Below, piece after piece: positions 1 through 38,403 of a stretch of DNA of 38,403 bases. The stretch is from a virus. The first letter of the stretch is position 1. Each line of letters opens with the position of its first letter. The position numbers were made by a program, and so were the translations under genes. Under the pieces are notes generated by a model. It was not told the DNA's origin and did no database searches. It saw only the letters and a list, made by a program, of their open reading frames with translations. The stretch lies in IMG/VR virus record IMGVR_UViG_3300035536_000005, one strand, 5' to 3'.

Positions 1-127
1 TCAATAACTTCTTCCATTCCTGCTGTACTCTCGTGACTCTCAAGTGATACCTTTTTCCCTAGCTTATTAGTTGTACCTTTATATAACTCATTGAATATAA
101 TGCCTTTTCTGCGTGTTTCAACTAGAC
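1..127. repeat. Terminal direct repeat, copy 1. Identical to 38277-38403, so this is a circular-assembly overlap.
   Basis: Both termini were read base by base. tcaataacttcttccattcc...gcgtgtttcaactagac occurs at both ends, and an ORF reads through the junction in frame. Confidence 0.95.
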
Positions 128-698
128 GATAATATAGATTAGTGTCGGGGTGGTCAACAACTTTGAAAAATTTAACTTCTTGCAAAAATCCCCACTTAAA
201 TGTCCACATCGCATTATCAGGCTGTACCATTATTGGGATAGGAAACTCTTTTACATCATCATCCCAATCTAACTTAACAAATACTCCGCCAATTGCTGAA
301 GAAGTTTCAGCTCCTTCCAGTAATCTGCTGTACACATCGCCTTCTTCAATGATAGTGTCAAGTCTATCTTGAGCATCAACTGCACCACTTTCTGCTGTTT
401 CCTTGTGTGCCTCTGGTATCTTAACATCCGGCATTTCAGAAAATAAGAAGTCAGCTGAAGTAGAGGTAATATCACCTGCTATTGGAACATGTAACATTGT
501 TGCTCTATCATTGTGAATATCTTTCTCCCAAAACATTCCCCGTTTTTCTAAATTGTAATCATTGACAGTTTTCATCTCATAACTTTTTACGCCTAAGTAA
601 TAATCTAATAATTCTTCAGATGAGCCAGAATACCATGCTGCATACTCTTGCATTTTATCATGATATTTATTATATTTATCATCTACCCAATTTGCCAT
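1..698 (-). CDS. Portal protein, N-terminal part. The gene is split by the linearisation point and continues in 37496..38276.
   Basis: ATG at 698-696 follows an AAAGGTGGTGA RBS (MANWVDDKYNKYHDKMQEYAAWYSG...). There is no stop down to base 1. It joins in frame through the overlap to ...LESHESTAGMEEVIEHG..., giving 492 aa in total. It sits in terminase-portal-MuF gene order. Confidence 0.8.
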   Translation of the reverse strand, partial: MANWVDDKYNKYHDKMQEYAAWYSGSSEELLDYYLGVKSYEMKTVNDYNLEKRGMFWEKDIHNDRATMLHVPIAGDITSTSADFLFSEMPDVKIPEAHKETAESGAVDAQDRLDTIIEEGDVYSRLLEGAETSSAIGGVFVKLDWDDDVKEFPIPIMVQPDNAMWTFKWGFLQEVKFFKVVDHPDTNLYYRLVETRRKGIIFNELYKGTTNKLGKKVSLESHESTAGMEEVI

Positions 699-2105
699 TT
701 AATCACCACCTTTCAGTCTATCTTCAATAATTTTTATATATTTTTGTTCTTGCTCAATTAAAATGTAATCTCTGTCTAACTTTTTAGCAGCAACGCCTGT
801 TGTGCCACTTCCTGCAAATGGATCAAGCATAACTCCACCCTCTGGCACTACTAATTTAATCAGCCATTCCATTAATTCAATAGGTTTAACTGTTGGATGA
901 TTATTCTCTATCTGGCCATCATGTGTTCTTTCTGACTTACTAGCCTTCGGTATATATTGAAAAAAATCATCATCTATAAAATGGAATTGGTTGAAGTATC
1001 TAGCTGCACCGCCTTTGTCGCCAAAACCTCTTTCACCTTTACTAATAGTTTTACTTTCATGGTAACTATTTCTTCCATATAATTTACTAGAATTATGGTG
1101 TTTTTTTATTTTGCCACTTTCTAATACCCCGCTCTGCTCATTCATTCTTCTAACAGGACAACTTTCACGGCAGTCATCATTACAATCAGGGTGGTGTGAT
1201 AATACTAAGTTGGCAGGGAAGCGACCATTATTGTGTGGGTTTCTATCAACTTTATCAAATTTATCTACCCCGAAAGAATCTACTACACTATCGCTTTTAT
1301 TAACTGTTTCGCTCCCACTAAACCCATAATCAATATCTGCTTGTGATTTAAACTCTACCCTACACCCATCAATGTTAAGCCCACCAACTTCATACTTATC
1401 TATATTATCGCAGTATGTGCCTTCTCTAGGCTTTTGTGCTAATAGTATTGGCTCGTGTGCTGGTTTGAGTGCTGTTCCCCAACCTTCCCACTTTTTAGCT
1501 TTGTCGGTGGCGGGTTTTGTTATAAAATCAGTTTTACCAACTGTACCACTTTCATATATTGTGTTTGATTTATCACAGTTCTCTCTACTGTTGGGGTTTC
1601 TGCTTAATACTTTTCTTTCTGCACCTGCTTGTTTATCAAATCCTTTACTTATATTATAACTTTTAGGAAAACCCGTACCATACATCCACTCAATCATATC
1701 TTTAACCTCAAATCCTGCGTCTTCAACACCACTAACCATTCTGTGATAAGTTTTAGTGCCACTAAATACTATCATATATCCGCCTGGCTTTAACTTCTCA
1801 TAAGCTATTTCAGCCCACTTCTCATTCCATTCTTGAAACTTTTTAGGAGTACCAATTGTATCCCAACTTCTACCCATAAACCCTAAATTATAAGGTGGGT
1901 CAGTTATAACTGCATCTAAACTGTTACCCTCTACACCACGCATTAACTCAAAGCTATCTCCTTGATTAACGCTATTTAATTCTAATCTCTTAATATTCTC
2001 GTTAACTTCTTCAGGTTCATCATCTGTTATATGTTGTTTTATTCTATCTAAAGTTTTCTTACCTATACCTTTAACCTCTGATAACTCTGATAGGCTTATT
2101 TCCAT
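699..2105 (-). CDS. DNA N6-adenine/N4-cytosine methyltransferase, beta-class motif order
   Basis: 468 aa. Motif IV DPPY (ITDPPYNLGF) precedes HPTVKP and motif I DPFAGSGTTG. The N terminus has a helix-hairpin-helix (VKGIGKKTLDRI). There is a long insert with a Cys cluster, HHPDCNDDCRESCP. Confidence 0.85.
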   Translation of the reverse strand: MEISLSELSEVKGIGKKTLDRIKQHITDDEPEEVNENIKRLELNSVNQGDSFELMRGVEGNSLDAVITDPPYNLGFMGRSWDTIGTPKKFQEWNEKWAEIAYEKLKPGGYMIVFSGTKTYHRMVSGVEDAGFEVKDMIEWMYGTGFPKSYNISKGFDKQAGAERKVLSRNPNSRENCDKSNTIYESGTVGKTDFITKPATDKAKKWEGWGTALKPAHEPILLAQKPREGTYCDNIDKYEVGGLNIDGCRVEFKSQADIDYGFSGSETVNKSDSVVDSFGVDKFDKVDRNPHNNGRFPANLVLSHHPDCNDDCRESCPVRRMNEQSGVLESGKIKKHHNSSKLYGRNSYHESKTISKGERGFGDKGGAARYFNQFHFIDDDFFQYIPKASKSERTHDGQIENNHPTVKPIELMEWLIKLVVPEGGVMLDPFAGSGTTGVAAKKLDRDYILIEQEQKYIKIIEDRLKGGD

Positions 2106-2117
2106 TTTATCACCCCT

Positions 2118-3398
2118 TTAATGTATCAATCTCTTATAAACTCTAGGTAAACTATTAACTACATATCTGATTAAGTCCATAATATGGTCATTTTCCTTAA
2201 TTGGCTTATCCTCTCCTCTATCGCTAGCCTTCTCATCCCAACGATACGAATGAAACTCCTCTTTAACTTTCTCATTATGATTTAACACTACAAATTTATT
2301 AAGCGTAATCAAATTGCTAACTTTTTCTATACCTTCATTGACACTATTATTAGCTTTAGCGATTCGCTTAAATGCTGGAAACTCGTGCCTGTGCTGATAT
2401 AACTCAACTCGGAAACTTTTAGCACTGGGGTCAATAAATATCCACTTAGGATTGATATCATGCTTAGTTATAAAGTTTTGCAAGTCTTTTCTATACTGGC
2501 TGTTAGCCTTGTCAGTTCCCTCTCTACCGCTGTGATAGTAAGTGTTAAGTAAATACATCCTATTGTCACTCCCTATTCCTATATGCCCAAACGCTGTCGG
2601 ATTAGCCGCACCATAATCAATACCAATGAATTCCTGCACAATATCTACATTATTTGGTACTTTGTCAATTATATTATCATCATTGAAAGAAGGATAAACC
2701 AATCCCTCTGCAACTACCCATAATCCTCTAATATATCTATCATAATAAACACCAGAATACATACGCTTGTATCTGTCAATAATTTTTTGCGATAATGTTA
2801 AGTTATCAGCCATTGTAAAGTGTAAATGGTATATTCTTTTTTCTTCTTTCTTGTCAATCCACTCTTTCTTAAGAAAATGATAAGGTGAATCCGGATTACT
2901 ATTAAACCAATGACGGCTTCCTTCTACTGAACATCTAGCAACCATCTCATTCACAAAGTTTTCTGGAAACAATTCTACCTGGTCCGCAAAACTTCCAGCA
3001 GCTGTTAATCCCTGTAATGTATCTTTGCTGCTAATATTATTAGCTCCATATAAGTAGTAATAATTTGTGCCAATTTCAATGCGTGGTTCTTCAGTTGAGC
3101 GAATATGATTAAATTTTAAACCTTTAGCATTTAATATTTTCTTCATAGGATTGAGCACATTTTTTGTCAAAGCTCCCATTGACTTTCCCGCTATGATAAA
3201 GTTTTGATTATCAAAATTAGCAATGGACCAGTCAATAAACCCGCAAATCATCCCAACTGTCTTACCTGCTCTAATACTACCATCAGCTATAACTATATCC
3301 TTACCAGAATGCGGTGAATTATCCATCCACCAGCTAAGTAGCTTAACTTGCTTATCTGAAAAAGGTTGAAACTTAAATTGTGCTTTGTTATTTCTCAT
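2118..3398 (-). CDS. terL: Terminase large subunit
   Basis: 426 aa. Walker A GSIRAGKT lies near the N terminus. Size and position are typical of PBSX/Terminase_3-type large terminases. Confidence 0.85.
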   Translation of the reverse strand: MRNNKAQFKFQPFSDKQVKLLSWWMDNSPHSGKDIVIADGSIRAGKTVGMICGFIDWSIANFDNQNFIIAGKSMGALTKNVLNPMKKILNAKGLKFNHIRSTEEPRIEIGTNYYYLYGANNISSKDTLQGLTAAGSFADQVELFPENFVNEMVARCSVEGSRHWFNSNPDSPYHFLKKEWIDKKEEKRIYHLHFTMADNLTLSQKIIDRYKRMYSGVYYDRYIRGLWVVAEGLVYPSFNDDNIIDKVPNNVDIVQEFIGIDYGAANPTAFGHIGIGSDNRMYLLNTYYHSGREGTDKANSQYRKDLQNFITKHDINPKWIFIDPSAKSFRVELYQHRHEFPAFKRIAKANNSVNEGIEKVSNLITLNKFVVLNHNEKVKEEFHSYRWDEKASDRGEDKPIKENDHIMDLIRYVVNSLPRVYKRLIH

Positions 3399-3493
3399 AT
3401 TGCACCAACTTTATTAATTATCTTTATGAATACATTCAATCCATTTAATTGTAGAATTTTTGATTTTTCCTAATTTAGATAAATCAATTTTCA

Positions 3494-4012
3494 TTATTCA
3501 TCACCCTCCCATACTTCCTCACTTCTACCTCTAATCGCATCAATGTAAACATCTACATCTACACTATCTGGAGCTTCATCATTCTCAACTTGATATTTCA
3601 ACTTAAGCAGTTGAGTTTTCTTGCCTTGCACTCTCGTTAATGCTTCTTCAATATTAGAAGTGTTTTCAGCTTCAACAGATTGATTAATTCTCTGCATCAT
3701 CCGTCTTATCCTAATCTCGATTAGCTTAATATCATCATCAATTAAATCTATAACTTCATGTTTAACTTTTGGCAGCAAATTCTTTTCTTCATCTGTTAAA
3801 GTATCCATCCATATAGTTTCATATTCACCTGTGGATACAGCGTTTTTATTCTTCTTCATATTCTCTGGCTTAGGACCAGTTGAAGCACCACCGTGATATT
3901 TACATCTACCTTCGCCTAAGTGAGAAGTTCCATACCCGGCAACTAACTTACATTCTTCACCTGTGCTTTTAGCTTTAGCACCGCAAATCTTTCTATGAGC
4001 TTTGTTTCCCAT
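3494..4012 (-). CDS. terS: Putative terminase small subunit
   Basis: 172 aa, directly upstream of terL. It has an N-terminal Cys/His knuckle (CGAKAKSTGEECK...GRCKYHGG), an NKNAVSTGEY segment and a coiled-coil C terminus. The call rests on position and motif memory only. Confidence 0.5.
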   Translation of the reverse strand: MGNKAHRKICGAKAKSTGEECKLVAGYGTSHLGEGRCKYHGGASTGPKPENMKKNKNAVSTGEYETIWMDTLTDEEKNLLPKVKHEVIDLIDDDIKLIEIRIRRMMQRINQSVEAENTSNIEEALTRVQGKKTQLLKLKYQVENDEAPDSVDVDVYIDAIRGRSEEVWEGDE

Positions 4013-4036
4013 ATCACCACCTCTTTTCGATAAAAA

Positions 4037-4273
4037 TTAATCTGTTAACATTTTAGCCATTCGCTTTGCACATTCTTCTTTAATTTCATCAATAGTTAAA
4101 CTTTCATTTTTAAACTCAAATATATTTCTATCAGCTTGATTATGTTTTTCTTTATCATCCCAGCCAAAATAATTATATTCAGCTTCAAATATAACTGTAT
4201 AAACTTTATCAGCAAACTTGTTATAAGTTATTTCTTTAATAGTTATATCAAAATCGTCAGCTTCATAATACAT
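4037..4273 (-). CDS. Hypothetical protein (78 aa)
   Basis: The track ORF was trimmed to MYYEADDFDI..., where ATG 4273-4271 sits 7 nt after AGGAGGG. No motif recognised. Confidence 0.6.
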   Translation of the reverse strand: MYYEADDFDITIKEITYNKFADKVYTVIFEAEYNYFGWDDKEKHNQADRNIFEFKNESLTIDEIKEECAKRMAKMLTD

Positions 4274-4299
4274 TTTATCCCTCCTATTATCGCATAGAA
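4271..4299 (-). repeat. Duplicated translation-initiation region, copy B: TTCTATGCGATAATAGGAGGGATAAAATG
   Basis: A 21-nt exact match (4279-4299 = 4506-4526) extends to 27/29 identities including the ATG. Confidence 0.85.
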
Positions 4300-4305
4300 T
4301 ATTAA

Positions 4306-4500
4306 CTATAAATTTAAAAATATCCAATAAAATAATACAATATCTGATACTGCAACCAACCATATTATACACAATCCCACTAATTTTATACTAAAATCAA
4401 CACTTTTAAAATCCTTTAAAACTAAATATAATAAATGATTAGCTAAAATAAATATCATCAAATATATAGAATTAATAATCATATTAATTAAATTTTCCAT
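4306..4500 (-). CDS. Small membrane protein (64 aa, two hydrophobic helices)
   Basis: The track ORF was trimmed to MENLINMIINSIYLMIFILANHLLYLV..., where ATG 4500-4498 follows AGGAGGGG. It has two hydrophobic stretches. Confidence 0.6.
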   Translation of the reverse strand: MENLINMIINSIYLMIFILANHLLYLVLKDFKSVDFSIKLVGLCIIWLVAVSDIVLFYWIFLNL

Positions 4501-4526
4501 TCTACCCCTCCTATTATCGCATAGAA
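4498..4526 (-). repeat. Duplicated translation-initiation region, copy A: TTCTATGCGATAATAGGAGGGGTAGAATG
   Basis: See the partner copy at 4271-4299. Confidence 0.85.
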
Positions 4527-4550
4527 AAGGACACCACATCTGTGGCATCC
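4523..4550 (-). terminator. Candidate intrinsic terminator or attenuator
   Basis: The RNA GGAUGCCAC-AGAU-GUGGUGUCC forms a 9-bp stem with two G-U pairs, followed by UUUUCU. It lies immediately after the stop of ORF 4560..4862. Confidence 0.4.
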
Positions 4551-4559
4551 TAAGTAACA

Positions 4560-4862
4560 TTATATTTTTAAATTTAAATCCTCATTTAATTTAATAGCTT
4601 TAGCTATCTTTTCACCATTAATAGTTACTGAAATATTTAAATCTCTGTATTCTTGTTTTGCTTTGTATTTCCCAGCAAATTCAGCTATAATTTCAACTAC
4701 ATTTTCTTTTTCTCTAAAAGCTATAATTTGATATAAATATTTATTGCTTATATTTACCGCTTCGCCAAGATTATAATTGCCTTTATCAGTATAAATTTTA
4801 ATTTTATTCGGGCAATTAACATAATCTAAATTTGCAATATCATCTCTAATTATTTTTTGCAT
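4560..4862 (-). CDS. Hypothetical protein (100 aa)
   Basis: ORF track. Tightly packed in a co-directional operon. No motif recognised. Confidence 0.6.
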   Translation of the reverse strand: MQKIIRDDIANLDYVNCPNKIKIYTDKGNYNLGEAVNISNKYLYQIIAFREKENVVEIIAEFAGKYKAKQEYRDLNISVTINGEKIAKAIKLNEDLNLKI

Positions 4863-5741
4863 CTAATTCACCTCACTATAATGTGCCAATCCCAAGTCAA
4901 CAATTTGATGCTTGATTATATCACCACTAATAAAATGTAATATATTATAGTCATTGCTATCAACAACGCAAAAGTATCTATCTATTACAGATTTCATATC
5001 CTCAACCGTTAGTTGATTTTCATCTAAATACTTGCTTAACACTTTTCTAACATTTATCCATTGGTGTGGCTTCAATTTTAAAACTTTCTCATTAACTGAA
5101 TAATATTGCTTATCATAATAATTGCAAATATCAACTATTTCGTCATTAGCAACTTTTTGTAGATAATATACAGGTTTAGCTTTAGCTGATTGCTGATGAC
5201 CATTATTATCTCTTTGAGTATTCTTATGAGAAGTCTTTGTATACGTCTGGTTAGTCGTTATACCCCCATGGGGTTTATCACTATACCCACCTGTGGTTTT
5301 TTGATTACTATTCAAATAAGTTATTTCTTTTACTCTGTCTATATTTAAATCAATAAACATAACATTTGATAAATGCAAGCCTTGAACAACTATATTTCTA
5401 AATTCTCTCTCAATTAATCCTTCATTTTCTAAAAACTTAAAAGCATTTTTAACTTCATCTTTCCCAAATCCAAATAATTCTACATAACCCTTATACTGTT
5501 TTTGTAATTTATCAGCTTTAAATTTTTGTTCATATCCTAATAGTTTCCCACTAGCTTCATCTCTAACTTCTGTTGGTCTAAACCAATAACAAATATCAGC
5601 TAATATCATTATTGCTGATATTTGTGGCTTTCCATTATCAAAAGTCAAGTTTTCAAACCAACTAACTGGAACAACATTCCCTGTTAAATTAACTTCTTTT
5701 TTCATTTTCATAACATTTTCATTTTGTAGATCATAACTCAT
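4863..5741 (-). CDS. Winged-helix DNA-binding protein resembling replisome-organiser/DnaD-type proteins
   Basis: 292 aa. It has a wHTH-like segment (KNAFKFLENEGLIEREFRNI). The C-terminal part (TVEDMKSVIDRYF...) recalls the conserved phage C-terminus of replisome organisers. RBS AAGGAG precedes the ATG. Confidence 0.4.
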   Translation of the reverse strand: MSYDLQNENVMKMKKEVNLTGNVVPVSWFENLTFDNGKPQISAIMILADICYWFRPTEVRDEASGKLLGYEQKFKADKLQKQYKGYVELFGFGKDEVKNAFKFLENEGLIEREFRNIVVQGLHLSNVMFIDLNIDRVKEITYLNSNQKTTGGYSDKPHGGITTNQTYTKTSHKNTQRDNNGHQQSAKAKPVYYLQKVANDEIVDICNYYDKQYYSVNEKVLKLKPHQWINVRKVLSKYLDENQLTVEDMKSVIDRYFCVVDSNDYNILHFISGDIIKHQIVDLGLAHYSEVN

Positions 5742-5856
5742 TAATTAACAACTCCTTGTAATTGTTTACCTTGAAAAAAGATATTAGTGAGCAACCACTC
5801 AAGGTTGTGGAGTTCGGGAGCTACCCTAGCCCACTTTAAACTTTCACCTCACACTA

Positions 5857-5885
5857 ATTATACACTCTAACCTACAATAAATCAA
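5857..5885 (-). promoter_or_regulatory. Sigma-A-type promoter, TTGATT-17 nt-TATAAT
   Basis: On the minus strand the -35 is at 5885-5880 and the -10 at 5862-5857, with an exact 17-nt spacer. It is intergenic, just downstream of tRNA-Thr and upstream of the packaging genes. Confidence 0.6.
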
Positions 5886-5891
5886 TCATTT

Positions 5892-5965
5892 TGGAGGTGA
5901 CAACCAGAATTGAACTGGTATCCCTAGATTACAAAACTAGTGTTCTGCCATTAAACTATGCCACC
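5892..5965 (-). tRNA. tRNA-Thr: tRNA-Thr (anticodon UGU)
   Basis: Hand-folded 74-nt cloverleaf. Acceptor is GGTGGCA/TGTCACC, D stem GTTT/GAAC, anticodon stem CTAGT/TCTAG with one U-U mismatch, loop TTTGTAA, and T arm ACCAG-TTCAATT-CTGGT. CCA is encoded. Confidence 0.75.
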
Positions 5966-6018
5966 TTGAAGCCGGATTGCAAGGCATTAGCCTATTCTCC
6001 CGACAAATTAATTTAAAT

Positions 6019-6094
6019 TGGCAGTAAAGGTAGGACTCGAACCTACAACCTTCCGGGTAACAGCCGGCTGCTCTACCATTTGAGCTACTCTACT
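6019..6094 (-). tRNA. tRNA-Asn: tRNA-Asn (anticodon GUU)
   Basis: Hand-folded 76-nt cloverleaf. Acceptor is AGTAGAG/CTTTACT, D arm GCTC-AAATGGTA-GAGC, anticodon loop CTGTTAC, and T arm GTAGG-TTCGAGT-CCTAC. The discriminator is G and CCA is encoded. Confidence 0.8.
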
Positions 6095-6364
6095 AAAATT
6101 AACTTAATACTCCACTCATACCTAGCTTTATTCTTTAATTTTCGCTAAGCTACGACTATCATTTTTAATTTTTAAACTTTTGGCATAAATGAAGTATTAA
6201 GTTAACAAGATCTACACAGCTATAGTTGAAGTTTTACTCCCACCAGCTGTAAAAGTTAACGAATGGAGGACACTCGGCAGATATTGAGTGTTACCCCCAT
6301 TCTCCCACTTAATCTATTAAGCAATACCATCTGCCATAGCATTGCACAAGTGGTAACATATATA
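6095..6364 (-). ncRNA. ORF-free, highly structured RNA region upstream of tRNA-Asn. Either a precursor leader or an unknown ncRNA.
   Basis: A 13-bp perfect inverted repeat (6099-6111 / 6193-6205) encloses 81 nt. There is a long hairpin at 6261-6302 (GAATGG..ACACTC / GAGTGT..CCATTC). GGCAGAT and ATCTGCC offer an alternative pairing. A further hairpin is GCAATGC-11 nt-GTATTGC. Confidence 0.35.
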
Positions 6365-6535
6365 TTATAAGTTCCTTATTACAATATACAAATTGCTATT
6401 TATCTCTTGCAGCTTTACAAATTCTTTTTTATTTAATTTTCTCAATGTATAATTGATAGCATTTGTTGTCGTTAACATATTTCCATTCTCATCTTCATAA
6501 TTAATTGGAACAAATTCTATTTCTTCACAAATCAT
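6365..6535 (-). CDS. Hypothetical small protein (56 aa; below the track cutoff)
   Basis: Hand translation gives MICEEIEFVPINYEDENGNMLTTTNAINYTLRKLNKKEFVKLQEINSNLYIVIRNL. Its ATG overlaps the upstream stop as ATGA. Confidence 0.45.
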   Translation of the reverse strand: MICEEIEFVPINYEDENGNMLTTTNAINYTLRKLNKKEFVKLQEINSNLYIVIRNL

Positions 6536-6840
6536 CTAATTCCTAATTTCTTATCTAGCACTAATTGATATACATCATTAACCTCTATTGGTATTCCTGC
6601 TTCCTCTGCATACAATAATTCATCAGACTGTCCACTACTCATAAAGCCGTCATACTGGATTGCTATCACCTTATCAGCCTTGTCTATCATACTATAACAC
6701 TCTTCCATTATAGCCTCTCGCATATTGTCATTTTCAAAGTATGAGAAAGCGTGTAAAGGTGATAATATAATAGTGTTAGGGTTATCTCTAATAATTTCCT
6801 CTACTGATAAGTGGTTACAGTTTCCACAATGCTCACACAT
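6532..6840 (-). CDS. DUF1937/DUF4406-like nucleoside 2-deoxyribosyltransferase-fold protein
   Basis: 102 aa. SSGQSDELLYAEEAGIPI fits the S-x-G-x3-E-x3-A-x3-G-x-P signature of this fold. There is an N-terminal CxxCxxC. RBS is AAGGGGGA. Confidence 0.55.
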   Translation of the reverse strand: MCEHCGNCNHLSVEEIIRDNPNTIILSPLHAFSYFENDNMREAIMEECYSMIDKADKVIAIQYDGFMSSGQSDELLYAEEAGIPIEVNDVYQLVLDKKLGIR

Positions 6841-6854
6841 TTTATTATCCCCCT

Positions 6855-7658
6855 TTATGAAATAACTTTTATATTTTTCTTTTTAGCTTCCAATTTAGCA
6901 ATCGGGCTTCCCAACTCTGTCGGATCATATGCTTTGAATTCTCCGTATCCTCCATAGTTAAGATAAGCACCTGTATTAATAAAAGTTTGTTGTATTTTTT
7001 GAATAGTATTATTCTTTAAATCTGGTAAAAATATTGATTTGCTAAAATTTATTTTCTGATGAGTATGAGAAACAATATATAAATCAGCAACAACTATCTT
7101 TCTCAGTTTCTCAAGTCTATTTGCTTTGCCTCCCACCGTCCTACTTCCTGTAAAACCATGAATATGAAATACAGTATAAACTCTACGTTTCCCGTTAGGT
7201 TTAGTACCAAAAGTTATTTTAAGCAGCACGCCTTCTCGCTGATAAAAGCTGTCTAAACTAAAAGCTAATTCCTCAGCTAAATCTATATCATCGCTTCTAT
7301 AAATCCTTCTCTCATGGTTACCCATATTGACTGATAATATCTTATCCTTAATTGGCTCAAATAGCTTTCTAGCGTACTTTAACTCTCCATGTGGTGTTAA
7401 TGTACTCTCATAACTATTAGACACGCTGTGGATAGTAGCACAGTCCATTATATCGCCGTTTAATATTGCAAATCTATTTTCTTTTTCTAAGATATAATCT
7501 ATAGTTTCTTGTAATTTATCAGAATTATGTTCTGGACTTCCTATGTGAGTATCAGCAATAGGAATAATTTCAATCTCCTCAAAATTTCTATCTAAGTTAA
7601 TTTCATGTAATATCAATAGTTTACCCCTCTCTATAAAACTGTGCCTATAATTTGCCAA
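6855..7658 (-). CDS. Calcineurin-like metallophosphoesterase
   Basis: Motifs IADTHIG, NGDIMD, GNHE, HIHG and SHTH are present. The track start is TTG 7658, but TTG at 7616 behind AGAGGGG is the more likely start. Confidence 0.85.
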   Translation of the reverse strand: MANYRHSFIERGKLLILHEINLDRNFEEIEIIPIADTHIGSPEHNSDKLQETIDYILEKENRFAILNGDIMDCATIHSVSNSYESTLTPHGELKYARKLFEPIKDKILSVNMGNHERRIYRSDDIDLAEELAFSLDSFYQREGVLLKITFGTKPNGKRRVYTVFHIHGFTGSRTVGGKANRLEKLRKIVVADLYIVSHTHQKINFSKSIFLPDLKNNTIQKIQQTFINTGAYLNYGGYGEFKAYDPTELGSPIAKLEAKKKNIKVIS

Positions 7659-7810
7659 CTGCCATTGACCTTTGTGTAAATGTGAATTGCACCATAACTT
7701 TCAACTTGTTCAGTTTTAAGCCAACCATTGTAATACCCTTGTAAGTGCTGTGGAAAGTTTTTCTTAATATATTGAATAACATTATAATCATCTCGTTGAT
7801 AATCATACAT
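7631..7810 (-). CDS. Hypothetical small protein (59 aa; below the track cutoff). First ORF after the late promoter.
   Basis: Hand translation gives MYDYQRDDYNVIQYIKKNFPQHLQGYYNGWLKTEQVESYGAIHIYTKVNGSWQIIGTVL. A GAGGAG RBS lies 9 nt upstream of ATG 7810. Confidence 0.5.
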   Translation of the reverse strand: MYDYQRDDYNVIQYIKKNFPQHLQGYYNGWLKTEQVESYGAIHIYTKVNGSWQIIGTVL

Positions 7811-7842
7811 ATTTGTAGACTCCTCTGTGAAGTATAATTAGT

Positions 7843-7905
7843 GCTGCCGCAGCCAGTTTGCCACGACAGCGAAAGGGGATAAAATGTTAGCTATTTACAT
7901 AGCTA
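7843..7905 (-). promoter_or_regulatory. Structured 5' leader of the late transcript (two hairpins)
   Basis: Hairpin 1 (7888-7905) is UAGCUAU-GUAA-AUAGCUA followed by ACAUUUUAU. Hairpin 2 (7843-7870) is GC-rich, GCUGUCGU-12 nt-GCGGCAGC. Confidence 0.45.
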
Positions 7906-7921
7906 TTCACTCTATACCTTT

Positions 7922-7950
7922 ATTATACAGTATAAACTGTAATTTTGCAA
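7922..7950 (-). promoter_or_regulatory. Sigma-A-type promoter, TTGCAA-17 nt-TATAAT (late/cargo operon)
   Basis: On the minus strand the -35 is at 7950-7945 and the -10 at 7927-7922, with a 17-nt spacer. It is intergenic, directly after the ArpU-like regulator gene. Confidence 0.65.
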
Positions 7951-7960
7951 GTTAAACCTA

Positions 7961-8323
7961 TCATGCGTCTATCATATCAAATAAAACATTCAATTTATCA
8001 AAAGCAGATGCTTTACTCCTATAAAAACTAGCTTCTTTTTTATCCCAATCATCCATTAAAATTATTTCATTATCTGGCACACTTCCTGGTGTCCACTTCC
8101 TCAAATAAGGTTCTAACTCTAAATTATACAACTGTGTGATAATAAACAACTCATCATCATTAAGTGTTATTAACATTTTATCAACAGTATCCACAAAGTT
8201 TTTCTTTTGCTGCAAGTTGACTTCTTTATCTTTGAAAATATCATCAAACTTTTCATAAATTGTAATGTAATCGCAATAGTTGATATATTGTTTTAATACT
8301 TTATCGATTAATTCTTTATCCAT
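7961..8323 (-). CDS. ArpU-like / sigma-70 region-4-like late transcriptional regulator
   Basis: About 120 aa from MDKELIDK (ATG 8323 behind AAGGTGAAG). LNDDELFIITQLY and SFYRSKASAFDKL resemble region-4 HTH regulators. It lies immediately upstream of the late and packaging genes. Confidence 0.5.
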   Translation of the reverse strand: MDKELIDKVLKQYINYCDYITIYEKFDDIFKDKEVNLQQKKNFVDTVDKMLITLNDDELFIITQLYNLELEPYLRKWTPGSVPDNEIILMDDWDKKEASFYRSKASAFDKLNVLFDMIDA

Positions 8324-8627
8324 CTTCTTCACCTTCAACTTTTCTCACAATTGTAATCAATCTTGTTAATGCTATTAATCTTCCTATATATTCATTATAC
8401 TCATCACCTTCGGCTAATTCTGATTTGGCAGCAGATTCAATTTGATTTTTTTTAGCTAAATATTTAGTATTTTTTAAATTGTGATACCACCCAATTTCAT
8501 ATCCATAACATTCAATCTCTTTTTCTAATTTATCTATTTTATTTTTAATATTTTCTATTGTTTTTTGAAAACTATTAGCAGTTTCAACAGCTAGCATTTC
8601 ATCAATTTTGCTTTGATTAATTTTCAT
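8316..8627 (-). CDS. Hypothetical coiled-coil protein (103 aa)
   Basis: ORF track. The N terminus is heptad-rich. No family recognised with confidence. Confidence 0.6.
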   Translation of the reverse strand: MKINQSKIDEMLAVETANSFQKTIENIKNKIDKLEKEIECYGYEIGWYHNLKNTKYLAKKNQIESAAKSELAEGDEYNEYIGRLIALTRLITIVRKVEGEEDG

Positions 8628-8877
8628 TATTTAATCCCTTCTTCCACATTTTTTCGCACAATTTAATATGTTCTATTGGATTGAGTCTGTCCTCACACCT
8701 TTCACAATCTAAACTATCAACTCTATCATCATTAACATTACACCACTCCACTTGATATTTGATATAGATATTAGCACACCTTTTGTGGCTTGTAATTGAT
8801 TTGTGGAAGTGGCACAGACCTTTGTTAGTGATTAAGCTATCACAATTATCAGCTGTGCATTCTGTATAATTATTCAT
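8617..8877 (-). CDS. Cys-rich (zinc-binding?) hypothetical protein (86 aa)
   Basis: ORF track. Multiple Cys/His pairs are present (CTADNC, CHFH, CERCEDR). Confidence 0.55.
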   Translation of the reverse strand: MNNYTECTADNCDSLITNKGLCHFHKSITSHKRCANIYIKYQVEWCNVNDDRVDSLDCERCEDRLNPIEHIKLCEKMWKKGLNNEN

Positions 8878-9445
8878 AGATTATTTCATCAATCATCTCC
8901 GAATTGTATATATCAACATATCCTTTCCAATCCCCTTGCACTCTTTTGGCTACATATTTAATTTGATTATATTTATCGTCTTTAAAAACCCCAAGGACTT
9001 CATTAGTTCTATTAGTCTTGCCTTCAGCTGTTTTAATTTTAAATTTATTGCCTGGCTCTAACTCATCTTTCTTTTTAAGTGGCGATAAACTTTTTTCACT
9101 TACTATACAATTAAAATATTCTTCATCATATAAATATTGACCTTCAATAGCATAATTTAATTTTCCTTTATTTTTACTTATTCCAAAAATTTTAACTTTG
9201 TATTTGTTTCCAAGTACATTTTCAAATAAAACCTCATCGCCGACTTCAAATTTATTAGCCGGTTCAAAATCTTTTGGTCGCCAACCATATTCTATTCCTT
9301 CTAACAAAATACAACCACTTTTTATTATTTTCTTAATAGTAAATATTTCTCCTTTTTTTATTGGAGAGCCAAATATTTCTGTTCCATCTGGCATATTTGT
9401 GTTAAGTCTAACTTTCATTCCAACTTCACAATCTTCAATTTTCAT
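8870..9445 (-). CDS. Hypothetical protein with about three internal SH3/KOW-like repeats (191 aa)
   Basis: ORF track. The pattern hydrophobic-G-D/M-x-V recurs (CEVGMKVRL, FEVGDEVLF, LEPGNKFKI). Confidence 0.55.
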   Translation of the reverse strand: MKIEDCEVGMKVRLNTNMPDGTEIFGSPIKKGEIFTIKKIIKSGCILLEGIEYGWRPKDFEPANKFEVGDEVLFENVLGNKYKVKIFGISKNKGKLNYAIEGQYLYDEEYFNCIVSEKSLSPLKKKDELEPGNKFKIKTAEGKTNRTNEVLGVFKDDKYNQIKYVAKRVQGDWKGYVDIYNSEMIDEIIYE

Positions 9446-9447
9446 TG

Positions 9448-9630
9448 TTAATCCTCCTTAATTTTAACATCCGAAGCTATGCTCCAAGCTGAAAAACCAC
9501 CTAAAATAATTAATAATTCTCTAATTATATCATATTGAAATAATCTAAGTAATCCATTTAAAATCAATCCAAATCCAATTATTGCTAGCACCCAAAACAA
9601 TATTATCCTAAATATCTGCTTTGCTTTCAC
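9448..9630 (-). CDS. Small membrane protein (about 60 aa)
   Basis: The track ORF was trimmed to GTG 9630 behind GAGGAGG. It has two hydrophobic helices (IILFWVLAIIGFGLIL, LLIILGGFSAWSIA). Confidence 0.5.
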   Translation of the reverse strand: MKAKQIFRIILFWVLAIIGFGLILNGLLRLFQYDIIRELLIILGGFSAWSIASDVKIKED

Positions 9631-9907
9631 TCTTATCCTCCTCACAATTAAGTATCCCATAACCAGCTATGTCCTTATAAGGATTTTCTCCATCCTCATC
9701 ATTATCAGTAGCGATTCTTTTCATCTTATCGAACATTCTAACAAGTGTAGCAACATTATCATAATCTTTCAATTTTATGCCATTAGGATATAGTAATTTT
9801 AACATCTTACCTGTTACATGTATACTATCGCCATACTTAGCATTCTTCCTGTCAACAAGGCTTCCTATTCGCTGACCGATAGTTTCATATTTGATGTGGT
9901 TATTCAT
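9608..9907 (-). CDS. MazG-like / DUF1599-type all-alpha nucleotide pyrophosphohydrolase-fold protein
   Basis: 99 aa. KNAKYGDS, LVRMFDKMKRI and PYKDIAGYG follow the pattern I associate with DUF1599/MazG-like phage proteins. Confidence 0.45.
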   Translation of the reverse strand: MNNHIKYETIGQRIGSLVDRKNAKYGDSIHVTGKMLKLLYPNGIKLKDYDNVATLVRMFDKMKRIATDNDEDGENPYKDIAGYGILNCEEDKSESKADI

Positions 9908-10061
9908 TTCTATATTCCTCCAATTTAGCTTTTAGTTCTCCGATTAATTTATTAGCTTCTTCAATGTTTTTTTGGCCTTCAATTGTTGGATTAAGACTTT
10001 TGATTATTCCAAAAACACCTTGTAATAATAATATCCACACTTTGAGTTTAAGTTTTGTCAT
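9900..10061 (-). CDS. Hypothetical small protein (53 aa; below the track cutoff)
   Basis: Hand translation gives MTKLKLKVWILLLQGVFGIIKSLNPTIEGQKNIEEANKLIGELKAKLEEYRNE. It overlaps both neighbours by a few nt. Confidence 0.35.
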   Translation of the reverse strand: MTKLKLKVWILLLQGVFGIIKSLNPTIEGQKNIEEANKLIGELKAKLEEYRNE

Positions 10062-10245
10062 TAAAATCAACTCTATCATTTAAATATTCTAATATTTTAT
10101 TTTCCATTAATCTTTCGTCATAACAACTAATTGTATCATCTAACACGACTTCTTCCACAAATAATTGTATAGCAAAATATAATTTATTTTTATTGACTTT
10201 AACACATCTTTCAGCTAATATTTTAGATACTTCTTTATTTGTCAT
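10048..10245 (-). CDS. Hypothetical protein (65 aa)
   Basis: ORF track. Co-directional and overlaps the ruvC-like gene end. Confidence 0.5.
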   Translation of the reverse strand: MTNKEVSKILAERCVKVNKNKLYFAIQLFVEEVVLDDTISCYDERLMENKILEYLNDRVDFNDKT

Positions 10246-10705
10246 TATCTTCCCTCCAATGATGCAAACAAGTATAAGCTATTGCTACCGCATCAGCTTC
10301 ATCCTTCTGCACATCTTCAATACCATACTTGCTGCACACTAATTGATTAATATCATCTTTGCTGGCTCTGCCATCACCTGTAAATATCTTTTTAATGTGT
10401 GCAGGAGCAAATCCTCCTACTTCAACTTTACCATTCATTAGCATAACTGCTCTGTATATGCCAAGAAAATTAGATGTACTTCTCAAAGTTTTTCTATTCG
10501 GACCATAAGGTTTTTCAAATCCAAAGTAATCAAAATCTTTCTCACATAACTCATTAAAAAATTTGATGACATTTGTATCTCTATCTGTGCCAGTTTTCTT
10601 AAATATAAAATCACCGCTATTTATCAACTTATCATTTTCTGATATTATCGCCCACCCACAATGATTGCTTGTAGTTATACCCGGATCAATTGCTAGTATA
10701 TTCAA
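10235..10705 (-). CDS. ruvC: RuvC-like Holliday junction resolvase
   Basis: 156 aa. It has N-terminal ILAIDPG and C-terminal DEADAVAIA acidic catalytic motifs. TTG start. Confidence 0.8.
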   Translation of the reverse strand: MNILAIDPGITTSNHCGWAIISENDKLINSGDFIFKKTGTDRDTNVIKFFNELCEKDFDYFGFEKPYGPNRKTLRSTSNFLGIYRAVMLMNGKVEVGGFAPAHIKKIFTGDGRASKDDINQLVCSKYGIEDVQKDEADAVAIAYTCLHHWREDNDK

Positions 10706-10853
10706 TTAATCACCCTTTTATTAATTGAGAAGCAAGGCAATGTCTAACCGCTAGCCTCACAGCTGTCATGATATAAATAGATAATATAGTTATTACCTCA
10801 CTTCTCTGTCGGCTAAAAATATATTAAAAGTTAAATGTCGGTATTTAATCTAA

Positions 10854-11243
10854 TTAAAAACTATCATTGAAATCATCAAAGTTATCAATTACTTCATTTG
10901 AGTTTTGTTGACTGTTATTATCTGGCTTCTGTGTAAAATTAACTACTTTGTCAGCATTGATTTTCAGCTTGCTTCTTTTCTCACCATTATTATTTTCCCA
11001 TCTATCCTGCCTTAATTCACCTTTAACCAATACTAAATCGCCTTTTTTAGCATCTTTGTTATATTCTGCCTGCTTGTAATTACCTCTATCCCAAATAGTT
11101 ACATCAATGAAATCTGTTTCATCACCATAACTTCTATTAACTGCCACTGTAACATTAGCAACACCACTTCCATTATTAGCATATCTCATTTCTGCATCTC
11201 TAACAAGATGACCTAAAATAAATACTTTGTTCATATTTGGCAT
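10854..11243 (-). CDS. ssb: Single-stranded DNA-binding protein
   Basis: 129 aa. The OB-fold N terminus is MNKVFILGHLVRDAEMRY, followed by an Asn/Gln-rich linker and an acidic tail DDFNDSF. Confidence 0.9.
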   Translation of the reverse strand: MPNMNKVFILGHLVRDAEMRYANNGSGVANVTVAVNRSYGDETDFIDVTIWDRGNYKQAEYNKDAKKGDLVLVKGELRQDRWENNNGEKRSKLKINADKVVNFTQKPDNNSQQNSNEVIDNFDDFNDSF

Positions 11244-11378
11244 CTAATCACCCTTTCCAGTTATTCTTTTAATTTCATCCATAACTTCCTCAGCTGTCAA
11301 ATGTTCAGTCCAAATTTTAGCTTTGATTGATTTGTTACCTTTTTCATAAGTAAATTCTACATATTCTTTATTATTCAT
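11244..11378 (-). CDS. Hypothetical small protein (44 aa; below the track cutoff)
   Basis: Hand translation gives MNNKEYVEFTYEKGNKSIKAKIWTEHLTAEEVMDEIKRITGKGD. RBS is AAAGGAG, and its stop abuts the ssb start. Confidence 0.45.
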   Translation of the reverse strand: MNNKEYVEFTYEKGNKSIKAKIWTEHLTAEEVMDEIKRITGKGD

Positions 11379-11388
11379 AATTACTCCT

Positions 11389-11568
11389 TTATCTAACCGG
11401 GCATAAACCATCTCCTTCACAGCTACTCCCTAAGTCTCTCTCATCAATACTTAACTTAACTTTTTCTTTTTGCTGTAAACTAGCATCGCAGTGTAAACAA
11501 ATGCCTCTGTGATTAGATGTTAACTTACCACATTTAGGGCAGTTAACCATTTCAATTTCTTTGGACAT
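11389..11568 (-). CDS. Zinc-ribbon protein (59 aa)
   Basis: The track ORF was trimmed to MSKEIEMVNCPKCG...CLHC behind AAGGAGGTGG. It has two CxxC pairs. Confidence 0.55.
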   Translation of the reverse strand: MSKEIEMVNCPKCGKLTSNHRGICLHCDASLQQKEKVKLSIDERDLGSSCEGDGLCPVR

Positions 11569-11619
11569 ATTCCACCTCCTTACTAATGTTATTTTCATTT
11601 TTAGTATATTTGAAAATAA

Positions 11620-11787
11620 CTATAAATCACGCCCCATATTATTTTCCCAAGCTGAGTCTAAAATTTTCTGCATTTCTATTACATCTTTTTTAATTTCAAT
11701 TAACAATTCCCTTTCTTCTGCACTTGGATGTTTTCCTAATAATTCTTCTATTTTGTATATTGTATCATATTTTTTCGGCAAACTCAT
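11620..11787 (-). CDS. Hypothetical protein (55 aa)
   Basis: The track ORF was trimmed to MSLPKKYDTIYKIEELL behind GAGGGAGGA. Confidence 0.5.
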   Translation of the reverse strand: MSLPKKYDTIYKIEELLGKHPSAEERELLIEIKKDVIEMQKILDSAWENNMGRDL

Positions 11788-11903
11788 ATATTTTCCTCCC
11801 TCTCTGCTCTCTCGTCTACCCATAAGAAACACATCTCGTGCATACCGTCAATTTCTTTTTCATCTGGTTTGATTTCTTGCTTACACTTTTTGCATATTTT
11901 CAT
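11784..11903 (-). CDS. Hypothetical small Cys-containing protein (39 aa)
   Basis: Hand translation gives MKICKKCKQEIKPDEKEIDGMHEMCFLWVDERAEREENI. RBS is AAAAGGAGGA, with an ATGA overlap to the next ORF. Confidence 0.35.
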   Translation of the reverse strand: MKICKKCKQEIKPDEKEIDGMHEMCFLWVDERAEREENI

Positions 11904-11917
11904 AGTTTCCTCCTTTT

Positions 11918-12109
11918 CTATTTAATTTTATATTTATCTAAAAAATCAAATATTATAAAACCAGCTTGAATTATAAAAACTATTGCATATATTGAAGTTA
12001 TTGTCATAATTCCGCCAAATAATAAATCGAACGCCCACTCGTCTAACTTATGTGCATACTTGTTAAAAAATATCCATAAAACAATTAAGCTAATAGTTAG
12101 TGAAATCAT
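11918..12109 (-). CDS. Small membrane protein (63 aa)
   Basis: ORF track. It has two hydrophobic helices. Confidence 0.55.
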   Translation of the reverse strand: MISLTISLIVLWIFFNKYAHKLDEWAFDLLFGGIMTITSIYAIVFIIQAGFIIFDFLDKYKIK

Positions 12110-12110
12110 A

Positions 12111-12299
12111 TTATAACCCCTTTCTAATTTTAAGCAACCATTCAGCAGGTTTGTCAGTTAACTTTTCCATTGTGTCAAAAAACTTAATTACAAAATTAGG
12201 CAGCTTTTTAGGATAATTTTTGCTTGTGATAGCTTGATATTGATCTGGATGATCAGACTTTAATTCTTCTTCAATGGAAACTTTTAGCAATTTAATCAC
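12111..12299 (-). CDS. Hypothetical protein (62 aa)
   Basis: ORF track. No motif recognised. Confidence 0.5.
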   Translation of the reverse strand: MIKLLKVSIEEELKSDHPDQYQAITSKNYPKKLPNFVIKFFDTMEKLTDKPAEWLLKIRKGL

Positions 12300-12306
12300 C
12301 TCCTTT

Positions 12307-12900
12307 TTAAATCAAAGATACAGAAGAAAGGCTTAATTGTTTGGTCCTGTTCCCTATTTTTAAATTAAATTTATTTTCTAATTTATCAATAACAATTGCT
12401 GTATCACCTTTATCTTTACCTCTTTTAATTTTAACTTCTGAACCAATTTTTATATCTCTCATTTTGCAGTATTGTTTACACATTTTTCTTATTTTACTCC
12501 ATTCTCCACCTGTTAATCCTAATTCTACCCACTTAGGAAATGACATGTATTTAATTATTTTTTTATATTCTTTGCTTTTAATTAACTTTTCAGCAACATT
12601 AAAATCTTTATATTGTCTCCAATATCCAGTTAAAACAAATACTGAAATTGTTGCATTCCAAAATTGTGGCTGTTTACATGGTCCTTTATAAACAAAATTA
12701 TAATATGTTTCTCTTATAAGTGAACCAAAATGACTGGCAGTTAAAATTATTTTCTCCATCTCTTTTTTATTAGGTAATTTATTTTCATATAAATATTTTT
12801 GGTTATATGATAAATAAATTGGTAGTGCATCTTTTATTAAAGGTTCTATATTATCAAACATATATTTTTGAATAAAGTGTACTTGTTCCAATTCATTCAT
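12307..12900 (-). CDS. Hypothetical protein with a C-terminal KOW-like motif (197 aa)
   Basis: Trimmed to MNELEQ behind AAGGAGG. The C terminus GSEVKIKRGKDKGDTAIVIDK resembles a KOW motif. Confidence 0.55.
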   Translation of the reverse strand: MNELEQVHFIQKYMFDNIEPLIKDALPIYLSYNQKYLYENKLPNKKEMEKIILTASHFGSLIRETYYNFVYKGPCKQPQFWNATISVFVLTGYWRQYKDFNVAEKLIKSKEYKKIIKYMSFPKWVELGLTGGEWSKIRKMCKQYCKMRDIKIGSEVKIKRGKDKGDTAIVIDKLENKFNLKIGNRTKQLSLSSVSLI

Positions 12901-13100
12901 TATTGGACCTCCTTGCAATCATCAGCTAAATAATAATAATTCCCATCTTGGTCTATAACATTTTTTAGATCTCCATTGCCTTCATGTGTGTATCCTAAAT
13001 CATTGGCGTTAAACCTCTTAACATCCTCCACCTCTTTATTGTGTTGTATTAAAATATCATTTCCGCTTCTAAATAAATAACAATTGTGATAAACACTCAT
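12900..13100 (-). CDS. Hypothetical protein (66 aa)
   Basis: ORF track. It is the first ORF after the promoter at 13133-13161, with RBS AAGGAGAGGGGAG. Confidence 0.55.
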   Translation of the reverse strand: MSVYHNCYLFRSGNDILIQHNKEVEDVKRFNANDLGYTHEGNGDLKNVIDQDGNYYYLADDCKEVQ

Positions 13101-13132
13101 TTTTTCTCCCCTCTCCTTGTCTCTTAATTAAT

Positions 13133-13161
13133 ATTATACAGCACATATTCCAAAAAGTCAA
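13133..13161 (-). promoter_or_regulatory. Sigma-A-type promoter, TTGACT-17 nt-TATAAT
   Basis: On the minus strand the -35 is at 13161-13156 and the -10 at 13138-13133. It lies in the intergenic gap after dnaB. Confidence 0.6.
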
Positions 13162-13174
13162 GCTATTTTAATAA

Positions 13175-14506
13175 TTATTTTCTCAATATTTCAATTTTAT
13201 TTTTCATCCCCATATCCAGCTCATAACCATCCTCCCAACGAACAATATCTTTGTAGAAATACATCTTGCAGACACCTGTCCCCGATGTTCTTCCTTTCTC
13301 CTGTATCATCTCGCCTAATACTCTATTCCCTCTAGTTTTGTTCTGTTTTTCAATAGACTTTTCTTCTAAATAATCCGGTCTGTGCAACAACCATATTTCA
13401 TCAGCTGTTTCCTCAATTTCACCGCCACCTCTCATATCGCTCATTTGTGGTCGCTTGCCTTCTTTGTGATTACTTCTTGTCAACTGCGAAACTAGAATAA
13501 TCGGCACATTAAGCTGTAATGCAAGACTTCTAAGGCTTCGACATATACCACCTATTTCTCGCACCATATTAGCTCTCTTGTCATATCCTATATTTTGCAG
13601 ATAATCTACAACTATCACATCGAGTTGGCCTATATCCTTGTTAATTTTTCTGCAAACAGCTGCGATGTCATCAACATTCATATTTCTTTTTTCGCTGATG
13701 AATAAGTTTTTCTCATACTTATCTAATATATTATAAGCATTAGCAATAGCATTTTGTTGAACCTCTGATAACTTTTGAGCCTTGTCATAATCATTAGCAG
13801 GCACACAACTTTCGCTAACTATTAAGCGATCAACCACTTCTTTTGAGTCCATTTCAAGCGATATCATAGCCGCTTTGCCACCATTGAATAATATATTTCT
13901 CATCACCTTAATCGCAAAAGCTGTCTTACCTACCGACGAGTTAGCTCCTAATACCGTAAGGTGTTTTCGCTTAAGTCCGCCCCACTTGTTGTCTATCTGA
14001 TACAATCCAGTCTTAACGCTATCATCACCTTCACCTTCTAATCGCTCCACATAGTTGCCATACGCCTTGATTAGAGCATCGCCAAGCAGGTAGTTAGTTT
14101 CGTCATTATCCAGCTCTGAAGTAACTTTAAATATCATTTCTTGCGATTTGTGTAGATACTCGTCAATATCTAAATCTTTCTTTTTTGCTAAGTTATAAAT
14201 ATCTTTGCTGACGCTTTTTAGATTGTGTCTAATATAATTTTTGTGCAGCAAATCTAAACTATCATCAAACTCGTGAAATAAGTCTTTTTCTGGCAGTTCG
14301 TCAGCAGCAACTTCTACTTCAGTCGCTAGCTTAACTATGCTTAACTGTTCGTTATTATTCCTTTTTTTAACTATCCAATTATATATTTTCTTCATCTTAT
14401 TATCAGTAAAATAATTAGGTTTACATTTTTGTATTAAATCATCAGCTAATTCTGGGTCAGCTAATGTTGCAGCTATCACATTTTTCTCTAACTCAACTTG
14501 ATTCAA
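13175..14506 (-). CDS. dnaB: Replicative DNA helicase (DnaB family)
   Basis: 443 aa. Walker A is GANSSVGKTAFA, Walker B-like is VIVVDYLQ, and SQLTRS is present. It has the DnaB N-terminal domain layout. Confidence 0.9.
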   Translation of the reverse strand: MNQVELEKNVIAATLADPELADDLIQKCKPNYFTDNKMKKIYNWIVKKRNNNEQLSIVKLATEVEVAADELPEKDLFHEFDDSLDLLHKNYIRHNLKSVSKDIYNLAKKKDLDIDEYLHKSQEMIFKVTSELDNDETNYLLGDALIKAYGNYVERLEGEGDDSVKTGLYQIDNKWGGLKRKHLTVLGANSSVGKTAFAIKVMRNILFNGGKAAMISLEMDSKEVVDRLIVSESCVPANDYDKAQKLSEVQQNAIANAYNILDKYEKNLFISEKRNMNVDDIAAVCRKINKDIGQLDVIVVDYLQNIGYDKRANMVREIGGICRSLRSLALQLNVPIILVSQLTRSNHKEGKRPQMSDMRGGGEIEETADEIWLLHRPDYLEEKSIEKQNKTRGNRVLGEMIQEKGRTSGTGVCKMYFYKDIVRWEDGYELDMGMKNKIEILRK

Positions 14507-14508
14507 AT

Positions 14509-14739
14509 TTATTCCTCCTTTAAAATTATATCAATATAATTAATCGCATTTTTAATATTATATCTCATTGCTTTTTTATCATTAAAAGATTTAGTTTTGC
14601 TAACCCCCTCACCAACCAACATATGTTTAATACTTTTTAAATCTTGTATTAATTTTCTATTCTTAGATTTTTCAATTGATAATTGACTATCCAAACTTGA
14701 TAAGTCAGATAATAAATTATTAATATATTTTTGATTCAT
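14509..14739 (-). CDS. Hypothetical coiled-coil protein (76 aa)
   Basis: ORF track. No motif recognised. Confidence 0.5.
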   Translation of the reverse strand: MNQKYINNLLSDLSSLDSQLSIEKSKNRKLIQDLKSIKHMLVGEGVSKTKSFNDKKAMRYNIKNAINYIDIILKEE

Positions 14740-15236
14740 TTTTTACCCCCCTCATAATATTCGCACTCATCTAAATTATAATTAAATCTACATCTGCCAA
14801 CACTACATATCCTGCAAAACTCATCTCTGACATTAACACTTTCTTCACCTGTGAATTTAGAACGATACTCTGTGAATGAACCAAACTTCTTTTTTAAAAA
14901 ATATAAAGAAGGATACCCAACGCCTTTCTTTTCAGCAAATTCGACTATACCTTTGTATTTCTTGATATCATTATTAATACAATCAGCTGTAATTTTATCT
15001 ATTATATCAATATCAAATTTATCATCAAATTTAGTGGATTGTTTCTTTAATTTATCTTCGCCAAAAACTTCAACTATCATATTATCCCAACTATCATACA
15101 CTTTGTAAATAGTATGCAAGCTAGGATATTTATTGTTATGTGCTGAAAAACTTTGAAATTTAACACTTGACCAACTTTCCATTTTATTTTTAGCCTCTCT
15201 GATAGCTGGAGGAATATTTTCTTTAGTCCATTTCAA
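14736..15236 (-). CDS. Protein with two homing-endonuclease-associated (HEARO/HNH_repeat-like) repeats and no nuclease domain
   Basis: 166 aa. YPSLHTIYKVYDSWDNMI and YPSLYFLKKKFGSFTEY resemble the repeat pattern P-S-x3-I/L-x3-F-G-S-W. There is a C-terminal Cys cluster. Confidence 0.4.
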   Translation of the reverse strand: MKWTKENIPPAIREAKNKMESWSSVKFQSFSAHNNKYPSLHTIYKVYDSWDNMIVEVFGEDKLKKQSTKFDDKFDIDIIDKITADCINNDIKKYKGIVEFAEKKGVGYPSLYFLKKKFGSFTEYRSKFTGEESVNVRDEFCRICSVGRCRFNYNLDECEYYEGGKK

Positions 15237-15269
15237 CCAACATCACTTCCTCTCTAATTATAATATAAA

Positions 15270-15458
15270 TCAATTTTTATGTCTAATTGTAAATTCTAAT
15301 GCTTCTTTAGCGATTAAGTTATAATTATCAGTTATAAATTTATCAATAACTTCTTCATCAACGCCACAATCTTTCAACTTATTAGCCGTTCTTATAATAT
15401 CTAATTTATAATCATCCCACCACTTATAAAACTCAACATGTACTTCTGGTAATTCCAT
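15270..15458 (-). CDS. Hypothetical protein (62 aa)
   Basis: ORF track. RBS is AAGGGGGA. Confidence 0.5.
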   Translation of the reverse strand: MELPEVHVEFYKWWDDYKLDIIRTANKLKDCGVDEEVIDKFITDNYNLIAKEALEFTIRHKN

Positions 15459-15472
15459 TTTTATATCCCCCT

Positions 15473-15952
15473 TTAATTTTCAACTGGATTAATAACTTTA
15501 TCATTATCAATAATAAATGGCTCACCCTGCTTATAATTGCTATATGTGCCGTGTATTACAAAACCCGCCATATAATTAGCGCCTTTACTTGCATCACTCT
15601 GACATATCTTTTTAGCTTCCTCAAGTGGTATATTATCATTGCACAATCGCTTTGAGTATCTAGCGCCGCCCTTGCTAAATAAAAACACATCATAAGTCTG
15701 CTGGTTAAGATATTCTGATATTATTTCTTTATCAAAATTTCCTCTAACATTTGCTATATCTATTTCATCATCAATTGCAATATAATTATTCTTAATCGCC
15801 CACTTTACTAAAAATCTATCTGGATCATTATAAGTTTCGGCTTCTTTTAAATAAGTTTCAACCTTAGTTTTAGCTAGCAATTTACCACCTCTTTCTAGTA
15901 AGCAGTTTATAGTGTTGCTTAGCACTTGCTTGTTATTGATTAGCTTTTTCAA
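15473..15952 (-). CDS. Hypothetical protein (159 aa; non-ATG start)
   Basis: ORF track. TTG start at 15952, with no internal Met for over 100 codons. No motif recognised. Confidence 0.55.
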   Translation of the reverse strand: MKKLINNKQVLSNTINCLLERGGKLLAKTKVETYLKEAETYNDPDRFLVKWAIKNNYIAIDDEIDIANVRGNFDKEIISEYLNQQTYDVFLFSKGGARYSKRLCNDNIPLEEAKKICQSDASKGANYMAGFVIHGTYSNYKQGEPFIIDNDKVINPVEN

Positions 15953-16064
15953 TTATAGCTTGCTTCTTTTCTTTATTCTTAATATAACCACCTGTATCTA
16001 AACATTTAACTTTATTGCCATTAACCTCAAAATATAATCCATTAAAAAATACTTTACTTTTCAT
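15933..16064 (-). CDS. Hypothetical small protein (43 aa)
   Basis: Hand translation gives MKSKVFFNGLYFEVNGNKVKCLDTGGYIKNKEKKQAIIEKANQ. RBS is GAGGGGGA. It is the first ORF after the promoter at 16111-16139. Confidence 0.4.
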   Translation of the reverse strand: MKSKVFFNGLYFEVNGNKVKCLDTGGYIKNKEKKQAIIEKANQ

Positions 16065-16110
16065 TTTTATTCCCCCTCAATTTATTGCGTTTTCCTCATC
16101 TGTTAATACT

Positions 16111-16139
16111 ATTATATATGATAAAACACAACTTGTCAA
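16111..16139 (-). promoter_or_regulatory. Sigma-A-type promoter, TTGACA-17 nt-TATAAT
   Basis: On the minus strand the -35 is at 16139-16134 and the -10 at 16116-16111. The -35 is embedded in the 9-bp palindrome CTTGACAAG. Confidence 0.65.
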
Positions 16140-16152
16140 GGGAATATTATAA

Positions 16153-17151
16153 TTAATTCAAATCTGCATAATAATCTATTTTTTCTTCCATCTGCTTAGG
16201 CGAATAACCTTGATCCTCTTTCATTCTAGTTTCCAGCTTAACTGCCTGTTTTCGCAACTTAGTAGCTGACAATATATTCTTATACCAAAACTCATCCTGC
16301 TGACACCAATCAATTATCTCCTTAATCTTATCCCAACTATATCCATTATTGCCACCAACTGTGCCTAATCTATGCAGCCTATCCATTGCTAATGACCATT
16401 CTTCCATAGCTTTAGGTGAGTCTTTAGGAACGGGCTGGTTAGGTATGTTAGACTTAATTTGTTTCTTCAAATACATTGCTGCTTTATAAGGTTTGCTATC
16501 TTTATCAAATTTAACTTTATCGTTCTGACTTTTAGAGTCGGAACAAGAAAGTTTTTTATCTTTTTCTCTTTCTTTACTTTTGTTTAACTCTTTCTCTAAC
16601 TTTAACTCTAACTCTTTCTCTGGTGTAGAAATGTCGTTCGTTTGTTGTACATTTGTAACATTACCCGTTTTTCCATCTAAAAATATTTCTGGATTAACAT
16701 TTCCAGCATCCCTTAATAATTGTTTCTTTTTTTCTTCTACCTCATTTCTGTATGCTCTAACTCTATCAGCTTCAGTTGATGAAGTTCCTATGAAATTTTG
16801 AATATCCATCATATAAATAGCACCATTTGATAATATTTCTACCAACCCTAATTGCTGAAATATTTCTAAAGCACCCTTTATATCATTGATATTGTGGCCG
16901 GTCACAGTTGCAATCATTTTTGCGTTATAAGGAATATTTTTCTTAAACATCAACAATCCTTCTTTTTTCAGTGATTTAAGATAAAGCTTTAAAAGAATAT
17001 TGCTATATTTATATCCATTATCCATACTTTCCAAGACTTTAATTTCTTCACTATCAAAAAAGTTTTCTTTTAACTTTAAGTAATAATATTTTTTGTTATC
17101 ACTCAAATTATTATCCTCCTTAATATTATAATAACATCTTGTCCAACTCAT
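16153..17151 (-). CDS. Phage replisome organiser / DnaD-like replication initiation protein
   Basis: 332 aa. The N terminus YYYLKLKENFFDSEEIKVLESMDNGYKYSNILLKLYLKS...GLVEI matches my memory of the phage replisome-organiser N-terminal domain. It sits upstream of dnaB. Confidence 0.7.
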   Translation of the reverse strand: MSWTRCYYNIKEDNNLSDNKKYYYLKLKENFFDSEEIKVLESMDNGYKYSNILLKLYLKSLKKEGLLMFKKNIPYNAKMIATVTGHNINDIKGALEIFQQLGLVEILSNGAIYMMDIQNFIGTSSTEADRVRAYRNEVEEKKKQLLRDAGNVNPEIFLDGKTGNVTNVQQTNDISTPEKELELKLEKELNKSKEREKDKKLSCSDSKSQNDKVKFDKDSKPYKAAMYLKKQIKSNIPNQPVPKDSPKAMEEWSLAMDRLHRLGTVGGNNGYSWDKIKEIIDWCQQDEFWYKNILSATKLRKQAVKLETRMKEDQGYSPKQMEEKIDYYADLN

Positions 17152-17584
17152 TGCAAGCCTTCCTCAAAACTTTCTTAGCTTCCTTATAATCTTTTCTTCC
17201 CTGCTTATACCCAACTTGTGAGATATATGCTTCTTCCAACTCATCACCATACTCAAAATAATTGTCTAGCATATTCCTTTGCCTCTCATTTAAGCTGTCT
17301 AATAGCCTCTTAATAGCCTTTTTAGCTTTGAGTAAGTGTTTATACCTCCTTTCAGCATGAAGCCTTAAATCAGCTATTTGAATAGCTCTAGCACCTACTG
17401 CGTCATAGTTGCTGTTCTGCTGTACATAAATCTTATCATAGTCAATACCTTTCATAATGTCATAATCATCATCAGTGTATTTTTCTTTCCACTTATACTT
17501 GTAGCCAACTATTACATTATCAAGTTTGTTGCGATAATATAATTTTAATATTTTTTCTGGGTAAAATTCATCGACTACATTCAT
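17126..17584 (-). CDS. Sigma-70 region-4-like (DUF1492/ArpU-like) transcription regulator
   Basis: 152 aa. LNERQRNMLDNYFEYGDELEEAYISQVGYKQGRKDYKEAKKVLRKA resembles a region-4 HTH. Confidence 0.4.
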   Translation of the reverse strand: MNVVDEFYPEKILKLYYRNKLDNVIVGYKYKWKEKYTDDDYDIMKGIDYDKIYVQQNSNYDAVGARAIQIADLRLHAERRYKHLLKAKKAIKRLLDSLNERQRNMLDNYFEYGDELEEAYISQVGYKQGRKDYKEAKKVLRKACNELDKMLL

Positions 17585-17957
17585 TTACATCACCTAACAA
17601 TTCTGGATTTTCATATTTGTTGCCAATAATTTCTAAATCATCTTGTTCAATTAATTCTTTATTTAGATGATATTCACATTTTTCCCCAATGTCATCAAAA
17701 AACTCCATTAAAAAACCTCCATTTTTATAAATTATTTCAATATTATAAGTATGTGGTGCCGCTAATATATCCCCTTCATATATTTCTTTGCCATTTTTAT
17801 CTTTTAAGCCTGTAAATTGCATAAGGTTTTTATTCCTATATGCCCACCCGAAAAAATATTCCATATTTGTAATGTCTGGTTCAGCATACTTCATTCCAAC
17901 CGCTCTTTCTTCTTCTTTTTCATAATATCTAAATTTAAACCTTCTCATCATTATCAC
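17568..17957 (-). CDS. YopX-family protein
   Basis: 129 aa. FTGLKDKNGKEIYEGDIL and IIGNKYENPELL are typical YopX motifs. Confidence 0.7.
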   Translation of the reverse strand: MIMMRRFKFRYYEKEEERAVGMKYAEPDITNMEYFFGWAYRNKNLMQFTGLKDKNGKEIYEGDILAAPHTYNIEIIYKNGGFLMEFFDDIGEKCEYHLNKELIEQDDLEIIGNKYENPELLGDVNECSR

Positions 17958-18017
17958 ACTCCCAATTAATTAACCATTCTGTTAAAATTTTACTAGTCTT
18001 ATCATTTAATTTGTATC

Positions 18018-18167
18018 TCATGGCCGCACCACCCTTATCTGCTCATAATAATCATAAAATTTAGATTCTATTTCCTCTATTCTGTGTTGATCGTCAACTA
18101 CACACTTTACAAATTTTCGTGGTTTCTTAAGTAAATCGCAAGTTTGCTGGATAGAAAGGTGAGCCAT
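18018..18167 (-). CDS. Hypothetical small protein (49 aa), possibly HTH
   Basis: Hand translation gives MAHLSIQQTCDLLKKPRKFVKCVVDDQHRIEEIESKFYDYYEQIRVVRP. It has a TAATG overlap with the ERF gene stop. Confidence 0.35.
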   Translation of the reverse strand: MAHLSIQQTCDLLKKPRKFVKCVVDDQHRIEEIESKFYDYYEQIRVVRP

Positions 18168-18793
18168 TAACTCACCTCCTTATTTATCTTTTTAATTAAT
18201 TCTTCAATCTTAGACTTGTCTGTTGATGCTATATGTTTCATACCTTTATAGCCTTCCTGCTTAAGCATTTTCTTAACCTTATCAGCATCATCACTTTCTA
18301 ACCACTCATTAATAATTGCTATCTGCTTCTTAGTAGCTGTTTTAACCTGCTTATTACTTCGGGATGAGTTATTATTGGCACTTTTCCGACTACCCCTGCT
18401 GTTACTTCCATCTACATCTTCTTCACTTGCTAATCCAGTTGCAGCAGCTAATGAATATCGTCTAGCATATGTTATACTACTTCCTGCACCTTGCACATCG
18501 CTCATAGACTTGCCAGTATCTTTAGGTAATCCTACTGGGCCAAAAGATAACCATTGACCGCTTTCATGAAAGATATTAGTTGTTACCAGTATATTACCTC
18601 TTTCATCATAGCCAACCTCTTGGTTGAATGATAAACCTTTACCACTCATAGCTTCCTTAACTACATCGACAACACTATCTAACTTTGCATATTTGTAGCC
18701 ATAGCCTTTAGTGTCTTTAACTGGGTTGTTAACCTCCTGCTGAAATTCCATAAACGCTTTCATAACCTCATTAACTTCATTGCTCATTTTCAT
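18167..18793 (-). CDS. ERF-family single-strand annealing protein
   Basis: 208 aa. YKYAKLDSVVDVV, IFHESGQW and GSSITYARRYSLAAATGLASEEDVDG match the ERF pattern. Confidence 0.7.
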   Translation of the reverse strand: MKMSNEVNEVMKAFMEFQQEVNNPVKDTKGYGYKYAKLDSVVDVVKEAMSGKGLSFNQEVGYDERGNILVTTNIFHESGQWLSFGPVGLPKDTGKSMSDVQGAGSSITYARRYSLAAATGLASEEDVDGSNSRGSRKSANNNSSRSNKQVKTATKKQIAIINEWLESDDADKVKKMLKQEGYKGMKHIASTDKSKIEELIKKINKEVS

Positions 18794-18794
18794 T

Positions 18795-18953
18795 TTATTT
18801 ATCCCCTTTCAATTTCATGTTGATTGATGTCCTTAGATGATACCTTAGCAATTCATCATCTTCTAATAATAAGTAAATTAAATTTTCGACCTGTAGCTCG
18901 TTCATCCCATAATCGTGAGCTAACTCTGATAAGATTAATTCTTTGTTAGTCAT
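18795..18953 (-). CDS. Hypothetical small protein (52 aa)
   Basis: Hand translation gives MTNKELILSELAHDYGMNELQVENLIYLLLEDDELLRYHLRTSINMKLKGDK. It overlaps the upstream ORF end. Confidence 0.4.
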   Translation of the reverse strand: MTNKELILSELAHDYGMNELQVENLIYLLLEDDELLRYHLRTSINMKLKGDK

Positions 18954-19149
18954 ATTTAGCATCCTCCATTTTCAAACTCATTTCATTATACAAAAACTCT
19001 AATCCTTGAACAGTTGCTAAACTATCCCACACCATAGCTTCTGCCACTTCTTCGCACACGTGATACCTTTGCATTAATGCATCAATAACACCCTCTTTGT
19101 TAACTTTCTTATCGGTTATTTCTAATTCAAACTTTTCTACACCTTTCAT
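18946..19149 (-). CDS. Hypothetical protein (67 aa)
   Basis: ORF track. RBS is TAGGAGGGA. It is the first ORF after the promoter at 19176-19204. Confidence 0.55.
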   Translation of the reverse strand: MKGVEKFELEITDKKVNKEGVIDALMQRYHVCEEVAEAMVWDSLATVQGLEFLYNEMSLKMEDAKYD

Positions 19150-19175
19150 TTTATCCCTCCTAATATGTTAATACC

Positions 19176-19204
19176 ATTATATCAGTTTAATTTTACTTTG
19201 TCAA
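19176..19204 (-). promoter_or_regulatory. Sigma-A-type promoter, TTGACA-17 nt-TATAAT
   Basis: On the minus strand the -35 is at 19204-19199, overlapping the stop of the nuclease gene. The -10 is at 19181-19176. Confidence 0.6.
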
Positions 19205-19854
19205 CTTTTTCTTTTTAACTTTTTCTTTAATTCATAAACTTCACGCAGATGTTTAAATAACTCAAATTCAGTTTCAAGATTATTCTGTTTTCTAACCTCA
19301 AATCCTTCATCGTCTGTTCTGCCTATTCTTAAGATCATAACCTGTTCAACAATATATTTATTTTCTTCTAATAAGTTTTTATAAGCTGCCAACTGTATGA
19401 AGTGAGTGTCATAAATAGCTTTAGAAGTCTTCAAATCAATTAGTGTGTACTTTCCATTAAGTTTAGCATACAAGTCAATTGTGCCACCATATTTGTGCTT
19501 ATTAGAGGACATTCCTTTTTCAACAAGCAGAGGCTGTAAATCATTGTCATCTGCCCAGTCCCAAAACTTAATTAGAGCATTTTCAGCTGCATTAATTTCT
19601 TCATTGCTGAACGGCTCCAAATCAGGCTCTTCACCTTTGAGCTCACACTCTACCATATAGTGAGCAAGTGTTCCAATTTGTGCTGTTTTATCCACGTATT
19701 TTTCTACATCAATCCCCTTCATCCCCATCTGCCAGTACCACTTTTTTAAGCCGTAACCTTTGTCCATTACACCAAGAATAGTTGTTGTTCCCGGTACTCT
19801 TTTGCCATCTACATAATACCTAGTATGTGCTTTAAGATTCTTGTACTTTTCCAT
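19201..19854 (-). CDS. PD-(D/E)XK (RecB/Cas4-like) exonuclease, partner of ERF
   Basis: 217 aa. GGTIDLYAK...LIDLKTSK...QLAAY gives the D...D/E-x-K...Q-x-x-x-Y core. It is adjacent to the annealing protein gene. Confidence 0.7.
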   Translation of the reverse strand: MEKYKNLKAHTRYYVDGKRVPGTTTILGVMDKGYGLKKWYWQMGMKGIDVEKYVDKTAQIGTLAHYMVECELKGEEPDLEPFSNEEINAAENALIKFWDWADDNDLQPLLVEKGMSSNKHKYGGTIDLYAKLNGKYTLIDLKTSKAIYDTHFIQLAAYKNLLEENKYIVEQVMILRIGRTDDEGFEVRKQNNLETEFELFKHLREVYELKKKLKRKS

Positions 19855-19910
19855 CTTTCACCCTCCTTATATTTTCGCTGTCAAATTGATACACACTTCC
19901 ATCCGGAAAT

Positions 19911-20255
19911 CTAATTTGTGCTATTTTCATTTATCCGCACCTCCTCAATTTGTAATCCGGTCCACTCATCTGGTAAATAGTTTTTAGCAATTTCGAATGG
20001 ATTACCATCAGTTTGAAAGTAAAACATTTCTTGCTCAAAGCTACTTGTGTAGATTGCCCTGTAAAGGCTTCTATTAGCCTTGTATTCAGTTTTAAATTGC
20101 TCAGTAGCTTCTTGTACCTTTAAGTTAACTTGTGCCTGTATTTGAGCATTTATATTAGTCTGCAACTTGTTATATAATCCTACTCCTGTGCCAATTGATA
20201 ATCCTATCATTAAAAATATTAGTAATAAACTAATCAGATTTCTTTTCATTTTCAT
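19911..20255 (-). CDS. Membrane-anchored or secreted hypothetical protein (114 aa)
   Basis: ORF track. It has an N-terminal signal/anchor, KRNLISLLLIFLMIGLSIGTGVGL. Confidence 0.55.
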   Translation of the reverse strand: MKMKRNLISLLLIFLMIGLSIGTGVGLYNKLQTNINAQIQAQVNLKVQEATEQFKTEYKANRSLYRAIYTSSFEQEMFYFQTDGNPFEIAKNYLPDEWTGLQIEEVRINENSTN

Positions 20256-20367
20256 TTTCCTTTAAGCTATCTTTCCACGCTTTCCATTGACGCCACATTT
20301 CATAGTCTTTCTTTTGTTCTTTTAACTCTTTATCATGTAACCAGTCCAAATTGCTATGTGGTATCAT
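20230..20367 (-). CDS. Hypothetical small protein (45 aa)
   Basis: The track ORF was trimmed to MIPHSNLDWLHDKELKEQ behind a GGGGG RBS. Confidence 0.4.
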   Translation of the reverse strand: MIPHSNLDWLHDKELKEQKKDYEMWRQWKAWKDSLKENENEKKSD

Positions 20368-20369
20368 AA

Positions 20370-20474
20370 CTAGCCCCCTAATGCTATAATCGCCAATGAA
20401 AGTGTTATCCATATTCCAACAACTGTCAATCCAGCTTTGAGTAATAATTTAACATTTAATAACTCTTTTAACAT
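20370..20474 (-). CDS. Hypothetical membrane peptide (34 aa)
   Basis: Hand translation gives MLKELLNVKLLLKAGLTVVGIWITLSLAIIALGG. It is contiguous with neighbouring stops and starts. Confidence 0.3.
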   Translation of the reverse strand: MLKELLNVKLLLKAGLTVVGIWITLSLAIIALGG

Positions 20475-20612
20475 CTATTCCACTTCCTTTCTATATAATT
20501 CTTTTTCTAACAATTCAGCAACTAATTTATCTCTGCTAATATTCTTCTCATCTACATAATCCTCTAATCGCTTAACTAAGTCATTTGGTAAAGTTATGTT
20601 AATCTGAAACAT
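20475..20612 (-). CDS. Ribbon-helix-helix (CopG/Arc-like) DNA-binding protein (45 aa; below the track cutoff)
   Basis: Hand translation gives MFQINITLPNDLVKRLEDYVDEKNISRDKLVAELLEKELYRKEVE. This is a beta-strand-helix-helix pattern. RBS is AAGGAGGTGA. Confidence 0.6.
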   Translation of the reverse strand: MFQINITLPNDLVKRLEDYVDEKNISRDKLVAELLEKELYRKEVE

Positions 20613-20974
20613 TACATCACCTCCTTTAATTTATAATTGATAGCATCTACACTTTTATATTTAGCCAAAATGTTTTCTATATCTTTATTGTTAATATCCC
20701 AGTTAATTGCTGACCAACCTTCATTTAGATATGTTGCTATTCTGTATGCTAAAACCATTGGTGTAACATTAAAATTAAAATGAGTGTGTGGAATTGAAAT
20801 ACTTTTACCATTCATTAAGCTTACATTAGTTTCGCCACCATTGTCGCTTAACATATACCACTTATCGTTAACTTTAATTAAGTGTGATCCATCTACCGTT
20901 TCTTTACTTTCTTGCACCTTTGTAAAATATCTTAAGTCTTTAGCAACTGCTGAATAATTATTAATTTTAATCAT
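20612..20974 (-). CDS. First early gene, hypothetical protein (120 aa)
   Basis: ORF track. RBS is AAAGGGG. It lies 34 nt downstream of the -10 element (21008-21013) of the consensus early promoter. No motif recognised. Confidence 0.6.
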   Translation of the reverse strand: MIKINNYSAVAKDLRYFTKVQESKETVDGSHLIKVNDKWYMLSDNGGETNVSLMNGKSISIPHTHFNFNVTPMVLAYRIATYLNEGWSAINWDINNKDIENILAKYKSVDAINYKLKEVM

Positions 20975-21007
20975 TTTATCTAGCCCCTTTCGTTATCTTG
21001 TACCACC

Positions 21008-21036
21008 ATTATATATGATAATATTACACTTGTCAA
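21008..21036 (-). promoter_or_regulatory. Early sigma-A-type promoter, TTGACA-17 nt-TATAAT, with an 11-bp palindrome over the -35
   Basis: On the minus strand the -35 is at 21036-21031 and the -10 at 21013-21008. The palindrome ACTTGACAAGT spans 21028-21038. Confidence 0.7.
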
Positions 21037-21046
21037 GTAAATATGT

Positions 21047-21088
21047 AAAATAAAATAAAAAATCCCTACCAGCTATTAACCGGTAGGG
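21047..21088 (-). terminator. Rho-independent terminator ending the late (lysis) transcript
   Basis: The RNA CCCUACCGG-UUAAUAG-CUGGUAGGG forms a 9-bp stem with one G-U pair, followed by AUUUUUUAUUUUAUUUU. Confidence 0.8.
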
Positions 21089-21103
21089 AGGAGGGATAAC
21101 TAT

Positions 21104-21472
21104 TTATTTTTGTACATTTTTACTTTGTAGTTCTTTTCCTAATTGTTCTAATATTGTTCCGATCACAGGCTCAAACTCTTCACCTGGTATCTGCTTCTTA
21201 ACCTCATCAGCAATTCTTTTCCACAATCTGTCGTCAATGTCTGTGTCCTCAATAATAGTCTTAATCACCTGTAAAATAATTTCATTCATAAAATTTTCAT
21301 CTCCTTTTTGAAATATGCTTATAATAATATTTGTCAACCACATTGGTATTTCATCCCTATCCAACTCATCACCATACTTATCCAACATCTCATTAGCCTT
21401 TGCAATATTTTCATCAATTGTGGGCTGTTCTGGGGTTAAGTCATCACCTCTACTTATAGACAGCCCATTCAT
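21104..21472 (-). CDS. Acidic hypothetical protein (122 aa). Last gene before the terminator.
   Basis: ORF track. Rich in D/E, with no TM segment. No motif recognised. Confidence 0.55.
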   Translation of the reverse strand: MNGLSISRGDDLTPEQPTIDENIAKANEMLDKYGDELDRDEIPMWLTNIIISIFQKGDENFMNEIILQVIKTIIEDTDIDDRLWKRIADEVKKQIPGEEFEPVIGTILEQLGKELQSKNVQK

Positions 21473-21657
21473 TTTCCCAACTTTTTCACAGCATCACCAC
21501 CGATAATTACCACCGCCAGCATTTCAAAAGTTTCAACAGGAATAACATTAAATATTAATAATATAGTTATATAAATTAAAAATGTTAATGCTTCCTGTAT
21601 TTTATTGCTTTCAAAAAATGCTAACCAATCATTGAAATGTTTTTTAATCCACATCAT
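21469..21657 (-). CDS. Small membrane protein, holin candidate (62 aa)
   Basis: ORF track. It has hydrophobic helices (LTFLIYITILLIFNVIP, MLAVVIIGG) and a charged C terminus. It abuts the endolysin gene. Confidence 0.5.
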   Translation of the reverse strand: MMWIKKHFNDWLAFFESNKIQEALTFLIYITILLIFNVIPVETFEMLAVVIIGGDAVKKLGK

Positions 21658-22031
21658 GTCCTGTTATCCCAATCTGCCTGCCTGTGTCTCACATCAAGAT
21701 GAATAAATGTGTTATATAATCCAACACCTGTAAAGCCTATTTGCCTTGCTATACGTTTAATTTCCTCAATTTGAAGGGGGATAGTGTGTAATGATATGTC
21801 AGCTGCTTTACCATATAGATGTTGACTGTTATCAGCACCTCCTACTTGCTTATTTCTTTCTGGACAACGATAAGCTGAATTAATTATAAGTGGCACATTA
21901 AGTCTATCTCTTAATTGTTGTAACTTTTCAACTAACTCATCATCAACTCTAACGTGTCTGTGATTAGGATGAGTACATTCGAATTCTTGTAAATTAAAGT
22001 TTTTGCTTATTTGGAAATTATTGATTGACAT
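21654..22031 (-). CDS. Peptidase M15-type (zinc D-Ala-D-Ala / L-Ala-D-Glu peptidase) endolysin, single domain
   Basis: 125 aa. SAYRCPERN...NSQHLYGKAADI...FIHLDVR supplies the H-x6-D...H zinc ligands of the M15A family. Confidence 0.8.
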   Translation of the reverse strand: MSINNFQISKNFNLQEFECTHPNHRHVRVDDELVEKLQQLRDRLNVPLIINSAYRCPERNKQVGGADNSQHLYGKAADISLHTIPLQIEEIKRIARQIGFTGVGLYNTFIHLDVRHRQADWDNRT

Positions 22032-22035
22032 TCAA

Positions 22036-22263
22036 TCACCCTCTTTCATCCTCAGCTAGCTTTTCCAATGCATCAAGCCTATCGTGTGCTTTATCAGCAC
22101 TGTTTTCTACATGATACATTCGTTCAATTAGCTTGTTGTGCTTATCCTGTTTTTCCTCTATATAACTTAACTTTGTCCACACTATTCCGGCGAAAAACGC
22201 TAAGAATATTGCTTGAAATCCTATCTGTAACCAAAATTCTGTTGAGAAGTCCAAAATTATCAC
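22036..22263 (-). CDS. Holin-like / XhlA-like membrane protein (75 aa)
   Basis: ORF track. It has one N-terminal TM helix (IGFQAIFLAFFAGIVW) plus a coiled-coil tail. It lies directly upstream of the endolysin. Non-ATG start. Confidence 0.45.
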   Translation of the reverse strand: MIILDFSTEFWLQIGFQAIFLAFFAGIVWTKLSYIEEKQDKHNKLIERMYHVENSADKAHDRLDALEKLAEDERG

Positions 22264-22278
22264 CTTTCCACTACTGTT

Positions 22279-22797
22279 TTATATTTGTATATATGCTATT
22301 TGAACTGTTGCTGAGCTTCTATAATCTCCGTCATAATTTATATAAATATTATTTATTGTTTGTGCATGATTTGCTATATATTGTGTATTTTCTATTACAA
22401 GATCATCGAAATCATTCACTGCTTCAGAAACCCTTGTCCCACTAATTTCAGCTTCTCCTAACGGTGTATCAACACTAATTGAAACTGTAGTTCTTGTTGT
22501 TGTATTAGTAAGCCCAGTTACTTTATAATATATTTTAGCTGCAACAAAATATCCATTGCCTATATTTACAGTTTGCGTAGTTGTTGTATCCCCGCTAAAA
22601 TTAAAAGTAGTTGTTTGTATATTTTTGAAAGAAGCTAATCCATTTTCATTAGCAGTTATTCTGCCATCAACACTTGCTGTACCACCTTGTATTGTTCTCA
22701 AATCATTCTCATTAGTATCAATCTGCCCATCCATCTGGTCTAATTTAACTGCTGTTACGCCTGAGTTTTCAGCCCAATTAATCGGTGTATATGCCAT
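22279..22797 (-). CDS. Tail fibre / receptor-binding protein candidate (172 aa)
   Basis: The N terminus MAYTPINWAENSGVTAVKLDQMDGQI is a motif common at the N termini of Firmicutes phage fibre proteins. It is the last structural gene before the lysis genes. Confidence 0.5.
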   Translation of the reverse strand: MAYTPINWAENSGVTAVKLDQMDGQIDTNENDLRTIQGGTASVDGRITANENGLASFKNIQTTTFNFSGDTTTTQTVNIGNGYFVAAKIYYKVTGLTNTTTRTTVSISVDTPLGEAEISGTRVSEAVNDFDDLVIENTQYIANHAQTINNIYINYDGDYRSSATVQIAYIQI

Positions 22798-23057
22798 TAT
22801 GGTGTCACCTCAAATTCATTTTTCAAGTTTTGATACATCGCTCGTCTAATTTTAATCTCATCTGGAAAATTAAATTTCCATCTTATTTCAGTATTCTCAA
22901 ATATAATTTCTGTGCCTGCATCAACCTCCATTAGTATCATTGGGGTTGTATCAGTTGTTGCATCAGCGTTGTATTCTGTTACATATTGACTAACCTCTGT
23001 ACCATCAATTGTTATACTTCTAGTATCTCCACCATCTTGTATTCTAACGGTTGCCAT
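22797..23057 (-). CDS. Hypothetical tail-module protein (86 aa)
   Basis: ORF track. Start/stop overlap with its neighbours. Confidence 0.5.
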   Translation of the reverse strand: MATVRIQDGGDTRSITIDGTEVSQYVTEYNADATTDTTPMILMEVDAGTEIIFENTEIRWKFNFPDEIKIRRAMYQNLKNEFEVTP

Positions 23058-23071
23058 TTAATCACCTTCCT

Positions 23072-24862
23072 TTAATATGTCCAACTATAATCCGAGCGTG
23101 ATATTTGTAGTGCTTCAGTTTCCTTCTTAATCAAATCATACGGTTGTTTGTCAATTAACACACCTGTACCTACTTGTTCTGTCGCTCTAAATCCACCTAT
23201 CCAGCCAAAGTGTGTTATATTTTCATTAGCACTATTAGGACCAAGATAAGTTAGTGTATCAACTCTATCAGCTGTGTTAACATCCTGCTGTGTCCTCTCC
23301 TGCCTACCCAGTTCTGTATCGCCGTTAAACCAAGCTATGTGTGTTACCCTATGCTGTGGCTCAAAGTTGGGCGTATATGTGCCATCTGCCTGCCATGTAC
23401 CATCAGCTTTCAACTTCCTAAATATATTAGGATTTTCAGCGAATGTCCAAGTTTTGCTGAAGTCTATAGGGATAATTAATATTTCACTTTCGCCTATTCC
23501 TTCGCTGATAACCAATTCAGCACGTTTTGTTAATTCCATGAAAAATTCTTCCCAAGTTTTGTGCTTGGGTCCTTTGACAGCTTCAATGTCATAGAATATT
23601 TGACCATTCTCATCAAAAGTATTGGTGCGTGTTATTAGTAGTTTTTCACCTTGATTAATTCCCATATTAGTGAGATTATTAACTGTGATAAGTTGTCCCG
23701 CTTTCAGTCCACTTCTTCTAGTCTGAAATTTAAGTCGCTTGCTGTCAACTCCATATTTTTCAATCCTGCTGTTGCCTATTTCAATTGCAGCTTCTCTACC
23801 TTCAACATTCCCAACTGTTATAGCGTCCTCAACTATTCCAGATGTGCCATCAATGTCAGCTTGTTTGCTTATCAGATTAGGGTCATAAGTTTGTGCTACA
23901 ATCTTAAACTGCCCAATAAATGTACATCTAACTCTATCATTGCTGGTTAATCTACTTTCAGCGTTATCGTGTGTGATAATATCAGACTCTTTTTCCCAGT
24001 ACCACTGGAAGCCATCATCTACACCTTTTCTGCCAACAGTTTGGGATTGCCAAGTACCGCCATTAATACTAATTTCAATAGTCGGCTCCTCTGCGATTGG
24101 AAAACTAACAGGGAAAGCTTTTTTATCACCATCTCCACGCTCAACATCAACTTGCTGTTCTGTGATACCAATTGGGCCTTTGACAAGTTGTTGATTGCGA
24201 TAGAGTGGATTGCCCGTCTTAGCAGTCGGCAGCCCTCTAATATATTGTGGCTCTAACTGCCAATCCGCAGGCTCGCTATCTCTACTTTTGAAATGCAACA
24301 CTTTATCAGAGTCTATTTTCCACCAAAAGTTCATCTTATCTGCTACAGATGAAATTAATTGTTCTGTTGGCACAAAGTTAGCTCTAGTTTCAAGTATTTC
24401 TGTGCCATCTTCAATGGTATATTTAACATTGTTAACTTTAATTGATAGATTTTTAATCGAAGGTGTTGCAGATAAACTGCTAGAATACAGCTCAATTTTG
24501 AAATAGAAATTGTGATTAAGTGGAATGGATGGTATTGATAACATTTTACCACCATTGCTGACTTCTTCCCAGTTTGAACCTTCATATTTAACATACACTT
24601 TTATATTTGTGCCAGCTGGTTTATTTTCATCCCACTTGATAATATTTTCAGTAACTTTTTTCTCTGTTGTAATATAGATAGCAGGAGATATTCTTTCAGC
24701 AAAATGGGCATAACCACTTCCATAATTAATTCCAAAAATATAATTCAACAAATTAATACTTTCTGCTACATCATCAAAAGTTGTTGCATCGTCTAATATT
24801 CTGCTGTCATCTATAACTTGTGCATCATCATAAGTTGGTACTTTTGAAATTTGTAATGGCAA
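23072..24862 (-). CDS. Large tail-tip / baseplate structural protein (596 aa)
   Basis: ORF track. TTG start behind GGGGTGA. Called from size and position downstream of the tape measure. No enzymatic motif seen. Confidence 0.45.
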   Translation of the reverse strand: MPLQISKVPTYDDAQVIDDSRILDDATTFDDVAESINLLNYIFGINYGSGYAHFAERISPAIYITTEKKVTENIIKWDENKPAGTNIKVYVKYEGSNWEEVSNGGKMLSIPSIPLNHNFYFKIELYSSSLSATPSIKNLSIKVNNVKYTIEDGTEILETRANFVPTEQLISSVADKMNFWWKIDSDKVLHFKSRDSEPADWQLEPQYIRGLPTAKTGNPLYRNQQLVKGPIGITEQQVDVERGDGDKKAFPVSFPIAEEPTIEISINGGTWQSQTVGRKGVDDGFQWYWEKESDIITHDNAESRLTSNDRVRCTFIGQFKIVAQTYDPNLISKQADIDGTSGIVEDAITVGNVEGREAAIEIGNSRIEKYGVDSKRLKFQTRRSGLKAGQLITVNNLTNMGINQGEKLLITRTNTFDENGQIFYDIEAVKGPKHKTWEEFFMELTKRAELVISEGIGESEILIIPIDFSKTWTFAENPNIFRKLKADGTWQADGTYTPNFEPQHRVTHIAWFNGDTELGRQERTQQDVNTADRVDTLTYLGPNSANENITHFGWIGGFRATEQVGTGVLIDKQPYDLIKKETEALQISRSDYSWTY

Positions 24863-24867
24863 CTAAA

Positions 24868-24984
24868 TCACCCCAATCTACTTTCAACCTCAGCTTTGTA
24901 ATCTGGGTCTTTAATATCTGCAATTGCTATTTCACCATCATTGATTAATTTAATTAATATTTTAATTCGTTTCTCATCTAGCAT
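24868..24984 (-). CDS. XkdX-like small tail-module protein (38 aa)
   Basis: Hand translation gives MLDEKRIKILIKLINDGEIAIADIKDPDYKAEVESRLG. It resembles the short XkdX-type proteins found in fibre modules. Confidence 0.3.
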   Translation of the reverse strand: MLDEKRIKILIKLINDGEIAIADIKDPDYKAEVESRLG

Positions 24985-25352
24985 TAGATTAATCCCTCAC
25001 TTTCTAATATCATCTTATATGCGTCATTCATTTCTTTTTTATATTTTAAACCAGCAAGTGGATTGTTTAATCCTTCCGGAAAGTTTCCGTTTTCAACATA
25101 TTCTTTGACTTCAGCTTGAAAGCCTTGTGGAATATTCAACTCTGATATTTCCTGCAATCTGGCATCCTGTTCAGCAGAAAAAGTTATTTCTTCAAAACTC
25201 AAATTAGTCAAGTACTCGTGTTTTGCAACCATGTCCTCCCAGTGAGTTCTGAAATTAGCATAGTGAGTTTCTTCAACCCCTCTATTTTGCAAAGTTACTC
25301 GATAAGTGCAGGGGGTGTATTCTCCATTTTCATATATAATCAAATTAATCAC
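24984..25352 (-). CDS. Hypothetical tail-module protein (about 120 aa)
   Basis: ORF track. Non-ATG start (GTG/TTG) behind GAGAGG. Confidence 0.5.
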   Translation of the reverse strand: MINLIIYENGEYTPCTYRVTLQNRGVEETHYANFRTHWEDMVAKHEYLTNLSFEEITFSAEQDARLQEISELNIPQGFQAEVKEYVENGNFPEGLNNPLAGLKYKKEMNDAYKMILESEGLI

Positions 25353-25388
25353 CTCTCGTAAATGTATTTATTATAATATTCTTCTTTA

Positions 25389-26267
25389 TTAGTAGCTTCT
25401 TGATAATTTTAGTCTAGGGTGCCAACCGCGAGTGTAGTACACACCCGCCGAACCACTCGCATTCAGGAGCGACACACCACCATAACCGCGAGACACGCGC
25501 TGGGCCAGATCGATATCAGAACTTTCTTGACACCAGCTGTAACTTCCGTTACCAAATTTGTTATGTGTTATCAAATCTCCATCTGAAAAATTAATATTCC
25601 AACTGTTAACTGTCGGTACATATGCTGGATAATTCCAGTTATTTGCCAATGCCTTTTCGTGTATCGGCAGCATTAATGCATTCCATTCGTTTGCCGGTCC
25701 AATAGAACCTCTGTCAGCATCATTATAGCTGTTAAGTGGGTCAGAAGCTCCGCCTTTAAGCAGCGCAACCTCATATCTTAAGCCATTTACTGAAACACTT
25801 GCATCCTGTCTGGTTGCTGTTAGTGCAGAACCTGATGAGCTCGTCAAATTATGATGTTCGGCTCCCGCTTCTCCGGCAAGTAAACCATCGCCATATACAG
25901 CCCCTTGTAAATATAAGTGGTCCCAGCTGATTGTGTGCCTGATTGGTTTTTGAGGGACCATATATATTTCACCCTGAAAAGCAAACTTGAGCCAATTAGT
26001 ATTTGAAAATTGGCTAGTTCCTTGGGTAACGCCGACCGCAGTTGCTAGAGCGTCGCCAGTTATGAAATCATTCGCCGGCACTATTCCAAAAAAACCTGCA
26101 TCCATGGTTCCAAAGCTCAATGTATCTGGATTGCTTATATCTGATGTTGCTACCTCCGATTTAATTTCAGAAAGTAGTTGTAATGCTTCATCTGACTCTT
26201 GTATTCTCATTCCTTTATTTCCATCTGCAAAACTTTTGATTAATTCACTTAAAGGCCATGTAGCCAT
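25389..26267 (-). CDS. Tail-module protein with a lectin-like (CLec/DUF1566-like) C terminus; putative receptor-binding protein. Compositionally foreign.
   Basis: 292 aa. It is visibly GC-richer than its neighbours. The C terminus YSWCQESS...AQRVSRGYGGVSLLNASGSAGVYYTRGWHPRL resembles the RVxRGG...GFR scaffold. Confidence 0.45.
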   Translation of the reverse strand: MATWPLSELIKSFADGNKGMRIQESDEALQLLSEIKSEVATSDISNPDTLSFGTMDAGFFGIVPANDFITGDALATAVGVTQGTSQFSNTNWLKFAFQGEIYMVPQKPIRHTISWDHLYLQGAVYGDGLLAGEAGAEHHNLTSSSGSALTATRQDASVSVNGLRYEVALLKGGASDPLNSYNDADRGSIGPANEWNALMLPIHEKALANNWNYPAYVPTVNSWNINFSDGDLITHNKFGNGSYSWCQESSDIDLAQRVSRGYGGVSLLNASGSAGVYYTRGWHPRLKLSRSY

Positions 26268-26716
26268 TATTCTACCACCTCACATAGGTATAATTTTCCA
26301 TTATTTAAATTGTCGTTAAATTGTTCCTTTGAATAATATAGCACACCTTCATCAACAAGTTTTTGGTCAACTATATCCTTAATTATATCTCCTGCTAATT
26401 TATTCCTTGCTGCATAGCTTATACGCCTCTTGTCAGCTAGATAATGCATATCAATACATACTATATCATGCATATATGCATCAGCTTGCCTGCTTGATAA
26501 GGGGTACTTATCGCTAGTTTCAAGGAAACCTGCAAATATTTGCTCATCATTATTCTTGTCATCTATTATTGTAACAGGTTGACCTTTTTTGAAAGTATAT
26601 TCATTTTGCTTGTCGGGAATGGAAAATGAACAGGTGGCACGCATCTCAATAGTGTCCTCTGCTTGAAAAGTGTTAATTTTGATGCTGTAAGTTGTTCCAC
26701 CTATAATTGCTTTCAT
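26267..26716 (-). CDS. Tail component immediately downstream of the tape measure (distal-tail/hub-like, 149 aa)
   Basis: ORF track. Start/stop are coupled to both neighbours. The assignment is by position only. Confidence 0.4.
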   Translation of the reverse strand: MKAIIGGTTYSIKINTFQAEDTIEMRATCSFSIPDKQNEYTFKKGQPVTIIDDKNNDEQIFAGFLETSDKYPLSSRQADAYMHDIVCIDMHYLADKRRISYAARNKLAGDIIKDIVDQKLVDEGVLYYSKEQFNDNLNNGKLYLCEVVE

Positions 26717-29442
26717 TAGAAGCGCGCACCTCCTGTTATTCTAATTGTGTCTACTAAGGGTTGTTTCACGGCTTGTGCGATGGTTTTTCCATCTAAGTTA
26801 ACACTTATATTAGCTGTGCTGTATCCTCCACCACCAGAACCTCCACTTGAGCCTATAGGGGATACTGTTTCACCTGCTTGAGCGAGAATAAGCCTTTCTT
26901 GTCCTATTGGACCGGGTACTGTTCCTCCGTCGTGGAAAATACCACCAAAGAAATCACCGACTCCTAGAAGTCCGCCTCCACCGCCACCTGTAACGTATCC
27001 GAATACTTTTGAGGCAGCCATTTCAGCTAACTTATCCATAACTTTGTTCAACACATTTATCCACATATCGTGAAATGCTTCAGTAACGCTTTTTGTTCCC
27101 TGCAGAATTGAGGAAAAAGCATAAGCAAATCCAGTTTGGAGGAAACTTAATTCTTTTTCTGTGCGTTCCATTGATTTCTGATGATTTTCTTCCTCTAATT
27201 TATCTATTTCGTTTTGATAATACTGTTTAATAGCCCATTTAGCTTGTTCATTATTTTTATTTGCCTCTAATTCTCTATTCATTTTAAGAATTAACATTTC
27301 TTTTTCAGTCGCATTTTGTTCAATCAAGCGCGACATGTAATTTTTAGTTGCTTCATTACGTTGATTAATAGTTTGCTGTCGCATTTCTCTTATTTTCTTC
27401 TGTTTTTCTTGCTCAATTTTTACAAATTCATTCGCAAAATATTGTTCTACTGCTGCTGTATCTGCACCAATTTTATTTGCGTATTCTAAAGCCAACTTTT
27501 TCTGTTTTTCCAGTTTTTCTCTTACGGTTGCAGTTTGACCAAATAATTTCTCTTCCCATTTAGATTCAAATTTTTCAGCTTTTTGCATATCATTCCATAA
27601 TTTTTCTAGTCCACTTACTGCTTTATCTGTATTATCTTCAATACCTTTTTCTACGCCTTCTACAATGTTTCGACCGTATCCCATGAAAACTCGAGAAGGT
27701 GAATGAGCATCAATTGCTTCACCAAATTTATTAATCAAACTTCCAGCAAAGCCAGTTACGGTATCTACTGCACCTTTTGCTTTGTCAGTTATTCCTTTTT
27801 TAACACCTTCAACTATATTTCCGCCAGCTTCTTTCATTTTTTCTGGCAATTCATTAAATCCTTGTATAATTTTTTCTACCAATTCTTCAATTGCGGGTTT
27901 GATTATATTCTTCCAAGAGTTTTCTATAACTTTGACTAATGTGGCAAACATTCTTGACCCAATGTTACCTAATTCTTCACCAAAACCTTCAAAGTCACCT
28001 TGCATTAACTTTACTATTCCTTGAAATAAATCTCTAATATTATCAAGTTGCATATTAAATATATTTTTAATATTTTGCCACATTGCTTTTGAAGCTGAAA
28101 TTATATTTTCACCATAAGCTGACCAAAATTGTTTAGCCCAACCTACAAATATTGTTATAATTTGCTTAATGCTATCGAATATTTCTTGATAATCTGCCAT
28201 TACAGCATTAAGACTTTCGGAATTTTCGCTCACAAAACCTTCTACAAATGATTTAATTTGCTTGTATGCATCTATGCCCCAATAAATTGCATCTGAAACT
28301 CCAGAGAATACCGTTTCTGCCGTTGCTTGTATCTTTGGCATATTAGCAATAACCCAATCAGTCAAATCCTTCATGATAGGCATTAGTTGCTCTCCAACAG
28401 TAAGCCAAACTTCATTCATTCCAACCTGTATTCTTTCAAAATTTCTAGTTAGACTTTCTTCCATTTTCTTATATGCTTTATCAGTTGCACCACTAGCGCT
28501 ATTCATTTCTTCTAAATCGCCTTTAAACTTCTTGGCACCTTCACCTGTCAACGCAAGTGCTGCCTGCCCAGCTTCAATGCTACCAAACATATTACTAACA
28601 GTTGTGCCATTTTCTTTTGCAGCTTCTTCCATTAGTGACATTGCTTCCTGTAAATTTCCACCTTCGCTGATAAAGGTTTGGAAGTCAGTTCCAGCCACTT
28701 CGCTAAATGCTGTACCTGCTTTGCTACCTTCTTTTGATAACTCTGCCATTGCTTGCTTTAGTTGAGTTGTAGCCTTAGCAGTTGGTGTACCTTGTGAAGT
28801 CATTGTTGATAATGCTGCTGTTACATTACTAAATTCTATTCCCATGCTGGAAGCGATTGGTGCTACATCAGACATATTAGCTGATAATTCGCCAAAGGTT
28901 GTTTTACCTTGCTTGACAGCTGTGAACATCAAGTCACTTGCTTCTGCTGCTGATATATTTTCTTCACCGTAAGTATTAACTACAGAAGAAAGCACATCTA
29001 CAGAAGTTGTCAAATCGGTTACACCTGCTGTTGCTGCTTTTTGTGCTTCTTCCATAAAGTTAAACACATTATCTTTAGGAACTCCTGCTGAAATAGCTTG
29101 GTACAATGCTGGAGCTGCTTCATCTGTTGCAACTCCCATTTCATTGGAGAAGGCTCGCAAGTCATCGGACATTTGTTTCTGAGCTTCCTCGCTTGCTTTA
29201 GGCATTAATGTAAATACTTCATTCATCTGCTTATCAAAGTTAGCAAACTCTTTCACACCTTTAGCTGCTGCGCCTGCTAATGCTGCACCTGCTGCCGCTG
29301 CTCCCGCCACTGCCGCTGTACCGATACCGCCGAGCATTTTTGAAAACTTGCCAGTGTCTTTTTTAGCTGATGACATATCTTTTTTAAATTTTCTTGTATC
29401 TAGTTCTAACGTTTCATATAACTCTGCTACTTTTACAGCCAT
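26716..29442 (-). CDS. Tail tape measure protein
   Basis: 908 aa. It has an Ala/Gly-rich TM-like N-terminal segment, long helical repeats and a Gly-rich C terminus. It follows the frameshifted chaperone pair. Confidence 0.9.
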   Translation of the reverse strand: MAVKVAELYETLELDTRKFKKDMSSAKKDTGKFSKMLGGIGTAAVAGAAAAGAALAGAAAKGVKEFANFDKQMNEVFTLMPKASEEAQKQMSDDLRAFSNEMGVATDEAAPALYQAISAGVPKDNVFNFMEEAQKAATAGVTDLTTSVDVLSSVVNTYGEENISAAEASDLMFTAVKQGKTTFGELSANMSDVAPIASSMGIEFSNVTAALSTMTSQGTPTAKATTQLKQAMAELSKEGSKAGTAFSEVAGTDFQTFISEGGNLQEAMSLMEEAAKENGTTVSNMFGSIEAGQAALALTGEGAKKFKGDLEEMNSASGATDKAYKKMEESLTRNFERIQVGMNEVWLTVGEQLMPIMKDLTDWVIANMPKIQATAETVFSGVSDAIYWGIDAYKQIKSFVEGFVSENSESLNAVMADYQEIFDSIKQIITIFVGWAKQFWSAYGENIISASKAMWQNIKNIFNMQLDNIRDLFQGIVKLMQGDFEGFGEELGNIGSRMFATLVKVIENSWKNIIKPAIEELVEKIIQGFNELPEKMKEAGGNIVEGVKKGITDKAKGAVDTVTGFAGSLINKFGEAIDAHSPSRVFMGYGRNIVEGVEKGIEDNTDKAVSGLEKLWNDMQKAEKFESKWEEKLFGQTATVREKLEKQKKLALEYANKIGADTAAVEQYFANEFVKIEQEKQKKIREMRQQTINQRNEATKNYMSRLIEQNATEKEMLILKMNRELEANKNNEQAKWAIKQYYQNEIDKLEEENHQKSMERTEKELSFLQTGFAYAFSSILQGTKSVTEAFHDMWINVLNKVMDKLAEMAASKVFGYVTGGGGGGLLGVGDFFGGIFHDGGTVPGPIGQERLILAQAGETVSPIGSSGGSGGGGYSTANISVNLDGKTIAQAVKQPLVDTIRITGGARF

Positions 29443-29468
29443 GTTTCACCTACTTTCTATTAAGCTGT

Positions 29469-29696
29469 TTATAACATACTTAACAATTTACCTTCTTCAT
29501 CTTCTACTGGTTTTTCCCCATCAGCTCTGATTGACCTTGCAAGAGCGGAATCGGCTGACAATGACTTGAGTAAAACATTAAATTTCCTCCAAGTTAAATT
29601 ATCGGCTTCATCTATTAAATCTATTCTGTACTCTCGCAAAAAATCAGCTTCTATGAATCCCCATTTTTCTGCGATGGAGAATTTTGAGCGTTTTTT
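29469..29696 (-). CDS. C-terminal extension of the tail assembly chaperone, reached by a -1 frameshift (G-T-type fusion)
   Basis: The -1 frame is open from the slippery site to TAA 29471-29469. It reads KKRSKFSIAEKWGFIEADFLREYRIDLIDEADNLTWRKFNVLLKSLSADSALARSI... and has no start codon of its own. Confidence 0.75.
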   Translation of the reverse strand, partial: KKRSKFSIAEKWGFIEADFLREYRIDLIDEADNLTWRKFNVLLKSLSADSALARSIRADGEKPVEDEEGKLLSML

Positions 29697-30013
29697 GTAT
29701 CATCCTGTTCATCATCTTTACCATTATATTTATTCCACAATTCAGTAATCAGCCACTCTGATTCCTCAACTGTCATTCCTTTTTCAATTAAGTTGTCAAA
29801 TTGTTCTTCACCTATCATTGCCTGCAAACTTTTCTTAACCTGCTTAGCTGGCAATTCTTCAACTCCGCCTTCTTCCTGCATTTCTATAATATTCAATACA
29901 CTGGAAAGAGGAGGGGAAGGTAAAAGTTCTATATCTTCCCCGAATGCCTTAATTGTAATACCTTCTTTTTTTCTCTCTTTTCTAAACTGATCAAAATCTA
30001 TTGTTTTACTCAT
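29651..30013 (-). CDS. Tail assembly chaperone (G-like)
   Basis: 120 aa and acidic. It lies between the major tail and tape measure genes and contains the slippery site near its 3' end. Confidence 0.8.
   Translation of the reverse strand: MSKTIDFDQFRKERKKEGITIKAFGEDIELLPSPPLSSVLNIIEMQEEGGVEELPAKQVKKSLQAMIGEEQFDNLIEKGMTVEESEWLITELWNKYNGKDDEQDDTKNAQNSPSQKNGDS
29690..29696 (-). promoter_or_regulatory. -1 programmed ribosomal frameshift slippery heptamer A AAA AAC
   Basis: In the zero frame the sequence is ACA AAA AAC, 13 codons before the chaperone stop. The frame arithmetic was checked by hand. Confidence 0.7.
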
Positions 30014-30052
30014 AATCTATCCCTCCATTTTTTGTTATCTAAAGATTAATTA

Positions 30053-30502
30053 TTATACAACACTATTAGGGTCTACGTCTAGTGAAGCACCTGTTCTCTC
30101 AAACTCAAAACCCCAACTGGAAGGGTCATTGTTTCCTCCACCAATATCAGATAAGTTGAATGTACCATTAAGCCATTTTTCTCTGCCAGAATTATCGTGA
30201 ACTATGTGTAATGTGCTTTCTGCTGCTATTCCTACTGCATCTGATAGAGTTTCAACCTCTGCCTGTCCTGCATCTTGTACACCAGCTTCGTCATAATACT
30301 CATAACCTTCTGCTGAAATTGTTTTAGCCCGCTGTGTTGCTAAGTGTTCAGCCATTCCATTGCTATCAAAAGTGGTAGTGTCTGAACTTTCTTTCTCTGT
30401 TGAAATAGTTAATGTGTTAATACCCTTAACTTCAACATAAGCTGCACCGTCATAAACTTCAATCGTATAATTTCTTGCCAACACTTTATTATTTGCTGCC
30501 AT
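30053..30502 (-). CDS. Major tail protein
   Basis: 149 aa. It lies immediately upstream of the chaperone pair. There is no sheath gene, so this is a siphovirus-type tail. Confidence 0.65.
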   Translation of the reverse strand: MAANNKVLARNYTIEVYDGAAYVEVKGINTLTISTEKESSDTTTFDSNGMAEHLATQRAKTISAEGYEYYDEAGVQDAGQAEVETLSDAVGIAAESTLHIVHDNSGREKWLNGTFNLSDIGGGNNDPSSWGFEFERTGASLDVDPNSVV

Positions 30503-30516
30503 TTATTATTCACTCC

Positions 30517-30927
30517 TTATAATTTTTTAACTTCCATTTCAAAGTTAACCGAAAATCTGTGTCTGTTATTATCATCTGGGCCGATATATATTCCCTGTGG
30601 CTGTATAGCCTGACACTTAATTACATACCACTCGCCCGATGCTATCCATTTTTGTTCTCCTAAAACTCCTATTTCATCAACAATCTTTTCAATCAAACTT
30701 CTCGCTGTTCTCGGATCACGTGTGCCTCTAACCAAAACCTGCATTGTTGGCTCAAAATAATCTGTTAACCACATATCTCTTGGAAAACCACCTGTACCCT
30801 GTACCATTATAGCAATATCTGGTTCAGCTGGCATATTATCTTGAAATATATTGCCATTTATGCCAGTTTCGTCATAAGTTATGTCTGTTATACTGTTTGC
30901 CAGCCTTTGTATTACTTCATCTAGCAT
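30517..30927 (-). CDS. Tail completion / tail terminator-like protein
   Basis: 136 aa. Assigned by position, between the HK97 gp10-like protein and the major tail protein. Confidence 0.45.
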   Translation of the reverse strand: MLDEVIQRLANSITDITYDETGINGNIFQDNMPAEPDIAIMVQGTGGFPRDMWLTDYFEPTMQVLVRGTRDPRTARSLIEKIVDEIGVLGEQKWIASGEWYVIKCQAIQPQGIYIGPDDNNRHRFSVNFEMEVKKL

Positions 30928-30928
30928 A

Positions 30929-31339
30929 TTATCCCTTCTTCATTTCTTCTTTTATCCAACCTTCTATCTTTCCACTCATTGCTTTTGATGTAGTCTCAAG
31001 CCACTTGTTTTCTCTACCATTCCTGTAGTTTTTAGATACTTCGTGAGTTTCAACTGCATAAGGCGTGTTATATGAGATATAGAATATCGGCTTTTTGCGA
31101 AAATCAAATTTAAAATTATTTTTTGGCCATTGTTCATTTTCAGCTTGATTATACACAGTTTTTGGCATACCACTTAATCCATCTTGAGTTACAACTCCAC
31201 TTCGCTCAAGCGTTCCTGTATCGTGTGGTACTTTCTTATTAGCTTCTGTTAATATAGATTCTGCCGCACGCCAAGTAGCTCTACCTGCTTTTTCTAATTG
31301 TTCATCAACTACATCATCAAACCAATTAAACTTCGCCAT
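30929..31339 (-). CDS. HK97 gp10-like neck/tail-joining protein
   Basis: 136 aa. KVPHDTGTLERSG matches the vP-x-dTG-x-L-x-S motif of the HK97 gp10 family. Confidence 0.6.
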   Translation of the reverse strand: MAKFNWFDDVVDEQLEKAGRATWRAAESILTEANKKVPHDTGTLERSGVVTQDGLSGMPKTVYNQAENEQWPKNNFKFDFRKKPIFYISYNTPYAVETHEVSKNYRNGRENKWLETTSKAMSGKIEGWIKEEMKKG

Positions 31340-31347
31340 ATAATCAC

Positions 31348-31665
31348 CTACCTCAACATTATCTCTACATTTGATAAGTTGCCAGTTAGTGCATTGTCAT
31401 ATCTGTTGACTGCAATCACTTCTAATGGTTTGCTTGTCCATTCAAAGCTAACTTCTGATTGTTCTTTAGGTTTGATGTCAGCAGAAGTATGCAACTGTGA
31501 AGGTGATGTAATTTCATTTCCTTCCTCATCAAAGGTTATTTTTTTCTTATGCACAAAATAGCAGTCTATGTCATAAGTGTCGCCCCAAACAGGCCCATAA
31601 GCACCTTCGCCAAGATAAGGTTTAATAGTCGCTGTATGTGGTTGTGCTGATTTAGGTAACTTCAT
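31348..31665 (-). CDS. Head closure / head-tail adaptor protein
   Basis: 105 aa. Assigned by position in the connector module. Confidence 0.4.
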   Translation of the reverse strand: MKLPKSAQPHTATIKPYLGEGAYGPVWGDTYDIDCYFVHKKKITFDEEGNEITSPSQLHTSADIKPKEQSEVSFEWTSKPLEVIAVNRYDNALTGNLSNVEIMLR

Positions 31666-32015
31666 TGTAGACTCACACCTCTATACAGGTAACCTTCTAA
31701 CATTAATAATTGTCTTGCTCTGGGTGCTAACTCTGGAGGACCACCACCTGCATTTTGTCCTCTATTGCTCGCTGAAAAAGGACCAATACTTATTTCAGAG
31801 AAGAATTGTTGCGTATTAAACTCATCGAATTGACTCCACCATTCATACTGCCTCACAGTGGCTTTAGACGCTATTTCTCCGGCAGTTATCCTACCTAATG
31901 TGTAATAGTCTATCAAGTCGCTTGCTCTCTCTAATAAGCGTTCTACATCGTCTGGTAAGTTTGCTTCTGATACACCTAAATAATCAGCTAATTCTGTTAT
32001 CGTTGCATATGCCAT
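31662..32015 (-). CDS. gp6-like head-tail connector protein
   Basis: 117 aa. YATITELADYLGV...LPDDVERLLERASDLIDYY is typical of the gp6-like connector family. Confidence 0.6.
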   Translation of the reverse strand: MAYATITELADYLGVSEANLPDDVERLLERASDLIDYYTLGRITAGEIASKATVRQYEWWSQFDEFNTQQFFSEISIGPFSASNRGQNAGGGPPELAPRARQLLMLEGYLYRGVSLQ

Positions 32016-32057
32016 AATTTACACCTTCTTTCAAAATTAAAGTGTCGCATTATTACG

Positions 32058-32222
32058 CTATTCTTTTATTCTACTTACAGGAAAAACATTTATTTTCCCA
32101 GTTGCAACTCCGTCTTTCATTTTCCCAACTACAACTTCTTCACCTAAATAATCGTCATAATAAACATTTAGAACAATGTATTCTTGTAGCAAGCTACTTT
32201 TAATTACGTCTCCTTTTTTCAT
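32058..32222 (-). CDS. Hypothetical small protein (54 aa)
   Basis: Hand translation gives MKKGDVIKSSLLQEYIVLNVYYDDYLGEEVVVGKMKDGVATGKINVFPVSRIKE. It has an ATGA overlap with the upstream ORF. Confidence 0.4.
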   Translation of the reverse strand: MKKGDVIKSSLLQEYIVLNVYYDDYLGEEVVVGKMKDGVATGKINVFPVSRIKE

Positions 32223-32338
32223 TCTTCTATCTCCTCCACTAATTTTTGCAATCTAATATTTTCTTTTGTTAGTTTTTCAATAATTATTTTTTGTTTTTCT
32301 ATTAATTCTAAAAACTCCCAACCTATATCTTTTTTCAT
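32219..32338 (-). CDS. Hypothetical small coiled-coil protein (39 aa)
   Basis: Hand translation gives MKKDIGWEFLELIEKQKIIIEKLTKENIRLQKLVEEIEE. It has a TAATG overlap upstream. Confidence 0.35.
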   Translation of the reverse strand: MKKDIGWEFLELIEKQKIIIEKLTKENIRLQKLVEEIEE

Positions 32339-32556
32339 TAAATCATCATATCCATATTTTCATCTTCAGTTATTTCTATTTCTCTTACTTCTGATTTTAC
32401 AATTATTTCATTCTCATTTTCTATAATATTTGTAGTGAATACACCTTGATGAGTCTGGTCAAATTCATGATTTGTGTACTCTACAGGTTTAGCATTTTTG
32501 TGATTTTTGTTTACAATTTTAAGTTTCTCGTTTTCTATTATTCCGTATTTTTGCAT
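32338..32556 (-). CDS. Hypothetical protein (72 aa)
   Basis: ORF track. RBS is AAAGGTGGTGAG. Confidence 0.5.
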   Translation of the reverse strand: MQKYGIIENEKLKIVNKNHKNAKPVEYTNHEFDQTHQGVFTTNIIENENEIIVKSEVREIEITEDENMDMMI

Positions 32557-32661
32557 GTTTACTCACCACCTTTTTAGCTTCTTTCAAACTAACATAAGGT
32601 TTCATATGTTTTTGGTAGAAATTATAACTATCACTTCTTTTTATCCACCCCCAAACCCCCG

Positions 32662-34002
32662 TTAAGAGGCTTTTTTAAGAAGACGAGCGCCGATGTACAA
32701 GGCAGCACTAGCAGACGAATCGGCCAGGTACCAGCAAGAAGGACCACCATACGAGCCATAGAACCAGCCCCCACCAACGTGGGCAATTCTTTGACCGCTA
32801 TTTTGATAATAATAATCTCTATAATAAGACGACGAGCCTGTTGAAATTGCAAAAGACGCAAATGGCTTACCTTCATCAAATCCCATTTCTTCAACGTATC
32901 CATTTCCATTATGATTAACATAATTTAATTGTTCATATGGCGCGGAAAATACATTGCTGGCATAATCCTTTGCGTCTGAAGTAACCCATGCTTGCCAATC
33001 ATTAATATTAACGCCATCTACAAACTGCCATATATCTCCGTAAGGGCTTTCAATACCTCGATACATACAAGGGAACTTGCCATTTGTGTTGCTCACAGGG
33101 CTGCCTGAACTTGCTGCTATATCAGCTGAAAAACCGTTTTTCCACCCTGTATTATATATAACATCATCTATAGCTATATCAACAGGGTCGCCATCGAACA
33201 CTATTGAAGATTGACCAGCACTGGGAGTGTCTGCCTGTATGTTAGTTATTGTCCTTCCATAAAAAACACTGTTGTTGCCACGAGAAGAACCAACCGATAT
33301 TGTTTGTTTTACTCTATATTTATCAGCAACAGCGTTATCAACAACAATTCTATTAACTGATGTTTCTGATATTAATGCAGTATCTGATGTGCTATAATTA
33401 CCATCAAGAAATCCTCTCATTACTGACTGCATATCAAGTGTCGCAAATTCTATATACATTAGCGTCTTAATAACATCATAACCGTGTATATCTAATTGCT
33501 GATACCCACTGACACCATTTGCATTATTATTTTCTGTATAGTTTCTCATTTCTACAATATTTTCACTTACAAGAGGATATTTACCCGACTTGCTTTCCAT
33601 TCTATCTATTTCATCTTTTGTTGCCTTGTGCTTCCCGAAATCAAAATAAGGTAATTCTCTATCATTCTCAAAATCCCAAAAAACTTTTGGTAAATAAAAA
33701 CCTTCATGTTGAGTTTTTGAAACTTTCCAAGTTCTTTCATCAGCTGATTTTGTTTTTTTGATGTAGAATTTTGGTATCCTAACAAATTCATTGCCATAAC
33801 CATCAGTAACATCATGCATTTCTCCAAAAATAGGCATGTTATCAAAATCGTTTCTAACAATTTGGTCATCTACACCAACGCCAGCAATTCTACCTTTTGC
33901 TTGGTTTGTTCTTTCTAATGTAGAGGTAGCAGTTCTATCCCATTTGACACCCATTATAAGATGGTTTTCAAAACTATCTTTTTTTGCAAATCTTCTCCTC
34001 AT
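32662..34002 (-). CDS. C-type-lectin/FGE-sulfatase-fold protein with a DGR-style variable-region-like C terminus (head-module insertion)
   Basis: 446 aa. YRGIESPYGDIWQFVDG is followed by HVGGGWFYGSYGGPSCWYLADSSASAALYIGARLL. The last ~100 nt are ~60% GC, A-poor and dominated by NNY codons. Confidence 0.6.
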   Translation of the reverse strand: MRRRFAKKDSFENHLIMGVKWDRTATSTLERTNQAKGRIAGVGVDDQIVRNDFDNMPIFGEMHDVTDGYGNEFVRIPKFYIKKTKSADERTWKVSKTQHEGFYLPKVFWDFENDRELPYFDFGKHKATKDEIDRMESKSGKYPLVSENIVEMRNYTENNNANGVSGYQQLDIHGYDVIKTLMYIEFATLDMQSVMRGFLDGNYSTSDTALISETSVNRIVVDNAVADKYRVKQTISVGSSRGNNSVFYGRTITNIQADTPSAGQSSIVFDGDPVDIAIDDVIYNTGWKNGFSADIAASSGSPVSNTNGKFPCMYRGIESPYGDIWQFVDGVNINDWQAWVTSDAKDYASNVFSAPYEQLNYVNHNGNGYVEEMGFDEGKPFASFAISTGSSSYYRDYYYQNSGQRIAHVGGGWFYGSYGGPSCWYLADSSASAALYIGARLLKKAS

Positions 34003-34328
34003 TATCTATTCACCACCGTCAACGTAGTATCAGCTACAAAATATATACTCACACTATCTACAGTATAGCTTGCCATTAATCCTTCTCCTAGTGGTTCGCC
34101 AGTTGTAGCTGTAGCTGGGTTACCATCTGTTCTAACCCTTGCATAACCAGATTCAATATATACTTCAATTTCATTTGCACCAGCTTCTTTATTATAAGTT
34201 TTTTCAGTTTCAGCAAGGTTATCTTCTTGTACTGATGATATTTCCCCTTTACTCCCCTTTTGCGACACATCAAATGTATTATTACTGGAATTGAAAACTC
34301 TTTGTATTACTTCTCCTACACTTGCCAT
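34002..34328 (-). CDS. Hypothetical head-module protein (108 aa), translationally coupled to the lectin-fold gene
   Basis: ORF track. It has an ATGA overlap with 32662..34002. Confidence 0.55.
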   Translation of the reverse strand: MASVGEVIQRVFNSSNNTFDVSQKGSKGEISSVQEDNLAETEKTYNKEAGANEIEVYIESGYARVRTDGNPATATTGEPLGEGLMASYTVDSVSIYFVADTTLTVVNR

Positions 34329-34556
34329 TTATACCACCTTCTCAATTTTAGCAATTAATTCATCTTTATTTAATTTGTAATAACCTGTTAATTCTTCTTC
34401 TTTAGCAATTTCTCTCAATTCATCAACAGTTTTATCTGCCAATTCTTCTTTCTCTTCAACTTCCTCTACAATTTCATATCCTTGCTGTTTGAATTTGGTG
34501 TCAAAGGCACGCTCTGACACGTGCCGAGTAACACCACCTCTTTTAATTCTCATCAA
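34329..34556 (-). CDS. Protein with a Rho-N/SAP-like domain (75 aa)
   Basis: KTVDELREIAKEEELTGYYKLNKDELIAKIE matches the Rho N-terminal/SAP-like helix-extension-helix motif. Confidence 0.55.
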   Translation of the reverse strand: MMRIKRGGVTRHVSERAFDTKFKQQGYEIVEEVEEKEELADKTVDELREIAKEEELTGYYKLNKDELIAKIEKVV

Positions 34557-34567
34557 TTATCAACCTC

Positions 34568-35461
34568 CTATGCTATAGCAGTAGCTTTTGTGTGCGCATA
34601 GATTCCAACAGTCTTGTTATCTGGAATAAAAATATCGTGATATACTCTAGACTGCATTAACCATCCATCTGTTTTTTGGTTAGTATCTGGGTCAAATACT
34701 TTAAGTTGTCTTTGCTTCACAATTGGAAGTACAGCTGCATCGTGCACTAACAGGAAGTTAAGTTCATAATCTGTTCCACCAGTAGTTGCAGAATAACCAA
34801 ATGTGCTAGAACCATCATTAAGAGTAATTCCAGTGTAAAATCTACCTTGAGGTACTTTGACTATTGGGATATTATCATAAGTATCAAATGTTCTGTCGCC
34901 AATATCCATTACATCTCTCTGGAATAAGTCAGAGTTGCGGACATCAGAATATATCTGTGGTGTCATGAATAGACGCATACCTTCTTTGTTGACTTCATTA
35001 TCCTCAAGTTCAACAATAGCAGCATCAATAGCTTCTACTGCATTAGTTTTATCTAAATCAGCATTAACAGTTGTCCCTGCATTAGAAGCAATTTGAGCAT
35101 ATCTGTAAGCGTCTAACTCTGGCACAACTTTTTGTTTAGAAAATTGACTAGCAGTAAATGTAAATACGCTATCTAATGCTTCTAAATTATCCTGTCTATC
35201 AATTGTGAACTGAACACCTCTGTCTTGTGTCAATGTGTGAGTTTCCCAATTAAAGTTAACAGAACCTGTAGGATAACCTGTTGCTCTATCATAGTCACCT
35301 AATCCGTCTAATGCAATTTTTGGAAGCAATACTTCACCTGCATTTTGCCCATCTCTAACTAATTCCTGTGGAATACTTAATACATCGGAAGTTAATCCTC
35401 TTTTGTAAACCTCGTCTAAATAAGTTGTATATTTTTTTGCTAGTGCAATACTATTAGCCAT
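34568..35461 (-). CDS. Major capsid protein
   Basis: 297 aa. It lies directly downstream of the scaffolding gene with a strong RBS. Assigned by size and position. Confidence 0.75.
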   Translation of the reverse strand: MANSIALAKKYTTYLDEVYKRGLTSDVLSIPQELVRDGQNAGEVLLPKIALDGLGDYDRATGYPTGSVNFNWETHTLTQDRGVQFTIDRQDNLEALDSVFTFTASQFSKQKVVPELDAYRYAQIASNAGTTVNADLDKTNAVEAIDAAIVELEDNEVNKEGMRLFMTPQIYSDVRNSDLFQRDVMDIGDRTFDTYDNIPIVKVPQGRFYTGITLNDGSSTFGYSATTGGTDYELNFLLVHDAAVLPIVKQRQLKVFDPDTNQKTDGWLMQSRVYHDIFIPDNKTVGIYAHTKATAIA

Positions 35462-35488
35462 TTAAAATCTCTCCTTTATAATTTTTAA

Positions 35489-36061
35489 TTAAAATGTAAA
35501 TTTATCAGCCATTCTCTTGGCCCAATCTTCGTTGCTATCATTACCTGTGTCATCATCGCCTGTGTTAAAATCTCCAGCTGTTTTACTGCTATTACTATTC
35601 CTTTTTTCAAAGAAATAGTCTTTTTCTTCCTTCATATTTGCAATTAAATCATCAACTCCAACTACATTGCCTTCATCGTCAATTTCCAAGCTATCGATGT
35701 CTGCGACTTGCACAAAATCATTCAACGCTTTCTTGTTAACATTTTCAGCTAATGCAGCTTCTTTAACTGCAAATTCTTTTTGTTTTCTAACTGACTTTTG
35801 ACTAATCTCATCAATTTTGCTCTCATATTCTTTTTTTAATTCTTCCGGGTCTTCCATTTCAGCCAGCTTATCTTTTAGCTTCTCTAATTCATGCTTATAT
35901 TCATTCTTCTCTTCAATAACCTGCTGAAATCTGTCATAAGGGATACTATTATCTACTTCTTTTTGTTGAGTTTTATCTTCCTTTTCTGTTTTATCGACTT
36001 CTTCAGCTGTCGCATTCTCAACATTTTCTTTTTGCTCTACTTTTTCTTTTTCATCAGTCAT
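35489..36061 (-). CDS. Scaffolding protein
   Basis: 190 aa, highly acidic and helical. It lies between the Mu-F-like gene and the capsid gene. Confidence 0.7.
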   Translation of the reverse strand: MTDEKEKVEQKENVENATAEEVDKTEKEDKTQQKEVDNSIPYDRFQQVIEEKNEYKHELEKLKDKLAEMEDPEELKKEYESKIDEISQKSVRKQKEFAVKEAALAENVNKKALNDFVQVADIDSLEIDDEGNVVGVDDLIANMKEEKDYFFEKRNSNSSKTAGDFNTGDDDTGNDSNEDWAKRMADKFTF

Positions 36062-36111
36062 TATAATTCCTCCTTATATTTTACATCTCTAACGCGGATG
36101 AAACGTAATTT

Positions 36112-37167
36112 TTATCTAGCAGTTTTAATCTGTTCTCGTTCATATTTTCTATACCTTCCAGTTTCTTCAATGAATTCTTTCTGTTTTTCCTGCCATTTTT
36201 TGCGATAATTTTTAGCCTTTCTAGCTTCATCTTCTGTCATAGCACCTGCTTCTCTGCGTTTCCATTTTCTGATTTGTCGCTCGTTATAACGCTGCTGTTG
36301 TCTTTCCTGATAATTATCAGCACTATCAACAGGCTCAGGTTTAGTTGTTAACCCTTCTACCCAAAGCGTTGCGTTGTGAGTACAATTTGCGTGCCAAAGC
36401 CCGTCTGCTTCCGCTTCAGCCACAGAAGGATATTCTTCACTTCTGCCACTTATACTTAAAATTTCACCTTCCCACGGGTCACATATTGGGCAACTTTCTG
36501 CATGTGCTGATACAACTACCAAATCTTCTCCATTTTGCTGAAATCTATTTAATGAGCCATCTATTCTTGCTCTAGCAGCTGTAGTTCTAGTTGCCATTTC
36601 AGCATAAGTTTTAAGACTCCAACTTCTACCTGATTTATCAACAAATCCAGTAACACCTTTATTAGCAAACTCATTTAACACTCTTTGTGAACCTTCAACC
36701 CGTGTTCCACTTCCAGTTAGAACAGTGTTAACTCCTCTACTAACCGCTTGCCTATACACATCATCAGCCTGCCTTACTATTCTAAGATGTGTGCCTTGTA
36801 GATTATCTTTGAGCGCTTTAGTATAATTAGCAACTGTGGCTTCATCAATCTTACCAAAATCAGTTGTTATTTCATTAATATTATATACTTTTCGCAAATC
36901 AGCAATAGCATCTTTTGAACCTTGATTATATAATTCCTGTATAATAGGCTGTAATTCTTTTTCTGTGTAATTGTCCAGTTTAGCTTTAATCTGCTTTTCA
37001 ATACCACTTCTCAAAGTTTGTAGTTCTCTTAACTTTCTTAATTCCCATTGTTCAATGGTAAGTGATTTGTCTTTTTTGAGCCTATTGGCTATCCTCTGGA
37101 TAATATCTCTTTCAGCTTGAGCATATACACGGCCTACTTCTAATGTCAAATCATCAATTTTAGCCAT
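36112..37167 (-). CDS. Head morphogenesis protein (SPP1 gp7 / Mu F-like minor capsid protein)
   Basis: 351 aa. ESCPICDPWEGEI and HANCTH motifs are present, with a basic C-terminal tail. It lies downstream of the portal gene. Confidence 0.8.
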   Translation of the reverse strand: MAKIDDLTLEVGRVYAQAERDIIQRIANRLKKDKSLTIEQWELRKLRELQTLRSGIEKQIKAKLDNYTEKELQPIIQELYNQGSKDAIADLRKVYNINEITTDFGKIDEATVANYTKALKDNLQGTHLRIVRQADDVYRQAVSRGVNTVLTGSGTRVEGSQRVLNEFANKGVTGFVDKSGRSWSLKTYAEMATRTTAARARIDGSLNRFQQNGEDLVVVSAHAESCPICDPWEGEILSISGRSEEYPSVAEAEADGLWHANCTHNATLWVEGLTTKPEPVDSADNYQERQQQRYNERQIRKWKRREAGAMTEDEARKAKNYRKKWQEKQKEFIEETGRYRKYEREQIKTAR

Positions 37168-37308
37168 TTAATCACCCACTACTATATCATCAATGTTAAA
37201 ACATCTTCCAAACCACATATTCCAAACTGTGAAATGTTTGTTGCCTTTTCCATCCCGATAAGTTGTTCTATAAGTTAAAGGAAGTAATTGTTTTAGCCAA
37301 TATAACAT
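37168..37308 (-). CDS. Hypothetical small protein (46 aa)
   Basis: Hand translation gives MLYWLKQLLPLTYRTTYRDGKGNKHFTVWNMWFGRCFNIDDIVVGD. It exactly fills the gap between neighbouring genes. Confidence 0.45.
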   Translation of the reverse strand: MLYWLKQLLPLTYRTTYRDGKGNKHFTVWNMWFGRCFNIDDIVVGD

Positions 37309-37491
37309 CTAATCGCCCCTTTCAATATCAATCACTTTAATATATCCACATTTTTCACAAGCAATATATAATCTCTCATTTAATTTATACCATATTCTTT
37401 TATTTATCGGATGCTCACATTTTTCCCTTAACTTTTCCAACTCTTTTTCATATTCACAATTCCTCTTGTATTCTTCTTTTGTAATTTTCAT
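37309..37491 (-). CDS. Small Cys-containing hypothetical protein (60 aa)
   Basis: The track ORF was trimmed to MKITKEEYKRNCEYEKEL...CEHP...CEKCG. Confidence 0.45.
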   Translation of the reverse strand: MKITKEEYKRNCEYEKELEKLREKCEHPINKRIWYKLNERLYIACEKCGYIKVIDIERGD

Positions 37492-37495
37492 ATTA

Positions 37496-38403
37496 TCACA
37501 CCAAATCGTCTGGTTCATTGACTATCATTCCATTTTCCTGCATAATTTTATTTACTTCATTTTCTACTTGCTTTTCATTCCATTGTGGATTTAACTTCCT
37601 AACAACCGTATCAATACTCATAGCTTTAGCCTGTGTTAATTTATTAATTGCATCAGCCTGCTGCATCGGGTCGGTCTGCACACTATCTTGAATATTAACC
37701 TGTACTTTGTAATCACCATTATTGCTACCAAACACATAATTGTCAACTTGTAGCATCCAATAGAACATATCCTCTAATGTCGAAGTCCAGTATTTAGCTT
37801 TTTTAGCAGATGTTTTAAATGATTTGCTTTGCTGCTGTTTAATTTCAGTAGCTGTCGCGTTACTTGTGCTATCGCCTAATCCAAAACTGGCAGGTGAATA
37901 TCCAGCTCCACTATACGCTTGCTTCATCAATTCCATTGCTGTATCATAATGCTGTTGTGCTCTAATATCAAATTGTACATTGTCAATAGAGTTATTATCA
38001 TCACCGGCTGGTCCTTGATTAAGTGCAACAAATACTTCTTTGTCAATATCATGATATAAATTGCCATCATTGTCAGTTTCCAGCATATATTCTGGCACAA
38101 TTATTCTTCCTCTTGCTATGCGTAAATCTCTCACCCAATTAGTGTAAGTTTCATCGATAGCATCCATTAATCCAATTATGCCTTGTAAATCACTCTCACC
38201 TAAAGGAGAACCACGCCACAGTCTATTAGGGCGTTTATTAGGAACATACCAGGCAAGTATGCTGTCTAAACCATGCTCAATAACTTCTTCCATTCCTGCT
38301 GTACTCTCGTGACTCTCAAGTGATACCTTTTTCCCTAGCTTATTAGTTGTACCTTTATATAACTCATTGAATATAATGCCTTTTCTGCGTGTTTCAACTA
38401 GAC
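37496..38403 (-). CDS. Portal protein, C-terminal part. The frame stays open to the window end and continues from bases 128-698.
   Basis: The track ORF 37496..38293 begins at an internal Met. The frame stays open through 38403, and the sequence is the in-frame continuation of the ORF starting at 698. Confidence 0.8.
   Translation of the reverse strand, partial: LVETRRKGIIFNELYKGTTNKLGKKVSLESHESTAGMEEVIEHGLDSILAWYVPNKRPNRLWRGSPLGESDLQGIIGLMDAIDETYTNWVRDLRIARGRIIVPEYMLETDNDGNLYHDIDKEVFVALNQGPAGDDNNSIDNVQFDIRAQQHYDTAMELMKQAYSGAGYSPASFGLGDSTSNATATEIKQQQSKSFKTSAKKAKYWTSTLEDMFYWMLQVDNYVFGSNNGDYKVQVNIQDSVQTDPMQQADAINKLTQAKAMSIDTVVRKLNPQWNEKQVENEVNKIMQENGMIVNEPDDLV
38277..38403. repeat. Terminal direct repeat, copy 2. 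Identical to 1-127.
   Basis: See the copy at 1-127. Confidence 0.95.

Follow-up and report, generated by a model that had tools for sequence, protein, structure and literature searches.

Genetic organization of the locus

The window analysed, a 38,403-nt stretch of viral DNA (IMG/VR record IMGVR_UViG_3300035536_000005), bears a 127-nt terminal direct repeat and is therefore a circularly closed genome. The region of interest holds an intact gene for a 446-aa virion protein, whose 3′ end carries a variable repeat (VR) of the kind rewritten by diversity-generating retroelements (DGRs), and the following features were identified in and around it.

34568..35461, minus strand: major head protein (phrog_422; E value, 5e−80)
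32662..34002, minus strand: target gene, intact, encoding a 446-aa virion protein with a predicted C-type-lectin/FGE-like fold (ORF, phrog match and AF2 model); stop codon at 32664-32662
32676..32784, minus strand: VR of 109 nt, very probably frozen (TR mismatch pattern, hypervariability in relatives, identity across samples)
32645..32661, minus strand: G-rich post-stop element CGGGGGTTTGGGGGTGG, the 5′ half of the post-VR hairpin region, with the 3′ arm absent
32645..32654, minus strand: deletion junction within the microhomology TTGGGGGTGG (three-way alignment with the VR end and the RT end of relative L002)
32519..32654, minus strand: reverse transcriptase (RT) stump comprising the last ∼45 codons and stop, with no start codon and no catalytic motifs (tblastn)
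32338..32556, minus strand: 72-aa ORF, which in intact relatives follows the RT and overlaps the RT 3′ end (order conserved)
31662..32015, minus strand: head-tail adaptor (phrog_541; E value, 4e−18)

The initial annotation placed the target gene between capsid and connector genes, in agreement with the phrog_422 and phrog_541 matches of its neighbors. It also considered this location atypical; however, the gene keeps its head-module position in relatives, one of which has an intact cassette, and the position is not peculiar to this genome. Relative L006 carries its RT at 2644-3705 and the downstream ORF at 3668-3886, and deletion carriers keep the 72-aa ORF in the same arrangement. Against GenBank phages, megablast of positions 31000 to 36000 identified no match, and tblastn identified distant matches only.

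The 446-aa protein and its predicted fold

The 446-aa protein matched phrog_5302, a "tail protein" (E value, 6e−44), and its family comprises more than 1,190 homologues. The C termini of the family follow the pattern IAxVGGxWxxGSxAGxSxWxLxxSSxxAxVxxGGRLLKKPL, in which a fixed scaffold is broken up by hypervariable positions. No Pfam family was identified at an E value of ≤0.1, FGE-sulfatase (PF03781) included, and a profile search of PDB sequences returned nothing relevant. An AF2 model built from 38 sequences had a pLDDT of <50 over residues 287 to 435 and was superseded by a model from 121 sequences (pLDDT, 85.9; pTM, 0.88), in which pLDDT over the VR was 60 to 70. The sole significant Foldseek matches in the PDB were three chains of the DGR variable protein TaqVP (5VF4) (E values, 5e−9 to 2e−8; probability, 1.00), which aligned with TM scores of 0.43 to 0.52 and 11 to 12% sequence identity. 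In BFVD, the best structural matches were "tail collar fiber" phage proteins (TM score up to 0.89), and the match list also included SUMF-like and TvpA-like proteins. The predicted structure thus supports, at the level of fold, a lectin-fold protein with a C-terminal VR. An earlier proposal of a C-type-lectin-fold DGR variable protein, to be compared with Mtd, TvpA and FGE-sulfatase structures, is in keeping with the fold match to TaqVP; TaqVP and TvpA-like proteins were recovered as structural matches, and FGE-sulfatase had no match at the sequence level.

Nucleotide composition of the gene end

On the coding (minus) strand, positions 32683 to 32784 contain 8 A, 27 C, 34 G and 33 T (61/102 G+C) and encode the peptide AHVGGGWFYGSYGGPSCWYLADSSASAALYIGAR; NNY codons make up 27 of the 34, and NNA codons do not occur. 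This recount reproduced the composition given in the initial annotation. The G+C content of the complete window is 33.6%, and 102-nt windows on the same strand contain a mean of 39.2 A (standard deviation, 6.1). Eight or fewer A were found in just 10 of 38,302 such windows, all 10 of which overlapped 32683-32784, the lowest-A 102-nt stretch genome-wide.

An A-ending synonym exists for 24 of the 34 codons, and the probability that none would be used under the codon usage of the genome was 7e−6. At that codon usage, AHVGGGWFYGSYGGPSCWYLADSSASAALYIGAR would be expected to contain 19.4 A and 50 G+C, as opposed to the 8 A and 61 G+C observed. In DGRs, TR adenines are restricted to variable codons. 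The A-poor, NNY-rich and G+C-rich character of the VR could be accounted for in this way, because the adenines of its TR would have been confined to the codons meant to vary.

Intact cassettes in relatives and VR/TR pairing

Relatives L002 (65% identical protein) and L006 (93%) carry a full cassette directly after the target gene, in the order target gene, hairpin, template repeat (TR) and RT, with no Avd. The weight initially placed on the missing Avd is therefore not warranted, as its absence is uninformative when intact relatives of the same cassette also lack it. In L002, the hairpin is GC-rich, the RT matches RVT_1, and the TR differs from its own VR by 25 mismatches at adenine sites and none at non-adenine sites. 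In L006, the hairpin is followed by a TR starting at 2405 and an RT of 353 aa. The target-TR-RT order, again with no Avd, was also found in Bacillus benzoevorans, Salirhabdus, Alkalihalobacillus, Levilactobacillus and other Bacillota genomes.

Comparison of the VR of this genome with the L006 TR revealed 14 mismatches at TR adenines and 5 elsewhere. Against the TR of a further relative, L022, there were 12 adenine-site mismatches and 3 others, all 3 of which fall inside a patch in which the L022 TR has been overwritten. When that TR was reconstructed by restoring a 4-nt patch from L006, which yields a sequence not itself observed, 15 adenine-site and 0 other mismatches remained over 109 nt. 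Variation between relatives is similarly confined. Within the 90%-identity cluster, residues 284 to 343 are invariant, and almost every member differs at ∼13 positions in residues 408 to 436; variation in the wider family is likewise confined to VR codons. Judged by these alignments, 32676-32784 is a true DGR variable repeat. The assignment as a DGR variable region made from the single sequence was therefore upheld by both the adenine-site mismatches to the TRs of relatives and the between-relative hypervariability it had called for, which is concentrated at the ∼13 VR codons.

The patch could alternatively reflect a Gly/Ser/Trp-rich peptide or import from a G+C-richer phage, with no DGR involved. 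The residues concerned do have G+C-rich codons, and the expectation at genome codon usage already reaches about half G+C. However, A is avoided at synonymous sites, the TRs of AT-rich relatives have the same composition as the VR, the TR mismatches fall at adenine sites, and the patch is hypervariable among relatives rather than identically shared. An origin unrelated to DGRs is accordingly extremely unlikely, and both amino acid composition alone and import from a G+C-rich donor were rejected.

Deletion junction, RT remnant and lost hairpin

A tblastn search with the L006 RT identified a sole match in the genome, residues 306 to 353 at 32665-32522 (E value, 2e−23; 92% identity), and the L002 RT matched at the same sole place (residues 308 to 353; E value, 3e−15). 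From GGATAAAAAG to the RT stop, the sequence is nucleotide-identical to L006; the single differing base of the stump lies in the junction repeat, where L006 has T and this genome has G. The ORF remaining in the RT frame is 28 aa, and the 136-nt stump had no Pfam RVT_1 match.

The stump is joined to the G-run that follows the stop codon of the target gene at a 10-nt microhomology, TTGGGG[G/T]TGG. In L006, the two copies of this repeat are separate: TTGGGGGTGG occurs at 2345, 8 nt past the stop codon, and TTGGGGTTGG occurs at 3570, at RT codon ∼309. Therefore, 1,225 bp are missing here. The sequence lost comprises the hairpin 3′ arm CCAACCCCC, the TR and the conserved spacer that follows it, as well as codons 1 to ∼309 of the RT, within which all RT catalytic motifs fall. 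The L006 hairpin CGGGGGTTTGGGGGTGGCCAACCCCCA folds at −8.6 kcal/mol; the equivalent sequence of this genome folds at −0.9 kcal/mol, no better than shuffles. The post-stop CGGGGGTTTGGGGGTGG had been recognized earlier as lying where an IMH-type element would sit, and it corresponds to the surviving 5′ arm of the hairpin. In Bordetella phage BPP-1, efficient homing depends on the post-VR hairpin, and disruption of the stem cut tropism switching >1000-fold (PMC3240598).

No other DGR parts were identified in the closed genome. An adenine-tolerant scan of both strands for a TR of this VR returned only the VR itself, with the next best candidate carrying at least 9 non-adenine mismatches per 60 nt. 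Searches by tblastn with two RTs of this cassette type, one RT of a second cassette type (see below) and one Avd identified nothing beyond the RT stump. Pfam analysis of the ten largest other ORFs identified a methylase, large terminase, DnaB, replisome organiser, minor capsid protein 2 and portal, but no RT. A complete RT was not found on the replicon, where residues ∼309 to 353 alone are represented; nor was an Avd found, and the hairpin/cruciform just downstream of the VR is incomplete, with its 5′ arm present and its 3′ arm deleted. The genome thus lacks the RT, TR and full downstream hairpin of an autonomous DGR. The original description of the genome as devoid of RT, TR and Avd holds for working components, but overlooked the RT stump at 32654-32519.

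As VR and TR are repeats of ∼85% identity lying ∼200 bp apart, which can confuse assemblers, the missing cassette might be thought to result from VR/TR collapse or a chimeric join during assembly. The join, however, is not between VR and TR but at a 10-nt microhomology outside both repeats. The same junction is present in independent assemblies from JGI, Logan and ENA, and other relatives have different, equally clean junctions. An assembly artefact therefore has a negligible probability and was rejected. Exact junction searches of IMG/VR and JGI metagenomes returned a single contig.

Stasis of the VR across samples

Contigs from three other samples (L018, L019 and L020) yielded loci with 0 mismatches to this genome over their full lengths of 7.3, 4.6 and 1.6 kb, respectively. 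A contig from a fourth sample, L023, differed at 46 nt clustered in the gene body, with 0 differences in the VR, the junction and 1.5 kb downstream. Compared at contig level, the VR sequence is thus unchanged in at least four samples. This stasis is the opposite of the pattern of an active DGR. Ongoing diversification was not seen in this population from contigs, a level of comparison that may miss low-frequency VR variants in the source samples.

Recurrent decay and recombination in the clade

Among close relatives, an intact cassette was found in L006 only. Others carry deletions, including at least three further inactivating deletions (L009/L013, L005/L014 and L021/L022), as follows.

L007/L008, and probably L001: carry the junction of this genome
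L009/L010/L013: same junction site, altered at one base, GGGGTTGG
L005/L014: deletion that starts inside the TR and reaches the RT end, joined at a GGTGGT microhomology
L021/L022: hairpin and TR retained, RT codons ∼28 to ∼313 deleted at AAAAAGAAG

A distant relative, L031 (Scopulibacillus), also has an RT stump only. The RT stumps of this genome, L007 and L009 represent three alleles, which differ in the RT frame by 8 synonymous and 2 non-synonymous changes (L009) or by 3 synonymous changes (L007). Because these differences are mostly synonymous in the RT frame, they suggest, although few in number, that selection acted on the RTs until recently and that the losses were independent events at one shared hotspot, and the pattern favors recurrent deletion. 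Pairwise identities were also considered as a means of separating single from recurrent deletion and were rejected, as they are confounded by recombination mosaics. L009 and L013, for instance, are identical across the 500 nt downstream, including the junction, and their gene bodies are 13% different; junctions and VRs have therefore been reshuffled among co-circulating phages. With recombination this rampant, the order of events is not readable from the clade data.

Several deletion carriers have differing VRs, and diversification could have continued after RT loss. The best hint of this comes from L021 and L022, which have the deletion inside the RT in common; nearly all of their differences over 1.1 kb fall in the VR (17 sites), and they are identical for ∼490 nt on either side of it. 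Part of the L021 TR has been overwritten, and this TR could not have served as the template for the L021 VR. Across the clade, VRs lacking their own RT, and sometimes a TR, might thus be rewritten by the DGR of a co-infecting relative, which we consider very unlikely. If it were so, the diversifier would be a resource held in common by the population, and deletion mutants would act as "cheaters" that still profit from it.

For this genome, the corresponding proposal is that the VR is still rewritten in trans by the TR RNA and RT of a co-infecting relative or of a host or prophage. Intact and deleted relatives coexist in public metagenomes, and DGR components work when supplied from a plasmid (PMC3240598); together with the VR differences between deletion carriers and the L021/L022 comparison, these observations are in its favor. 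However, it would also require homing without the post-VR hairpin, and the 3′ arm of that hairpin, needed for efficient homing (PMC3240598), is absent from a replicon that has neither RT nor TR. The VR is moreover the same across at least four samples, and L023, a recombinant relative, has it too; the occurrence of different VRs behind the same junction is explicable by recombination, as in L009 versus L013, and by independent deletions on different RT alleles. Rewriting of this VR in trans is therefore very unlikely.

Proposed history of the locus

Taken together, 32676-32784 is, very probably, the frozen VR of a DGR that was lost from this genome by deletion, leaving a fossil target. The ancestor would have carried the target gene, a GC-rich hairpin, a TR, an RNA spacer and an RT, with no Avd. 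Its RT would have copied TR RNA with errors at adenines, the resulting cDNA replacing the VR, such that, in a virion protein with a C-type-lectin fold, the DGR rewrote ∼13 codons specifying the ligand-binding face. A 1,225-bp deletion between the 10-nt imperfect direct repeats TTGGGGGTGG and TTGGGGTTGG, probably by replication slippage or microhomology-mediated joining, then left the intact target gene, one fixed VR and the 136-nt RT stump. The protein is presumably still an adhesin or receptor-binding protein, its specificity now locked. The initial annotation had offered three options, namely, an orphan target served in trans, a fossil, or a diversification route not yet described. The RT stump at the junction, the lost hairpin and the invariant VR favor the fossil, service in trans is unlikely as set out above, and there is no need to invoke a new route.

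A second orphan variable region

The sole other comparably G+C-rich stretch of the genome (63/102 G+C, 12 A) was identified in a tail-module gene.

25410..25505, minus strand: VR2, a second, independent orphan VR of an Avd-type cassette, at the 3′ end of the gene for a 292-aa virion protein (25389-26267)

Relatives vary at interspersed positions of RVxRGxxGVSxLxAxxSAxxxYxRGWRPRLKL. In L049 to L052 and L055, an RT follows the homologue of the 292-aa gene. The order in L049 is hairpin (with a GAAG loop), bAvd (PF22296), TR and RT (RVT_1), the last of which is 28% identical to the RT of the first cassette. Depending on the stretch compared, VR and TR of L049 and L050 show 0 to 2 non-adenine-site and 8 to 13 adenine-site mismatches. 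In the present genome, the stop codon of the VR2 gene lies 36 nt from the ORF that in L049 follows the RT, and neither tblastn nor an adenine-tolerant scan of both strands identified an Avd, TR or RT remnant at this locus. The genome of this phage therefore contains two frozen VRs, each derived from a different type of DGR, and no RT beyond the stump described above.

Implications and comparison with known systems

A search of the literature on DGR decay and orphan VRs found no direct account, and large surveys start from the RT. Since RT-anchored DGR finders miss such loci, past DGR activity may be undercounted, and frozen receptor-binding proteins may be mislabelled. The A-poor, G+C-rich and NNY-rich gene end, with half a hairpin and a short RT stump, illustrates the appearance of a dead DGR at the sequence level. 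The clade also offers a natural series for asking why phages abandon targeted hypermutation: besides a single intact cassette, it contains inactivating deletions of at least four kinds, cassettes of two different types, and TRs in which VR-like sequence has replaced part of the repeat. This series could reveal whether a successful binding specificity gets "locked in." Knowledge of how DGRs work is unchanged by these findings.

Several Treponema denticola targets are remote DGR targets served in trans (PMC5758913), and like them the VR described here has no adjacent RT or TR. Unlike this closed genome, which encodes neither, the genomes with such remote targets provide both an RT and a matching TR at another site, and the present VR also differs from the remote targets in having no complete downstream hairpin. 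Avd-dependent DGRs (Architecture B) are represented by the second-cassette relatives L049 to L052, which carry bAvd; that cassette is absent from this genome. The 446-aa protein resembles TaqVP of Thermus aquaticus in its predicted C-type-lectin fold and C-terminal VR, and differs in having an additional beta domain at the N terminus and a beta-rich insertion at approximately residues 200 to 285.

The prototype DGR of BPP-1 (mtd-avd-TR-brt) shares with this lineage a VR at the 3′ end of a gene for a C-type-lectin-fold virion protein, adenine-specific TR-to-VR differences, and a GC-rich hairpin after the VR, which is seen in the intact relatives L002, L006 and L015. Unlike BPP-1, the lineage has no avd and its target gene lies between those for the major head protein and the adaptor rather than with the tail fibres; in this genome, deletion has also removed the TR and RT along with half of the hairpin, leaving no diversification in cis. 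Architecture A1 (target-TR-RT, no accessory gene) accounts for 29% of catalogued DGRs (75/372) (Wu et al. 2018, PMC5758913). The intact relatives match its order and are without Avd, HRDC and MSL, whereas this genome keeps the target and the 136-nt RT stump only. The locus is thus a decayed member of a known system.

A second orphan VR in the window

Besides the VR of the C-type-lectin-fold gene, the window carries a second orphan VR (VR2), which belongs to a different DGR type. It forms the end of a virion protein gene located downstream of the tape measure gene.

25389-26267, minus: 292-aa virion protein gene carrying VR2 at its end
25410-25505, minus: VR2, A-poor and G+C-rich gene end (63/102 G+C)

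In the relatives L049 to L052 and L055, an RT follows the homologue of this gene. L049 has the complete series of hairpin, bAvd, TR, and RT after the homologue; the corresponding site in the window consists of 36 nt only.

Genome ends and other genes

An exact terminal direct repeat of 127 nt was identified (1-127 = 38277-38403), of the kind that assemblers leave on circular contigs. Because of this repeat, the SPP1-type portal gene appears split, with its N-terminal part within 1-698 and its C-terminal part at 37496-38293. A methyltransferase gene lies between the portal gene and the large terminase gene (2118-3398), and a gene directly 3′ of the major head protein gene, kept in relatives, encodes a protein with a Rho_N domain.

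699-2105, minus: N6/N4 DNA methyltransferase (PF01555; E value, 7e-42)
34329-34556, minus: 75-aa protein with Rho_N domain (PF07498; E value, 6e-10)

Changes in relatives of the first cassette

TRs that had lost adenines were found in three relatives carrying RT deletions.

L005 4198-4300: TR stump with lost adenines
L021 1329-1437: TR with lost adenines
L022 1015-1123: TR with lost adenines

Where the TR of L006, which keeps a full cassette, reads GGG AAC TGG AAC AAT, the L005 stump reads GGG GGC TGG TAC ATT. L021 and L022 share the TR patch GCC CTG ACC TAT, which is identical to the VR of L022. From these sequences, the altered TRs look like products of VR-to-TR gene conversion or of homing into the TR.

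The RT-internal deletion is also identical in L021 and L022. Between −618 and +495 around the target stop codons (L021, 1261; L022, 947), the two differ at 17 VR positions and at just two sites elsewhere. The TR that L021 carries could not have served as the template for its VR, and the difference stems from either recombination import or homing from a foreign TR.

In the VR of the deletion carrier L013 (5225-5235), GAT (VDG) stands in place of the family-invariant Gly codon (VGG); the G>A change affects a position that is not an adenine in the TR. It may mark the onset of scaffold decay in an orphan VR, the alternative being a sequencing error. The distant family member L031 (Scopulibacillus darangshiensis; 4399-4849) has kept its TR, with 14 adenine-site and 2 non-adenine mismatches, and RT residues 294-351 gave the sole tblastn match to the RT. 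L031 may represent a further independent RT truncation, the C-terminal ∼58 codons being spared once more.

A conserved motif between TR and RT

The motif CACCGCTTGGTGAAAAT.AA.CCG.A.AGAGCAGGGTTTAGTAG, absent in the window, is conserved between TR and RT in AT-rich and GC-rich relatives alike and is probably a spacer element of the DGR RNA.

L002 4950-5060: conserved TR-RT motif
L006 2530-2640: conserved TR-RT motif
L015 2470-2580: conserved TR-RT motif
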